64,000 nucleotides of DNA, taken from positions 590 through 64,589 of the forward strand of contig CAIZMB010000106.1 of assembly GCA_903933935.1 (NCBI GenBank). The letters run 5' to 3'. The notes under the pieces are model-generated. The model searched no databases. It saw only the letters and a program-made list of their open reading frames with translations, and was not told where the DNA came from. Made by a program: the position numbers and the translations under genes. Origin of the DNA: an uncultured Cytophagaceae bacterium. GTDB taxonomy: Bacteria > Bacteroidota > Bacteroidia > Cytophagales > Spirosomataceae. Positions 1 to 64,000 of the stretch are shown here, one piece after another. The first letter of the stretch is position 1, and every line of letters begins with the position of its first letter.

Positions 1-86
1 AAACAGCCTCTTCCTGCCTCATCTAATCCTGCTTCAATCCCTGAAAGTGAAAAATAGGGGAGTAGAATCCCGGTAGTTTTCTTCAT
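1..86 (-). CDS. rnhB: Ribonuclease HII, 5' part only (runs off the window); not in the ORF track
   Basis: Manual translation from ATG at 86: MKKTTGILLPYFSLSGIEAGLDEAGRGC, containing the RNase HII motif GxDEAGRG. Confidence 0.9.
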   Translation of the reverse strand, partial: MKKTTGILLPYFSLSGIEAGLDEAGRGC

Positions 87-166
87 AAATTCGAGCCAAT
101 TAATAAACTTTTGTTGGTGTTTACATAAATATGGGTTAAAATTGAGGAATATTTCGCAATAACCCG

Positions 167-844
167 ATGATGTCTTCGTATTTCAAGTCAATTTTCTTAT
201 TTATTTTATTGGTTCCCATGTGTGTGATGGGGCAAAAATATAAACCAAAAAAGATCTTTCATTTGGAGGCCAAATCAGTTCGATTTAGTGGGGATGGCAC
301 TTCGGGAGAATCTTATTTTTTCAAACCTGCCGTTGAGTTAGGCATAGGTTTACAATATCCAATAACCGCTCGGGCTAGCTTTAGTCCCCAACTTGCATTA
401 TCTCAAAGAGGGTACCACGCCAAAACAAATTTCTCTGATTCTGTTTATGTTGACCGTACTATTTCCTTAAATTACTTGGACTTTAGTCCCAATTTGGAGA
501 TAAAGCTTGGAAGTTTATCAGAATATGGGGGAGGCCTAACGGTGTGGGCTGGTCCTTATTTTGGTGTAGGATTATGGGATAACTCAACGTATGTAAGTAG
601 AGGACCAAATCCATTGAAGCCCACTACATTTGTGACAACCACAACCTCAGGAGAAAGTTTTTCACGCGATTTGAGAAGAGTTGATATGGGTTTCAAAGTA
701 GGCCTTGGAATTGTTTCTCAAAATTTTGTTTCCTTAGGGGTAACGTATCAGACGGGTATTTTAAATATTGCTTCTGGCAGCGGGTCCTTGTACAACCAAT
801 CTTTAGGATTTTACTTGCGCGTCTATTTTGATGACGTTCTTTAA
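167..844 (+). CDS. Outer-membrane beta-barrel protein (PorT/porin family)
   Basis: Signal peptide, alternating amphipathic beta-strands, aromatic-rich C-terminal strand (GFYLRVYF). Confidence 0.65.
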   Translation: MMSSYFKSIFLFILLVPMCVMGQKYKPKKIFHLEAKSVRFSGDGTSGESYFFKPAVELGIGLQYPITARASFSPQLALSQRGYHAKTNFSDSVYVDRTISLNYLDFSPNLEIKLGSLSEYGGGLTVWAGPYFGVGLWDNSTYVSRGPNPLKPTTFVTTTTSGESFSRDLRRVDMGFKVGLGIVSQNFVSLGVTYQTGILNIASGSGSLYNQSLGFYLRVYFDDVL

Positions 845-2184
845 TCTCGATTAAATAGAAGTCTTTTGCCTAATTGACCCATATCAAAATTTCCATTTGA
901 ATAGGCTAAATGTCCTGACACAAATGTGGAATCGATGCTTGCCGAAAATGTTTTGCCTTCTAAAGGAGACCATCCGCATTGAAAATGTAAATTAGATTTC
1001 TCGACTAGGGTAGGATTTTTCAAATCTACAATAGCCAAATCAGCCCAATAACCTTCCCTGATATATCCTCTTTCCTCTATTTGAAAACAGTCGGCCACCG
1101 CATGAGCTGTTTTTTCAGCGATCTTTTCTAAGGTCAAAACCCCTTCTTGGGCTAATTCGAAAAGGATCAAAAGGGGATGTTGTACTAATGGTAAACCCGA
1201 AGGTGCGGACCAATACCCTTGCTGTTTTTCCTCCCAAGTATGTGGCGCATGATCGGTAGCAATAATATCCAACTCACCCGTATTCAATGCTTTGCGCAAA
1301 GCATTTTTGTGTCTAGCATCTTTAATAGCCGGGTTGCACTTAATTAAATTACCCTTTGTTTCATAATCAGAAGCATCAAACCAAAGATGGTGTACGCAAA
1401 CTTCAGCTGTAATTCTTTTATCTTTAACTGGTTTAGTATGGTCAAATAAAGCAAGCTCTTCTTCTGTACTAATATGTAAAATATGTAAGCGCGCGTTGGA
1501 TTTTTTGGCTAAGTCGATGGCCATGGAGGAGGACAAATAACAAGCTTCTTCGTTCCTAATGAGCGGATGTAAATAAGCTGGAGCGTCATCTGCCGGATAT
1601 TTTTCTTTAAACAAAGCTAAACGCGCTCGAACCGTGGCTTCGTCTTCACAATGGGTTGCGATGAGCATCTCACTGCTGGAAAATAATTTTTCGAGGGTTT
1701 GAATATTGTCGACCAACATATTTCCAGTACTTGAGCCCATGAATATTTTAAGCCCGCACACATCTCTTTTGGATGTTTTAAGTACTTCTTCTAAATTATC
1801 ATTGGACGCCCCCATAAAAAAGGAATAATTGGCCAAAGAACTCGCATGCCCTATGTTGTACTTATCGGCTAATAATGTTTGATTAAGCGCATTGGGGACA
1901 GTATTGGGCATTTCCATGAAGCTAGTAACTCCCCCGGCAACCGCTGCGCGCGCTTCCGAAGCAATTCTGGCTTTATGCGTTAATCCAGGCTCTCTAAAAT
2001 GCACTTGGTCATCGATCATTCCTGGAAATATATGTTTTCCAGTCAGGTCCAAGACTTGGTCATCAGCATTGGCGGAAATGGACGGGGCAATTTTATCTAT
2101 TCGGCCCTGTTTGATCCGAATATCTTCCTGAATGATTTTGCCTTCATTGACAATTTGAGCGCCTTTTAATACGTAGCTAGCCAT
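841..2184 (-). CDS. pyrC: Dihydroorotase
   Basis: Motifs IDDQVHFREPG, GGVTSFMEMPNT, KCNPAIK, IATDHAPH. Confidence 0.92.
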   Translation of the reverse strand: MASYVLKGAQIVNEGKIIQEDIRIKQGRIDKIAPSISANADDQVLDLTGKHIFPGMIDDQVHFREPGLTHKARIASEARAAVAGGVTSFMEMPNTVPNALNQTLLADKYNIGHASSLANYSFFMGASNDNLEEVLKTSKRDVCGLKIFMGSSTGNMLVDNIQTLEKLFSSSEMLIATHCEDEATVRARLALFKEKYPADDAPAYLHPLIRNEEACYLSSSMAIDLAKKSNARLHILHISTEEELALFDHTKPVKDKRITAEVCVHHLWFDASDYETKGNLIKCNPAIKDARHKNALRKALNTGELDIIATDHAPHTWEEKQQGYWSAPSGLPLVQHPLLILFELAQEGVLTLEKIAEKTAHAVADCFQIEERGYIREGYWADLAIVDLKNPTLVEKSNLHFQCGWSPLEGKTFSASIDSTFVSGHLAYSNGNFDMGQLGKRLLFNRD

Positions 2185-4174
2185 TTTGTTCAGTGCTTAT
2201 TTTAATAATTTTAAATTCTGTCCGTCTATTTTGTTGATGCATTTCTTCTGGACATTCTACCCCATCCGAACATTCATTGATCAATTGGCTTTCACCGTAC
2301 CCTTTGGGTTTTATCCGATCCGTGGCGATGCCCCGACGAATAATATATTTGACCGCTGATTCAGCCCTTCTTTGCGATAATTTTAAGTTGTAGGGAGTAC
2401 TTGCCCTAGCATCCGTATGGGCACCTAGCTCTAAATTCATTTGTGGATTGTCTGATAGGAATTGGACAATCTTATCTAGCTCTTCTGCCGCATCTGGCCG
2501 GATATCCGCTTTGTCCAAATCATAGTAAATGGAATTGATTTCATACAATTTGGAAATCTCTTTTCCGATCTCCGGTCGGTCCATCGTGATGATTACTTGG
2601 AAAGTTGTATCCGTCATTTCTTTTTTCAATAAAGATTCAGGGATAGTTTTCCCTTCCATAGAGAAGCTAGATCGAACGGTAATAAAATCCTCTTTATCAC
2701 ACTTAAAGACAAGCTCGTCGTTTTCAGCCATATCGATCAATTCAATCAATCCCTTTTTATTGGTTTTTTCATTGGATAGAGTTTGGCCATTTTTGCGCAC
2801 ATTAATTTTAACGGAGTCAATCGGATTTCCGGTTGGATCTACGACTTTAACTTGAACAAAATAATTGACAATTTTCTTATTTAACGTATCAATGACCGGC
2901 GGTGGTGCAGTCGTCCACCAGCGATCTTCAGTGCCAGTAGACTTGAAAAAATAGATGTCGTCATCACCTTTGCCACCAGGCCGATTTGAACTAATGTATC
3001 CTTGGGTAGAATCAGCAAATGAGATCGCAAAGTCATCGCCGATGGAATTGATGGGTACACCTAAATGCTCCACAATAATTTCATTTTCATTTCGGCTAGC
3101 GACAAATAAATCCAAACCTCCAATACTTGGGTGTCCATCTGACGAGAAGTATAATTTCCCATTGGCACTCACATAGGGAAATAATTCATCTCCAGGAGTG
3201 TTAATCGTGGAGCCTAAATTGATCGGTCGGCCAAACCGCCCCGAATTATCGATGGGTACTCGGTATAAATCAACGCCTCCCTTTCCTCCTCTACGATTAG
3301 AACTAAAATACAAGGTTCTCTCATCAGCAGAAAAACTGGGACTTCCATCCCAGGCAAGTGAATCTGAAATGCTAAGTCGCTCGGGCTCGGACCACGTATT
3401 AGCCGTCTTTTTGGAAATATATAAGTCCACATCTGGAGATGGATCTTTACTTTTTCCCGTATTTCCTCTGGCAAAAACAACAGTAGTGCCGTCTTTAGTA
3501 AATGCGGGAGTTCCATCGTTCGCATTCTCTTTAAATAGGGCCGAGCTAAATATGGATTGATTCCCTATTTCTCCAGGATTTTTTAAAGGTGCTTTAACAA
3601 TTCCTAAAAAAGGCAGGCCATTGTTTTTGTAAATCTCAGGTTTAGAGGAACTAGTGAAAATTAATTCGTCCCCTATTTTTTTGGCGTCAAATTCTGTTTT
3701 TGGCGTATTGCCTGTGAGTGCTTGCAACGTTACTGGACTTTGTTTTTTTAACAAATCAGGGATTTGACTTAGGTTTTCTAATTCAATTTCCGACTTAATT
3801 TGATATAAACGGCTAGGTTTTGACTTGACAAATTCATTTAAATAGCTTTTTGTTAATTCATAATTACCGATGGATTTAGCAGAAATAGCCATGTAATATG
3901 GAAGCATTTTGTCCACATAACCTTTAGCTTGTGCTTGTTGGTAATAAGGCAAAGATTGTGTGATCCGATTGGATAGTCGATAAGATTCCCCTAAGAGATA
4001 ATTGGTTTGATCCAATTGGAAACCTTTTTGAGCCAATGGGAGTAATTCCTTAATCGTTAGGTCATATTCCCCTTTATCAAAATGCTTTAACGCTTTTTTA
4101 TTGCTTAATTTATCCGTGTGGCATGAAGTAAAAAAAACGCCCAATAAGAACAAAATCGAATATTTTTTGAACAT
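2177..4174 (-). CDS. TPR/PD40/OmpA-domain lipoprotein (PorE-like); likely start 4174, ORF track 4195
   Basis: Lipobox FTSC, TPR-like N-terminus, PD40 repeats (DGTPAF, DGSPSF, ELFPY), C-terminal OmpA_C domain (AHTDAR, NLKLSQRRA, NRRTEF). Confidence 0.85.
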   Translation of the reverse strand: MFKKYSILFLLGVFFTSCHTDKLSNKKALKHFDKGEYDLTIKELLPLAQKGFQLDQTNYLLGESYRLSNRITQSLPYYQQAQAKGYVDKMLPYYMAISAKSIGNYELTKSYLNEFVKSKPSRLYQIKSEIELENLSQIPDLLKKQSPVTLQALTGNTPKTEFDAKKIGDELIFTSSSKPEIYKNNGLPFLGIVKAPLKNPGEIGNQSIFSSALFKENANDGTPAFTKDGTTVVFARGNTGKSKDPSPDVDLYISKKTANTWSEPERLSISDSLAWDGSPSFSADERTLYFSSNRRGGKGGVDLYRVPIDNSGRFGRPINLGSTINTPGDELFPYVSANGKLYFSSDGHPSIGGLDLFVASRNENEIIVEHLGVPINSIGDDFAISFADSTQGYISSNRPGGKGDDDIYFFKSTGTEDRWWTTAPPPVIDTLNKKIVNYFVQVKVVDPTGNPIDSVKINVRKNGQTLSNEKTNKKGLIELIDMAENDELVFKCDKEDFITVRSSFSMEGKTIPESLLKKEMTDTTFQVIITMDRPEIGKEISKLYEINSIYYDLDKADIRPDAAEELDKIVQFLSDNPQMNLELGAHTDARASTPYNLKLSQRRAESAVKYIIRRGIATDRIKPKGYGESQLINECSDGVECPEEMHQQNRRTEFKIIKISTEQNG

Positions 4175-4213
4175 ATGCGGATTGTAAAATACCATCTATT
4201 TTAAAAGAACTTT

Positions 4214-4254
4214 CAAATGTAATAAGCTATGCTCATTAATTTCATGTAACTTTG
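4214..4254. promoter_or_regulatory. Divergent Bacteroidota sigma-70 -7 elements: TACATTTG (minus, 4214-4221) and TAACTTTG (plus, 4247-4254)
   Basis: Both match TAnnTTTG and lie upstream of the PorE-like gene and rluB respectively. Confidence 0.65.
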
Positions 4255-4318
4255 CAGAAATTTAGAAAATAATAAGGCTCAAGGCTTTATACAATCCAGC
4301 AGTGATGTTGCACATTTT

Positions 4319-6085
4319 ATGAGAAAAAGAATCGAAAAGGACGACATTCGTCGTTCAGAATCCACACGCAAGTTTTCAGGTCCAAGTAACGGGGGCTCAT
4401 CAGACAGAAAACCAACCAAAAATTTTACAGATCGGAGTACCGGAATTAAGCCAACGAGCGATCGGGGCGGAAGATCTGAGTTTCGTTCATCGGAGCCTAG
4501 AGCTTTTGACGGACCCAAAAGAGAATTTTCGGGCGACCGTGAGCGCAAGCCATATAATACGGAACGTAAGCCTTATGCTGGGGATCGACCAAGCAGACCA
4601 TATCAAGGTGGAGATTCAAATTCAGAAAGCCGACCACGTAGGGAATTTGATGGACCCAAAAGAGAATTTTCAGGAGACCGCGCGCGCAAGCCATACAATA
4701 CGGAACGTAAACCTTATTCAGGGGATCGACCAAGCAGACCATATCAAGGAGGCGATTCAAATTCAGAAAGTCGACCACGTAGGGAATTTGATGGACCCAA
4801 AAGAGAATTTTCAGGCGACCGCGCGCGCAAGCCTTATAATAAGCCATACTCATCAGACAGAACACCAAATTCTGGAGAAAGAAATAGAGAGTCAAGACCA
4901 TATCAAGGAGGCGATTCAAATTCAGAAAGCCGCCCTCGTCGGGAATTTGACGGACCCAAAAGAGAATTTTCTGGAAACCGCGAGCGTAAGCCTTTTAACC
5001 CGGAGCGAAAACCATATGCTGGAGATCGACCTAACAGAACTTTTCAAGGAGGTGAATTAAATTCAGATAGCAGACCAAGCAGCGAGTTTGATGGTCCTAA
5101 AAGAGAATTTCCCGAAGACCGCGAACGTAAGCCTTTTCAATCTGATAGGTCAGAGAGCGAGCGTCCAAAAAGAGTATTTGACAGAGAAAAATCGGATGAT
5201 TCATCTAAGGATTTTCGGGAAGCACCTACGGGTAAGTTTTCAAAGAGAGATACGTTTAAGAGCAGAAATAGGTATGAGGAGAGTCCAGCACATACGCCAC
5301 AATACAAATTAGATCGATTTAAAGAAAAAGCGCCTGCTAAAATTCAAAGGAGAATTAGAGAGGTTGAAAGTAAAAGTGACATGGTTCGCTTAAATAGATA
5401 TATCGCGAATGCCGGAATTTGTTCTCGTCGTGATGCTGATAAATTGATCGAGGCGGGTGAAATTAAAGTAAACAACAAAGTAATTACTGAGATGGGCTAT
5501 CAAGTGGCTCCTACGGATATTGTAAAATATGGCAATCGGAAATTGAATCGTGAAAAACCAGTCTATGTTTTATTGAATAAACCTAAAGATTTTTTAACAA
5601 CCACAGAAGACCCGAACGATCGCAAAACGGTTATGGAATTAGTTAAAAATGCAGGTGATGCGCGTATTTATCCAGTAGGAAGATTAGACCGCAATACGAC
5701 GGGTTTAATCTTATTATCAAATGATGGCGAATTAGCTGACCGATTGACTCACCCGTCTCATGAGATTGAAAAAATTTACCAAGCAGAGTTAGATAAGCCT
5801 TTGACCGATGATGATTTCGAAAAAATCAAGGCGGGATTAACCCTAGAGGATGGTGAAATCAAAGTGGATGATTTAGCTAAAGTTACTCCTGATGGTTACG
5901 TGATAGGCGTTAAAATTCACTCAGGGAAAAACCGAATTGTTCGAAGAATATTTGAACATTTAGGTTATGAGGTGACTAAATTAGATCGAACAACCTTTGC
6001 GGGCTTGACTAAAAAAGATTTGCCTAGAGGTCACTGGAGGTATTTGACAGAACGAGAACTCGTTAAACTGAAGTACTTCTTATAA
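4319..6085 (+). CDS. rluB: rRNA pseudouridine synthase, RluB/RsuA family, with a long repetitive N-terminal extension
   Basis: S4 domain (RLNRYIANAGICSRRDAD), catalytic GRLDRNTTG, GKNRIVRR. Confidence 0.88.
   Translation: MRKRIEKDDIRRSESTRKFSGPSNGGSSDRKPTKNFTDRSTGIKPTSDRGGRSEFRSSEPRAFDGPKREFSGDRERKPYNTERKPYAGDRPSRPYQGGDSNSESRPRREFDGPKREFSGDRARKPYNTERKPYSGDRPSRPYQGGDSNSESRPRREFDGPKREFSGDRARKPYNKPYSSDRTPNSGERNRESRPYQGGDSNSESRPRREFDGPKREFSGNRERKPFNPERKPYAGDRPNRTFQGGELNSDSRPSSEFDGPKREFPEDRERKPFQSDRSESERPKRVFDREKSDDSSKDFREAPTGKFSKRDTFKSRNRYEESPAHTPQYKLDRFKEKAPAKIQRRIREVESKSDMVRLNRYIANAGICSRRDADKLIEAGEIKVNNKVITEMGYQVAPTDIVKYGNRKLNREKPVYVLLNKPKDFLTTTEDPNDRKTVMELVKNAGDARIYPVGRLDRNTTGLILLSNDGELADRLTHPSHEIEKIYQAELDKPLTDDDFEKIKAGLTLEDGEIKVDDLAKVTPDGYVIGVKIHSGKNRIVRRIFEHLGYEVTKLDRTTFAGLTKKDLPRGHWRYLTERELVKLKYFL
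4505..5160 (+). repeat. In-frame tandem repeat, ~141 nt (47 aa), five copies, within rluB
   Basis: FDGPKREF units start at 4505, 4646, 4787, 4946 and 5087 (spacings 141, 141, 159, 141). Confidence 0.95.
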
Positions 6086-6087
6086 AC

Positions 6088-6118
6088 AAAAAAGGCCTGA
6101 AATTCCAGGCCTTTTTTT
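6088..6118. terminator. Bidirectional intrinsic terminator between rluB and the AraC gene
   Basis: AAAAAAGGCCTG-aaattc-CAGGCCTTTTTT. Confidence 0.9.
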
Positions 6119-6136
6119 ATGCTTACATGATTGAAT

Positions 6137-7063
6137 TTAAATATTCATCAATGATTCACGACGTCTCATTTTACCTGCAGGAATACCAAACATCATCTTA
6201 AATCTTCTACAAAAATAAGCGGTGTCTTTATATCCTACTTCAGAACCTATGGCGCGAATGGATTTTTTAGTAGTACGTAAAAGTCCCACAGCAGCTTCCA
6301 TTCTTTGATATTCAATGTAGTCCTGAGGATTAATTCCGGTCAACATTTTAAAATATTGTCCTACATAATCTTCAGATACGTTGGCCACATTGGCTAATAC
6401 TTTATTTGACAAATCTCCACCGATATGATCCTTAATGTAAGCGAAAATGTCAATTAACCTCGGATCTTTAAAATAGGTGCTATTGGTGGCCAGTTGCTCA
6501 ACAAACAATCTATTTTGAATGATATAGCGAATAACTTCAATAACAATTTCCTCCGTTTTGATTTTGATTATCCGACCTTTCCCAATTTCATCCGACATAT
6601 CCTCAAGGAGAATTTCTTTGATGGTTTGAGCCAACTTCTCATCTTTCTTAATTAAAAATGGAGGGATGTCTAGGGATGTAAAGAAATTAACGGAATCAAA
6701 AACCTTGGCTTCAAAAGCGACCATTCCAAATGAATTTTCAAGTCTACCAATGGCGCTTGAATCATTATTTTGGTCAAAGTAAAGCTCACGATGCGTCATA
6801 AACTCTTCATTATTTACCGCTTTAGGTTTTTCTGCATTACCATAAGTAACGCTGATCATTTTGCCACCCGGAATAAAAAGCATATCGCCCTCTTCAACTT
6901 GGGTTTCTTCCTCACCAAATGAAACTTCACCTTTGTACAATATCAAGAGCGAGTTTTCAACATCATAATAATTTTTTATTCGGATAGGTTGTAATATTCT
7001 AATGTTTCTAGCCTTGATAAATTTTACTCCTAAGGACTCAATAATCTTGTTATAATCTTCCAT
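6137..7063 (-). CDS. AraC-family transcriptional regulator; likely start 7063, ORF track 7084
   Basis: N-terminal cupin-like region; C-terminal double HTH (FKMLTGINP, VGYKDTAYFCRRFK). Confidence 0.9.
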   Translation of the reverse strand: MEDYNKIIESLGVKFIKARNIRILQPIRIKNYYDVENSLLILYKGEVSFGEEETQVEEGDMLFIPGGKMISVTYGNAEKPKAVNNEEFMTHRELYFDQNNDSSAIGRLENSFGMVAFEAKVFDSVNFFTSLDIPPFLIKKDEKLAQTIKEILLEDMSDEIGKGRIIKIKTEEIVIEVIRYIIQNRLFVEQLATNSTYFKDPRLIDIFAYIKDHIGGDLSNKVLANVANVSEDYVGQYFKMLTGINPQDYIEYQRMEAAVGLLRTTKKSIRAIGSEVGYKDTAYFCRRFKMMFGIPAGKMRRRESLMNI

Positions 7064-7327
7064 TTTCGTATGTTTTATCGTCAATTATTACGATTTTCTT
7101 AATTTAACTTGGACAAAACTAATAAATCAATGAATAAATCCAAATTATTTTTTAAAAAATAGTCTTTTTTTCTAATATATTTTACCCGATTTTATTGTAA
7201 TATACCTATAAGTATGCTTTTTTGATTCTGTAAAATTTCAAAAAGGAAGTGCCAGGTATTTTTATAATTATTTTTAGGATACCCATATTTTTAATTTAAA
7301 ATAAATAATTAGCTCATAATTTATCCG

Positions 7328-7335
7328 TAAATTTG
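7328..7335 (+). promoter_or_regulatory. -7 promoter element upstream of mreB
   Basis: TAAATTTG, 50 nt before the ATG. Confidence 0.6.
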
Positions 7336-7384
7336 AAACTTGTGGATTTACAATCCAGCTTAAATCCAATAATTATACTAAATC

Positions 7385-8410
7385 ATGGGATTATTTAATT
7401 TTCTTACGAAGGATATCGCGATTGACTTAGGTACTGCAAATACCTTAATCATTCATAAGGATCAGGTGGTGGTAGATGAACCATCTATTATTGCATTAGA
7501 CAGAAACACAAATAAAGTGTTGGCTGTTGGTCGACAAGCGATGATGATGCATGAAAAAACCAATGACAATATTAAGACGATTCGGCCTTTGAAGGATGGT
7601 GTCATTGCGGATTTTACAGCTGCTGAATTAATGATGCGCGGATTGATCAAGATGATGGATAAGGGGAATTCGTTTTTTTCTCCAGCTTTACGGATGGTTA
7701 TTTGTATTCCTTCTGGGATTACAGAAGTTGAAAAAAGAGCGGTAAAGGATTCGGCTGAGCATGCGGGCGCGCGTGAAGTTTATATGGTGCATGAGCCAAT
7801 TGCTGCCGCGATTGGAATTGGAATTGACATTGAACAACCCAATGGATCACTTGTGGTTGATATAGGTGGAGGTACCACAGAGGTTGCGATTATTTCATTG
7901 AGTGGAATTGTTGTTGAAAACTCAATTCGTGTGGCTGGAGATGAATTTACGAGAGATATAAAAGATTATTTATTGCGGGAGCATAAATTAGTCATTGGAG
8001 AAAGGTCCGCTGAGCAGATTAAAATTCAGGTGGGTGCGGCATTGCCAGAATTAGAAAATGCACCACCTGATTTTGAGATTAGGGGTCGTGATCAAATGAC
8101 TGGTATTCCAAAGGAGATTTTAATTAATTATTCTGAAATAGCATATGCATTGGATAGTTCAATCACGAAGATTGAAGTAGCTATTATGGAAACTTTACAA
8201 AGAGCTCCTGCCGAATTATCGGGGGATATTTTTCATAATGGAATTCATTTAGCCGGTGGGGGTGCCATGTTACATGGTTTGGATAAGAGAATTGAGAAGA
8301 AAACCCAATTGAAAGTGCATGTGGCGGATGATCCTTTAAAGGCTGTTGTACGCGGTACGGGTGAAATTCTTAAAAATCTTGACAAGTATAGAGCGGTTTT
8401 AATTACTTAA
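7385..8410 (+). CDS. mreB: Rod shape-determining protein MreB
   Basis: IAIDLGTANT, VDIGGGTT, LAGGGA. Confidence 0.97.
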   Translation: MGLFNFLTKDIAIDLGTANTLIIHKDQVVVDEPSIIALDRNTNKVLAVGRQAMMMHEKTNDNIKTIRPLKDGVIADFTAAELMMRGLIKMMDKGNSFFSPALRMVICIPSGITEVEKRAVKDSAEHAGAREVYMVHEPIAAAIGIGIDIEQPNGSLVVDIGGGTTEVAIISLSGIVVENSIRVAGDEFTRDIKDYLLREHKLVIGERSAEQIKIQVGAALPELENAPPDFEIRGRDQMTGIPKEILINYSEIAYALDSSITKIEVAIMETLQRAPAELSGDIFHNGIHLAGGGAMLHGLDKRIEKKTQLKVHVADDPLKAVVRGTGEILKNLDKYRAVLIT

Positions 8411-8437
8411 TTTCTTCCTTTAAATTTTAGTTTTGGC

Positions 8438-9277
8438 ATGAATCAATTGTTTCAATTCCTTATTCGACAAAGGATTATTCTTTTGTTTGTTCTATTGGAG
8501 TTGATTAATGTTTGGTCTATTTTCAAATACGATGATTTTCAACATGTCATTTATTTGAACACCACAAATCGCTGGGCTGCTTCCTTATTAGCTACAAGTC
8601 GAGAAATAAAAACCTATCATCATTTGGGGGAAGTTAATCAGGAGCTCGCTTTAGAAAATACTCGATTAAGGCAGGAGATTTTCAAATTAAATTCCATAAA
8701 GCAGCCAGAAAGCAAAGTTCCTTATTTTGTTAGCGCTGCCATGTTAAATCGGTATACGCCGGTGGCAAGTAAGGTGATCGATCAAAGTACTCAAATGTCG
8801 CAGAATTATTTGACCATAGACAAAGGTTTAATGGATGGAATCAAGCCGGGTATGGCGGTAATTTCGTCCACTGGCGTGGTTGGGAAGGTAATGTCTTGTA
8901 CATCAAATTTATCTTTAGTGGTCTCGGTATTGCACATTGAAAATAATGTTTCGGCAAAAATTAAATCTACTGGTGAATTAGGGTACATTAAATGGCCTGG
9001 TATTCAAACAGAAGTGGTGGAAATGATGGATGTTTCCAAATATAAAAAGGTAATGAAGGGTGATACCATTGTTACTTCAGATTACAATGTGGTGTTTCCT
9101 CCTAATATTCCAATTGGCATTGTCGCAAAAGTTGGTCTCGAAAAAGATGAAACATTTCATCAAATTAAAGTGATGTTGTTAACCAATTTCTCGACGTTAA
9201 AGTATGTGTATGTGATCAAAAATCACCTGTTGGACCAACAATTAAAGTTGGAAACTTTAAAACCTAAGCCTGAATAA
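8438..9277 (+). CDS. mreC: Rod shape-determining protein MreC
   Basis: N-terminal TM, coiled coil, IDKG..GI..GMAV...GVVG, GDTIVTS...FP..IPIG; follows mreB. Confidence 0.92.
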   Translation: MNQLFQFLIRQRIILLFVLLELINVWSIFKYDDFQHVIYLNTTNRWAASLLATSREIKTYHHLGEVNQELALENTRLRQEIFKLNSIKQPESKVPYFVSAAMLNRYTPVASKVIDQSTQMSQNYLTIDKGLMDGIKPGMAVISSTGVVGKVMSCTSNLSLVVSVLHIENNVSAKIKSTGELGYIKWPGIQTEVVEMMDVSKYKKVMKGDTIVTSDYNVVFPPNIPIGIVAKVGLEKDETFHQIKVMLLTNFSTLKYVYVIKNHLLDQQLKLETLKPKPE

Positions 9278-9278
9278 T

Positions 9279-9788
9279 ATGGGTAATTCATTTCAAATTA
9301 AATGGATTTTTATTGTTTTATTTAGCCTTGTTACACAGGTTTTTATTTTACGAGATGTGGCGTTAGCTAACGTGGCCTTTTGTTTTATTTATCTTTGGAT
9401 CATTTTAAAAGCTCCTATTCATACGCCATTATTTTATTTAATTATTGGCGGTTTTATTATAGGCTGGGTCGTAGATATATTTTATAATACGTATGGGATT
9501 CATTCCTTAGCCACCGTATTTATTGCGTTTTTAAGACCAGTATTCTTTAAAGTGCTAACACCGGTGAATGGCTATGACGAGCGATCTAGTGTTTCACTGA
9601 GTGAAATGAAAGCTTTATGGTTCTTCCCATACATTTTTGTTATGCTTTTCTCACACCACCTGATCTTATTTCTAGTGGAATCTGCCGATGCTACTTTATT
9701 GATGTACAGTCTACTCAGAGCTTTCGCCAGTGCTATTTTAGGCACATTGGTTTTCGGAATGCTTGAATTATTCAATCAAAAAAACTAG
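9279..9788 (+). CDS. mreD: Rod shape-determining protein MreD
   Basis: Polytopic membrane protein with DIFYNTYGIHS motif; follows mreC. Confidence 0.85.
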   Translation: MGNSFQIKWIFIVLFSLVTQVFILRDVALANVAFCFIYLWIILKAPIHTPLFYLIIGGFIIGWVVDIFYNTYGIHSLATVFIAFLRPVFFKVLTPVNGYDERSSVSLSEMKALWFFPYIFVMLFSHHLILFLVESADATLLMYSLLRAFASAILGTLVFGMLELFNQKN

Positions 9789-9861
9789 GTCTTTTTGTCA
9801 CGTTGATTTTTGGCTTCATAATTGCAATTAGGGTTGTTTCGTAAATTTTACGAATAAATTC

Positions 9862-10455
9862 ATGAATATGGAAGTTGAGGTAAAAGACAAAATTTATTCT
9901 TTAGGTAATGCGGGGCGTATTTTTGAAAAAGAATTTATGCCACACATGGATGCCATGTATAATTTCGCTCTTAAGTTGACGGCCGACGAAGACGATGCTC
10001 AAGACCTTGTTCAGGATACTTGTTTAAAAGCATATCGTTTTATAAATTCTTTTGAACCTGGTACTTACGCGAAAGCCTGGTTATTCAGGATTTTGAAAAA
10101 TAATTTCATTAACGACTATCGAAAAAAATCTAGAGGCCCATCTAAAGTAGAATTTGAATGGGTGGAACAGTCAATTTCAGGGGAAGACGAAGCGGCAGAA
10201 CCCGCATATTTTGCTGATTTACAAGCTGAAACAGTTAATGACATGCTGGGTGACGAAATCACTGCCGCACTCCAATCTCTCCCAGTTGATTTTCGAATGA
10301 TTATTATTTTATGTGATTTGGAGGAGTTTAGTTACGAAGAGATGGCAAAAATTTTAGATATACCCATTGGCACAGTAAGATCCCGTTTGCATCGTGCTAG
10401 GGCTTTGCTTAAAACCAAATTAGTTAATTACGCTAAAAGCAAGGGGTATAACTGA
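9862..10455 (+). CDS. ECF RNA polymerase sigma factor, SigR/SigH (ECF12)-like
   Basis: Region 2 DAQDLVQDT..KA..F..FEPGT..KAWLFRIL.N.FIN.YRK; region 4 SYEEMAKILDIPIGTVRSRLHRAR. Confidence 0.9.
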   Translation: MNMEVEVKDKIYSLGNAGRIFEKEFMPHMDAMYNFALKLTADEDDAQDLVQDTCLKAYRFINSFEPGTYAKAWLFRILKNNFINDYRKKSRGPSKVEFEWVEQSISGEDEAAEPAYFADLQAETVNDMLGDEITAALQSLPVDFRMIIILCDLEEFSYEEMAKILDIPIGTVRSRLHRARALLKTKLVNYAKSKGYN

Positions 10456-10475
10456 CAACGTGTCATTAAATTCTG

Positions 10476-10501
10476 GGAACTAATTTTCCGACTGAGGTGT
10501 T
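10476..10501 (+). promoter_or_regulatory. Candidate ECF promoter GGAAC-N18-GTT upstream of the anti-sigma gene
   Basis: GGAAC at 10476-10480, 18-nt spacer, GTT at 10499-10501, in the sigma/anti-sigma intergenic gap. Confidence 0.55.
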
Positions 10502-10528
10502 AAAAAAATTGAATTAAGGTGAAATAAA

Positions 10529-10801
10529 ATGAAAATGAACTGTGAGCACCATCAGGATTGCATGCAATTGATTCAAAAGATTTTGGATGGCGAAGCAAGT
10601 GTAGCTGAAAAAGAAGCGTTTTATGCCAACAAAGATTTGTGTATGCCTTGTCAGAAGGGCTATGAATTAGAATTATCGCTCAAAGAAAACTTAAAATCTA
10701 AATGTCAATTATCCTGTCCGGATCAAATCATTCATAAGATTAGATCAAAACTTTTTTTGCTTTTAATCCTAATTTCAATTCTTATTCCCTTATTTTGCTA
10801 G
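10529..10801 (+). CDS. Cys-rich RsrA/RshA-like (zf-HC2-type) anti-sigma factor
   Basis: Directly after the ECF gene; C..L...LDGE....E......C..C pattern; 7 Cys. Confidence 0.75.
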   Translation: MKMNCEHHQDCMQLIQKILDGEASVAEKEAFYANKDLCMPCQKGYELELSLKENLKSKCQLSCPDQIIHKIRSKLFLLLILISILIPLFC

Positions 10802-10822
10802 CTTATATAAAGTAAAATATTT

Positions 10823-11389
10823 TTGGAAGGTAAATTAATTATTTTTTCGGCCCCTTCGGGATCAGGCAAAACAACTATCGTCAAGGAATTATTGAAAAAT
10901 AATTCCAATCTCGGTTTTTCTATTTCAGCATGTACACGAGATAAAAGAGGCCGACTAGAAGAAAATGGTCAAGATTATTATTTTCTTACGCCAGATGATT
11001 TTAGAGAAAAGATCAATGAAGGTGCTTTTGTCGAGTGGGAAGAAGTGTATTCCGGAGCCTATTACGGCACACTGAAATCAGAGATTGAGCGCATTTGGGC
11101 CAGCGGAAAGCATGTAATTTTTGATGTGGACGTTAAGGGCGGGCTCGCGTTAAAAAAGTATTATGGAGATAAGGCTTTAGCCATCTTTGTTAAAGTTCCG
11201 TCATTAGAGATTTTAGAAGAAAGGCTGCGTTCTAGAGGTACTGAAACAGAAGAATCGCTTTCTAAACGTATTTTTAAAATGAAGTTTGAATGGTCATTTC
11301 AAGACAAATTTGATGTAATTCTGATCAATGATACATTAGATTTGGCTATACAAAAGGCACAGAAATTGTTCACCCAATTCACAAGCTAA
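10823..11389 (+). CDS. gmk: Guanylate kinase (TTG start)
   Basis: [25 protein letters not shown]. Confidence 0.96.
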
Positions 11390-11390
11390 C

Positions 11391-11963
11391 ATGAAAGTCG
11401 GATTGTTTTTTGGCTCTTTTAATCCTATTCATCATGGGCACTTAATTATTGCTCAGGCTGCATTAAATCAAACCGCATTGGATCAAATTTGGTTTGTTGT
11501 TTCCCCACAAAATCCGCATAAAAAAAGCAAAAATCTATTGCATGAATTTGACCGACTGGATTTAGTTGAAAGAGCGATTACTGATAATTTTGCTTTTAAA
11601 TCCTGCGATATTGAGTTTAGCTTATCAAAGCCATCTTATACAATAGATACGTTAATCCACTTGACTGAGCGCCACCCGACGAAAGAATTTTCATTGATTT
11701 TGGGTGGGGATAACCTTGAACAGTTTAAAAGTTGGAAAAATTTTGATAAGATACTTGATTATTTTACGCTCTACGTATATCCACGTGGTGAAATAAATAC
11801 ATCTGATTTATGGCAACATAAAAGTGTTAACAAGATTGATGCGCCTATTTTACATATTTCTGCTACCTATATTAGATCTTGCATCCAAAATGGCAAGTCT
11901 ATTAAATATCTAGTTCCTGATCAAGTAGAGGCTTTGATCAATCAGAAAAATTTTTACCTTTAG
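11391..11963 (+). CDS. nadD: Nicotinate-nucleotide adenylyltransferase
   Basis: GSFNPIHHGH, SYTIDT, ISATYIR. Confidence 0.95.
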   Translation: MKVGLFFGSFNPIHHGHLIIAQAALNQTALDQIWFVVSPQNPHKKSKNLLHEFDRLDLVERAITDNFAFKSCDIEFSLSKPSYTIDTLIHLTERHPTKEFSLILGGDNLEQFKSWKNFDKILDYFTLYVYPRGEINTSDLWQHKSVNKIDAPILHISATYIRSCIQNGKSIKYLVPDQVEALINQKNFYL

Positions 11964-11980
11964 GCAAATCCGCCTAAGCT

Positions 11981-14047
11981 TTGTACTCTGTTTTTCTTCG
12001 TTTCCCTTTTCTTCGGATCGCCATCTTATGGATGATTGGAATATGCATCCATGCGTATTTCCCATCCTGTTTAAATTCAATTATTTATCTATTCATTATT
12101 CTGTTTATTGCTTTTTTCATTGGGTGCTTTTTTAAGATACGCGATTGGCTAAGTATTTCTCTTAGTCTATTATTGCCCATTTCGGGGTTTCTAAATACGA
12201 GATTAAATGCTCATGAAATCTTGAATTTTGATTTATACAAAACAAATACTTTTGTTTTTGAGATCACTGATTTTCCTGAAATCAAACCTAAATCAATCGC
12301 TTTATTTGTTCATTGTATCGCATTTTTAGACCAAAATAAATGGAAAAAGGGTTCCGGCTATTTTAAATTATACCTAGAAAAAACAGATAGAAAGGTTGTG
12401 AAGGGAAGTAGATTACTTGTTCAATCTAAATTAAATCCTTTTCCTCAGCCATCATTTCCTTTTGAGAGAAATTGGGCCGAATACTTTCGGTCCAAAGGAA
12501 TGTATGGCTCATCTTTTATTGCCAAAAATTCATTTATAGTATTAAATGACGTTGGAGAAAATAAAAATATATTTTACTATTTCCACATTTGGCAATCTTA
12601 TTTGGCCCAACATTTAGCGCTTGCCATGCATCGTGGTATCAACTTAGACGTGGCAAAAACGATGCTCTTAGGTGTTAAATCTAGTATTGATTTTGAAACG
12701 ATGGCGGTCTACTCATCTTTGGGGGCTATTCACATATTATCCGTTTCAGGCTTGCACGTTGGCCTTTTATATGCAGGATTAAGTTTCATTTTAGGATTCT
12801 TGTTACGAAAAGGTCGATATGGCAAAATCCTTTTTTTCATTTTAATGATGATTTTACTTTGGGTATATGCTGGAATTTCTGGTTTTTCTGACCCAGTTCT
12901 GAGGTCCGCTTGGATGTTCTCCGTGATGCTTTTTGCCAAAGCATTTTTGCATCATCAAAATGGAATTAATACGTTAGCATTTTCGTGTTTCGCGCTTTTG
13001 GTTTTTAAGCCCATGGCTTTGTTTGAGCCAGGGTTTCAGTTGTCGTATTTAGCTGTGTTGGGTTTGATTATTTTCCAACAAAAATGGGCGTCTTTGATAA
13101 AATTTTCATTTAAAACTAAGGCTCTTCAATTTATAGTATCAAATACGTGGGAGCTAACCTGTGTGGCTCTTGCTGCCCAAATTTTTACTTGGCCTTTAAT
13201 TATTTATTATTTTTTTCAATTTCCTAACCCATTTTGGTTTCTATTGCTTAATCCTGTTTTAATCGTATTGTCCACTATTTCACTCGGTATAGGATTTATA
13301 TTTATTAGTTTATCTCCTATTTTAGTTTATTTAAAGCTTAAATTTTTAATACTTAACCTGGGTTTCCTATTAGATTTTAGCTTTTCTGTGTTGCATTTTG
13401 TCATGTTTAAGTTTGTCTACCTGTTCCATCCCATCATTCCATTTCTTAAAATTCATTTGTTCGAAGTCTTTATTTATTTTTTGTTTGTCACCTGTTTATG
13501 GTGTTGGCTGATTTACCGTAAGCGGCTATTTATATTATTGGTCATTCTATTCATTAGTGCTGAAGGCTTATTCCATATATTACCTGAACGGGATCATCAA
13601 CAATCCTTCTTGTCTCAATATAAGGGATATCCTATTTTTGTTTCGATTTCAGGAGTGAAATCGCATTTTTTTGCTCCATTTGATTTGAGCAACGATCCCC
13701 TGTGGATACAGGGCCATCTAAGTCCACTTTGGGCTAATCTAGGAGTAAAGGATACGTTAGGGCATTATTACGACCAGGGTATCAATTATGCATGGGTTTA
13801 TAAAAAGAAAAAATTTATTCTATTAAATAAAGCAGCTTTCAAACCTATAGACGATAAATTTACCATCATTCTGTCAAGAAATGTTTACATGAAAAAACCA
13901 AACTGGTTAGCTACTTGGGATAATTCAACCTTATTAATTGCAAATAAACCTTCAAATTATACTCAGCAGGTATGGTCGACTTATTATCCTAAATTAGTAG
14001 GTAATAAAGTAGATTTTTTGGATCAGCGTGCAGCTATCATGTATTAA
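11981..14047 (+). CDS. comEC: ComEC/Rec2 competence DNA-uptake channel
   Basis: HILSVSGLHVG, VLRSAWM, GFQLSYLAV, many TM segments. Confidence 0.88.
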   Translation: MYSVFLRFPFLRIAILWMIGICIHAYFPSCLNSIIYLFIILFIAFFIGCFFKIRDWLSISLSLLLPISGFLNTRLNAHEILNFDLYKTNTFVFEITDFPEIKPKSIALFVHCIAFLDQNKWKKGSGYFKLYLEKTDRKVVKGSRLLVQSKLNPFPQPSFPFERNWAEYFRSKGMYGSSFIAKNSFIVLNDVGENKNIFYYFHIWQSYLAQHLALAMHRGINLDVAKTMLLGVKSSIDFETMAVYSSLGAIHILSVSGLHVGLLYAGLSFILGFLLRKGRYGKILFFILMMILLWVYAGISGFSDPVLRSAWMFSVMLFAKAFLHHQNGINTLAFSCFALLVFKPMALFEPGFQLSYLAVLGLIIFQQKWASLIKFSFKTKALQFIVSNTWELTCVALAAQIFTWPLIIYYFFQFPNPFWFLLLNPVLIVLSTISLGIGFIFISLSPILVYLKLKFLILNLGFLLDFSFSVLHFVMFKFVYLFHPIIPFLKIHLFEVFIYFLFVTCLWCWLIYRKRLFILLVILFISAEGLFHILPERDHQQSFLSQYKGYPIFVSISGVKSHFFAPFDLSNDPLWIQGHLSPLWANLGVKDTLGHYYDQGINYAWVYKKKKFILLNKAAFKPIDDKFTIILSRNVYMKKPNWLATWDNSTLLIANKPSNYTQQVWSTYYPKLVGNKVDFLDQRAAIMY

Positions 14048-14076
14048 AAAAGACTACCTGTTGGGGTAGTCTTTTT
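14047..14076. terminator. Bidirectional terminator between comEC and typA
   Basis: AAAAAGACTACC-loop-GGTAGTCTTTTT. Confidence 0.88.
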
Positions 14077-14079
14077 GTA

Positions 14080-15888
14080 TTAGCTTGGTTTTTTCTCATT
14101 GCGTTTGCGCTCGTTGGGGTCTAGCCATATTTTACGCATTCGAAGCGATTTAGGAGTGATTTCTAAATATTCATCCTTTTGGATAAACTCCATACATTCT
14201 TCTAATGAAAAATTTAATTTAGGCGCAATTTTAGCGTTTGAATCTGTACCAGAAGCACGCATGTTGGTTAATTGCTTCGCATTTTGAAGGTTAACTTCAA
14301 TGTCATTTTGACGATTATGTTCTCCTACAACCATTCCTGTATAAACTTCTTCACCTGGATCGATGAAAAAGACACCTCGGTCTTGTAATTTATCAATCGC
14401 GTAAGGGATAGCCGCTCCCGTATTCATGGATATCAATGATCCGTTGATACGTCCTGGAATTGGCCCCTTGAACGGTTCATAAGCCGTAAAACGATGCGCC
14501 ATGATGGCTTCACCAAAAGTTGCAGTTAACACTTTTGATCTTAAACCGATTAGGCCTCTAGATGGAATATTGAATTCTAAATGTTGAAGATCACCTTTAG
14601 GTTCCATAATCAACAATTCTCCTTTTCCTTGGGTTGCAAGTTCAATGACCTTTCCAGCAACTTCTGCAGGTACATCTACTACTAAACTTTCAATAGGCTC
14701 TAAACGCTCTCCATTTTCACCTTCTTTGAAAATTACTTGAGGCTGACCTACTTGTAACTCATATCCTTCCCGACGCATGGTTTCAATAAGCACAGATAAA
14801 TGTAAAATTCCACGACCAAAAACTAAGAATTTATCTTCACTCTCTGTGGTCATTACTTTTAAGGCCAAATTCTTTTCAGTCTCCTTGAATAAACGCTCAC
14901 GAATATGGCGAGAAGTAACCAATTTTCCTTCTTTTCCAAAAAATGGAGAGTTGTTGATCGTAAACAACATATTCATGGTAGGTTCGTCGATAGCTATACG
15001 CTCCAAAGCTTCTGGATTTTCAGCATCAGCAACCGTGTCGCCAATTTCAAAATCTTCAATACCAGTAATGGCGCAAATTTCACCACATTCAACTTTTTCT
15101 ACTCTCACTTTACCTAAACCTTCAAATACTTGAAGTTCCTTGATACGCATTTTCTTAGTACTTCCATCTGCTTTGCAAAGTGCAATTTGCATTCCCTCCG
15201 TCAAGGTTCCTCTTTCTAAGCGTCCGATAGCAATACGACCCACAAAAGACGAATAATCTAATGAGGTAATTTGCATTTGTGGGGTTCCTTCTTGAACCTT
15301 TGATGCAGGAATATTTTTAATAATAGAATCTAATAATGCGATTATATTATCTGTAGGAACTTTCCAATCTTCACTCATCCAACCTTGTTTCGAAGATCCA
15401 TAGATACAAGGAAAATCTAATTGGTCCTCAGATGCATCTAAATTGAACATTAAATCAAAAACTTGCTCATGAACTTCGTCTGGACGACAATTTTCCTTGT
15501 CAACTTTATTGACTACCACAATTGGCTTAAGACCCAAAGCAATTGCTTTAGATAATACGAAACGAGTTTGAGGCATTGGGCCTTCAAATGCATCAACTAA
15601 TAGTAAAACACCATCAGCCATTCGTAAAACACGCTCTACTTCTCCTCCAAAGTCGGCGTGACCAGGAGTATCAATAATATTGATCTTAACGCCATTGTAA
15701 CGTACGGATACGTTTTTTGACGTAATTGTTATGCCTCGTTCGCGCTCCAAATCATTGTTATCTAGAATTAAATCTCCAAACTCTTGATTCTCTCTAAATA
15801 TTTTTGAGGCGTGAATGATTTTGTCAACTAAAGTAGTTTTACCGTGGTCAACGTGGGCAATAATGGCAATGTTGCGGATGCTTTGCAT
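14080..15888 (-). CDS. typA: Translational GTPase TypA/BipA
   Basis: AHVDHGKTT, ERERGITI, DTPGHADF, RITPKSLRMRK-type C-terminus (EITPKSLRMRK). Confidence 0.97.
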   Translation of the reverse strand: MQSIRNIAIIAHVDHGKTTLVDKIIHASKIFRENQEFGDLILDNNDLERERGITITSKNVSVRYNGVKINIIDTPGHADFGGEVERVLRMADGVLLLVDAFEGPMPQTRFVLSKAIALGLKPIVVVNKVDKENCRPDEVHEQVFDLMFNLDASEDQLDFPCIYGSSKQGWMSEDWKVPTDNIIALLDSIIKNIPASKVQEGTPQMQITSLDYSSFVGRIAIGRLERGTLTEGMQIALCKADGSTKKMRIKELQVFEGLGKVRVEKVECGEICAITGIEDFEIGDTVADAENPEALERIAIDEPTMNMLFTINNSPFFGKEGKLVTSRHIRERLFKETEKNLALKVMTTESEDKFLVFGRGILHLSVLIETMRREGYELQVGQPQVIFKEGENGERLEPIESLVVDVPAEVAGKVIELATQGKGELLIMEPKGDLQHLEFNIPSRGLIGLRSKVLTATFGEAIMAHRFTAYEPFKGPIPGRINGSLISMNTGAAIPYAIDKLQDRGVFFIDPGEEVYTGMVVGEHNRQNDIEVNLQNAKQLTNMRASGTDSNAKIAPKLNFSLEECMEFIQKDEYLEITPKSLRMRKIWLDPNERKRNEKKPS

Positions 15889-15916
15889 AAAATGAAGGCT
15901 CGTAAATTTTAAGGTG

Positions 15917-15924
15917 CAAAGGTA
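15917..15924 (-). promoter_or_regulatory. -7 promoter element of typA
   Basis: TACCTTTG on the minus strand. Confidence 0.65.
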
Positions 15925-15975
15925 GGGATTATTTCTTTGAAAAGTACTATTTGATTTAAATAACCATACTCGAAT

Positions 15976-17928
15976 TTAATCAATTGACTTGAGAGTATTA
16001 ATTACTTTACTTTTTGTGGGATATTCTTCTAAAATTTTGGCTAAAATACTGCTTGAGTCGATTCCACAAAGTTCGTATAGTTCTTTTTGTTCGCCATGTT
16101 CTATAATTACATCGGCAATTCCTAAGCGGATTATTTTGGATTGATATTGATGGTCAACCATAAATTCTGCAATGGCAGATCCAAAACCTCCTTGAATAGC
16201 AGCATCCTCGACTGTTATAACAGTTTTGAATGTTTTGAAAATGATATGCAATAATCGTTCGTCAAGGGGCTTGACAAATCGCATATCATATAATGCGGGT
16301 TTTAGACCTTTTTGTTGGGCTAATTCGACCGCCTTTTCCGCTTCATTCCCTATATGCCCAATGCTTAATATGGCTACATTTTCTCCTTTAATGAGTTCGC
16401 TTCCCGTGCCAATTTCAATTTTTTCAAAAGTAGTTCTCCACGCGGGCATAACACCTTCGCCTCGTGGATAACGAATTGTAATAGCTTGATTTAGCTCTTT
16501 AAATGAGTCTAAAGAAGCGGTATACATCATGTTTCGAAGTTCCTGTTCATTTCTAGGTGCCGCCACAATCATGTTAGGAAGGGCCCTCATGAATGCAAAG
16601 TCATAGAGTCCATGATGGGTAGGACCATCAGCCCCCGCAAGGCCTGAGCGATCTAAACAAAAAATTACGGGTAATTTTTGTAAACAGACATCATGAACGA
16701 CTTGATCGTAACCTCTTTGCATGAAAGAACTATAAATATTACAAAAAACGGTAAGTCCTTGTGTAGCTAATCCTGCAGAAAATGTAACGGCATGCTGCTC
16801 AGCGATACCCACGTCAAATGCCCTGTCTGGCATTTCGCGCATCATAATATTGAGGGATGATCCGGAAGGCATTGCAGGAGTAATCCCCATGATTTTGGAA
16901 TTTTTCTCTGCTAACTCTAGAAGTGTATGTCCAAAAACTTCTTGATATTTAGGCGGTTGGGGATTGTCATAAGTCTTTTTGTGAATCTCTCCCGTTATTT
17001 TATCGAATTTTCCAGGGGCATGCCATAGGGTTTGATCCTTTTCGGCTAAACTATATCCCTTACCTTTTGTCGTAATGCAGTGCAATATTTTAGGCCCAGG
17101 AATATCTTTTAAATCATTCAAAACCGTTGTTAAATATCCAATATCATGGCCATCAATAGGTCCAAAATACCTAAGATTTAAAGATTCAAATAAATTACTT
17201 TGTTTTAATAATGTGGCTTTGAGCCCATTTTCGATTTTGGATACAATTTCTTGAGCTGATTTGCCAAATTTCGACATTTTACCCAATAAATTCCAAACGT
17301 CATCCTTCACCTTATTATAGGTATGCGATGTTCTAATATCAGTCAAATATTCTTTTAAAGCACCCACGTTAGGGTCGATGGCCATGCAATTATCATTTAA
17401 AATAATTAGCATATTATTGGGTATGTCACCTGCGTGATTCATCGCTTCGAAAGCCATACCAGCCGTCATAGAACCATCACCAATAATGGCGATATGTTGT
17501 TTCTGGAAATCTTTTTTGTAACGAGATGCAACGGCCATACCTAAAGCAGCTGAAATTGAGGTGGAAGAATGCCCCACGCCAAATGTATCATATATGCTTT
17601 CGGATCTTTTAGGAAACCCACTAATTCCTCCTAAAAGTCGATTAGTATGAAAAACATCCTTTCTTCCTGTAAGTATTTTGTGGCCATAAGCTTGATGTCC
17701 TACATCCCAAACTAATTGGTCTTCTGGAGTATTAAATACATAATGTAAGGCTACAGTTAATTCAGTAACTCCTAGAGAAGCTCCAAAATGTCCCCCATTA
17801 ACGGAAACATGGTCGATGATAAATTGCCTTAATTCTTCGCACACTTTTGGCAACTCTGAGGGAGAAAGACTCCTTAGATCTGCTGGAGAATGTATTTTAC
17901 TTAATAATGGACCAGCTTTGAATTGCAT
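15976..17928 (-). CDS. dxs: 1-deoxy-D-xylulose-5-phosphate synthase
   Basis: GGHFGASLG, WDVGHQAYGHK, IGDGSMTAG, DVGIAEQHA, DGPTHHG. Confidence 0.97.
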   Translation of the reverse strand: MQFKAGPLLSKIHSPADLRSLSPSELPKVCEELRQFIIDHVSVNGGHFGASLGVTELTVALHYVFNTPEDQLVWDVGHQAYGHKILTGRKDVFHTNRLLGGISGFPKRSESIYDTFGVGHSSTSISAALGMAVASRYKKDFQKQHIAIIGDGSMTAGMAFEAMNHAGDIPNNMLIILNDNCMAIDPNVGALKEYLTDIRTSHTYNKVKDDVWNLLGKMSKFGKSAQEIVSKIENGLKATLLKQSNLFESLNLRYFGPIDGHDIGYLTTVLNDLKDIPGPKILHCITTKGKGYSLAEKDQTLWHAPGKFDKITGEIHKKTYDNPQPPKYQEVFGHTLLELAEKNSKIMGITPAMPSGSSLNIMMREMPDRAFDVGIAEQHAVTFSAGLATQGLTVFCNIYSSFMQRGYDQVVHDVCLQKLPVIFCLDRSGLAGADGPTHHGLYDFAFMRALPNMIVAAPRNEQELRNMMYTASLDSFKELNQAITIRYPRGEGVMPAWRTTFEKIEIGTGSELIKGENVAILSIGHIGNEAEKAVELAQQKGLKPALYDMRFVKPLDERLLHIIFKTFKTVITVEDAAIQGGFGSAIAEFMVDHQYQSKIIRLGIADVIIEHGEQKELYELCGIDSSSILAKILEEYPTKSKVINTLKSID

Positions 17929-17994
17929 AAATTAATTATTAAAAATACCCGAAGGTGAATATCAAACAATATAAAGGTAAAAATGTTTTTAGGC

Positions 17995-18861
17995 TTATTC
18001 GTTTTTTTGACTCGCTTTAAACAACCTCCTTTTCTCGTATTTACTCAAACTATCATAACCTGATTTAGAAATTTTATCTAAAATTTGGTTCAATTCTTCT
18101 TCTACAACTTCTTCATTATCTAATTCATTCGTTGACTCGTACACTTTTTTTTGAGCCACTTTTACAAATGAAAAAACTTTTTCTTCATTGACGAATACAC
18201 TCTTTTTTTGAGGAAGCTGAAAATAGAATCCATACATAAAGCCCATTAAAGCACCGCCTAAATGAGCAATATTTCCTCCAGCATTCATTCCTGTAGTTTC
18301 GATGAATGACCAAACAATATAAAATGCAGCCACATATTTAATCTGTACATCACCAATAAAAAATAAATGAATGCGGTAAGTGGGTTTAATGGTTGCCGCA
18401 GCAACCACAATGGCAAATACACCTGCTGATGCCCCATTTAGGTAGGTCGGTCCTTTCAAAATAAAATATGAAAAGCTGTTCACTAAAAGCAAATAAGCAA
18501 TCGCCCCTGATATGCCGCCCCAAATAAACAATTTAACAATTCGTTCCGAACCAATGAAATCTTGCAAGATAATTCCAAACCAAAAGAGGAACATCATATT
18601 GAAAAGCAGATGAAATAATTCAATATGAATAAAGAAATAAGTGAATACTGTCCAAGGCTCTTTAAGTACGTTTATTGGCGTTGACGATAAAGTTATATGT
18701 TCTAGGAGTGCAGAAAAAATTTGCTCATGGCCTGCCAGTATAAGGCCGACTTTGCCCACCATCAAAACAAGAAATATAAATACATTTAAAGCAATTAGCT
18801 TTTTAAGCCCTTGATTTGGGCTGTTAAATATTATTTTTATATCGAACCAAATACTTTTCAT
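17995..18861 (-). CDS. Rhomboid intramembrane serine protease with C-terminal soluble tail
   Basis: HLLFNM, GASAG, AHLGG; tail ending LDKISKSGYDSL. Confidence 0.9.
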   Translation of the reverse strand: MKSIWFDIKIIFNSPNQGLKKLIALNVFIFLVLMVGKVGLILAGHEQIFSALLEHITLSSTPINVLKEPWTVFTYFFIHIELFHLLFNMMFLFWFGIILQDFIGSERIVKLFIWGGISGAIAYLLLVNSFSYFILKGPTYLNGASAGVFAIVVAAATIKPTYRIHLFFIGDVQIKYVAAFYIVWSFIETTGMNAGGNIAHLGGALMGFMYGFYFQLPQKKSVFVNEEKVFSFVKVAQKKVYESTNELDNEEVVEEELNQILDKISKSGYDSLSKYEKRRLFKASQKNE

Positions 18862-18862
18862 C

Positions 18863-19597
18863 TTAAAAAAACGTATTTCTTTTTGTTCCCCAATATTTTA
18901 AAAGGATAACCGCAAAAATCATTCCTCCGATATGTGCAAAGTGAGCCACATTATCTCCTTCGCTTTGTTGGATACCTTGGTAAAGTTCATATAAGCCATA
19001 AAAACTGACAAAATACTTAGCTTTGATGGGAATAGGGAAAGGGAATAGAAACATTTCTGAATTTGGAAATAAGTACCCAAAAGCCATTAAAATCCCAAAA
19101 ATTGCCCCTGATGCTCCACCTACAACACTTCGGTTTATGAATTCAGCATAATTGGTCCTGACCCAATCGGAATTAATAGGCTCAATGGGACTAATAACAC
19201 TAAAATGCTGAACATAATCCGTTAAATTAAATGAACTAGGGTTTGATAAAACTAGCTCGGTGGCCCTTCTGAAATCTGCGAAATCAATAAAATGTTGGAT
19301 ACCCATGTACAATAATCCCGCGCCTATACCACAGAAAAAGTAAAAAAATAAAAACCGTTGGGCTCCCCAAACTCGTTCAAGTAATGATCCAAACATAAAT
19401 AGCCCAAACATATTGCTTAATAAATGCATGAAATTTGCATGAATGAACATGTAGGTAACTACCTGAAAGAAATAAAAATCCCTTGCTTGAAAATAGTGCA
19501 ACGTAAATAAATCTTCGGGTATGGCTCCTTTTCCTAAAAAAAGGACAACGTTTACAATGATTAAATTACGTACAGTAGGTGTTAAGTTTCTAAACAT
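18863..19597 (-). CDS. Rhomboid intramembrane serine protease; likely start 19597
   Basis: HLLSNM, GASGA, AHFAHIGG. Confidence 0.9.
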   Translation of the reverse strand: MFRNLTPTVRNLIIVNVVLFLGKGAIPEDLFTLHYFQARDFYFFQVVTYMFIHANFMHLLSNMFGLFMFGSLLERVWGAQRFLFFYFFCGIGAGLLYMGIQHFIDFADFRRATELVLSNPSSFNLTDYVQHFSVISPIEPINSDWVRTNYAEFINRSVVGGASGAIFGILMAFGYLFPNSEMFLFPFPIPIKAKYFVSFYGLYELYQGIQQSEGDNVAHFAHIGGMIFAVILLKYWGTKRNTFF

Positions 19598-19601
19598 ATT
19601 T

Positions 19602-21092
19602 TTATTCCTCAAATCCCCAATCAATGGAGTTTTTCATGTCCTTAATAATAAGCCCCATTGATTTGAATGTAGCCCTTATTTCATCTACTTTATCATATTT
19701 TCGTTGGTCCTTAAATTCTTTATATAAAGATAATAAGCCGTTAATTAACATGTCTGAATATTCGGGGGTTTCCATGGTTAAGCCTAATACTTCTTCTAAA
19801 AACAAAATGTAATTTGATTTTAAAACCTCAAATGTTTCAGGGCTTATGGATTCAAATGCGAGTGTTCCCGTATGTAATTGATTTATTTTTTTCAATAAAT
19901 TAAATAAATGCGCAATCGTCACAGCCGTGTTTAAGTCGTCATTCATCCCATCGTAACAACCCTGAATGGAACTTAAAATATCTGCTTCTTGGTCAGTGTC
20001 AATCTGCGTGGAAATGCCCTTTGGATACTCCATTATTTTAATGATTCTCAATCCATTTGCAATTCGCTTATAGCCTTTCTGTGAAGCTTTTAACGCCTCA
20101 TTTGAAAAATCTAACGTACTTCGATACTGTGATTGTAGCATGAAAAAGCGAACGGTCATGGGACTGTAAGCCTGCTCTAATAATGGATGATTTCCAGTAA
20201 TCAATTCTTTCGGCAAAAAGGAATTACCTAAAGATTTACTCATTTTTTGACCATTAACGGTCAGCATATTTGTATGCATCCAATATCGGACGGGAACTTC
20301 ACCATAAGCCGCTTTGGCCTGTGCAATTTCACACTCATGATGTGGAAATTTTAAGTCCATTCCACCCCCATGGATGTCAAATGTATTGCCTAAATATTTA
20401 TGGCTCATGCAGGTACATTCTAGGTGCCAACCAGGAAACCCTTCTCCCCACGGAGAATTCCACCGCATGATGTGTTCAGGCGAAGCTTTTTTCCAAAGGG
20501 CAAAGTCCAATGGACTTTTTTTCTCCCCAACTCCGTCTAAATCTCTCGTTTCAGTAAGCAAATCGTCTAAAATTCTGCCTGATAAATTCCCATAATCACC
20601 GCCTTGCTTATTATAAGTTTCTATATCGAAATAAATGGAGCCATTAGATTCATAGGCCAATCCTTTGTTTAAAAGGTTTTGTGTGGTTTCTATTTGCTCG
20701 ACAATATGCCCTGTAGCAGATGGTTCGATGCTAGGAGGTAAGAGATTAAATGTTTGAAGAACGTGATGAAAATCTTGTGTATATCGATGAACAATTTCCA
20801 TGGGCTCCAACTTTTCCAATTTGGCCATTTTCCCGATCTTATCCTCTCCTTCGTCGCCATCGCCAACCAAATGACCTACATCTGTGATATTTCTTACATA
20901 TCTAACTTTATAGCCTATGTGGCTAAGGTATCTATATAGTATATCGAATGATGTAAATGTTCTAAGATTTCCTAAATGTACATAGTTGTAAACGGTAGGT
21001 CCACATACATACAAACCCACATGCGGCGCGTTAATCGCTACAAAAACTTCTTTTTCACGGCTGAGTGTATTATATAATTTTAATGGCTGCAT
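19602..21092 (-). CDS. cysS: Cysteine--tRNA ligase; likely start 21092
   Basis: YVCGPTVY, HLGN, PGWHLEC, KMSKS. Confidence 0.97.
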   Translation of the reverse strand: MQPLKLYNTLSREKEVFVAINAPHVGLYVCGPTVYNYVHLGNLRTFTSFDILYRYLSHIGYKVRYVRNITDVGHLVGDGDEGEDKIGKMAKLEKLEPMEIVHRYTQDFHHVLQTFNLLPPSIEPSATGHIVEQIETTQNLLNKGLAYESNGSIYFDIETYNKQGGDYGNLSGRILDDLLTETRDLDGVGEKKSPLDFALWKKASPEHIMRWNSPWGEGFPGWHLECTCMSHKYLGNTFDIHGGGMDLKFPHHECEIAQAKAAYGEVPVRYWMHTNMLTVNGQKMSKSLGNSFLPKELITGNHPLLEQAYSPMTVRFFMLQSQYRSTLDFSNEALKASQKGYKRIANGLRIIKIMEYPKGISTQIDTDQEADILSSIQGCYDGMNDDLNTAVTIAHLFNLLKKINQLHTGTLAFESISPETFEVLKSNYILFLEEVLGLTMETPEYSDMLINGLLSLYKEFKDQRKYDKVDEIRATFKSMGLIIKDMKNSIDWGFEE

Positions 21093-21254
21093 GTAGACTA
21101 TTTCTGTCCTTACATAGAATTTTATATAAGGCATTAAAATTACTGCGATTCTTTTAAATCACCAAAACTATTATTGGGTTGCCCAATCAATTAAAAGCAT
21201 AAGGGAGATTGGCCCCAAAAAATATTATCTTTGTAAATTCATTTGATTGATTAC

Positions 21255-22433
21255 ATGATTTTAAAAGAAGTAGGAGGAGATAAGGGCCTAAAGCGAATGT
21301 TTTTGGAATTCCCGGTTTCTTTATATGCGAGTGACCCGAATTGGATAAGACCTTTAGATCAGGATATTGAAGTTATTTTTGACCCAAATAAGAATATTCA
21401 TTTTAAAAAAGGAGAGGCCGTTCGATGGGTTTTATTTGATGAAAATCAAAAGCCTATCGGTCGAGTAGCTGCTTTTTATGAAAATAAAGTGCCGGATAAG
21501 AGTAATCTCAAAATGGCCGGTATGGGATTTTTTGAGGTGATTGATGATGAAAATGCGGCCATAATTTTGTTTGACGCATGTAAGAACTGGCTATCAGAAA
21601 AAGGGTTTGAGGGGATGGATGGCCCAATTAATTTTGGGGAGCGAGATAGCTTTTGGGGCTTGATGATCAAAGGGTGGGAATTTGAACCCACTTATAAGAT
21701 GCCATGGACTAAGCCATATTATATTTCGTTTTTTGAAAATTATGGGTTTAAAGATTATTTCCAACAGTATGTCTATGTTTCTTCCATTCGAGGAGCCAAA
21801 GTTACCGAGGGAATTGAGGAAAAAGCACAGCGAATTTATCAAAATCCTAATTATAATTTTAAGCATATAGAAAAGGCCAATCTTGCTAAATATGCAGAAG
21901 ATTTTAAAATCATTTATAATGCTGCATGGGCAAAATTTCCGGGTGTCAGTGAAATGTCTTCCGAACAAGCTCAGAAATTAGTGAAGCAAATGAAGCCCAT
22001 TATTGACGAACAATTACTTTGGTTTGCCTATTCTGAAAATGATGAACCTGTTGCATTTTTTATTGTCATCCCCGATTTGAATCAAATTATCAAACATTTG
22101 CATGGCAAATTGAATACTTGGGGAAAGATAAAATTTTTACTTTTAAAAAGTAGGGGCGTGCTAACCAGAACATGTGGGGTTATTTTTGGGGTAGTCCCTG
22201 AGCATCAAGGAAAGGGCGTTGAATCTGCCATTGCCTTGCGTTTTAGAACTGCTGCAAGAGAAAATCCTTTCTATCCATATACAACCATGGACATGAATTG
22301 GGTTGGAGATTTTAATCCTAAAATGATGCGCTTTGTATCCCAACTGGGCGCGACTAATGATAAAACATTTATTACTTACCGTTATTTATTTAATCCTAAC
22401 CAGCCCTTTAGTCGTTGTCCTAAAGTAGGCTAA
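21255..22433 (+). CDS. Double-GNAT-fold acyltransferase, YghO/bacterial ceramide synthase-like; ORF track start 21243
   Basis: FP..LY..DP.WI.PL, GRVAAF, GFFE, GPINFGERD, PYY..FFE.YGF, GKG acetyl-CoA loop; promoter TATCTTTG at 21226-21233. Confidence 0.65.
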   Translation: MILKEVGGDKGLKRMFLEFPVSLYASDPNWIRPLDQDIEVIFDPNKNIHFKKGEAVRWVLFDENQKPIGRVAAFYENKVPDKSNLKMAGMGFFEVIDDENAAIILFDACKNWLSEKGFEGMDGPINFGERDSFWGLMIKGWEFEPTYKMPWTKPYYISFFENYGFKDYFQQYVYVSSIRGAKVTEGIEEKAQRIYQNPNYNFKHIEKANLAKYAEDFKIIYNAAWAKFPGVSEMSSEQAQKLVKQMKPIIDEQLLWFAYSENDEPVAFFIVIPDLNQIIKHLHGKLNTWGKIKFLLLKSRGVLTRTCGVIFGVVPEHQGKGVESAIALRFRTAARENPFYPYTTMDMNWVGDFNPKMMRFVSQLGATNDKTFITYRYLFNPNQPFSRCPKVG

Positions 22434-22435
22434 AT

Positions 22436-23353
22436 ATGTTAAAAATGAGCTTATTAACCATTGGAACCGTAGCGTTCGACGCCCTAGAAACCCCTTATGG
22501 AAAAACTGATAAAATTATCGGTGGTTCTTGTACTTACATTGCTTTATCAGCAGCATTTTTTCTTCCGCAGGTCAATGTAGTTGCCGTAGTGGGGGATGAT
22601 TTTCCACAAGCCTACATGGATTCTTTGATCTCAAAGGGGATTAATTTGGAAGGATTGCAAATTAAAAAAGGGGAGAAGTCCTTTTTTTGGGCTGGCAAAT
22701 ACCATAATAACATGAATTCGCGTGATACCTTGGTTACGGATTTAAATGTTTTAGCGGATTTCAAACCCATGATTCCAACTAATTACCAAGATTGTGAATA
22801 TTTGATGTTAGGTAATTTGACACCCCAGGTTCAAATTGAGGCTATTCAAGGATTAAAGAATCGACCTAAGCTAGTGGTGATGGATACCATGAATTTTTGG
22901 ATGGATGTGGCAATGGATGATTTAAAGAAAGTACTTAAATTGGTCGACGTATTGTGTATCAATGACGAAGAGGCGCGTCAATTATCAGGTCAGTATTCTT
23001 TAAGGACAGCCGCTAAATTGATTATGGAAATGGGGCCAAAAACGTTAATCATCAAAAAGGGAGAACATGGAGCTTTATTATTCCAAGATACGAAGATGTT
23101 TTATTGCCCAGCATTACCTTTAGAGGAGGTTTTTGACCCTACAGGTGCGGGAGATACTTTTGTTGGCGGATTCATAGGTTACCTAGCGCAAACCAATGAT
23201 ATATCATTTGAAAACATGCGCAAGGCCATTGTTTATGGCTCTGCAATGGCATCATTCTGTGTGGAGAAATTTGGGACGGAACGACTTTTTGAAGTAACGG
23301 CTTCCGATTTAGAAGCTAGAGTAGGGGAATTTAAAGAGCTCGCTCGCTTTTAA
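22436..23353 (+). CDS. PfkB-family carbohydrate kinase
   Basis: GGSCTY N-terminal motif, DPTGAGDTFVGG signature. Confidence 0.92.
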   Translation: MLKMSLLTIGTVAFDALETPYGKTDKIIGGSCTYIALSAAFFLPQVNVVAVVGDDFPQAYMDSLISKGINLEGLQIKKGEKSFFWAGKYHNNMNSRDTLVTDLNVLADFKPMIPTNYQDCEYLMLGNLTPQVQIEAIQGLKNRPKLVVMDTMNFWMDVAMDDLKKVLKLVDVLCINDEEARQLSGQYSLRTAAKLIMEMGPKTLIIKKGEHGALLFQDTKMFYCPALPLEEVFDPTGAGDTFVGGFIGYLAQTNDISFENMRKAIVYGSAMASFCVEKFGTERLFEVTASDLEARVGEFKELARF

Positions 23354-24621
23354 TTTCCACCCACAACGACTTCGGTTAATTTAGAGGGATCTAGGTATTT
23401 ATTAGCTAGATCCCTTATTTCATTTGGCGTGCATGAAAAAATTTGATCTTGAAATTGATCGTAATAATCAGCATCCAGCCCTTCTAATTCAATTATTTTT
23501 ACTTTTTCTGCGATATCAAATGCTTGAGTTAATTCTCCGGTAAAGCTTCCCATTAAATAGTTTTTTACCAGTGATAATTCTTCTTCAGAAACTAATTCAT
23601 CTCTTAGGATTTGCATCTCTTTTTTTACTTCTGATATCGTTTCGGCTACATTTTCATTTTTAACATCTGTACCTACTGCCCAATAACCTGAGCGGTACAT
23701 CGGAACTAATGAAGAAGATATTCCATAGGTAAATCCCTTCTCTTCTCGTATATTTTTTTGAAGTCTTGAACCAAAAAAACCGCCAAGAAGTGTATTCATT
23801 ACACTAAATTTGAAATAGTCTTTGTTTTTCCTGTTAATGGACTTTATGCCTAATCTGATTGAACTTTGCAAGGCATCTTCTCTTGTATCTTTTAAGGAGC
23901 TTGGTTCCATGAAAATAGGATCAGGGACAAGTAATTGCTCTTTTGTGTTAAAAACAAGTTCGCCTAATGAAGCGTCTAAAATTTTGATTTCTTCAGGTGA
24001 TATTTTTCCTGATAGAAAAATGCTAGGTATTTGGCTAGCCCAAGTTTTGTTGTAAAATGTAACAAGATCGTTTACATTCACTAATGCTAATGACTCTGGA
24101 GTTGCAGCACGTCCATAAGGATCATCCCCATAAAGTTTCTTTCGCATTAATTGGCTAGCACTATACGCCGTTTTTTCCCAGTTTAATTTATTTTTCTGAA
24201 TTTCAATTTCCAGTTCTTTTTGGAATTCTTGTTCAGGGAAAGTGCACATTTGAATCATCTCGGCAACGTATGGCATTAAAGCACCGAAATGTTTAACTAA
24301 TCCATAAACGGTAAACGTAGCTTGATCTAATGTCGCTTGAATATCCCAGAATGCACCATGAAAGTCAAATGATTGATGAATATGTAAAGCATCATGCTTA
24401 CTTGTGCCACGCTTCATTAATTGGGCTGTTAAACTTGCTAATCCCGCAACATCGCTATGTATTCCCCCGGCTTTTGTGCTTAGCTCAAATTTGAAAACAG
24501 GCTGCTCGCCTAGGTTGACCGAGTTAACGACTATGCCATTTCTTAAAGAGTGTTTAAGTGCAGAAGGAAATTTTATTTTTTCAATAGGGAATGCTCCGGG
24601 GGCTTTACTTCTGTCCAACAT
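23350..24621 (-). CDS. M16 (insulinase-like) peptidase, probably a non-catalytic subunit
   Basis: M16 fold motifs (LGGFFGSRLQKNIREEKGFTYG); no HxxEH motif. Confidence 0.8.
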   Translation of the reverse strand: MLDRSKAPGAFPIEKIKFPSALKHSLRNGIVVNSVNLGEQPVFKFELSTKAGGIHSDVAGLASLTAQLMKRGTSKHDALHIHQSFDFHGAFWDIQATLDQATFTVYGLVKHFGALMPYVAEMIQMCTFPEQEFQKELEIEIQKNKLNWEKTAYSASQLMRKKLYGDDPYGRAATPESLALVNVNDLVTFYNKTWASQIPSIFLSGKISPEEIKILDASLGELVFNTKEQLLVPDPIFMEPSSLKDTREDALQSSIRLGIKSINRKNKDYFKFSVMNTLLGGFFGSRLQKNIREEKGFTYGISSSLVPMYRSGYWAVGTDVKNENVAETISEVKKEMQILRDELVSEEELSLVKNYLMGSFTGELTQAFDIAEKVKIIELEGLDADYYDQFQDQIFSCTPNEIRDLANKYLDPSKLTEVVVGGN

Positions 24622-24637
24622 CTAAATAGGTCGTTAT

Positions 24638-24673
24638 AAAAAACAAATGACATTCAATTATGAATGTCATTTG
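24638..24673 (-). terminator. Terminator after porV
   Basis: 13-bp perfect inverted repeat CAAATGACATTCA-4nt-TGAATGTCATTTG followed by T6 on the minus strand. Confidence 0.8.
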
Positions 24674-24695
24674 CAATAAAAAATATATTTCTTAA

Positions 24696-25850
24696 TTATT
24701 TTTTAGGAGTATCGTTGTTGATAGCTGCCAATAAAGTAACTCTTAATGTATTTGCTAATGGACTGCTTGTTCCTGTTGGAACTAAGTATGCAAAGTCAAA
24801 GCCATATTTTTGATCTAATTTAAGTCCTACACCGAAAGTGAAATATTTACGATTTCCTTTCATTTCTGTTTCATTAAAAAATCCACCACGTAAAGCAAAT
24901 GTGTTATTAAATAAATATTCAGCTCCTAATGAAGTAGTAAATTCTTTTAATTCCTCGCCAAATCCATCTTCAGCATCAAACAATGAACCGAAGATTCCTC
25001 CAATTGCAGATGAATTAGAACCTGTTGGATCCGTTTTTGTTGGTGTAGGAACCATCAATTTATTTAAATCTAACGTAAACGTTAATTTATTCTTATCATC
25101 TACATTTTTAACAGCTGCAATACCTGCTCTTAAGTTTGTTGGGATAAAATTCTTATCTAAGCCACCATAGGAAACTTTTCCAGAGATATTAGATAACATT
25201 AAACCATAGGTATAATTCCAATTCTTTTCTGATGTATTATTCCAGTAAAGAGACAAATCAGCAGCTACCGTTTGAGCCGGTTGCATAGCTGAAGTACCAG
25301 CGCCTTGATAGTTTCCTAAAAGATTAGAATTAATGTATTTTAAATTTAAACCTAATGACAAAGTATTTGACAATTTTCTTGCATGAGATACTGTCAAAGC
25401 ATATTCCTTGGAGTTAAAATTACCAGCACTTGTTCCTGAAGCTGTTGTAGCTTGAAAAAGTCCTTGGTCAAAATAATTGATCGAAAATCCGAATGCCTGA
25501 CCTTTAGCTGTCTTCTTGTATCCAGCAATATTGTAAAGTGCCATATCATTCACTAGGTTACGTAACCATGGAGTATATGATATTGCAAATCCCAAATCTT
25601 TATCAGCTGAAGCTAATTTTGCAGGATTCCAATAAATCGCATTGACATCTGATGAAATGGCTACTCCCGCATCACCCATGGCCGCAGAGCGTGCATCTGG
25701 TGTTACATTCATGAATAACATGGTTGGCGTTGGAATTCTACCAGAATTCAACTGACCTGAAACCAAAGTTTGACCTATTGCGAAGTTACATACTAAAAGC
25801 GCTATTGCGGATAGTAATGATCTTTGGAGAATAGAAATTTTTGTCGTCAT
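24696..25850 (-). CDS. porV: T9SS outer-membrane shuttle PorV
   Basis: TPDARSAAMGD, YWNPAK, SYTPWL, GNRKYFTFGVG; adjacent to porU. Confidence 0.93.
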   Translation of the reverse strand: MTTKISILQRSLLSAIALLVCNFAIGQTLVSGQLNSGRIPTPTMLFMNVTPDARSAAMGDAGVAISSDVNAIYWNPAKLASADKDLGFAISYTPWLRNLVNDMALYNIAGYKKTAKGQAFGFSINYFDQGLFQATTASGTSAGNFNSKEYALTVSHARKLSNTLSLGLNLKYINSNLLGNYQGAGTSAMQPAQTVAADLSLYWNNTSEKNWNYTYGLMLSNISGKVSYGGLDKNFIPTNLRAGIAAVKNVDDKNKLTFTLDLNKLMVPTPTKTDPTGSNSSAIGGIFGSLFDAEDGFGEELKEFTTSLGAEYLFNNTFALRGGFFNETEMKGNRKYFTFGVGLKLDQKYGFDFAYLVPTGTSSPLANTLRVTLLAAINNDTPKK

Positions 25851-25955
25851 CGGTTATTAAATATTAGATTGTCTAGTAATTGCAAATTATTTAAGGTCAA
25901 AAATAAGTATTTTTAAAGTATTTAGTGTTTAAATGTGTAAAATATTTTATAAAAT

Positions 25956-28900
25956 TTATTTTAGGGTAGTGAATTTACCTTTTATTAAAATATTTTCATT
26001 GTTTTTACTTGGTATTAATTCCAATTTAAAAATTGATTCGCCGTTTAATTTGGCTAACTCTTCTTCGGTCCAGACAATTTGTATTTCAAATTCTGCATCT
26101 GAAAAGTATGTTATTAACCCTTTTTTAAACAAATATGGCTGACCTAAAACATTGTATACATTCAAATCATATTGGTAAATATCCCATGGTATTTGACCGA
26201 TTGCCCTCAATTGTAAACGGTTACTCATGGGGTTGGGATATATTACCCATTCTAAACGATTAGCATCTGAATTTATTACCTTGATTTCAAAAAATAGTTT
26301 TTGTTGGTTATAATTTCCATCCCAGCAATTCACTTTAAATGAATAAGAGCCTGATTTCAAGTTTTTAAATGGGTATATAAATGTCCCTTTTTGAGGAAAA
26401 CCCACATCGGGAATAAAATAATCTGATAATTTGATTTTGAGGGTATCATTCACGATTAGCTCGGCAAATTCATTTTTATCATTTGTCCAACGAAGTGAGT
26501 TGTCATCTTCTATTTTAATTTTTAATTCAAAACTGCTATTCATCGTTTGGAATTTGTTTGATTCAGGTTCTAGGACACTAATACTAGGAGGTTTTGAATC
26601 GATGATAGCAGAGTTGGAAATCAAGACGGGAAGAGATTTGAATCCATTGATAATTCCCCCTGTGTTTGACTGACCTATTATTTTGCAAATTAAAGGTCCA
26701 GTGGTTTTTGGTACTGATTTTTGACTGACGGAAAACCCACCTCCCGTCATTTGAATATTTGATGTCCAAATTAAATCGCCCTCAGTAAAATATTCATATG
26801 CGTTTGTTTTTGTGCCTAAGGTCTTTTTCTTAACGGGTGGAGAATATAAGTTTGCCCTTAATTGAGCGTTTGAAATCGGTGAACTATTCGTATATAATTG
26901 GCCTTCAATTACTTTGTCTGAACCTGGAATGATCGTGTCTGTTTTTATTATTATAGATTGTCCTGCCCAAGGTAGTTCTAGAGTGGGATCACCTAAAAAA
27001 CTAATATTTCGATTAATCACACCCGTTTGGCTATTGTTTTTTGTTTCTTTAAATAAATCGCCCACTCGATATTTTACTTGGGTTTTATGATCAATTAAGT
27101 TTCTGTAAAATGATTGACCAAAAAGGTAGTTACTACTTTGAAAAACCGGTCTTGTTGTACTAATGAGTCCTATAGCTCCTCCCTTTGTGGACATTAATGA
27201 AATTTCCGCTCCTGATAATTGGTTTGGATCATCAAATCGGCCAAACTGGCAAGTTGCGGTCAATAAAAACGGCAAGTGTTTCAAATTCGTCAGGCCGATT
27301 AAATCATTATTGGTCAATATTTTTTCATCTGTCCAGCCACTTTCTGATCCATGTCCGATGAAATGTATAAAATCCGCCTCTGAATTAAATAACGAAATTA
27401 CGGCATCTTTGGCTTTTTTAGAGGTATATATTCCGCCCGCTATTTCCTGTTCAAATTGATCTAAATAAAGCTTTTTTATGCTCACATCATTGGCTTCATT
27501 GATCATTAGATTGGAAAAATCTTCTGCATCTTGCATGTGAATATTGGCATCCCCATCATCTGCTACCCATGCTAGCACCTCAGGCTTAAAACGATTATTC
27601 TTTTTTGATTCAATAAAGGCAATTAATTTGTTCACAAAGAAATTTGCTTCGCTAGGATTTTTTGCAGGAATTCTACCGATAGCCACTTGGAGTGTCTTTT
27701 TATTTGTTTTTTCGCCTTCAAGCCAGTCGCCCTCATCTGGATTTAGTAAACCAAAATAATCATCCGACGAGTAGCTCAATAACGGCCTAAATGACTCCAT
27801 ACTTTGGTAAGTGGGCACAAAACAATTTTTTTCTATTTCAGTCGATACGACTGATTTACCTTTATAATCAACGGATGCGTCACCTAAAAGAATCACATAT
27901 TTTAAGGTGGAATTTGGGTGTTTAAATTGTCGATAAATAAAATCTCGTATAGCCGTAACATCTTGTTTTCCGCCAGAATATTCATGGTAAATTTGTTCGG
28001 TGTCAACCACTTTTGTCGTGATTTTTTGTGAACTTATTTTATATTTTGCGAGTGTATTTGCCGCTTCTTTTAGGGCTGGGCTAGATATAATTAATAGTTC
28101 GTTTCCAGTCTTTTTTTTAATATTTTGATTAGGTAAAATTTTAATAAAAGTAGGTGATATTGCTTTTTGGCTGTCAACGATTAGTAATTGGCTTTCGGGT
28201 CTAACATTCAATTTTAAAGAGGCTGAAAAGTTTATCATTTTTGACCAATTGCTCGGACCATTTCGGAGCCAAATTTGAGTGGATGCATTTGCGTTGATTA
28301 TGGAGATAGAATAGCTTGAATCCGTTGAATTGGGTAATAAATAAAGCGGATTATCATGCTTTGCATTGAAAATTCTAGGGTATTGAAGTGATAAAAAGTC
28401 AAGATATCCAGTTCCCGTTGTGTTTTTATAATTAATCGTCCAGCTCCAAAGATTATCCTTTATTTGGGGTGTCAACCACCTATCAAGATCTGAAAAATTA
28501 GCTTTATTGTCATATCTTTCCCCTGAGATAGCCGGGATTTTTAAGCTTTCAATGGCATTACCTGCCACGTCAAATGAAAACAAGCCTTCTTGGACTGAGC
28601 TAGAATAAAACCGACCACTTAATTTTGACTTAATTCCTTGCTTATAATCAGCCAGCGAATATTGGACAGTTTTGTTATTTGTGCCATAAAATGCATCACC
28701 TAACCATTGTCTTCCCGATTGAATTAAGTTATAGGTTTCTGGCTCATAGTGAAAAATAGACCAAGCATAATCCGTGGAATTTAATTCACCTGGTGTGGCC
28801 TTCACTTCCTCTATTCGTTTTGCTGCTGGATCATCTAAACGAATAAAATAAAAGCTAGAGTCCGAATAAGCGTGCAACTCTTGGACCCATGTTTTTTTTT

Positions 28901-29270
28901 GAGAATCAAAGGCTATTTTGTGTGGGGAATTGCCCCAAAATATAAAGAAATCACTTGCGTCCCATTTGTTGTCCTGATCGCCCTCAAAATAGATTGGTAT
29001 TTCCTCTAAATCTAGTGGCCTGGAAATCTTTAAATCTTGGGGTAAAGTTCCTGAAGCGGTTGAATAAAGACTTACTTGTTTTGGGTTTAACGTGGCCCTG
29101 TCGATCTTATTTTTATCGAGCCAAGCGGCATCAACTTTATAAATGCCATTTTGAGTTATTCCAATTTTAACCCATTTGCCAGTAGATAATTTTGAATCGG
29201 TTTGGGCCATAACCGAATTAGAAATGCAAAATGATCCTATTAAAGCTATTAAGTAGCCTTTAAAGTTCAT
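25956..29270 (-). CDS. porU: T9SS sortase PorU (C25 family); likely start 29270
   Basis: WVKIGITQNGIYK, DVTAIRDF, GRIP, catalytic FIGHG and TATC, C-terminal YPNP domain. Confidence 0.93.
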   Translation of the reverse strand: MNFKGYLIALIGSFCISNSVMAQTDSKLSTGKWVKIGITQNGIYKVDAAWLDKNKIDRATLNPKQVSLYSTASGTLPQDLKISRPLDLEEIPIYFEGDQDNKWDASDFFIFWGNSPHKIAFDSQKKTWVQELHAYSDSSFYFIRLDDPAAKRIEEVKATPGELNSTDYAWSIFHYEPETYNLIQSGRQWLGDAFYGTNNKTVQYSLADYKQGIKSKLSGRFYSSSVQEGLFSFDVAGNAIESLKIPAISGERYDNKANFSDLDRWLTPQIKDNLWSWTINYKNTTGTGYLDFLSLQYPRIFNAKHDNPLYLLPNSTDSSYSISIINANASTQIWLRNGPSNWSKMINFSASLKLNVRPESQLLIVDSQKAISPTFIKILPNQNIKKKTGNELLIISSPALKEAANTLAKYKISSQKITTKVVDTEQIYHEYSGGKQDVTAIRDFIYRQFKHPNSTLKYVILLGDASVDYKGKSVVSTEIEKNCFVPTYQSMESFRPLLSYSSDDYFGLLNPDEGDWLEGEKTNKKTLQVAIGRIPAKNPSEANFFVNKLIAFIESKKNNRFKPEVLAWVADDGDANIHMQDAEDFSNLMINEANDVSIKKLYLDQFEQEIAGGIYTSKKAKDAVISLFNSEADFIHFIGHGSESGWTDEKILTNNDLIGLTNLKHLPFLLTATCQFGRFDDPNQLSGAEISLMSTKGGAIGLISTTRPVFQSSNYLFGQSFYRNLIDHKTQVKYRVGDLFKETKNNSQTGVINRNISFLGDPTLELPWAGQSIIIKTDTIIPGSDKVIEGQLYTNSSPISNAQLRANLYSPPVKKKTLGTKTNAYEYFTEGDLIWTSNIQMTGGGFSVSQKSVPKTTGPLICKIIGQSNTGGIINGFKSLPVLISNSAIIDSKPPSISVLEPESNKFQTMNSSFELKIKIEDDNSLRWTNDKNEFAELIVNDTLKIKLSDYFIPDVGFPQKGTFIYPFKNLKSGSYSFKVNCWDGNYNQQKLFFEIKVINSDANRLEWVIYPNPMSNRLQLRAIGQIPWDIYQYDLNVYNVLGQPYLFKKGLITYFSDAEFEIQIVWTEEELAKLNGESIFKLELIPSKNNENILIKGKFTTLK

Positions 29271-29880
29271 TCGTTTCCAATGGGGTAACCTGCGCATTTT
29301 TTGCTACTAAGTAAAGTTTGCCAGTTTTGGCCTCTCTGCAAAAGTAACGTGTTCGACGTAGTTTACCTTTGATTAACTCTAGGTTTTTTAATAAAAAAAT
29401 TTGATTCTCAGGAAGGGCGTGCAAGGTGATGCTTGAATTTGCCGTGTCGTATGTTTTTAACACATCTACTAAAGGTCCATGGCCAGTTGAGGTAGCGCTA
29501 GGATTAACTAAATACGATTTTAAAACGTTGATTAACTCATCGGGCAATAACCCTTCTTCTAAAATAGGTTCAAATATGGATCTGAACGAATTTTTCCACT
29601 CTTCTCCGTGGGGCAATACTTTATTTTTATATGTTAAATAAGTCAATAAATGTGCCACTTCATGCAAATAAGTGACTAGAAAGGCATAGGAATTCAAATT
29701 GCAATTAACGGTTATTTGATGTCCTTTTTGGGGTGAAAATCGATAATCACCTAATTTAGAATGGCGCGACTTACTGACAATAAAATCAAATGGATAATCA
29801 TGCCATAATTGAAAACAATATTCAGCAACCGTTGGCGGGAAGTGGTCAAAAAATGAATGAATTTTTTTGTTCTTTTCCAT
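29260..29880 (-). CDS. SprT-like zinc metalloprotease
   Basis: RHSKLGDY, TYLHEVAH, PHGEEWK. Confidence 0.85.
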   Translation of the reverse strand: MEKNKKIHSFFDHFPPTVAEYCFQLWHDYPFDFIVSKSRHSKLGDYRFSPQKGHQITVNCNLNSYAFLVTYLHEVAHLLTYLTYKNKVLPHGEEWKNSFRSIFEPILEEGLLPDELINVLKSYLVNPSATSTGHGPLVDVLKTYDTANSSITLHALPENQIFLLKNLELIKGKLRRTRYFCREAKTGKLYLVAKNAQVTPLETNEL

Positions 29881-29891
29881 TTTTAGGCATA

Positions 29892-29923
29892 AAAAAAGTC
29901 CTCCGCATGCGAAGGACTTTTTT
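29892..29923 (-). terminator. Terminator after the small lipoprotein gene
   Basis: AAAAAAGTCCT...AGGACTTTTTT hairpin. Confidence 0.8.
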
Positions 29924-29936
29924 CTGGGTGCTTAGA

Positions 29937-30110
29937 TTACTTAGCAGCAGCTGTATCAGCAGCAGCAGTATCAGCAGCAGCAGTATCAACTGGAGCAGCA
30001 GCAGCAGTATCAACAGCAACTGAATCAGCAGAAGCTTCTGCTTTTTTCTCACCACAAGAAGCTAAAGTTACCATACCAGCAACGAAAGCTAAAGCGAATA
30101 ATTTTTTCAT
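29937..30110 (-). CDS. 57-aa Ala-rich lipoprotein with repeated D-(S/T)-(A/V) motifs; ORF track start 30182
   Basis: MKKLFALAFVAGMVTLAS|C lipobox, strongly biased codons, own TAGTTTTG element at 30138-30145, own terminator. Confidence 0.88.
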   Translation of the reverse strand: MKKLFALAFVAGMVTLASCGEKKAEASADSVAVDTAAAAPVDTAAADTAAADTAAAK

Positions 30111-30305
30111 TTTTGTAATATTTAAAGGTTTGAGATACAAAACTAGTGGATTAAATAGTAACAACAAATTTTTTCGTAACAATTTTAAGGTTTTTTTAAG
30201 TTTTGATTTAAAATGGCCTTTAAATAGCTATAAATAAGATTGGGAATTATTTTTTTTAAGTAATTCCTAAGAAGTACTTAAAATTACAGATTTTTCTACC
30301 TTAAA

Positions 30306-30797
30306 TTACCTAAGTAAGTCCTTAAATCTGTCATAAAATCCACTACTTTTGAATGTGAAAGTTTTGTGCAAAACATAGTTTGAGATAAAACTAAATCCCA
30401 TCCCTGTAGTAGTTGTAAGGATTTGAGTCACGTTGATTTTTTTGTATGCAAAGGGGATTTGTAAATAAAAATCACTCATGAATGTCTGAAGGAATTTATA
30501 AGGCATAACACTGAAAAACCACGTTACAAATCCAGAAAAGGTGGCTACCATTAAAAATTTGACCATTTCTCGATTTGTCTGCTGCGTTTTTCTAGCATCA
30601 AAAGCAAACAATTTGGTTAATGTAAATCCTACAATAACTGAGATGAAATAGGCGGGGAGAATTGTTGCCTCGTAATTTAATTTGAACCAATCTTTTAATA
30701 AACCTCCACAAACGAGTTGAACAATCGCACCTGCTCCTGCGATCAAAAAATACGCAACTAAATCTTTTTTATTAAAAAGGGTGGTTTTTTTTGTCAA
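30306..30797 (-). CDS. GtrA-family small membrane protein (putative lipid-linked sugar flippase)
   Basis: Four TM helices, F.LTKLFAF, SNYVLHKTFTF. Confidence 0.8.
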   Translation of the reverse strand: MTKKTTLFNKKDLVAYFLIAGAGAIVQLVCGGLLKDWFKLNYEATILPAYFISVIVGFTLTKLFAFDARKTQQTNREMVKFLMVATFSGFVTWFFSVMPYKFLQTFMSDFYLQIPFAYKKINVTQILTTTTGMGFSFISNYVLHKTFTFKSSGFYDRFKDLLR

Positions 30798-30805
30798 ATC
30801 CTTGG

Positions 30806-32203
30806 CTAAAATAAACTCTTAACAATATTGGGATAAACCCCTAAAACAAGTGTTGAAATTGTACAAAACCATAATGCTATTTTAAAGAGTATCGGAACTT
30901 CAATTTTTTCTATATCTCCATTTTTAAAATACATGGCGATAATTCCTTTGAAATAATAATAAATACCGACGGCCGACATTAATATGGCAAGAATGACTGG
31001 GTAAATGATATTGCGGTTAAAACTGTCTGAAAAAATAAAGAATTTACCCCAAAAACCTGCTGTTAATGGAATGCCAGCTAAGGATAATAAAGATATCGTG
31101 AAGCAAAATGCTAATCCTGGATTATTTAACGCCAATCCTTCAAATGATGAATAATCTTCTGGCTTTTCCTTTCTTCCTGTTTGATATTCAGAAACAAGGA
31201 TTAAGACTGCAAAAGCAGCAATTGTTGCTAATGTATATGAAAGCGAATAATATAAAACAGTGGATGTGGATGAACTTTGCATAGCACTTACTGTCATCAA
31301 CATATACCCCGCATGCGAAATACTTGAATATGCAAGCATTCGCTTAACACTTTGTTGGTATGCTGCTGTCACATTTCCAATAATCAAGGTTAGCATACTG
31401 ATGAAGTAAATCGTTAATACCCATGTGGAATAAATGCCTCCAAATACCCCTGATAAAATATGATACAGTGCAGCAAAGCCAGCTGTTTTTACCACGGTTG
31501 ACATAAACATCGTAAAAATTGTAGGTGCCCCATCATACACATCGGGTGTCCAAAAATGGAAAGGTGCCGCTGAGACTTTAAATAGTAGGCCGATCAGCAT
31601 GAGAAGTACTCCGATATACAAGAAACTTGGCATGGACTCTGGCGCCGTGGCTGCTATAATATTAGCTAAGTTTGATATATAAAATGATCTTGTTGCACCA
31701 TAAACTAACGTAATGCCAAACAGTAGAATACCCGTCGCAAATGCGCCCATTAAAAAGTATTTTAACGCAGCTTCATTTGATTTAAGGTTTCTTTTGTCTG
31801 AGCCAGTGAGTACATACATGGCTACGGATAATATTTCTAGGCCAACAAACAACATAATCATATGATCGAATGAAACCATTAAAATGGCTCCAACCACCGA
31901 GAAAAGTAAAATTGCATAATATTCCGCTGGATGTGTATGTTCATCATCTGCACCAAATCCTCTTGAAAGCGCAACCACCAAAAATGCAGCCAATTGAATA
32001 ATTAAACTAAAATTAATGGAGGTATTCGTTGTCCTAAACATATTCCCAAACCACAATAATTCATGATTCCAATCCATGGCCGTTAAGCCTATTCCAATCG
32101 CTATAAATAATAAGGTAAGAATTTGTAATACTTTTCTTGGGAACCAAAATCCCCAAAACAAATTGCTAATTCCAAAAAGTGATAACGCTATAATCGCCGT
32201 CAT
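30806..32203 (-). CDS. nuoN: NADH-quinone oxidoreductase subunit N
   Basis: EAALKYF, FKVSAAPFHFWTPDVYDGAP, KRMLAYSSISHAGY. Confidence 0.95.
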   Translation of the reverse strand: MTAIIALSLFGISNLFWGFWFPRKVLQILTLLFIAIGIGLTAMDWNHELLWFGNMFRTTNTSINFSLIIQLAAFLVVALSRGFGADDEHTHPAEYYAILLFSVVGAILMVSFDHMIMLFVGLEILSVAMYVLTGSDKRNLKSNEAALKYFLMGAFATGILLFGITLVYGATRSFYISNLANIIAATAPESMPSFLYIGVLLMLIGLLFKVSAAPFHFWTPDVYDGAPTIFTMFMSTVVKTAGFAALYHILSGVFGGIYSTWVLTIYFISMLTLIIGNVTAAYQQSVKRMLAYSSISHAGYMLMTVSAMQSSSTSTVLYYSLSYTLATIAAFAVLILVSEYQTGRKEKPEDYSSFEGLALNNPGLAFCFTISLLSLAGIPLTAGFWGKFFIFSDSFNRNIIYPVILAILMSAVGIYYYFKGIIAMYFKNGDIEKIEVPILFKIALWFCTISTLVLGVYPNIVKSLF

Positions 32204-32228
32204 AAAAATAAGATGCTTTTAAATTTAA

Positions 32229-33680
32229 TTATTTCAATAGTTGGGTTATTTGCATAACACTTTCTTCACTAAAATGTAAGATAGCATTTGGGAAAATACC
32301 CCCTAATAAAACGAATATACTTAATGGAATAAGGACCATTTTTTCTTCTAATGTCAATGTTGAAAATTCAGTGGTGATTCTAGACACATTTCCAAACATG
32401 GTTTTTTGAATTAAACGCAGTGTGTAAACTGCTCCCAATATTATCGTGATACCTGCAACCACTCCCAATATCAACGAATAGTCAAATATGCTTTTGAGTA
32501 AAATAAATTCCCCGATAAAGCCATTCGTTAATGGCAGCGCCACAGAACCTAAACTAAGAATGATAAAGCAAACTGTAAGCGCATAGGAGGATTGAGTTAT
32601 ACCACCCAATTGTGCTAATTCTCTCGATTTAGTTCTTCTTTCAATGATCTCAATAACAAAAAACAGGCCAATAACATTAATTCCATGCGAAAGCATTTGA
32701 TATAATGCACCTTGAATTCCGTCAAAACTTTGCGTCAACATACCCGCCGAAATTAGACCTACGTGAGCAAAAGAAGAATAAGCCAATAACCTTTTTGCAT
32801 CTTTTTGTTGGATGGCAATTATGGAGCCATAAATAACACCAATGATCGAAAGAACCATGGCTGTATTTCCCCAAATCCCTATTCCTAGCGGAAACATAGG
32901 GATGATTAATCTGATAACCCCATAGGTACCCATTTTTAACATGATGCCTGAAAGCAACATGGTGCCTTGACTAGGTGAAGTCGTGTAGGTATCTGGTTGC
33001 CAAGTGTGAAAAGGGAAAATGGGCATTTTGATCGCAAATGCAACAAAAAAGGCCATAAATAAATAACCTTGTGATTCAGCGCTTAAGTTCCTAGCGGTTA
33101 AATACAGTGTTTCGATATCTGCTGAATGAGTTGTTCCCGGAGTTCTTAGGTAAACAAAAATGAGTCCAATGAATAAAAATAAAGACCCAAAAATGGTGTA
33201 GATTAAAAACTTAAATGTGATTGCTGATTTATTTTCTCCTCCAAATTTCGAGGCCAAAAAGTAAATAGGCAGCAAGGAAGCTTCAAAAAAGAAATAAAAT
33301 AAGAATGCGTCTTTGGCTAAAAAAGCCCCCATCATTGCAGATTGCATCATTAACATCAATCCTTGATATTGAGCATGATTGGCCTTTTCGGTGTTTGACG
33401 TTGACCCAACGATAAAAGGCAATAATAAGGCACAAAGGCCAATTAATATCCCGCTGATGCCATCAGCTTTTAACGAAAATTGAATGCCAACTTCAGGGAT
33501 CCAATCTTGAATAAAGGTGATAGGCAACATTGTTTCATTTATTTTATAAAGCAAAAAGCCAGTGGCAATGGCTTCTAAAATAGTTGCTGATAATGAAATA
33601 ATAAATGCATGCTTGGGCTTAGCGATTAATAAATACGCCCCAATAAGCAATGGAAAAAATAGGATAAAAAGTAAATTCAT
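32229..33680 (-). CDS. nuoM: NADH-quinone oxidoreductase subunit M
   Basis: AIKMPIFPFHTWQP, LKMGTYG, LPLTNGFIGE. Confidence 0.95.
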   Translation of the reverse strand: MNLLFILFFPLLIGAYLLIAKPKHAFIISLSATILEAIATGFLLYKINETMLPITFIQDWIPEVGIQFSLKADGISGILIGLCALLLPFIVGSTSNTEKANHAQYQGLMLMMQSAMMGAFLAKDAFLFYFFFEASLLPIYFLASKFGGENKSAITFKFLIYTIFGSLFLFIGLIFVYLRTPGTTHSADIETLYLTARNLSAESQGYLFMAFFVAFAIKMPIFPFHTWQPDTYTTSPSQGTMLLSGIMLKMGTYGVIRLIIPMFPLGIGIWGNTAMVLSIIGVIYGSIIAIQQKDAKRLLAYSSFAHVGLISAGMLTQSFDGIQGALYQMLSHGINVIGLFFVIEIIERRTKSRELAQLGGITQSSYALTVCFIILSLGSVALPLTNGFIGEFILLKSIFDYSLILGVVAGITIILGAVYTLRLIQKTMFGNVSRITTEFSTLTLEEKMVLIPLSIFVLLGGIFPNAILHFSEESVMQITQLLK

Positions 33681-33702
33681 GCCTTTTCTGTCAAATTTTA
33701 AA

Positions 33703-35583
33703 TTACAATATCCAGGATTTTAATCCCATAAATAAAATGATCGCTATCGAAATCACCATCATAAATACATAATACCCTACATTTCCTGTTTGAATTCTTC
33801 TGAATTCAGTAGATGCATATTGAACTATTTTGCCAATCCCTTCAACAAATAAATCAATCACTAAAAAATCAATGACCTGCCCAAAAAATACAGATAAGAA
33901 ATTCACAGGTTTTACGATGATTAAATCATATAATTCATCGATGTAGAACTTCTGATAAATTACTTTTTGTATCCCATGAATTTGGCCATCTTCCGACGGG
34001 ATTAATTTTTTACTACTGAAAATAATTATGGCTAACATTGGAGGGACAAAAGCTGCAACTAAAGGAGCTCCCATTTCTAAACTCAAAAACGATACTTCTC
34101 CTAGAGGTTCTGTTGACGGCAGAAGTGGAGCCAACCAATGGGCTAAAAATTCATTTCCACCCGCAAAATGAGGTAGATTAATAAGGCCACCTGCCACTGA
34201 AAAAATGGCTAAAACGATTAGTGGAACGGTCATTGACCAAGGGGACTCATGTAAATGACTCGCTTGCTTCTCAGTTCCTCTAAACTCACCCCAAAATGTT
34301 AAAATGAACACCCTGAACATATAAAATGAGGTACAAGCGGAACCGATAATCGCCAAGCTCCACATAAGCAAATCATGATGGTAAAGATGGGCTAGAATTT
34401 CATCTTTAGAGAAAAAGCCCGAAAAAGGCGGTATTCCTGAAATAGCTAAAGTCCCTAATAAAAAGGTCAAATAAGTGATGGGCATTTTTGACTTTAATCC
34501 ACCCATTTTTCTAATATCTTGTTCATCTGACATGGCATGTATCACTGATCCAGCTCCTAAAAACAATAAAGCCTTAAAAAATGCATGCGTCATGACATGG
34601 AAAAATGAGGCCGAATAAGCAGATGCACCTAATCCCATAAACATGTAACCTAGTTGGGACACCGTTGAATAAGCCAAAACCTTTTTAATATCGTTTTGAA
34701 ATAAACCTATAATAGCTCCCAAAAGTGCTGTAGATAACCCAATCCAGCCAACGAATTGTAAAACATCAGGACTTAATTCAAAAATAACGTTCGCTCGAAT
34801 GACCATATAAATACCCGCAGTCACCATGGTGGCCGCATGTATTAATGCGGAAACAGGAGTGGGGCCCGCCATCGCATCTGGGAGCCAAGTAAATAAGGGT
34901 ATTTGTGCTGATTTACCCATCGCTCCTACAAATAAACAAAAGGCAATAAGCCCTAAATTATCAGGGACGTCGCCTTGCTGGATAGATGAAAATATTGTGG
35001 TATAATCCGTGCTACCGAAATTCTGAATCAGTAAAAATATACCGACTAAAAACCCAAGGTCCCCAATTCTATTCATAATAAATGCCTTTCTAGCGGCATT
35101 CCCGTAACTATTTTTTTGATTCCAAAATCCAATTAATAGGTATGAACACAATCCTACTCCTTCCCAACCTATAAATAAAACGGTGAAATTTGCCCCCAGA
35201 ACAAGGATCAACATGAAGAAAATGAACAAGTTTAAAAAGGCAAAAAACTTACCAAATCCTTGGTCATGAGACATATATCCAATCGAATAAATATGAATCA
35301 ATGTTCCTACACCTGTAATGACGAGCAACATCATAATGGATAATGCATCGATTTGGAGATCAAAAGGAATTTGCAAATCCCCCAATTTAATCCAATCGGC
35401 TAGATGTAAAATTTGAGTTGTTCCGTCATAATTAACAAAAAGTTGGACGGATAGAATAAAGGCTACCAGTGGTGGAATTGTGCCAATTATGGCTGCTACT
35501 TGCTTTGAAATGTTGGGAAATGAAAGGCCATTCACAAAAAAACCAATGAAGGGTAAAAGCGGTATTAAATAAATTAAAGACAT
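33703..35583 (-). CDS. nuoL: NADH-quinone oxidoreductase subunit L
   Basis: GWEGVGLCSYLLI, GKSAQIPLFTWLPDAMAGPTPVSALIHAATMV. Confidence 0.96.
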   Translation of the reverse strand: MSLIYLIPLLPFIGFFVNGLSFPNISKQVAAIIGTIPPLVAFILSVQLFVNYDGTTQILHLADWIKLGDLQIPFDLQIDALSIMMLLVITGVGTLIHIYSIGYMSHDQGFGKFFAFLNLFIFFMLILVLGANFTVLFIGWEGVGLCSYLLIGFWNQKNSYGNAARKAFIMNRIGDLGFLVGIFLLIQNFGSTDYTTIFSSIQQGDVPDNLGLIAFCLFVGAMGKSAQIPLFTWLPDAMAGPTPVSALIHAATMVTAGIYMVIRANVIFELSPDVLQFVGWIGLSTALLGAIIGLFQNDIKKVLAYSTVSQLGYMFMGLGASAYSASFFHVMTHAFFKALLFLGAGSVIHAMSDEQDIRKMGGLKSKMPITYLTFLLGTLAISGIPPFSGFFSKDEILAHLYHHDLLMWSLAIIGSACTSFYMFRVFILTFWGEFRGTEKQASHLHESPWSMTVPLIVLAIFSVAGGLINLPHFAGGNEFLAHWLAPLLPSTEPLGEVSFLSLEMGAPLVAAFVPPMLAIIIFSSKKLIPSEDGQIHGIQKVIYQKFYIDELYDLIIVKPVNFLSVFFGQVIDFLVIDLFVEGIGKIVQYASTEFRRIQTGNVGYYVFMMVISIAIILFMGLKSWIL

Positions 35584-35602
35584 AAATGAATGTTCTGTAA
35601 AA

Positions 35603-35932
35603 TTAATTTTTCAACTTATTGAGTATTCCTATGTCGATACTCTGAATATTTCGGTAAATCATGACGATGATGGCTAAACCCACGGCCACTTCAGCAGCGG
35701 CCACAGCCATAATAAAAAACACAAAAATTTGTCCCGACGGATCTGAGTAATAAGAAGAAAATGCAGCTAAAAGTAAATTGACAGCATTTAACATAAGTTC
35801 AATCGCCATAAATACGATGATGGCATTTCTCCTAGTTAACACACCCAAAATCCCTATACAAAACAAAGCAGAGCTTAATAAAATATAATGTGCTAAGGGA
35901 ATGGTGCGAATTATGTCTGGTATGGATTGCAT
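35603..35932 (-). CDS. nuoK: NADH-quinone oxidoreductase subunit K; likely start 35932
   Basis: [24 protein letters not shown]; own TATTTTTG element at 35960-35967. Confidence 0.95.
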
Positions 35933-36004
35933 TGTTTTATCATTAGGCCAATAACATGGCAAAAATACAAATTAAACTTAAATATTCGGCATCTTAATTT
36001 TGCT

Positions 36005-36814
36005 TTAACGTTGAAATCCTTGCAATTTAATTTCCGTTAATTTTTTCTTAGTGTCGATTGCAAAGTCACCCTTTAAAATCCAATCATAATAAGAGGGGTC
36101 GCTTTTTAATACCTCTGTCACGGATCTCCCTGTATATTTCCCAAAATTAAAAACAGGAATTTTTTCTTTATTATAGACCATTCGATTCGCGAAATCGATT
36201 GAATTTGACATGGTTAATTCGTGCAATTTTGACATGTCATTTTGGATGGGGAAGTACTCCTTCCCATTTTCATCTTTTAATGAAACTTCTTCATATCTTT
36301 TTACTTGTGCATTTAATACTTCTAGGGTAGCTAAAACATCCGCTTCGGCCCCATGCGCACCTATTAAATCCTTGCCGCAATAAAACTTGAAAGCGGCTGT
36401 TAAATTTCTTGGTTCCATCAGATGAAAAATTCTTTGGGCGTCTATCAACTTCCGATTTTTCATGTCAAAATCTATATCGTTTCGATAAAATTCTTCTACC
36501 AACATGGGTACATCGAAGCGATTTGAATTAAATCCGGCTAAGTCACAGCCTTCCAAAAATCCAGCTAAAGATTTGGCTACTTGCTTAAATTGTGGTTCAT
36601 CTTTTACATCTTCATCATAAATGCCATGAACTAAGGATGCTTCGATGGGAATGGGAATACCCGGATTTACCCTTCTTGTTTTCACTTCAATTGTGCCATC
36701 TACATTTGCTTTAGCTATAGCGATCTCAACGATGCGGTCTTTGTTGACCATGACCCCAGTCGTTTCTAAATCAAAAAATGCGAGTGGCTTATTTAATTTT
36801 AATTGATGTTCCAT
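36005..36814 (-). CDS. DEDDh 3'-5' exonuclease (DnaQ-like) with a C-terminal FGKY domain
   Basis: FFDLETTG, GFNSNRFD, HGAEAD, FNFGKY. Confidence 0.9.
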   Translation of the reverse strand: MEHQLKLNKPLAFFDLETTGVMVNKDRIVEIAIAKANVDGTIEVKTRRVNPGIPIPIEASLVHGIYDEDVKDEPQFKQVAKSLAGFLEGCDLAGFNSNRFDVPMLVEEFYRNDIDFDMKNRKLIDAQRIFHLMEPRNLTAAFKFYCGKDLIGAHGAEADVLATLEVLNAQVKRYEEVSLKDENGKEYFPIQNDMSKLHELTMSNSIDFANRMVYNKEKIPVFNFGKYTGRSVTEVLKSDPSYYDWILKGDFAIDTKKKLTEIKLQGFQR

Positions 36815-36836
36815 GTACTATCCAATTTTATGGGAA

Positions 36837-36862
36837 CAAAGGTAGCTTATTTATTACCTTTG
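36837..36862. promoter_or_regulatory. Back-to-back TACCTTTG -7 elements for the exonuclease (minus) and yjjG (plus)
   Basis: CAAAGGTA-10nt-TACCTTTG. Confidence 0.75.
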
Positions 36863-36866
36863 CCAT

Positions 36867-37556
36867 ATGAAATTTAATCCAAAGGCAATATTTTTTGATT
36901 GGGATCACACGCTTTGGGATCATGACCGAAATGCTCGTGAAGTTATTTTGGATTTGGTGGACGAGTTCAATTTGACAAACACGCTTGAATCTGACCAAAA
37001 TGATATTTGGAATCGTTTCAATGTTTTGAATAACCAATTATGGGATGATTATCAATCAAAAAAAATCACACAGTTGGAGTTAAGAGAAACAAGATTTAAA
37101 CTTTTTTTTTCACAGTTGGGCTACGAAGGGGACCCACAGAAATTTTCAAGTGAATTTCTATACCGGACTCCCAGGAAAAAACATCTGCTGGTCGGTGCTT
37201 CTGAAATTATTGAAGAACTCGCACAAAAATATCCTCTATATATATTGACTAATGGTTTTGAAGATATTCAATTTGTAAAAGTGGAGGCTAGTGGGTTGAA
37301 ACATTGCTTTCAGTCAATCATCACCTCGCAGGAGGTCGGTACACAAAAGCCAGATAAAAAATTCTTTGACTATGCCTTAAAAAGAGCAAATTGTTTGGCA
37401 CAAGAAGTGGTTATGGTGGGGGATCACCCCATTGCCGACATTCATGGTGCTGAAAATGCAGGCATTCGTAGCATACATTTGAATTTGAATAATGTCGACT
37501 CGACAGCACAAATTCAAATCAAATATTTGACGGAATTACGGGATTACTTGCTTTAA
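36867..37556 (+). CDS. yjjG: HAD-family non-canonical pyrimidine nucleotidase (YjjG-like)
   Basis: FFDWDHTLWD, LTNGF, KPD, MVGD..ADI.GA. Confidence 0.85.
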   Translation: MKFNPKAIFFDWDHTLWDHDRNAREVILDLVDEFNLTNTLESDQNDIWNRFNVLNNQLWDDYQSKKITQLELRETRFKLFFSQLGYEGDPQKFSSEFLYRTPRKKHLLVGASEIIEELAQKYPLYILTNGFEDIQFVKVEASGLKHCFQSIITSQEVGTQKPDKKFFDYALKRANCLAQEVVMVGDHPIADIHGAENAGIRSIHLNLNNVDSTAQIQIKYLTELRDYLL

Positions 37557-38180
37557 TTACTCAAAAAGAGACATTTGATTATCGTTCGTTTTTCGATCAA
37601 AGATCTTTTTATCTCGAATGAATTTCTTGTTGTCTTCTAAAAATAAAATGAATTTCTCAATTTGAGTATAAAGGGGGTTGAAATCATAGGTTTTCAAATC
37701 ATAGGATTCGACATAAACATCATTGAAGTCTGTAATGATGTAATCTAAGCGTTCGATCCCATATTTTTGAAGGCCTAATAGGTACAAATTTTGATGATTA
37801 TTTTGAAATCGGCCTGGCTCGTAAAACGATGTACTCTTTAAATCAAAAGCGACACTGTCACCTATTCCATCCACATAGCCATAGATTTGGGCATTTTTGT
37901 ACCTTGATTCAAGGTAAAATTGAGTTCTGTATTTACCTGGAATCAAATTTCTTGCTTGGTCAATGATACCTTCATTAAAAAGGTCTTCATTTTCCCCTAA
38001 TGTGACAGCCCTTTCAAAATCCATTCCTTTTTGTTGGGCCTTAGTCGTTGGCTTTTTAGTTCGATTTATCCGTTCAATCAGTTCAATTTCATCCACAATA
38101 ATCTTGCCTGAAGAATCTCTGGATTGACTAAGATAGAGTGAAAATGAATTTAAAAGAGTTGGATAGAGGCGATATAACAT
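37557..38180 (-). CDS. PD-(D/E)XK (RecB/Cas4-like) nuclease, phage-like, with C-terminal QMSLF
   Basis: KG..FE, GYVD, DLKST, QNLY motifs; no Cys. Confidence 0.65.
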   Translation of the reverse strand: MLYRLYPTLLNSFSLYLSQSRDSSGKIIVDEIELIERINRTKKPTTKAQQKGMDFERAVTLGENEDLFNEGIIDQARNLIPGKYRTQFYLESRYKNAQIYGYVDGIGDSVAFDLKSTSFYEPGRFQNNHQNLYLLGLQKYGIERLDYIITDFNDVYVESYDLKTYDFNPLYTQIEKFILFLEDNKKFIRDKKIFDRKTNDNQMSLFE

Positions 38181-38189
38181 GTTCGCAAT

Positions 38190-38492
38190 TTATCCAATTT
38201 GCAGTCGGGATACAATCTGATCGCCAATTAAATGTTGCTCAGTTATTTCTGAAACATCTTCCAATTGGACATTTCCGTAAAATACACCTTCAGGATAAAC
38301 GACCATCGTGGGGCCTTTGCCACAAAAATCTAAACATCCCGATTTTTGAATTCTTATTTTACTTGTGTTTCCTGATTTTGCCCACTCATCTTTAAATGCT
38401 TGAATTAAATCCATTCCATGGCCCGATCCACAGCATTTTTTGGGAGCATCCTTGTCATTGGTGCAAATAAAGACATGTTTTTCGAAGTGCAT
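38190..38492 (-). CDS. Thioredoxin-like [2Fe-2S] ferredoxin
   Basis: HVFICTN..KKCC, SGCLDFCGKGP.MVVYPEG.FY. Confidence 0.92.
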   Translation of the reverse strand: MHFEKHVFICTNDKDAPKKCCGSGHGMDLIQAFKDEWAKSGNTSKIRIQKSGCLDFCGKGPTMVVYPEGVFYGNVQLEDVSEITEQHLIGDQIVSRLQIG

Positions 38493-38493
38493 A

Positions 38494-39258
38494 TTAATTG
38501 ATTTCTAATAAGATGGGACAATGATCTGAATGTTTTATATCGGCTAAAATTGACGCATTTTTAATAGATTGAGCCATCGGTTTAGTCGCCATTAAATAGT
38601 CGATGCGCCAACCTAAATTTTTTTCTCTAGCACCTGCTCGGTAACTCCACCATGAATATTGATGTTCAAGGATTGGATGAATCAATCGAAAAGTATCCAC
38701 AAATCCACTGTTGATATAATTTTCCATCCATTCTCGCTCCTCTGGCAAGAAACCAGAGCTGTTTGCATTAGATTTTGGATTATGAATATCAATGGCTCTG
38801 TGGCAAATATTATAATCACCAGCAATAATAATGTTAGGGTGGATTTTTACTAATTCATTCGTATAAGACTGAAAATCAGCTAACCATTCCATTTTAAATG
38901 ATTGCCTTTCATCGCCACTAGATCCGGATGGCATATATACACTCATGACAGAATAGTTCTCGAAATTTACTTGGAGCACTCTTCCTTCTTGATCGTATTT
39001 TTCAATCCCACACCCATATTGAACGGATACGGGTTTTATTTTGGTGAAAATACCTACTCCAGAATAACCTTTTTTCTGCGCTGATTGCCAATAAACATGA
39101 TAACCTAATGATTTAATCTCTTCTAGGCCAACTTGCTCCTCTTCAGCCTTCAGTTCTTGTAAACAGATGATATCGGGATTTTCCTGAGAAAGCCATGAGA
39201 TGAAGCCCTTTTGAATGGCTGCCCGAATCCCATTCACATTATAACTGATTATTTTCAT
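38494..39258 (-). CDS. xth: Exodeoxyribonuclease III / AP endonuclease
   Basis: SYNVNGIRA, CLQELK, GDYN, GWRIDY, SDHCP. Confidence 0.96.
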   Translation of the reverse strand: MKIISYNVNGIRAAIQKGFISWLSQENPDIICLQELKAEEEQVGLEEIKSLGYHVYWQSAQKKGYSGVGIFTKIKPVSVQYGCGIEKYDQEGRVLQVNFENYSVMSVYMPSGSSGDERQSFKMEWLADFQSYTNELVKIHPNIIIAGDYNICHRAIDIHNPKSNANSSGFLPEEREWMENYINSGFVDTFRLIHPILEHQYSWWSYRAGAREKNLGWRIDYLMATKPMAQSIKNASILADIKHSDHCPILLEIN

Positions 39259-39620
39259 GACATTTCCTCAAATAAGACTTCTGTTTTGAAGTAATGAATG
39301 ACATGCGCTTTGATTAGGATTTCTTGCTCTTTAAGATTTAAAGGAGGCAAATTTTGAATTAATTCCCAATGTGGCCACCCTTCTGCATCTTTGCCATCTA
39401 ATGAATAAAATCCACTGTAGCTCAATACTTTACAGGTTGCGATATGCATTAAGTCTTGTTTTTGCTCTTTGGTGAAATGGACATGGCCATGTCCTAATTC
39501 TTGAACACCAATTAAAAATAATACAGATTCAAGATCCGCAGGTCGCTTATTAAATTGAGTCTCAAGAAAATCAAGAATTGATTCCCATGCTTCTTTAACT
39601 AAGGCTGGCTCGAATTCCAT
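39255..39620 (-). CDS. Conserved hypothetical Bacteroidota protein
   Basis: LFLIGVQELG, KQDLMHIA.C, DGWPHW-like motif; overlaps the xth start by 4 nt. Confidence 0.7.
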   Translation of the reverse strand: MEFEPALVKEAWESILDFLETQFNKRPADLESVLFLIGVQELGHGHVHFTKEQKQDLMHIATCKVLSYSGFYSLDGKDAEGWPHWELIQNLPPLNLKEQEILIKAHVIHYFKTEVLFEEMS

Positions 39621-39631
39621 GAAATTGATGA

Positions 39632-40243
39632 TTATTGAAGATGTATTTTGAACTTGGCTGATTCTAAAACTGCTTGATCACCCTTGGAATTATTGCCTAT
39701 TAAAATAAGCTCACCTTCAATTTCTTTTTCTGTGACAACGGTTATATTGACCCTTCCAACGCCATTTTGAACTCCTTCCTTATTAGGTAATGTAGATTCA
39801 AAGAAATTGTTTTTGTCTGTATAATTGTCAAGATTCTTAATTAAATTTCCAATGTTTTCGATTTCTCCATCGCCTGGAATAAAATAGGTTCCTGGGCCCT
39901 TAAGTTTAAATATTTTCAAATACACAGACTCTAAATTTTCCTTATTTGTCGCTGTTATCGTAAGTGTATTTTCTCCCATTTCAGATTTTATCGTACCCAC
40001 AACTTCATTGGTCTGAATACGATGATAATTCTCATTGCCAAAAATTATTTTTCCAGAGAAAAAGCTTTGCTCAGTGGGCTTAATACTAAATGTATTGTCA
40101 TAAGATATTAAAACTACGAATATCCCTAAACCAGTATACAAAAAGTTGATTGGGTTTTTAATGAATGACAATGCGAATTTGCTTATTGGATTTCCAATGA
40201 GCAATCGTATCAATCTAGTCTTAGCTGAATTTGAATCTTTCAT
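39632..40243 (-). CDS. Hypothetical membrane-anchored beta-rich protein
   Basis: One N-terminal hydrophobic segment, beta-rich body (GPGTY); TACTTTTG element at 40304-40311. Confidence 0.6.
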   Translation of the reverse strand: MKDSNSAKTRLIRLLIGNPISKFALSFIKNPINFLYTGLGIFVVLISYDNTFSIKPTEQSFFSGKIIFGNENYHRIQTNEVVGTIKSEMGENTLTITATNKENLESVYLKIFKLKGPGTYFIPGDGEIENIGNLIKNLDNYTDKNNFFESTLPNKEGVQNGVGRVNITVVTEKEIEGELILIGNNSKGDQAVLESAKFKIHLQ

Positions 40244-40534
40244 TTAAGCTTTTTCATTCATTATATAAACAGTAAAAAATGATGATCAATATTTTTTACG
40301 GAACAAAAGTACTATAACTAAATTTAAAGGGCAATGATTAGACCGATTTTAAAGAATTTATTTATTAAACGGGTTAATTAAAAGGAAATTAATGAATAGC
40401 TATGTATTTTTGAAAACTGTTAATCAAAAATTTAGTTTATAAAGATAGAGGTCATGGATCATTTAACTAAATCACTTAATAGTGATTTAATCGGCAGTTT
40501 TAATGGATTGCCAGCAAGAAGAAAGTTAAAAAAA

Positions 40535-41776
40535 ATGAAAGCATTTTCAATTCCTGTTTTGTTTAAAAGTAATTTGATTGGGAAAATCAAAGAAGCTAGG
40601 AGGTTTGGGGATAAAATGAAAAAGAATTTTGAGCCATCCCACTTTGATTTTGGCCCTGTAGAAATTTTAATTTCTCGCCATTTTGGATTTTGTTACGGGG
40701 TGGAAAATGCAGTTGAAATAGCCTATCGAATTGTCGAAGAAAATCCTGATAAACGGATATTTCTACTTTCGGAGATGATTCATAACCCCGCAGTTAATGC
40801 AGATTTGTTAGACCGAGGGGTGCAATTCATACAAGATACCTTGGGCAATCAGCTCGTACCTTGGAATCAATTGACTTCAGATGATGTGGTTATTGTTCCT
40901 GCATTTGGTACTACGCTTGAAATTCAAGAAATACTGTCAAATATTGGTATTGATATTTACTCATATGACACCACTTGCCCATTTGTAGAAAAAGTTTGGA
41001 ATCGTGCGAACTCAATTGGGCAAAAAAATTATTCGGTCATTGTCCATGGAAAACCGAGCCATGAAGAGACGAAAGCTACTTTTTCTCATTCTAAATCAGT
41101 CACTCCTACACTGATCATAAAAGATATTAGTCAAGCGAAACAATTAGCTGATTACATTAGGCTTGAAAAAGGTTCGGATGAGTTCTACAAGGAATTTGAA
41201 GGTCAATATTCAGAAGGTTTTGATCCAGCAAAGGATTTAATGAGAATTGGTGTTGTAAATCAAACAACGATGCTGGCAACTGATACTCAAGAAATTGTTG
41301 ATTTTTTACGCGAATTGATTGTCGATTTTTATCAATTATCTGTGGACCAAATCACCTCTCATTTTGCAGATACTCGTGATACGTTATGTTATGCAACCAA
41401 TGATAATCAAAGTGCTACCTATGGTTTACTCGCTGAAGAAGCGGATTTTGCTATTGTGGCAGGAGGTTATAATTCTTCAAATACAGCTCATTTGGTAGAT
41501 TTATGTGCCGATAAGCTTCCAACCTATTTTATTAAATCTGCAGAAAAGATCATCTCACCCAAACAGATTTTTCATTTTGATAATGTCAAAAAAGAAGAAG
41601 TTTTGACCAATGAATATATTCCACAAAAAGAAAAAGTGCGAGTGCTTTTAACCTGTGGGGCTTCCTGTCCAGATGCAGTCGTTGAAGATATACTAAGGAA
41701 AACCGTTTCACTATTCCCTTCCGCTAAAGCCGTAGATCAGGTAGTGGATCATTGGATTCTTGAAAAAAATCAATAG
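40535..41776 (+). CDS. ispH: 4-hydroxy-3-methylbut-2-enyl diphosphate reductase, long form; ORF track start 40454
   Basis: FGFCYGV, DTTCPFV, NQTT, DTLCYAT, GGYNSSNT, GASCPD. Confidence 0.93.
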   Translation: MKAFSIPVLFKSNLIGKIKEARRFGDKMKKNFEPSHFDFGPVEILISRHFGFCYGVENAVEIAYRIVEENPDKRIFLLSEMIHNPAVNADLLDRGVQFIQDTLGNQLVPWNQLTSDDVVIVPAFGTTLEIQEILSNIGIDIYSYDTTCPFVEKVWNRANSIGQKNYSVIVHGKPSHEETKATFSHSKSVTPTLIIKDISQAKQLADYIRLEKGSDEFYKEFEGQYSEGFDPAKDLMRIGVVNQTTMLATDTQEIVDFLRELIVDFYQLSVDQITSHFADTRDTLCYATNDNQSATYGLLAEEADFAIVAGGYNSSNTAHLVDLCADKLPTYFIKSAEKIISPKQIFHFDNVKKEEVLTNEYIPQKEKVRVLLTCGASCPDAVVEDILRKTVSLFPSAKAVDQVVDHWILEKNQ

Positions 41777-42654
41777 CTATTCAATATTTTTTGTACCGCT
41801 GGCACATAACCCTCGCCAAATAAATTGACGTGCACCATTAAAGGGTATAAGTTATAAAGAGGAATGCGTTCATGAAATCCTTTTTCGATCGGATATGCTT
41901 CATGATAAGCCTCGTAGAAAGCCTTATCAAAACCACCAAACATAGTCGTAAAGGCTAATTCAGCTTCTCTAAGTCCATAATAGCAGGAGGGATCCACTAA
42001 CACAACTTGCCCGCTTGCGTTCACCATCACATTGCCTGACCACAAATCCCCATGCATTAGAGAAGAAGATTCATTTGGGATTAAATTAGGTAACTTTTCA
42101 ACTAATTGGTGGAACTTATTTTCCATGTCATAGTCAATTTTCCTATTGTAAACCGCAATCTCAATCTGATTTTTCAATCTGTTTTCAATAAAAAAACGAA
42201 GCCCATTTAAATTCCATTCATTCTTTTGTTCTGCAGCCCCAAGGTAATTTGTATAGCTAAGGCCATGCCCCATTTCAGAAGAATTATGATGCATTAGGGC
42301 TAATTTACGTCCAAAATCTTCCCAATAGGTAGCATTTATTTCCCCGGATGGAATGCATTCCATCATTAAATATTCTTTTTCTTCGATGGATCCTACGCCG
42401 ATTACCTGAGGTACTTGTATCGTATTTGTTTGAGCTAATAATTGAAGATTTTTAGCTTCCGCTTCAAATAAACCATGGTGGTCACCTTGATTCCATTTGA
42501 TAAAAAATTCCCCTGACTTTAATTTAACCCGAACCGCTAAATTAAAATTACCCCCATAAAAAAATTGAAACTCTTCAATGGAAACATCCTCCCGCACATG
42601 AATTTTGAGGATCCTTTCTATAAACTGATATTGCTCTTGCGATTGCTGGGACAT
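41770..42654 (-). CDS. Fructosamine kinase family protein; likely start 42654
   Basis: FEAE..NL..L, LMHGDLWSGN, DPSCYYG..EAELA..MFGGF. Confidence 0.92.
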   Translation of the reverse strand: MSQQSQEQYQFIERILKIHVREDVSIEEFQFFYGGNFNLAVRVKLKSGEFFIKWNQGDHHGLFEAEAKNLQLLAQTNTIQVPQVIGVGSIEEKEYLMMECIPSGEINATYWEDFGRKLALMHHNSSEMGHGLSYTNYLGAAEQKNEWNLNGLRFFIENRLKNQIEIAVYNRKIDYDMENKFHQLVEKLPNLIPNESSSLMHGDLWSGNVMVNASGQVVLVDPSCYYGLREAELAFTTMFGGFDKAFYEAYHEAYPIEKGFHERIPLYNLYPLMVHVNLFGEGYVPAVQKILNSY

Positions 42655-42765
42655 ACATGAATAATTACCCAATATTACCAAAAAGCGCTCTTGGAAGCAA
42701 TTTTATTTTTTCAAAAGGTGAAGAACTTAGATGTAAAAATCGTATTTTCAACTTTTTAATGGCAT

Positions 42766-45700
42766 TTGGCAACCCTAGAAAACCCAGTCGTTTCCCAACT
42801 AAAATCCTATCATCGCCTCTTTTATAGAAATGAGGTTATAAAAGGTCTTTTACTAAGTGCTTTGTGGATTATCTCGATCGGTACACTCTTTATTTTAATC
42901 GAATATTTTGCTTGGCTATCTTCCCCACTTCGAGGGATATTATACTACTTATTTTTAAGTGCAGCAGGTCTTTTGCTTGTCAGCATTTGTTTTAAACCCA
43001 TCGTCAAATGGACTAAGAATATTACGCATTCTGATTTAGAGTTTATGGCTAAAAAGCTAGGAATGTTTTTTGAGAAGCCTCATCAGGATGAACTGATTAA
43101 TGTACTCCAACTTCAACGTGAGGGAACACTAGATGCAAATTCACCCTTGCTTGAGGCAGCCATCACGCAAAAAATTCATCAATTATCAGGCTATAAATTT
43201 GTTGACTTTATTGACTATAAAAGTCATCGGAAAATATTTTTTGGACTCATTTTTTTATCTACGTTACTTGTGTTTTTCGATTACCTTAATCCCCAATATA
43301 TTCGTAAACCTACCTTAAGAATTGTCAATTATACTTTTCAATATCCCAAAACCTTGCCTTTTCAGTTTTTGATTCTGAATAAAAGCTTGGAGGTTGTCGC
43401 AGGTGAGCCTTTTACTTTACAGGTTCAACTAATCGGTAAGAATTTGCCTTCTGACGTTTATTTTGTCAGTCAAGGAGGTCGCATAAAAATGGATAAGGAG
43501 CCTGAAACAAACGTATTCAGTTTTGCACTTCCACCCATAACGAGTCCTTTAATGTTTCAATTTGAAGCAGGAGAAAATTTCTCTGAGCCCCAAACCATAC
43601 AGATTATTCATCGACCTGGCATAGATAAGACCATTATAACGATTGAATTTCCTACATATACACATAGACCTGTAGAAAAGTTGAACCAATTACTTCCTCT
43701 ACAAATTCCGGAAGGCTCAAGGGTTCATTGGGAAATTTCAACAAATGACGTGAAAAAGGCCAGTATTTTATTGGGCCAAAAGCCCCCAAAATTTGATTTC
43801 AAAAAAAATATATTGTTTGCTAAGCATGAATTTTCAACACAATTTTTTGAAAATTCAAGCTACCAAATACTCTTATCAAATGAACACTTTGACAGCCAAA
43901 AAACGACCATAATCCCCATCGAAGTAATTAAAGACCAGTACCCTAAGATCGAAACTCAAGTAATTGAAGATACTTTGTACTATCGATTTTTGATTTTTAA
44001 GGGAGAGGCAAGTGACGATTATGGACTTAATCAAGTAGCTTTAAAATATCAAATTAGAGAGAATAAAGAGGCAAAATGGGAAGCAGAATTTGTTCGGAAT
44101 CTAGGTATACCAACAGGCAAAAAGGAGGTGGATTTTAGAATTTTAGTTGGCCTAGATTCCCTAAAATTACAGGCAGGAGGCCAATTGCGTTATTATTTTG
44201 AAGTATATGATAATGATGGAATTCATGGACCTAAAAAAACGAAAACAAACCAACAAGTTTGGGAATTTCCTGAATCCAAGCAATTAGCCAAAAAATCAGA
44301 TGATCGATTTGCAGAACTGGAAAAAAATATATCATCAAGTATTCAGAAGGCTCAAGAAATAAAGAAGGAATTGACTGATGCAATGAATCGGCTTAAATTA
44401 GGGAAAGACATAAATAATAAAATGCTTGAGGAGGTTTTAGCCAAGGAAAAAGAATTGAAAAAGGCCTTGGATGTTTTGAAAGACCAACAAGAAAAGTGGA
44501 TGGGCCAACAATTTAGTTTTCAAAAGCCAACCGATCTTTGGATCCAAAAAATGGAAAATTTGCAAAAGCTTATTGATCAAATTCAAACGTCAGATTTAAA
44601 TAAAGGGACAGATGATGTATTCAAAAACTTGCAAAAAGAATTGCCTAGCAATTGGCAGAAAAATTTAGAACAAAAACAATCCCTCAATAAAAATAGAGAA
44701 AAAGAATTGCAAAGGTTAGAACAGTTTTATAAGGATTTGAGAATCGACAAAATGATGGAGGAATCCATTCAAGATTTAAATGAATTGAGTCAAAAACAAA
44801 GTAAATTGGCCGAGGAGCCTACCACCAATCCGGCGGCACAAAAGGAAATAAATCAAGAATTTAAGGAACAAGAAAAGGCGATTGATAAGCTTGAAAAAGA
44901 AATGAATTTGGATCCAAAAGAATTTGATGCATTGGAGGAGGAGATTGAAAAGTCGATGAATAATGCGGAAGAATTAATGGAGAACAAATCCACCAATAAG
45001 GCCAAAACGGCCCAGAAAAAATCAGCGGAAGGGCTTAAAAAATTAGCAAAAAAAATAGAAGATAAACGCGCGAGCGAGGAGAGTAATGCGCTTGACTTAG
45101 AGGTAAACCAATTAAGACTCTTGTTGGATAATTTGTTGCAAATTTCTTTTGAACAGGAACGTGTTATGTTGGATTTTCGTCGTTTGAGGGAAGGAAGCCC
45201 AGCTTTAAAATCAGCATCTCAGATGCAAAATAAGATTGCTGAAACAGCATTTATTTTGGAAGACAGTTTGATTAGCTTAGGAAAAAAAGTAATGCCTTTA
45301 TCTCAATTGATTACAAGAGAAACGACTGAAATGCATAATCGATTGAATGAGGCTGCTAATATGATGAAGGAACGTAAATGGTCTTTAGTTCAGGCCAGGC
45401 AGCAACAATCAATGGCCTCAATCAATAAATTGGCCGTTATGCTGTCAGATTTATTGCAGCAATTGCAAAACCAACAGATGCAAATGAAACCTGGTAAAAA
45501 GGGGAAGGGAAAGCAAAAGCCCCAGGGTTCATGGGCGGCACGCCAACAAAAACTCAATCAGAAAGCCAGAGAAAGTCGGTCCGATAAACAAGGCCCCATG
45601 AGCGAAGATATGATTAAAATAGCTCAAGAACAGGCTAGGCTCCGACAAGAATTAGAAGAAAAATTACAAGATATTCAGGGCAGACCCGGCTCAAATAATA

Positions 45701-46029
45701 TAGAGAAAAGTCTGAAGGACCTAATTAAAAATATGGAAAAAAACGAGACGGATTTTGTTAACAAGCGCCTTAATCAAGAATTACAAAAAAGACAAGATTT
45801 GATGCTTCCCATTTTATTGGAATCTGAAAAGGCTTTAAAAGAGCAGGGAGAAGATCCGAAAAAAGAATCAAAAAATGCGCTCGAAAAATTTCGCGAAAGT
45901 CCACCGCCCAATTTGTTGCCTTATCTGAAAAAATTAGAAGAAAATAGATCTTTATATCAGCGAAAGCCAGTGGATTTAAAGCCAATATACCAGGAAAAAG
46001 TGCTCCGTTATTTAAATCAATTTAACTAG
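42766..46029 (+). CDS. Large membrane-anchored coiled-coil protein (DUF4175-like)
   Basis: N-terminal TMs, Ig-like middle region (ASDDYGL, YYFEVYDND), Q/E/K-rich coiled coil, RLLE.EKA-like C-terminus. Confidence 0.75.
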   Translation: MATLENPVVSQLKSYHRLFYRNEVIKGLLLSALWIISIGTLFILIEYFAWLSSPLRGILYYLFLSAAGLLLVSICFKPIVKWTKNITHSDLEFMAKKLGMFFEKPHQDELINVLQLQREGTLDANSPLLEAAITQKIHQLSGYKFVDFIDYKSHRKIFFGLIFLSTLLVFFDYLNPQYIRKPTLRIVNYTFQYPKTLPFQFLILNKSLEVVAGEPFTLQVQLIGKNLPSDVYFVSQGGRIKMDKEPETNVFSFALPPITSPLMFQFEAGENFSEPQTIQIIHRPGIDKTIITIEFPTYTHRPVEKLNQLLPLQIPEGSRVHWEISTNDVKKASILLGQKPPKFDFKKNILFAKHEFSTQFFENSSYQILLSNEHFDSQKTTIIPIEVIKDQYPKIETQVIEDTLYYRFLIFKGEASDDYGLNQVALKYQIRENKEAKWEAEFVRNLGIPTGKKEVDFRILVGLDSLKLQAGGQLRYYFEVYDNDGIHGPKKTKTNQQVWEFPESKQLAKKSDDRFAELEKNISSSIQKAQEIKKELTDAMNRLKLGKDINNKMLEEVLAKEKELKKALDVLKDQQEKWMGQQFSFQKPTDLWIQKMENLQKLIDQIQTSDLNKGTDDVFKNLQKELPSNWQKNLEQKQSLNKNREKELQRLEQFYKDLRIDKMMEESIQDLNELSQKQSKLAEEPTTNPAAQKEINQEFKEQEKAIDKLEKEMNLDPKEFDALEEEIEKSMNNAEELMENKSTNKAKTAQKKSAEGLKKLAKKIEDKRASEESNALDLEVNQLRLLLDNLLQISFEQERVMLDFRRLREGSPALKSASQMQNKIAETAFILEDSLISLGKKVMPLSQLITRETTEMHNRLNEAANMMKERKWSLVQARQQQSMASINKLAVMLSDLLQQLQNQQMQMKPGKKGKGKQKPQGSWAARQQKLNQKARESRSDKQGPMSEDMIKIAQEQARLRQELEEKLQDIQGRPGSNNIEKSLKDLIKNMEKNETDFVNKRLNQELQKRQDLMLPILLESEKALKEQGEDPKKESKNALEKFRESPPPNLLPYLKKLEENRSLYQRKPVDLKPIYQEKVLRYLNQFN

Positions 46030-46537
46030 TCACCTTCTTTTTATAAATAGGGACCGTACTACATGGCTCGCCAAAAAATAAACTTTTTACGATGGGTTGT
46101 AATAATGTGGTAAGCCTTACATAAGAATCTAAAGGCACCGATTCTTTAGAACATCCTTTAACAACCACACGGCCATCTTTATAGGTATCCAAATCTAATG
46201 CTAATAAGGATTTTATAAATAATTCTTTTTCTAATTCTTCTAAAGTTCCATGGACAATTGTGGCGGCAAATGGACTCATTTGTGCACTTAATAACATGAA
46301 TGCCCACGTCGGTATGATGGCTTCGCTTGTGCATGAAATGGCCACATGCTTTCCTTGATATTGATTCCAGGGGTGTTCAGCAATAAATGCTCTAAAGTCT
46401 TTCTCTTTAAGCACCATATCCATAAACAATAAAGTCCTTATGTCGAAAAATATGCGCTCTCCAGGAATTCGAATGGTTTCTAAATCCAATTGAATCAATC
46501 CGCTTTGGGCTACTTTATTTTCAATCGTATTCTCCAT
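46022..46537 (-). CDS. DUF2480 family protein
   Basis: I.NKVA.SGL..LDL, AIIPTWAFML, VKGCS, FGEPCSTVP. Confidence 0.85.
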   Translation of the reverse strand: MENTIENKVAQSGLIQLDLETIRIPGERIFFDIRTLLFMDMVLKEKDFRAFIAEHPWNQYQGKHVAISCTSEAIIPTWAFMLLSAQMSPFAATIVHGTLEELEKELFIKSLLALDLDTYKDGRVVVKGCSKESVPLDSYVRLTTLLQPIVKSLFFGEPCSTVPIYKKKVTS

Positions 46538-47220
46538 TAGATGTATTTTTTTTGTGACTTCTGTCCCATATATTCCTTCAAATAATCCGGTTCAATGGTC
46601 ACTATATTTTCAAATTTTTTAATTAAATAAGCCTCATAGGCTAATTTTCCCATATGTATCGCCTCAGGATAAGAGTTTTCTAAGTCAAAAGTAAACGAAG
46701 AAGATGGCAATGATTCTTTACATTTTTGTGCCCCATGTCCAAAAATTACCGCGTTTTTTTCTTGGTATGCAGCAAAAGAAAAATCATCTAAGATTAACGC
46801 ATTTGCGGGTTCAAGCTCTTGTAAATCTTGGGTGTAGACTGCTGTATAAACTTCCATCCTTCTGGCATCCATGACAGGAATCAATATTTGATGTTCCTTT
46901 GAATCAACGTATCTAGCTGCAAGTATTTTTAACGTAGATAAAGCGATGAGTGGTTGATCAAGTCCAAAGCAAAGTCCTTTTGCCGTAGCTAAGCCAATCC
47001 GCAATCCAGTGTAGGAACCGGGGCCGATTGAAATTGCTATGCCAACTAACGCGCTGAGTTTAGTACCTGCTTTTTTAATGGCGTCCTCAATGAGCAAGGT
47101 TAATTGTTTCGCATGTGCACCTTCTTCCTCACTTTGCGATGCGCCGATTAATCTTCCTTGGTCATGCAACGCCACTGAACGCAGTTGGGAAGAAGTTTCG
47201 ATACTTAATATGAGACTCAT
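46537..47220 (-). CDS. tsaB: tRNA t6A biosynthesis protein TsaB
   Basis: IETSS, GPGSYTGLRIG, DARRMEVY. Confidence 0.95.
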   Translation of the reverse strand: MSLILSIETSSQLRSVALHDQGRLIGASQSEEEGAHAKQLTLLIEDAIKKAGTKLSALVGIAISIGPGSYTGLRIGLATAKGLCFGLDQPLIALSTLKILAARYVDSKEHQILIPVMDARRMEVYTAVYTQDLQELEPANALILDDFSFAAYQEKNAVIFGHGAQKCKESLPSSSFTFDLENSYPEAIHMGKLAYEAYLIKKFENIVTIEPDYLKEYMGQKSQKKYI

Positions 47221-48890
47221 TTAGATTTTTTGGCTAGGATTGCTTGGAATTTTTCAGGCTGATTAAATAAATTCAAACTCTCTAAAATAACAGGATCTTT
47301 CGAAAAAGACCATTGATTTACCCCTTTTTGTAAATAATAATGCAGAATTATCTCTTGCTCAATCAACGAAATAATTTCTTGTTTATGGGCTAAAAGTTCT
47401 TTGGCCGTTGACGAGCTCCACTCTGATTTCAGGGCAGACATACTCGTTTCTAGGCTGGCATAGGCTTGGTCTTTTTTAGCTAGGTCAATGGCCATTCGCA
47501 CTTGTTTTTCCACCGGACTTTCATAAATAAATTTCTGGTTTTTAAGCCAATTTTGAAAATCATTCATATCGTTTTCTGAAAAAACGAAGGATTCAGCGCT
47601 GGCAATTTTAGGATGATTTTTTTGATAATGACAAGCGTATAAAAAAATCATATGTTGTTTCATGAGCGCTTGTGTAAAACTTGAAGACATCAAGTCCTTA
47701 CCTATAATTATATCTGGGAGAATTCCTCCTCCGTCGACAACCGTTCTTCCATTTTGCGTTTTAAATGATTTGATGGATGAGTCTTTAAAAGCAATGGCTT
47801 GGCCATCAGAATTTTTATGTTGGTAGTCAATCGCCTGTATGCAACGTCCACTAGGGATGTAATATTTGGCCGTGGTGATTTTCATTTTGGTTCGATATGG
47901 AAGATCTCTGGTCACTTGGACAAGCCCCTTTCCATAACTTTTTTTACCTATCAAAACCGCTCGGTCGTAATCTTGCATAACACCTGCCACAATCTCAGCC
48001 GCGGAGGCAGAATGACCATTGATTAATATTATGAGTGGAATTTCTGAGTCGAAACTAGCATTCAATGCCGTGTACGTTTTATTCCATTCTTCTACTTTCC
48101 CTCTGGTTTCTACGATCTTCGTTTCTTTGGCCAAAAATAAATTACAAATATCAACCGCCTGTGTCAGTAAACCGCCTGGATTTTCTCGGAGATCTAAAAT
48201 TAATTTTTGCATCCCCGCTTGTTTCAACTTAGATAATGCGGCCTTTAGCTCTTTGGTGGCCGAAGCATTAAATTCCTCTAATGAAATATACCCCACACCC
48301 GGCCGAATGATGCCAGAATAAATGACATTATTAATCTGAACGGTTTCCCGATTTAAATGAATAGTTTTTGGCGTACTTTCATCAATTTTTAAAACCGAAA
48401 TATCTAAGGAAGTGCCAGCTTGTCCCTTTAATAGTTTAGAAGGTTCAGCCTCTGGGGTATCCGATATTTTAATGCCATTCACAGAGATCAATTGGTCCCC
48501 AATGCCCAACCCAGCTTTTGACGCAGGACTGTTTTCATCCACATAGGCAACTCGATAATCTCCATTAATCTCAGTTAAAACGATACCTATTCCTTGGTAT
48601 TTTCCTGTGGTCATCGTCATAAAATCCTCCAATTCATCCTCAGGATAATATACGGTGTACGGATCAAAACTTTTCAATAGGGCATCTATCGATGTTTTAA
48701 CTGCTAGATTTGGGTTTACGTCATCTACATAAAATTTATTCAATTCTTTGAATACGGAGGCGTATAAATCTAAGTTTTTGGCAATGTCAAATAGGCGCTC
48801 GGCCGGCCTGCTAAATGAAAATCCAATTAAGCTGCCTAATGCAATCAATCCAACGAAAGCGCTTTTGAGATATTTTTGACTAAACTTCAT
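47217..48890 (-). CDS. S41 C-terminal processing peptidase (PDZ)
   Basis: DLRENPGG, SASAAEIVAG, KSYGKG. Confidence 0.93.
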   Translation of the reverse strand: MKFSQKYLKSAFVGLIALGSLIGFSFSRPAERLFDIAKNLDLYASVFKELNKFYVDDVNPNLAVKTSIDALLKSFDPYTVYYPEDELEDFMTMTTGKYQGIGIVLTEINGDYRVAYVDENSPASKAGLGIGDQLISVNGIKISDTPEAEPSKLLKGQAGTSLDISVLKIDESTPKTIHLNRETVQINNVIYSGIIRPGVGYISLEEFNASATKELKAALSKLKQAGMQKLILDLRENPGGLLTQAVDICNLFLAKETKIVETRGKVEEWNKTYTALNASFDSEIPLIILINGHSASAAEIVAGVMQDYDRAVLIGKKSYGKGLVQVTRDLPYRTKMKITTAKYYIPSGRCIQAIDYQHKNSDGQAIAFKDSSIKSFKTQNGRTVVDGGGILPDIIIGKDLMSSSFTQALMKQHMIFLYACHYQKNHPKIASAESFVFSENDMNDFQNWLKNQKFIYESPVEKQVRMAIDLAKKDQAYASLETSMSALKSEWSSSTAKELLAHKQEIISLIEQEIILHYYLQKGVNQWSFSKDPVILESLNLFNQPEKFQAILAKKSK

Positions 48891-49281
48891 TTTTTAGATT
48901 TTCATTTTTTGTAAAAGCAGTAAAAATTTGGTGCATTTTTTTTTGAATTAATTCAAACGATTCTATGTCAGTGCCAATATAAATAAATCCCATTATATCA
49001 GGTAATTTATTGTAGGCTAATCCTTGAAATACAGGTTTTGTTAATCGATATGCTTCCCTTGTTCTTCGCTTGATTAAATTGCGGTCTACGGCCTTCTTGA
49101 ATTTTCTCTTGGGAACTGAAATTAAAATTTGTGGAGATTCGGACTTTATATCACTGGAACGATACAAAACTCGAAAAGGATAGAAAAATCGTTGTGACAC
49201 AATTTGACTATCCTTTTGAAATAAAGAATCGATTATTTTTTTTTGCGTTAACCGCTCAGATTTTGGGAAAGTGAATTTCAC
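48880..49281 (-). CDS. rnpA: RNase P protein component
   Basis: FPKSERL, KKAVDRNLIKRR.REAYR. Confidence 0.93.
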   Translation of the reverse strand: MKFTFPKSERLTQKKIIDSLFQKDSQIVSQRFFYPFRVLYRSSDIKSESPQILISVPKRKFKKAVDRNLIKRRTREAYRLTKPVFQGLAYNKLPDIMGFIYIGTDIESFELIQKKMHQIFTAFTKNENLKNEV

Positions 49282-49341
49282 GGCAAGAATACTTTTTTAA
49301 GCAACAGCGAGCCAGAAATCAGCCTTTCTTAGAATTATGGC

Positions 49342-49497
49342 TTATTTTCCTCTCTTTTCGTCAGAAACTGAAAGCTTATGACGTCCTTTTGCGCGACGCG
49401 CAGTTAAAACACGACGACCATTTGCTGTCGACATGCGCTCACGGAAACCATGCTTATTCTTTCTTTTTTTAACCGAGGGTTGGAAAGTTCTTTTCAT
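49342..49497 (-). CDS. rpmH: 50S ribosomal protein L34 (51 aa); not in the ORF track
   Basis: Manual translation [51 protein letters not shown]; TACCTTTG element at 49541-49548. Confidence 0.98.
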
Positions 49498-49649
49498 TTC
49501 TATTAATTATTAAATCCCCAACAGTTTCGAATTGGGTTTGCAAAGGTACGAAAATTTATATTTTATTCAAGTGTTCATTGAAAAAAAAATCTGAGGCGGT
49601 GGGGAAAGGGAAAACAATGCGATGATTTTCTATCTTTGTTATTTAAAAT

Positions 49650-50408
49650 TTGAATTTGAAAGTCTCCATCCTTACGGTCTCATATCAATCGGCTGCCACT
49701 CTTAGGCAGACCATAGAGAGCGTATTGGCCCAAGATTACCCGAATATAGAATATTGGGTTATTGATGGTGGATCTACCGATGGGAGTTTAGAAATTTTGA
49801 AATCTTTTGGTTCATCCATCCATTTTATTTCTGAAAAAGATGCGGGGATTTATGATGCGATGAATAAGGGTTTAAAATTAGTTCAAGGGGATGTCATCGG
49901 AATGATAGGCGCAGATGACTTTTATCCTTCTAACGATGTGATAAGCTCTGTAGTTTCTACATTTGAATCTAACCAAGTTGATGTAGTATATGGAGATAAG
50001 CAATATGTAAATCCTGAAAATCCACAAAAAATAGTTCGTTATTGGACTGCTGGTGCATATCAAGAAAAACAATGGCTTTACGGGTGGATGCCTCCGCATT
50101 TGTCTTTTTATATTAAAAAGTCTTCGGCAGATAAAAATGGTCCTTATAGAACAGATTTTACTTGTTCGGCAGATTACGAATGGATGCTCAGAGCATTGTA
50201 CATGAATAAAATGAAGGCTGTATATTTACCTAAGGTTTTGATGACCATGCGAAATGGGGGAACAAGTACGGCCTCGTTTAAGCACCGCCTCATTGCAAAT
50301 GCGGAAGATCGAAAAGCTTGGTCAGTGAATCATATAAATCCATATTTCTTTACCTTAGCTTTGAAGCCGTTGCGTAAGATTTTCCAATTATTTAAATCTA
50401 AGAAATGA
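49650..50408 (+). CDS. GT2 glycosyltransferase (WcaE/WfgS-like)
   Basis: IDGGSTDG, GIYDAMNKG, ADD, SADYEW; TATCTTTG element at 49631-49638. Confidence 0.92.
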   Translation: MNLKVSILTVSYQSAATLRQTIESVLAQDYPNIEYWVIDGGSTDGSLEILKSFGSSIHFISEKDAGIYDAMNKGLKLVQGDVIGMIGADDFYPSNDVISSVVSTFESNQVDVVYGDKQYVNPENPQKIVRYWTAGAYQEKQWLYGWMPPHLSFYIKKSSADKNGPYRTDFTCSADYEWMLRALYMNKMKAVYLPKVLMTMRNGGTSTASFKHRLIANAEDRKAWSVNHINPYFFTLALKPLRKIFQLFKSKK

Positions 50409-51178
50409 GAGTAGTATTATTGACACAGGACGATCCGTTTTTTTTACCAAAGGCAATTAAAAAATTACATGCGGGAATGCCTAAGGATATTGAATGGGTA
50501 GGTACCGTGCTTTTTGAAGTTTCCCCTTTTGGTAAAAGAGAATCATTTTTCGCCAAAATGAAAAAGACTTTGGATGTTTTTGGCCTAGAATTTTTCATTT
50601 ATTTTTCTCTCAAATTTATCAAATCAAAATTGACCCCCGGGCATTCGGTAAAGGCTGTTTTAAAGCAGGCGTCTATCCCATTATTTACCTTGGAGGGGTC
50701 TATAAATTCTCCAGAAAACTTAAAAATATTATCAGATCTTAAAGCGGATTTATTTGTGTCTATTGGCGGAAACCAAATATTTAAAAGAGCGCTATTGGAT
50801 ATTCCAACCCAAGGGACGATCAATCTTCATACGGCTTTATTGCCTAAGTATCGAGGTTTAATGCCTTCTTTTTGGGTATTAAAAAATCAAGAAAAATACA
50901 CGGGGGTTTCTGTATTTTTTGTGGATGAGGGCATTGATTCAGGGCCAATCGTCGTACAAAAGAAAGTGGAGATTGCGGGAAGAACTCAAGAGGAACTGAT
51001 TGAGTTTACGAAAGACTTGGGGATGGATTGTATCTTAGAATCGATGATTTTAATTCGAGACAAATCCTATACGCTAATTCCAAACCTCAAGGAGGAGTTA
51101 ACTTATTTTTCATTTCCTAGTCGGCAAGACGTACTTACTTTTAAAAAAAATGGAGCCCTATTTTTTAGGTGGATATAA
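50405..51178 (+). CDS. N10-formyl-THF-dependent formyltransferase (sugar N-formyltransferase-like)
   Basis: INLHTALLPKYRG, DEGIDSG. Confidence 0.85.
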   Translation: MRVVLLTQDDPFFLPKAIKKLHAGMPKDIEWVGTVLFEVSPFGKRESFFAKMKKTLDVFGLEFFIYFSLKFIKSKLTPGHSVKAVLKQASIPLFTLEGSINSPENLKILSDLKADLFVSIGGNQIFKRALLDIPTQGTINLHTALLPKYRGLMPSFWVLKNQEKYTGVSVFFVDEGIDSGPIVVQKKVEIAGRTQEELIEFTKDLGMDCILESMILIRDKSYTLIPNLKEELTYFSFPSRQDVLTFKKNGALFFRWI

Positions 51179-52027
51179 ATGACAATTTTAACTTTTGATA
51201 TCGAGGAGTGGTTTCATTTGTTAGATCATCCTAGCACCAGGACTGAGGAAGATTGGGCTAAATTTCCATCCAGGATTCATGAAAATGTAGATCGGATATT
51301 GGAAATGCTGAGTCGAAACAATCAAAAAGCGACTTTTTTTTGCTTAGGTTGGGTCGCCAGAAAATATCCAGAAATCATCAAAAAAATAGCTGAATCTGGC
51401 AATGAAATAGCCACACATTCTGATTTGCACCAATTAGCCTATCAACAAAATAAAATTGCTTTTGCAGAAGATTTGAAGCGTTCTATTGAGAGTTTAGAAG
51501 GCATTACTGGCAAGAAAATTAGAGCTTACCGTGCTCCAGGCTTCTCATTGATGGAATCAAATAAATGGGTATTTAGTGAATTGATCAAGCAAGGAATCGA
51601 AATAGATTGCTCGATATTTCCTGCGAAAAGAGCGCATGGTGGTTTTGCAAATTTTGGCCAACAAGAACCTTGTTGGGTTGATTTGGATGGTTTTAAACTC
51701 AAAGAATTCCCCATCAATGTTACTTCCATTGTGGGATTGCCTGTTATTTTTTCAGGAGGGGGTTATTTCAGATTATTGCCTGATGCCATTTTGGCTAAAC
51801 TTTGGGACCAGCAAAAATATGTAATGACTTATTTTCACCCTAGGGATTTTGATGCGGGCCAACCGATGATCCAGGATTTAAGTATGATTCGCAAGTTTAA
51901 ATCCTATTATGGCCTGTCGGGGGCATTATCTAAATTGGAACGACTGATGAACGGCCGAGAATTTATTGATTTAGTCGAAGCAGACCAAAAGGTAAACTGG
52001 GAAAAAGCCCGAACCGTATATTTATAA
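51179..52027 (+). CDS. NodB-type polysaccharide deacetylase (DUF3473-associated type)
   Basis: LTFDIEEWF, EIATHSDLH, YRAPGFS, GGGYFRL, YFHP.DFD. Confidence 0.88.
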   Translation: MTILTFDIEEWFHLLDHPSTRTEEDWAKFPSRIHENVDRILEMLSRNNQKATFFCLGWVARKYPEIIKKIAESGNEIATHSDLHQLAYQQNKIAFAEDLKRSIESLEGITGKKIRAYRAPGFSLMESNKWVFSELIKQGIEIDCSIFPAKRAHGGFANFGQQEPCWVDLDGFKLKEFPINVTSIVGLPVIFSGGGYFRLLPDAILAKLWDQQKYVMTYFHPRDFDAGQPMIQDLSMIRKFKSYYGLSGALSKLERLMNGREFIDLVEADQKVNWEKARTVYL

Positions 52028-52056
52028 AAAAAGCCTTCATTTCTGAAAGCTTTTTT
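52026..52056. terminator. Bidirectional terminator between the deacetylase gene and rpsJ
   Basis: AAAAAAAGC.TTCA-tttc-TGAA.GCTTTTTT imperfect hairpin. Confidence 0.7.
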
Positions 52057-52079
52057 ATATGTCTAAAGTTTTAAAGTCC

Positions 52080-52385
52080 TTAAACTTTGATTTCTACGTC
52101 TACTCCTGATGGCAATTCTAATTTCATCAATGCATCTACTGTTTTTGCAGATGATGAAAAGATGTCAATTAAACGCTTGTAAGTACACAATTGAAATTGC
52201 TCACGCGCTTTTTTGTTAACGTGTGGAGATCTTAAAACAGTGAATTTTTCGATTTTTGTTGGCAATGGAATCGGGCCAGAAACAACAGCACCCGTAGCTT
52301 TAACAGCTTTTACAATTTTCTCCGCTGATTTGTCCACTAACGTGTGATCAAATGATTTCAGCTTAATTCGAATTTTTTGATTCAT
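52080..52385 (-). CDS. rpsJ: 30S ribosomal protein S10 (NusE), 101 aa; ORF track start 52442
   Basis: [34 protein letters not shown]. Confidence 0.98.
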
Positions 52386-52455
52386 ATAATTTGGTTCATT
52401 AAGTGAATGAATAACGAAAGAACCATTAACTCCGTTAGACATGGTAATTGTGCTG

Positions 52456-52463
52456 CAAATATA
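52456..52463 (-). promoter_or_regulatory. -7 promoter element of rpsJ
   Basis: TATATTTG(CA) on the minus strand, ~70 nt before the ATG. Confidence 0.7.
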
Positions 52464-52491
52464 GGCGGATTAATCCTGATTCCCAAATAAT

Positions 52492-54669
52492 TCAAAACTT
52501 TTGTCTCTGAATTGCTGCCGCCAACTGGCTTTCAAATGGCTTTATATTTACCTTGAACATTTCAGGTTTTAATTTTTTTAATGAATTCATGGCTTCTTTG
52601 GCGTACTCGATTTCCCCTATTTCTAATGCCTGGAATGCGTAAAGTGGATAAAAATCGGGTACTTCTTTGTTCCATCGCAATGCAGCTAAACTAGCATCAT
52701 ATGCTTCTTTTTTACTTAGAAATGGAATCGCATTGTGTAAGGTATTTAATTGGAAAGGATATTTTTTCACGGCCGACTTAGCCTCCGATTTATTTGAAAT
52801 TTTTGGACTTGTGACGGGAATCAAAGATGCTTCATGCCAAAAATCAAGTAAAGATTGAAGACCTTCTGTTTGATCAATGGGTTGAACATCTATGTATAGC
52901 GCGATTTTTTCCAAGGAACTTAATGGGTCCTCGTGAAAATAATCTTGCATCGCCTCGGCTAATTTGATTTCTGGAAATAGGGATAAAATTTTTGTGTCCT
53001 TGGCCATTTCGTGAATGGGTAGTAGGTTTTGTATATTCTTGAAGTATGGAATAGAATTGTAAATCATTGCTAGATCCCTGACATCTGCTCTTGGCTTGAA
53101 GGAGCTTTCTACAGACTTTGAACCTACTCGTTGATTTCTTAGAATGCCTATAGCCCATAAATTCGCTAAAATAGCAGGATCTTGGGTAGCTTGTTCCGTA
53201 TCAGGCAAGGTTATATTTTTATTGTTTTTGGCTATTGCGTAAAGAAAATTAGCCTTTGCTAAAGTAGATTCTGGAGCTAACTCAAAAGCTTTTCGATGAT
53301 AATAAACGGAGGAATCTAATTGATTTAATTTTTCAAAAGTATGAGCTAATTGGGTTATGATTTCAATGCTTTCAGGCATTTTCTGATGAGCGTTTTGTAA
53401 GGCAAATAAAGATTCGAATAGATGATTTTCATTCAGATAAATATTGCTCAGTGCAACGGCAATTTTTTCATTAGGGAATTTTACCTGGCTTGTCGACAAA
53501 TAATAGGCTAATGCCTCTATCTTATTTTCTTGATATGCGATGCGGGCTAAACTGGTATTGCTTTTGGCGTTAAGTTTACTGTGAATCAAACCTTGTTTAT
53601 AGTGGATCTCAGCCAAAAAAGGATCCTTTAAAATTTGCGCTAATTCTCCATCGGCATTGTATTTTGCCGCTGTGATTTGGTGGTAAGCACCTCCATTTAA
53701 AGCAAAAACAAAAGCGGAGCCTAAAATCAAAACCCCAATAAATAAAATATAGGTAGGTAGGAATTGGGGTTTGTCAACTACCTTATAAATCGGTAAATTT
53801 AGCTTGATCAATTCATTGAAATTTCTTAAGATAAACAATGGAAACAAAACCAATATGATTATTTGGCATATTAAGCCCCAAGTTTCTAAAGCCCTAATAC
53901 CAGGATCATTAGAAGTGTACAACATTAATAAGGCAGTTGACAAGCTTAAAAAGGCTAAACCCATAAACATTGAAGTATCCTCCTGTTTTTTATACTTTTG
54001 AAAAAGACCTAGAAAAATGCTTGAAATCCAAAAAACAAAACTGGGGATATAGGTTTTTGTCTGAAAATTATAAATCAAATGGCCAAAACTTAAAATTAGG
54101 TTCACGGCATAAAAACCAAAAAGAATTAGCCATTTTTTTTGACTTTCTTTTTTAGTTGACGAATATCCCAATTGTAATAAAAAGAGGCATATAGTATTGG
54201 AAAAAAAAATAGTTAGTAAAAATAAGCTAATAATTCCAAGCCAAATCCATTGGGAAAAGAGCACTTCATAAAACGTTTCAATGGGCTGTTCGGCATTTTT
54301 GACTAATATGATGGCCAACCAAAGCAAAATTCCTGACAAGATAAATAGCCAAGATATGTTTGACCATTTTTTGAAACTTATGATTAGATAGGTAATTCCG
54401 ATAAAAGAAAAAATGAAAAAAAGTATAAAAGGGATCGCGGATAGCTCAACAGGGAAAAACACGTAATGTTGCCGAATTAAAAAAAGGGTGGAGCTTAATT
54501 GGCCCAATGAATTTTGGTCTATAACTCCTTGAACTGGAATTAATTCACTGGCAATTTGAGTATTAAAAACAGGTACTCCATCTATAAAAAAAAAGCTTAG
54601 ACATGCGATTCCGATGCATGTTAAAAGGAGAAAAACCCAAGTATTAAATGTGAATTGTTGTTTGCTCAA
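52492..54669 (-). CDS. Hypothetical polytopic membrane protein with a TPR-like C-terminal half (TTG start)
   Basis: About 10 hydrophobic segments in the first ~330 aa, then helical repeats (AEIHYKQG, SVYYHRKAFEL). Confidence 0.7.
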   Translation of the reverse strand: MSKQQFTFNTWVFLLLTCIGIACLSFFFIDGVPVFNTQIASELIPVQGVIDQNSLGQLSSTLFLIRQHYVFFPVELSAIPFILFFIFSFIGITYLIISFKKWSNISWLFILSGILLWLAIILVKNAEQPIETFYEVLFSQWIWLGIISLFLLTIFFSNTICLFLLQLGYSSTKKESQKKWLILFGFYAVNLILSFGHLIYNFQTKTYIPSFVFWISSIFLGLFQKYKKQEDTSMFMGLAFLSLSTALLMLYTSNDPGIRALETWGLICQIIILVLFPLFILRNFNELIKLNLPIYKVVDKPQFLPTYILFIGVLILGSAFVFALNGGAYHQITAAKYNADGELAQILKDPFLAEIHYKQGLIHSKLNAKSNTSLARIAYQENKIEALAYYLSTSQVKFPNEKIAVALSNIYLNENHLFESLFALQNAHQKMPESIEIITQLAHTFEKLNQLDSSVYYHRKAFELAPESTLAKANFLYAIAKNNKNITLPDTEQATQDPAILANLWAIGILRNQRVGSKSVESSFKPRADVRDLAMIYNSIPYFKNIQNLLPIHEMAKDTKILSLFPEIKLAEAMQDYFHEDPLSSLEKIALYIDVQPIDQTEGLQSLLDFWHEASLIPVTSPKISNKSEAKSAVKKYPFQLNTLHNAIPFLSKKEAYDASLAALRWNKEVPDFYPLYAFQALEIGEIEYAKEAMNSLKKLKPEMFKVNIKPFESQLAAAIQRQKF

Positions 54670-54807
54670 TGATTTAATTTAAGATAATGTGCAATTTGAA
54701 ATTTAAATTTCAGTATAAACTTTAATTCATTCAAAGAAATAGGCCGATTTTGTATAAAAATAGCAAAAAAATCCAAACGGGAGTTTTGGTAATTGGAATT
54801 TACAGAC

Positions 54808-54815
54808 TAATTTTG
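54808..54815 (+). promoter_or_regulatory. atpD promoter -7 element, with TTTG -33 element at 54785-54788
   Basis: TTTG-N19-TAATTTTG. Confidence 0.7.
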
Positions 54816-54876
54816 CATTCCGAATGTACAAGGCATTCAGGTAGATGTCAAACATTAGTTTTTAGCTAATCATTAA

Positions 54877-56406
<1,530 letters not shown>

Positions 56407-56412
56407 AAAAAA

Positions 56413-56643
56413 ATGTATTTAGAAATTATAACTCCTGATCGTAAAGTATTTGCTGGCGAAGCTTCCGTTGTAACACTTCCAGGTGTAGATGGGTCGTTTC
56501 AAATTTTAAATGATCATGCTGCGATTGTAAGTACTTTACAAAAGGGCGAACTTGTCGCAGACAAACAAGCTTTTCAGATTGAGGGTGGGGTGGTTGAAGT
56601 TTTAAATAACAAAGTTTTAGTTTTGGCAGAAGGAGTTCAATAA
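56413..56643 (+). CDS. atpC: F1 ATP synthase epsilon subunit, short form (N-terminal domain only)
   Basis: LEIITPD, LPGVDGSFQILNDHA, GGVVEV. Confidence 0.93.
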   Translation: MYLEIITPDRKVFAGEASVVTLPGVDGSFQILNDHAAIVSTLQKGELVADKQAFQIEGGVVEVLNNKVLVLAEGVQ

Positions 56644-56646
56644 ACT

Positions 56647-57183
56647 ATGAGGGCACTTGGATTTTTGTTTTTGGTCGTTCTTTCTTTAAGTTCTTGTTCT
56701 GAGAAGACGCAATTGACAGGATCGTTGATGACTTTAATCAAGGAAAATCAATTGCCTTTAGAGAAAATCCAATTTTACAATGATAATCCTTTGTTTCTTG
56801 AACGTGAATTAAACGCTTCTGAGGCAAATATCAAATCTGGAAAAGTCCTCATTGTCAATGGCAAATCCATTAATCGAATTACACTAGAGAAACAGACACC
56901 TGGACTTTTGATTAAGCAGTCCCAAGATCATTTGCTTATTTCTTTTGAGGCGGGTGCTGGCGAGGCAAAAAGCTTACATTTTGCCCCTATTTTAGGTGAA
57001 AAAGGAGAATATTTTTATCAATTAGTCGATGAGTCTGGTAGCACCACGTTTAGCCGACTAATGTATGATGGGAATAAATATTTGCTGTATAATAAATCAA
57101 AAATTAGATTAGAGATCATGAAGTCGTCCTTTTCGGGCTTAAAAGTTAATAGCAAAAGGATGAAAGGGAATCGAGTTCAATAA
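56647..57183 (+). CDS. Hypothetical lipoprotein
   Basis: Lipobox LSSC; IQFYND..L.L.R. Confidence 0.7.
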   Translation: MRALGFLFLVVLSLSSCSEKTQLTGSLMTLIKENQLPLEKIQFYNDNPLFLERELNASEANIKSGKVLIVNGKSINRITLEKQTPGLLIKQSQDHLLISFEAGAGEAKSLHFAPILGEKGEYFYQLVDESGSTTFSRLMYDGNKYLLYNKSKIRLEIMKSSFSGLKVNSKRMKGNRVQ

Positions 57184-57203
57184 AATCAAAAATACTGAAT
57201 TGT

Positions 57204-57234
57204 AAAATAGGATGCTTGCATCCTATTTTTTTTT
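57204..57234 (+). terminator. Terminator after atpDC and the lipoprotein gene
   Basis: AAAATAGGATG-cttg-CATCCTATTTT followed by a T-run. Confidence 0.8.
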
Positions 57235-57251
57235 GACCCAAATTTACAATT

Positions 57252-57268
57252 AGTATGCTAAACATACT
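57252..57268. promoter_or_regulatory. Candidate MarR autoregulatory operator
   Basis: AGTATG-N5-CATACT inverted repeat ending 4 nt before ATG 57273. Confidence 0.55.
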
Positions 57269-57272
57269 TTCT

Positions 57273-57731
57273 ATGAAAGCAGAGAATACGGTCGATTTTC
57301 AGATTAAAACGGGTTGGAATGCGATTAGCAGGATGTATAATACCTACGCTGCGCAATTTGATATGACGATGGCTATTGGCTATGCTTTATTGCATATCGA
57401 TAAAGATGGAACTTCGGCTACTAAAATTGCACCTGCTTTAGGCCTAGAGTCTAGAAGTTTGACCCGCATGTTAAAAACATTGGAAGACAAAAAATGGATT
57501 CGTCGGGAGGCGAATTTTAAAGACAAGCGAGTAGTGAAAATCTTCTTGACAGAATTGGGCAAGAAAAAGAGAGATCAAGCGCGTCAAGGCGTTATCCTAT
57601 TTAATGAAATCGTATATGAAAGACTTGGTAAAGAAAAACTGGAACATTTTTTTGAAGTAATGGAATCAATTAATTCATTATTAGATGAGGATACCGAAAA
57701 AATTTTAGAAAGATTGAATCATAAATTGTGA
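57273..57731 (+). CDS. MarR-family regulator; likely start 57273, ORF track 57255
   Basis: wHTH: SLTRMLKTLEDKKWIRR, DKR...IFLTELG. Confidence 0.9.
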   Translation: MKAENTVDFQIKTGWNAISRMYNTYAAQFDMTMAIGYALLHIDKDGTSATKIAPALGLESRSLTRMLKTLEDKKWIRREANFKDKRVVKIFLTELGKKKRDQARQGVILFNEIVYERLGKEKLEHFFEVMESINSLLDEDTEKILERLNHKL

Positions 57732-57886
57732 TTTTAATATCTTGACACCTTACTACCGATGAATAAAAATGGCCTTATTTTGTAATTTTTTTTGAATTAA
57801 GGATAGTTTTTGTGTTATAGATTTATATTTTTGCACTATTGTTAATTATTAAAGAATATTCTAAACTACATAATTAAAAAATTACC

Positions 57887-58786
57887 ATGAAAAAATTACT
57901 TTTGGTACTTGCGTTAATGCCTTTCTTTTTTTCTTGTTCTAGCAAAAAGAAAATGGCTGACTTACAGTCACGTTTGACAGAATTACAAACTAGTAGTGAT
58001 CAGGCTTTAGCTAAGGCGAAGGCAAATTTAGTTGATTGCCAATCTTTAACAGCTAGCCTTCAGGGAGAAATCAAGAAAAGAGATTTGGATCTTGAGGCAA
58101 AAAACAATCAGTTGAAATCCGTTCAAGAGCAATTGGATTACATGAAAAAAACAAATACTAATTTGTTGGATCGTTTATCTGATCTATCTGTAATAAACAA
58201 ATCGGGTGCTGAAAGCATTCGTAAATCTTTGGAGGCCTTAAATGATCAAGGTAAATACATCAAAGATTTGAATTCATCAATGCAACGTAAAGACAGCATC
58301 AATCTTTCATTAGTAATGAATTTAAAGCGTTCATTGGCTGATATTAATGATGATGATGTAACAGTTGAAGTTAAAAAGGGAGTTGTTTACATCTCAATTT
58401 CTGATAAATTGATGTTCGCTTCTGGTAGCGCTATTGTAAACGCTAAAGCTGAATCTGTTTTGGCTAAAGTAGCTAAGGTAGTGAATGACCACAAGGACTT
58501 AGATATTTTAGTAGAAGGTCATACAGATGCTGTGCCAATCTCAACAGATTGTATTAAAGATAACTGGGACTTAAGTGCTAAGCGTGCTACTTCAGTTGTT
58601 CGTTTATTGCAAACTAAGTTCTCTGTTGATCCTGAGCGCATGACTGCAGGGGGTCGTGGTGAATTTGAGCCTCAATCAGAAAACAAAAGCCGTTCAGGAC
58701 GTAAATTAAATCGTCGTACTGAGATTATTGTTACTCCTAAATTGGATCAATTCTTTAACTTACTTTCTGCGCCTAGCGGTAAGTAA
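57887..58786 (+). CDS. OmpA/MotB-family peptidoglycan-binding lipoprotein with coiled coil
   Basis: Lipobox FFSC, coiled coil, EGHTD, NWDLSAKRA, NRRTEI; TATTTTTG element at 57826-57833. Confidence 0.9.
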   Translation: MKKLLLVLALMPFFFSCSSKKKMADLQSRLTELQTSSDQALAKAKANLVDCQSLTASLQGEIKKRDLDLEAKNNQLKSVQEQLDYMKKTNTNLLDRLSDLSVINKSGAESIRKSLEALNDQGKYIKDLNSSMQRKDSINLSLVMNLKRSLADINDDDVTVEVKKGVVYISISDKLMFASGSAIVNAKAESVLAKVAKVVNDHKDLDILVEGHTDAVPISTDCIKDNWDLSAKRATSVVRLLQTKFSVDPERMTAGGRGEFEPQSENKSRSGRKLNRRTEIIVTPKLDQFFNLLSAPSGK

Positions 58787-58805
58787 TCTTAATTAGAGAT
58801 AAAAT

Positions 58806-58834
58806 AAAAAAGGGCCTTTTTTGGCCCTTTTTTT
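58806..58834. terminator. Bidirectional terminator
   Basis: AAAAAAGGGCC-T6-GGCCCTTTTTTT. Confidence 0.88.
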
Positions 58835-59147
58835 ATGATAATTTTTGCTTAACGTAGGCTAGTTTTCGCCGTGACACTGGCAACTTATTGCCTAATGATG
58901 TAGTAATTTGGGTGAAATTTGAGGTATTGTCAGCAGAGATATTTTCTTGATTTACCAAAAAAGATTTATGAATTCGAATGAATTTATGCATTCTAAAATG
59001 AGATTCAAATTTTTTTAACGTCTTGGCTATATAAACTTCTTTTTTAGTAGCTAAATAGACCAAACTATAATTACCCTTTCCTTCAATATATACGATGTCT
59101 TTAATTGGACAATTTACAATTCCTGGTAATTTTATCTCCGTTCTCAT
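58833..59147 (-). CDS. Stand-alone LytTR DNA-binding domain protein
   Basis: IVYIEGKGNYS, FIRIHKSFLVN, LPVSRRK; no receiver domain. Confidence 0.88.
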   Translation of the reverse strand: MRTEIKLPGIVNCPIKDIVYIEGKGNYSLVYLATKKEVYIAKTLKKFESHFRMHKFIRIHKSFLVNQENISADNTSNFTQITTSLGNKLPVSRRKLAYVKQKLS

Positions 59148-59269
59148 TTTTAATTTTTAGATTTTTTTAATCAATAAACCTAAGAAAATGTAATTCAGAA
59201 ATACCAAATGAATTATTTAAAGGTAAATTATTTATTAAACGGCATTTGATTTAGGGTATATGTGTATAA

Positions 59270-59298
59270 AAAAAAGGTCTTCGAAGAAGACCTTTTTT
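59270..59298 (-). terminator. Terminator after the tRNA
   Basis: AAAAAAGGTCTTC-gaa-GAAGACCTTTTTT. Confidence 0.85.
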
Positions 59299-59302
59299 AG
59301 TG

Positions 59303-59375
<73 letters not shown>

Positions 59376-59474
59376 ATATAATTGGAGTGCAAAGGTGCAG
59401 TGTTTTTCGCATAAAAACAAGTATCTTTGTTAAAATTTACAATCCCACCCTTTTTTGGGCAGTACAAAAAAAAT

Positions 59475-60377
59475 ATGGCCCAGCAGCATAAAGCAGGTTT
59501 TATTAGTATTATTGGAAAACCCAATGTTGGCAAAAGCACTTTAATGAATGCTTTGGTTGGAGAACGTCTGTCTATTGTTAGTTCTAAGGCTCAAACTACC
59601 CGACATAGGATTTTAGGAATGCTAAATGGCGTGCTGGGAGATGATGAATATCAAATCGTATATTCAGATACTCCGGGTGTTTTAATGCCTAAATATGAGC
59701 TACATAAGTCGATGATGGCATTTGTTCGAAGTTCTTTAGAAGATGCCGATGTTGTTTTATATGTAACGGATGTTTTTGATTCGTATGAAGATTTAGATTT
59801 TTTGACTAATTGGAAAGATCACACGGAGACTCCCATTTTAGTTTTGATTAATAAAATTGACTTGGTTGATGCCGAAAAACTTCAGGTTTGCTTGGATTAT
59901 TGGAAGGAAATTTTCCCTGGAAAGGTTATTTTACCTATTTCAGCTTTAGAAGGAGTACACTTAGATCAAATATTTAAACATATCGTTGAGAAGTTACCTG
60001 TTCATCCTCCATTTTTTGATAAGGATGAATTGACAGATAAGCCTGAGCGGTTTTTTGCTTCAGAGATTATTCGGGAGAAGATTTTTTTAAATTATAAAAA
60101 AGAGATTCCATATTCGTGCGAGGTGGTGGTCACTTCTTTTAAGGAGGAGGAAACTATTATTCGCATCGCTTCAGAAATTTATGTTGAGCGTGTGTCCCAG
60201 CGTGCCATTTTAATAGGTCATAAGGGGGAAAGTATTAAAAAAGTAGGTATTCAAGCTCGAGCTGAGTTGGAGAAGTTTTTTGGTAAACATGTATTTTTAG
60301 AGCAATTTGTTAAAGTTGAGCCAGATTGGCGGGGAAAGGCAGACAAATTGCGTTCATTCGGGTATGCACTCGATTAA
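59475..60377 (+). CDS. era: GTPase Era; likely start 59475
   Basis: GKPNVGKST, QTTR, DTPG, NKID, KH domain; TATCTTTG element at 59422-59429. Confidence 0.97.
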   Translation: MAQQHKAGFISIIGKPNVGKSTLMNALVGERLSIVSSKAQTTRHRILGMLNGVLGDDEYQIVYSDTPGVLMPKYELHKSMMAFVRSSLEDADVVLYVTDVFDSYEDLDFLTNWKDHTETPILVLINKIDLVDAEKLQVCLDYWKEIFPGKVILPISALEGVHLDQIFKHIVEKLPVHPPFFDKDELTDKPERFFASEIIREKIFLNYKKEIPYSCEVVVTSFKEEETIIRIASEIYVERVSQRAILIGHKGESIKKVGIQARAELEKFFGKHVFLEQFVKVEPDWRGKADKLRSFGYALD

Positions 60378-60389
60378 TTAATTAATAAA

Positions 60390-61712
60390 ATGTCAAATAT
60401 AATTGCAATTGTAGGTCGTCCAAATGTTGGTAAATCAACGCTTTTTAATCGTTTGATTGAACAAAGAAAAGCAATCATGGATAATATGTCGGGTGTTACT
60501 CGAGATCGTCATTATGGCTATGGACAGTGGACGGGTAAGTTTTTTACTGTTATTGACACGGGTGGTTATGTGCATGGGTCAGAGGATATTTTTGAAGGTG
60601 CCATTCGAGAGCAAGTGGAAATGGCCATAGAAGAATCTAACGTCTTATTGTTTGTGGTGGATTGTCAAACAGGATTAACTGATTTGGATAAGGACTTTGC
60701 CAAAGTTTTAAGAAAATCTAAAAAACCTGTCATTTTGATTGCCAATAAGGCTGATACACATGAAAAAGCCTATGCAGCTGCTGAATTTTATGAGTTAGGT
60801 TTAGGTGATCCATTTCCAATTGCTGCTGAAAGCGGTAGTGGAACAGGAGATATGTTGGACGTCATGATTTCTCATTTCGAAGAAGAGGGCGAAGAGAATC
60901 CTGAAGCAGGTGTACCTAGAGTGGCTATTTTAGGAAGACCCAATGTAGGTAAATCTTCATTTTTAAATGCTTTATTGGGAAAAGATCGTTCGATTGTGAC
61001 TGATTTGGCGGGAACTACTCGGGATGCGATCCAAAATCATTATACGCTTTATGGAAAGGATTTTATAATTACTGATACTGCAGGAATAAGGCGTAAAGCA
61101 CGTGTCGACGACAACATAGAGTATTATTCTGTTCTTAGGTCCATTAAGGCTTTAGAGGAATGTGATATAGCTATTATATTGATTGATGCTACAACCATAG
61201 ATCATAACACGGGTCTAGAGGCTCAAGATATGAACATCATTAGTATGGCCGATAAAGCTAAAAAAGGGATTGTATTAATGATTAATAAGTGGGATTTAGT
61301 TGCTAAGGACACCAATACAGCAATTAAGCTTGAGAATGCCTTAAAAGAGCGCTTAGCCCCTTTAAATTACATGCCTGTTATCTTTACTTCTGTATTAGAA
61401 AAAAAGCGAATTTTCCAGGTCGTTGAGAAAATGCTTGAAGTCTATGAGAATCGATCGCAAAAAGTATCGACTTCCAAATTGAATGACGTGATGTTAGAAG
61501 TCATTCAAAATTATCCTCCTCCTGCATGGAAAGGGAAATATATAAAGATTAAGTATTGCACGCAGGTGTCCACTCCTTACCCTACGTTTATTTTCTTCTG
61601 TAATTTACCTCAATACATAAAAGAGAGTTATGAGAGGTATTTGGAGAATCAAATGCGGAAAGCATTTAAATTAGAGGGCACACCTATTTCTTTATTTTTT
61701 AGGAAGAAATAG
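60390..61712 (+). CDS. der: Ribosome biogenesis GTPase Der/EngA
   Basis: Two GRPNVGKS G-domains, GVTRDR, DTAGIR. Confidence 0.97.
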   Translation: MSNIIAIVGRPNVGKSTLFNRLIEQRKAIMDNMSGVTRDRHYGYGQWTGKFFTVIDTGGYVHGSEDIFEGAIREQVEMAIEESNVLLFVVDCQTGLTDLDKDFAKVLRKSKKPVILIANKADTHEKAYAAAEFYELGLGDPFPIAAESGSGTGDMLDVMISHFEEEGEENPEAGVPRVAILGRPNVGKSSFLNALLGKDRSIVTDLAGTTRDAIQNHYTLYGKDFIITDTAGIRRKARVDDNIEYYSVLRSIKALEECDIAIILIDATTIDHNTGLEAQDMNIISMADKAKKGIVLMINKWDLVAKDTNTAIKLENALKERLAPLNYMPVIFTSVLEKKRIFQVVEKMLEVYENRSQKVSTSKLNDVMLEVIQNYPPPAWKGKYIKIKYCTQVSTPYPTFIFFCNLPQYIKESYERYLENQMRKAFKLEGTPISLFFRKK

Positions 61713-62744
61713 TTTGTTTAAATCCTTTTTAAGTAGGTAGCCAATTTGACCTTTGACACCTACGCCAATGATTTTTTGTTGCGTTGCAATGATATTGTGA
61801 AAGTGACTCTCACCTAATTCGATCCATTTTTTTATTTTAGGATCAAAGGCATAACTTCCGGCGGGTCCTGTTACAATCCAGAACGGCTTTGACCAAATAA
61901 CTTTTTCAATGTAGTAGTTTTTGGGTGGTGGATTTTTGATGGGGGACCAATTTTTGCCTGCATCTTTAGATTCCATAATGGGAATTTCACTTGAACCAAT
62001 TTTTAGATAATTTCCTCCTGCTACCCAGAAATCAGTTTTATTTTTGGCAGCTATGGTGAAAAAACCACTACTTGTGTCAGCCGGAATCTCAGTATTTGTT
62101 ATTTTCCAGTTGGCCAGATCGGCTTTTTCACTTTTAAATATTCTCGCTTTATTCCCTCCACCACTAATTATTTGTAATGTATTGTTTAGCCAAATAATGC
62201 TGCTACCGCTTGCAGCAAAGGCCGCCTCTCTAGGTAATAAAGTAGGAAAATTGGCTAAGTTTATAGGCTCAATTTTTGTCCCATCATTTACTATTTTATA
62301 AAGGACAAATTTTTTGTCTATAGGATCTGACAATAAAAAACCAATTCTTTTTTTATAATCCCAGGCAATTGCATCGAAAAAATACTTAGGTTCTTTAATA
62401 TCAAATAGAAGTTCCCATGTATGTCCTCCATCCTTAGTTTTATATAGTTTAGCTGCTCCCTTTTCAGAGGACCCTGCACTCATTAAAATAATCTCTTTTT
62501 TATTTAGGATAACAAGGTCTCTAAAGTCTAAATTTTCGGCTCCAGGAACTTGTTTTACTTCCCAGGTATTTCCTTCGTCGTGAGAATGTATAAAGGTCCC
62601 TTTCGTACCGCTGATCCAGATATCTTGTTTAAAAGATTTAAGCGCTCTAAAGGATGCTGTAGTAGGCAAATGAATGGGATTCCATTGTCCCGACGTAGTC
62701 AGAGATATTAAGAATAGAAAATATGTGATGGCCGTTTTTTTCAT
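61692..62744 (-). CDS. Secreted BNR/YCF48-like beta-propeller protein; likely start 62744
   Basis: Signal peptide, S/T-x-D-x-G-x-T/N-W repeats (SHDEGNTW, TKDGGHTW, SKDAGKNW), EAAFAASG. Confidence 0.8.
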   Translation of the reverse strand: MKKTAITYFLFLISLTTSGQWNPIHLPTTASFRALKSFKQDIWISGTKGTFIHSHDEGNTWEVKQVPGAENLDFRDLVILNKKEIILMSAGSSEKGAAKLYKTKDGGHTWELLFDIKEPKYFFDAIAWDYKKRIGFLLSDPIDKKFVLYKIVNDGTKIEPINLANFPTLLPREAAFAASGSSIIWLNNTLQIISGGGNKARIFKSEKADLANWKITNTEIPADTSSGFFTIAAKNKTDFWVAGGNYLKIGSSEIPIMESKDAGKNWSPIKNPPPKNYYIEKVIWSKPFWIVTGPAGSYAFDPKIKKWIELGESHFHNIIATQQKIIGVGVKGQIGYLLKKDLNKLFLPKK

Positions 62745-62777
62745 AAAAAAAGCCATTCTGGTTTTCCAGAATGGCTT
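62745..62777 (-). terminator. Terminator after the T9SS cargo gene
   Basis: AAGCCATTCTGG-tttt-CCAGAATGGCTT with a T-run on the minus strand. Confidence 0.8.
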
Positions 62778-62795
62778 GATATTTAGTGTGTAAAA

Positions 62796-64000
62796 TTATT
62801 TATTTACAATAATCTTACCTACATATGATTTATCAGCTGTAGACTTCACTTGAAGTATGTAGATTCCGTTTCCTAAACCACCAACTTCCAATGTGTTTCT
62901 TCCGTCAGTACCATCTGAACTTGCAATTTTACCTGCAAATACTGGGCGTCCAACCATATCATAAATAGATACATCTGCTCCAGTCCAATCTTCTAAGATC
63001 TCAATAGTTACCTTAGAACTTGTTATTGGATTTGGATAGATAGCAACCCCTTTAAATTCAGGATCTACTACGTATGCATATTTAACTAGATCTGTCCAGC
63101 AGGTTAATGGAGTACCTTCTATAGTGTAAAGGTATTTTCTACGTGTGGTATAATCTCCGGCAGTTTTTACTTTTGAAACAAATGTTTTTGAAATTAACGC
63201 TGTCGATCCATATTTCCACTCATATTCACCTGCGCTAGTTGCATTAGCTGTTGCTGCAGATGGGAAATTAAGTGCTTTGATTGTGTAAACACCTTCTTTA
63301 ACAATTTTTGTATCTGATGTTATGGCTGGGTTAGCTTGAACCGTTACCTTGATCTCATTTGAATTTTTAGAGATACAACCATTCAAATCAGTAGCTGTTG
63401 TGAAATACGTATCACTTGTTTTAACTCCTGCTAAAACTTTTCCTGCTAATAATCTAGCTGTGCTTAGTTTTCCATACCAACTTACATCATTTACTGAAGT
63501 TGCTGTTAAAGTTACTGAATTGAATGTGCTAAAATCAGCATCAGCACGTTGGCAGAAGATAGTTGGCCCACCTGCTGTAATAACCGGTGCAGCTGGCAAT
63601 GGCAATACTTTTACCTCAGTCGCTTCAGATGACAATGAAACACATCCATTAATATCAATCACTTTTACAGTATAAAGTCCTGCTTTATTAATATCTACTT
63701 CTCTTGTTGTCAATGCATTACTCCAAAGGAACTTAGTAGCAGCACCACTTAAACTATCCAATGAGGATTGTAATTTAGCAGCAATTGGTTTTCCTTCACA
63801 GAATCCTAATTTTGTTAATGCTGTAATGGTAGGTGTTTTAGGACGCGCATAATTAACAATTGTTTTGGCATCAGATTGATCTGAAGGGCAATCGTAACTT
63901 GAAATATAATCTACCGTAACCACTTGGTTTGTACTAACTTTAATGCTTGACAAATTACCTAATTTAGTATCTTCTAAACCATCTACATACCATCTAAACT
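62796..64000 (-). CDS. T9SS type-A CTD cargo protein, 3' part only (frame open to the window edge)
   Basis: C-terminal IYPNP...IYDMVGR...LGNGIYILQV..GKII; repeated P.IT..G...FC / NGC modules; frame continues upstream of 63953 as FRWYVDGLEDTKLGN. Confidence 0.9.
   Translation of the reverse strand, partial: FRWYVDGLEDTKLGNLSSIKVSTNQVVTVDYISSYDCPSDQSDAKTIVNYARPKTPTITALTKLGFCEGKPIAAKLQSSLDSLSGAATKFLWSNALTTREVDINKAGLYTVKVIDINGCVSLSSEATEVKVLPLPAAPVITAGGPTIFCQRADADFSTFNSVTLTATSVNDVSWYGKLSTARLLAGKVLAGVKTSDTYFTTATDLNGCISKNSNEIKVTVQANPAITSDTKIVKEGVYTIKALNFPSAATANATSAGEYEWKYGSTALISKTFVSKVKTAGDYTTRRKYLYTIEGTPLTCWTDLVKYAYVVDPEFKGVAIYPNPITSSKVTIEILEDWTGADVSIYDMVGRPVFAGKIASSDGTDGRNTLEVGGLGNGIYILQVKSTADKSYVGKIIVNK

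Follow-up and report, generated by a model that had tools for sequence, protein, structure and literature searches.

The nearest sequence relatives of the sigma factor and the anti-sigma factor described here are the SigR-RsrA pair of Streptomyces coelicolor and the SigH-RshA pair of Mycobacterium tuberculosis, which belong to group ECF12 (family models TIGR02947 and TIGR03988). The sigR gene of S. coelicolor and the sigH gene of M. tuberculosis are autoregulated, and the promoter consensus GGAAY-N18-GTT is common to the SigR/SigH systems and to the locus analysed in this study. In Corynebacterium glutamicum, four housekeeping promoters yield a joint sigH-rshA transcript, and a monocistronic rshA transcript arises in addition from a SigH-dependent promoter that precedes this gene; the authors' reading was that an excess of the anti-sigma factor is thereby ensured and the response is rapidly shut down (Busche et al. 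2012; PMC3489674). In Bacteroidota, the Bacteroides thetaiotaomicron factors named 'SigR-1' and 'SigH-1', of the family of Porphyromonas gingivalis SigH, are classified in ECF114 and not in ECF12, and the ECF114 sigmas have been linked to oxidative stress and thioredoxins. In this phylum, which encodes about 20 ECFs per genome and whose housekeeping promoter is unusual, very few ECF promoters have been matched to the sigma factor that reads them.

The DNA analysed, referred to below as the window, is a stretch of 64,000 nucleotides from a freshwater Cytophagales bacterium related to Aquirufa. Its proteins are 96-98% identical to those of freshwater Cytophagaceae MAGs, and the protein identity of the window to Aquirufa is about 80%. 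The features of the locus are listed here.

7385-8410, plus strand: mreB (Pfam MreB_Mbl, 7e-124)
8438-9277, plus strand: mreC (Pfam MreC, 2e-37)
9279-9788, plus strand: membrane ORF of 169 aa in the mreD position
9795-9824, plus strand: candidate housekeeping promoter of the Bacteroidota sigma-A type (TTG at 9795-9797, 19 nt, CATAATTG at 9817-9824)
9840-9852, plus strand: inverted repeat CGTAAATTTTACG, within what is presumably the 5' leader of the sigma transcript
9862-10455, plus strand: ECF sigma gene, 197 aa, SigH/SigR-like
10453-10465, unstranded: palindrome TGACA-ACG-TGTCA, which overlaps the sigma stop codon and lies 10 nt 5' of the -35 box
10476-10501, plus strand: candidate ECF promoter of the SigH type (GGAAC at 10476-10480, 18-nt spacer, GTT at 10499-10501)
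10529-10801, plus strand: anti-sigma gene, 90 aa, RsrA-like ZAS variant
10823-11389, plus strand: gmk, TTG start (TIGR03263, 193 bits, above cut-off)
11391-11963, plus strand: nadD (TIGR00482, 167 bits, above cut-off)

The sigma gene ends at 10455 and the anti-sigma ATG lies at 10529, which leaves a gap of 73 nt; many gene calls for the sigma protein begin at an ATG two codons downstream, at 9868. A family search with the 169-aa ORF in the mreD position returned zero matches, and comEC lies 3' of nadD. The locus was compared with a set of 80 orthologous loci, all of them from Cytophagales, 79 of which have a real gap between the sigma and anti-sigma genes. The order mreB-mreC-ORF was found 5' of the sigma gene in 50 of the 80.

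A preliminary description of this DNA had called the sigma factor SigH/SigR-like, and the searches upheld this assignment and showed an RsrA-like partner. The sigma protein is a two-domain ECF factor (Pfam Sigma70_r2 at 2e-16 and Sigma70_r4_2 at 4e-17) that lacks regions 1 and 3. The top NCBIfam model, of 87 models, was TIGR02947 (SigH_actino) with 156.7 bits, which is below the curated cut-off of 251.55, and the runner-up reached 132.5 bits. The nearest solved relative was M. tuberculosis SigH (5zx2_F, E 1.2e-39), with SigE at 2e-27, and the orthologues across the Cytophagales share 63-98% identity. Like the ECF114 sigmas, the protein is a Bacteroidota ECF. However, it differs from 'SigR-1' and 'SigH-1', whose names are borrowed, in that its best score, 157 bits, is on the actinobacterial SigH model, the PG0214-type Bacteroidota model giving 97 bits; the comparison with ECF114 itself is by published classification. 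The main text of the ECF classification paper (PMC7826278) does not mention ECF12 in Bacteroidota.

The alignment of the sigma factor with M. tuberculosis SigH was mapped by hand onto the residues named in the paper on the SigH open complex, and 15 of the 20 promoter-contact residues were identical; most DNA-contact residues of the SigR/SigH systems are thus kept. These comprise the -10 contacts F72, T76, W81, I85, N88, I91, N92 and Y94, the base-specific -35 contacts S182 and R186, and the backbone contacts Y166, T179, R183, H185 and R188 at the -35 element. The changed residues are N77Y, R73E, Q98S, M181R and K167E.

The anti-sigma protein is small, like RsrA, and its sole NCBIfam match was TIGR03988 (antisig_RsrA) at 32.1 bits, below the cut-off of 62.5; thus both proteins of the locus fall below the cut-offs of their families. 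The single protein gave zero Pfam matches, and zf-HC2 matches were obtained for 7 of 27 orthologues, but a profile of these 27 orthologues matched RsrA (5frf) at 7e-9 and RsiW at 3e-5. Searches with the single sequence retrieved close relatives alone, and among the named matches of the profile search all were from Cytophagales. The AlphaFold model has four helices (pLDDT 80), and the best Foldseek matches were RsiW, MucA, RslA and PupR, all of them anti-sigma domains, at weak E values of 0.25-5.

Cysteines C5, C11, C38 and C41 were invariant in all orthologues examined (pattern C-x5-C...C-x2-C), and C11, C38 and C41 align with RsrA C11, C41 and C44. Unlike RsrA, the protein lacks the canonical H-x3-C-x2-C: the window reads N34-x3-C38-x2-C41, with N34 replacing the zinc ligand H37, and C5 is an additional invariant cysteine. 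Most orthologues have N at the histidine position, Cyclobacteriaceae have K and a few orthologues have H, whereas the C-x2-C is invariant. The residues that flank the RsrA cysteines were identified as redox determinants (E39, E40, L45 and E46; Jung et al.), and they are mostly different here, the corresponding residues being D36, L37, Q42 and K43. It is reasonable to infer that C5 takes part in a Cys4 metal site, and redox sensing by this protein is a reasonable guess. Residues 74-90 form a hydrophobic C-terminal tail. This membrane tail, which sets the Aquirufa clade apart from SigR-RsrA and SigH-RshA, is confined to that clade, Emticicia and Leadbetterella. Cytophaga hutchinsonii CHU_0600 has been on a list of RsrA homologues since 2011, and the literature on CHU_0600 gave nothing beyond this listing. 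In annotation pipelines, the proteins of this family from Cytophagales already bear the name 'mycothiol system anti-sigma-R factor' or the label 'TIGR02949 family'. We know of no mycothiol in Bacteroidota.

It had been proposed that the sigma gene lacks a promoter of the type its product reads and is transcribed by the housekeeping sigma factor or together with mreBCD. The first part of this proposal was borne out: GGAAY-N17/18-GTT was absent from the 73-nt interval that separates the upstream ORF from the sigma gene (9789-9861) and from the whole of 7000-9861, and a motif of this kind occurs 5' of the sigma gene in only 2-4 of 78 orthologous loci. The sigma gene is in this respect unlike the autoregulated sigR and sigH. 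Transcription by the housekeeping sigma factor is suggested by a conserved box just 3' of the gene in the mreD position. There, TTG-N19-CATAATTG approximates the -33/-7 pattern of Bacteroidota housekeeping promoters, whose -7 box has the consensus TAnnTTTG (PMC9723704). The columns conserved 5' of the sigma gene in 19 Aquirufa-clade loci read TTTGtCA and, further on, tTtttGG..t...A.TTG. As to mreBCD, some read-through into the sigma gene would be possible in addition. The presumed leader with CGTAAATTTTACG folds at -9.4 kcal/mol (RNAfold; z -2.45 in the window, mean z -1.4 over 18 loci), and the relatives hold different inverted repeats at this position.

The gap between the sigma and anti-sigma genes contains GGAAC-N18-GTT exactly where the preliminary description had placed it, at 10476-10501 within the 73 nt, and its GTT is separated from the anti-sigma ATG by 27 nt. 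The spacing equals that of the M. tuberculosis SigH consensus scaffold. In the open complex of this SigH, the -35 element GGAACA lies at -34 to -29 and GTT at -11 to -9, and in this register the predicted transcription start lies at about 10507-10511, near 10510 and about 19 nt 5' of the ATG. It is the position and the conservation of the motif that support it; the motif count alone proves nothing, since matches over the 64-kb window were no more frequent than expected by chance (one exact GGAAC-N18-GTT against 1.36 expected, and seven GGAAY-N17/18-GTT against 9.4). For the correct strand of this particular 73-nt gap, the probability of containing one match is about 0.004, by our own arithmetic from the window expectation. 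With a weight matrix derived from the sites in the orthologues, the gap site scored 20.1 bits, a score that is partly circular because the matrix contains an instance identical to it (locus L002); the runner-up in the 64 kb had 13.5 bits, a value within the range of the shuffles. No second family-matrix site was found above the shuffle level in the window, and a thioredoxin-like CxPC gene was absent from it. The gap gave no Rfam match, no stable RNA fold (z +0.8) and no terminator-like site. A scan of the locus for E. coli-type promoters was discarded as not meaningful in this phylum.

Conservation of the motif in orthologous gaps had been set as a test, and the motif was kept in most of them. 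GAA(C/T)/AAAC-N18/19-GTT occurred on the coding strand in 61 of 79 gaps, and 52 of the 79 had the strict GAAY form. Composition-matched shuffled gaps had a mean of 4.7 matches (2.9 for the strict form), and an equal stretch 5' of the sigma gene, taken as a control, had the motif in 4 of 78 loci (strict form in 2). Owing to the phylogenetic relatedness of the loci, the 61 matches are not independent events. The family consensus is (G/T)GAACT(T/A)TT - N - (T/G)GTT(A), and the matrix instances have a spacer of 18 nt (22 instances) or 19 nt (29 instances). In the alignment of the 19 Aquirufa-clade loci, GAACT and TGTT were invariant, and the spacer differed at most positions; Arcicella and Flectobacillus have GGAAT-N18-GTT. 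The same was seen among strain variants in metatranscriptomes, which were altered at spacer positions 10488, 10492 and 10497 and kept both boxes, and a loose-end variant reading GGGGAACTAATTTTATAAAGTAGGTGTT also has both boxes intact.

The motif was missing from the gap in 18 of the 79 loci. In Runella, GAACTTTTT is kept in the gap, but TTT stands where GTT would be expected. No motif was found in the gaps of Emticicia, Leadbetterella and Cyclobacteriaceae. Cyclobacteriaceae have a match of 15-17.5 bits to the matrix about 290 nt into the sigma gene, and in Leadbetterella and Cecembia a GGAAC-N19-GTT precedes the sigma stop by about 50 nt; such matches inside the gene may merely reflect conserved coding sequence. 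Apart from those in Cyclobacteriaceae, the matrix found only a few scattered matches outside the gap over the 80 loci.

These data also bear on the question of whether the two boxes are a promoter at all. They might instead be the site of a regulator or a housekeeping element, or might have been kept simply by the kinship of the loci, which makes the counts not independent. The Spirosoma site, GAAC-N19-GTTC, is quasi-palindromic, matches to the motif occur on the reverse strand in 21 gaps, and in the Aquirufa clade an invariant palindrome, TGACA-N3-TGTCA, adjoins the site. However, the site is not palindromic outside Spirosoma and does not resemble TTG/TAnnTTTG. Between genera whose anti-sigma proteins share only 35-50% identity, spacers and flanks have diverged but the two boxes have not, and the frequency of the motif is about 5% in the shuffles and in the upstream control, compared to 77% in the gaps. 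We regard these alternatives to a promoter as highly improbable, and the conserved boxes are very probably a functional ECF-type promoter. The palindrome at 10453-10465 is the only occurrence of TGACA-N3-TGTCA in the window, its CTGACA...TGtCA is invariant in the Aquirufa clade, and it showed no stable RNA structure in a fold check.

The factor that reads this candidate promoter is probably the sigma factor encoded next to it, judging from its contact residues and from the company the motif keeps. The adjacent sigma factor is the parsimonious reader and not a proven one, because many ECF sigmas read AAC/GTT-like promoters. If a real ECF-type promoter were read by another ECF sigma, the unit would be cross-regulated and not self-limiting. 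The boxes leave room for this, as the -35 AAC and the -10 GTT or CGT are common to many ECF groups. A CGT-type ECF motif seen in Flavobacterium could not be traced to a single sigma factor, and Bacteroidetes have about 22 ECFs per genome. Moreover, the first G of GGAAC, which is read by R186 in SigH, is weakly conserved (24 of 51 instances). Yet the motif accompanies the sigma/anti-sigma pair through several families of Cytophagales, and its spacing and boxes fit the nearest characterised relatives of the sigma factor, in which most of the contact residues are the same. Cross-regulation by a different ECF sigma is improbable.

According to the preliminary description, the candidate promoter in the gap drives only the anti-sigma gene. 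This claim did not survive the analysis of the downstream genes and of the transcripts. The anti-sigma stop is followed by gmk after 21 nt and gmk by nadD after 1 nt, and no terminator-like site was found between 10455 and 11950. The order sig-anti-gmk(-nadD) was found in 78 of the 78 loci that reach that far, and in about 44 of these the anti-sigma stop and the start of gmk are 3-23 nt apart, TTG or GTG being the usual start codon of gmk. The RNA evidence consists of assembled metatranscriptome contigs, which demonstrate continuity and not 5' ends, and in which DNA carry-over is possible. Contig X7 extends from 10252 to beyond 10900, the two X5 contigs cover 10369-10576 and 10552-10848, X6 covers 10267-10572 and X4 covers 10474-10848; they span, as continuous RNA, the 3' end of the sigma gene, the gap, the anti-sigma gene and the start of gmk. 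In Runella, the whole unit is contained in one RNA contig of 5.6-6.8 kb. Taken at face value, the contigs, which run from the sigma gene through the gap and the anti-sigma gene into gmk, mean that the anti-sigma gene is also read from upstream and that transcripts that start in the gap continue into gmk. The genes gmk and nadD probably share a transcription unit with the anti-sigma gene.

This arrangement raises the possibility that the internal promoter mainly serves the expression of gmk and nadD, both of them essential, so that stress would boost a nucleotide/NAD operon and the rise of the anti-sigma factor would be a by-product. The invariant gene order, the short distance between the anti-sigma gene and gmk in more than half of the loci, and a junction that has no terminator and is crossed by RNA contigs are in line with such a role. 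On the other hand, the distance between the anti-sigma gene and gmk is 60-260 nt in Spirosoma, Fibrella and Arcicella, and the motif still stands before the anti-sigma gene. In addition, the constitutive expression that essential genes require is already supplied by transcripts reading through from the housekeeping promoter. We consider it rather unlikely that gmk and nadD are the main targets. Such a role is, however, compatible with the feedback explanation given below.

The explanation that we favour, with somewhat more confidence than doubt, is that a SigH-like sigma factor that is not autoregulated feeds its own inhibitor through an internal promoter of its own type. The sigma, anti-sigma, gmk and nadD genes would form an operon-like unit, and the sigma gene would be transcribed from the conserved housekeeping-type promoter and would lack positive autoregulation. 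The RsrA-like, cysteine-rich anti-sigma factor encoded alongside would hold the sigma factor inactive until thiol oxidation of the putative Cys4 metal site inactivated the inhibitor. Free sigma factor would then direct RNA polymerase to a regulon including the GGAAC-N18-GTT promoter in the gap, by which the synthesis of the inhibitor, and not the level of the sigma factor, would be raised. The outcome would be negative feedback and fast shut-off, as for PrshA of C. glutamicum, with an internal transcript that most likely also carries gmk and nadD.

The wiring was implied to be novel, but it has already been demonstrated experimentally in C. glutamicum (PMC3489674). As the arrangement is proven there, the present locus is a good prediction and not a new principle. 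The layout of the two loci follows one design. In both cases a housekeeping-type promoter (a predicted one here), and not one of the sigma factor's own type, precedes the sigma gene, the sigma and anti-sigma genes are cotranscribed, and a promoter of the sigma factor's own type (GGAA-N-GTT; again predicted here) lies downstream of the sigma start and before the anti-sigma gene. The two systems differ in phylum (Bacteroidota here, Actinomycetota there) and in the anti-sigma protein, since the C. glutamicum RshA retains the canonical ZAS cysteines and histidine and the protein described here has N34. They also differ in the extent of the internal transcript, as rshA is monocistronic in C. glutamicum and gmk and nadD follow without a terminator here. 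The C. glutamicum wiring rests on experiments, whereas that of the present locus is predicted from sequence and RNA contigs. The combination of a constitutive sigma factor with an inducible inhibitor, so far shown only in Corynebacterium, would be extended by this locus to Bacteroidota. Such wiring predicts a pulse-like, self-limiting stress response, and the locus offers a well-conserved and easily testable candidate pair of sigma factor and promoter. The fixed linkage to gmk and nadD provides a concrete hypothesis on what the response protects, and general principles are left unchanged.

A more far-reaching reading, which we hold to be doubtful, is that the Cytophagales possess a distinct SigH-like module, present once per genome, in which a Cys4 anti-sigma factor without the histidine is paired with a sigma factor that is never autoregulated and the sigma-dependent internal promoter is hard-wired to the genes of guanylate kinase (gmk) and NaMN adenylyltransferase (nadD). 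If this were true, the synthesis of GDP/GTP and NAD would rise along with the inhibitor as a direct response to thiol or oxidative stress, and the invariant palindrome beside the -35 box would add a second regulator. In such a module the anti-sigma factor would be tail-anchored to the membrane in some of the clades.

Immediately upstream of the internal promoter, the candidate GGAAC-N18-GTT site in the gap between the sigma and anti-sigma genes, lies a short palindrome:

10453-10465, TGACA-ACG-TGTCA palindrome, which overlaps the stop codon of the sigma gene and has the -35 box 10 nt downstream

This palindrome occurs only once within the window and forms no stable hairpin, and the sequence CTGACA-N3-TGTCA is invariant in all of the aligned Aquirufa-clade loci (19/19). 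TGACA-N3-TGTCA may serve as an operator through which a dimeric regulator controls the internal promoter. A second repeat precedes the sigma gene:

9840-9852, inverted repeat CGTAAATTTTACG, immediately 5' of the sigma ATG

The sequence of this repeat is species-specific, both in the window and at the same position in the orthologous loci L003-L026, where the variants include GCACAT..ATGTGC, CACAAAAA..TTTTTGTG and GGCGGT..ACCGCC. Since the structure is conserved while the sequence differs, the repeat looks like a hairpin in the 5' leader of the sigma mRNA. The fold z of this region averages -1.4 (n = 18 loci).

Inspection of the orthologous gaps revealed that in Cyclobacteriaceae (L057, L058, L066, L071-L073, L075 and L079) the gap does not contain the promoter motif. 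In these loci a match was detected inside the sigma gene:

approximately 2788-2833 of each locus, (T/G)GAAACTTATTA(C/T)AACTCnGAT(G/A)ATGTT, within the sigma gene

The match lies about 290 nt from the start of the sigma ORF and scores 15-17.5 bits against the weight matrix built from the gap sites. It could represent the counterpart of the promoter, or merely the conservation of coding sequence. In the gaps of Spirosoma, Fibrella and Larkinella (L029-L039, L053, L062-L064 and related loci) we observed a second conserved element, TTGGAATAAAT(A/T)AAATTTTTCCAATG, located right before the anti-sigma gene and containing an inverted repeat with the arms TTGGAA and TTCCAA. Its 3' end is probably the ATG of an anti-sigma with an N-terminal extension.

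The anti-sigma proteins also differ at their C-termini:

10748-10798, hydrophobic C-terminal tail LFLLLILISILIPLFC of the anti-sigma, residues 74-90

This tail is confined to the Aquirufa clade; the tails of the Emticicia and Leadbetterella proteins are unlike it, and the Spirosoma and Algoriphagus orthologues terminate without a hydrophobic tail. Because the tail is present in some clades and missing in others, one anti-sigma family is apparently membrane-anchored in certain lineages and soluble in others. In about 44 of the 78 loci, the downstream essential gene gmk (start at 10823 in the window) begins with TTG or GTG 3-23 nt past the stop codon of the anti-sigma gene, which suggests that it is coupled to the anti-sigma both translationally and transcriptionally.

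In addition, a pseudouridine synthase gene is located upstream:

4319-6085, + strand, pseudouridine synthase whose residues 356-547 hold the S4 and PseudoU_synth_2 domains

Its product has a low-complexity N-terminal extension of about 340 residues, part of which is encoded by a 141-nt tandem repeat (4505-4841; 2.4 copies, 92% matching).
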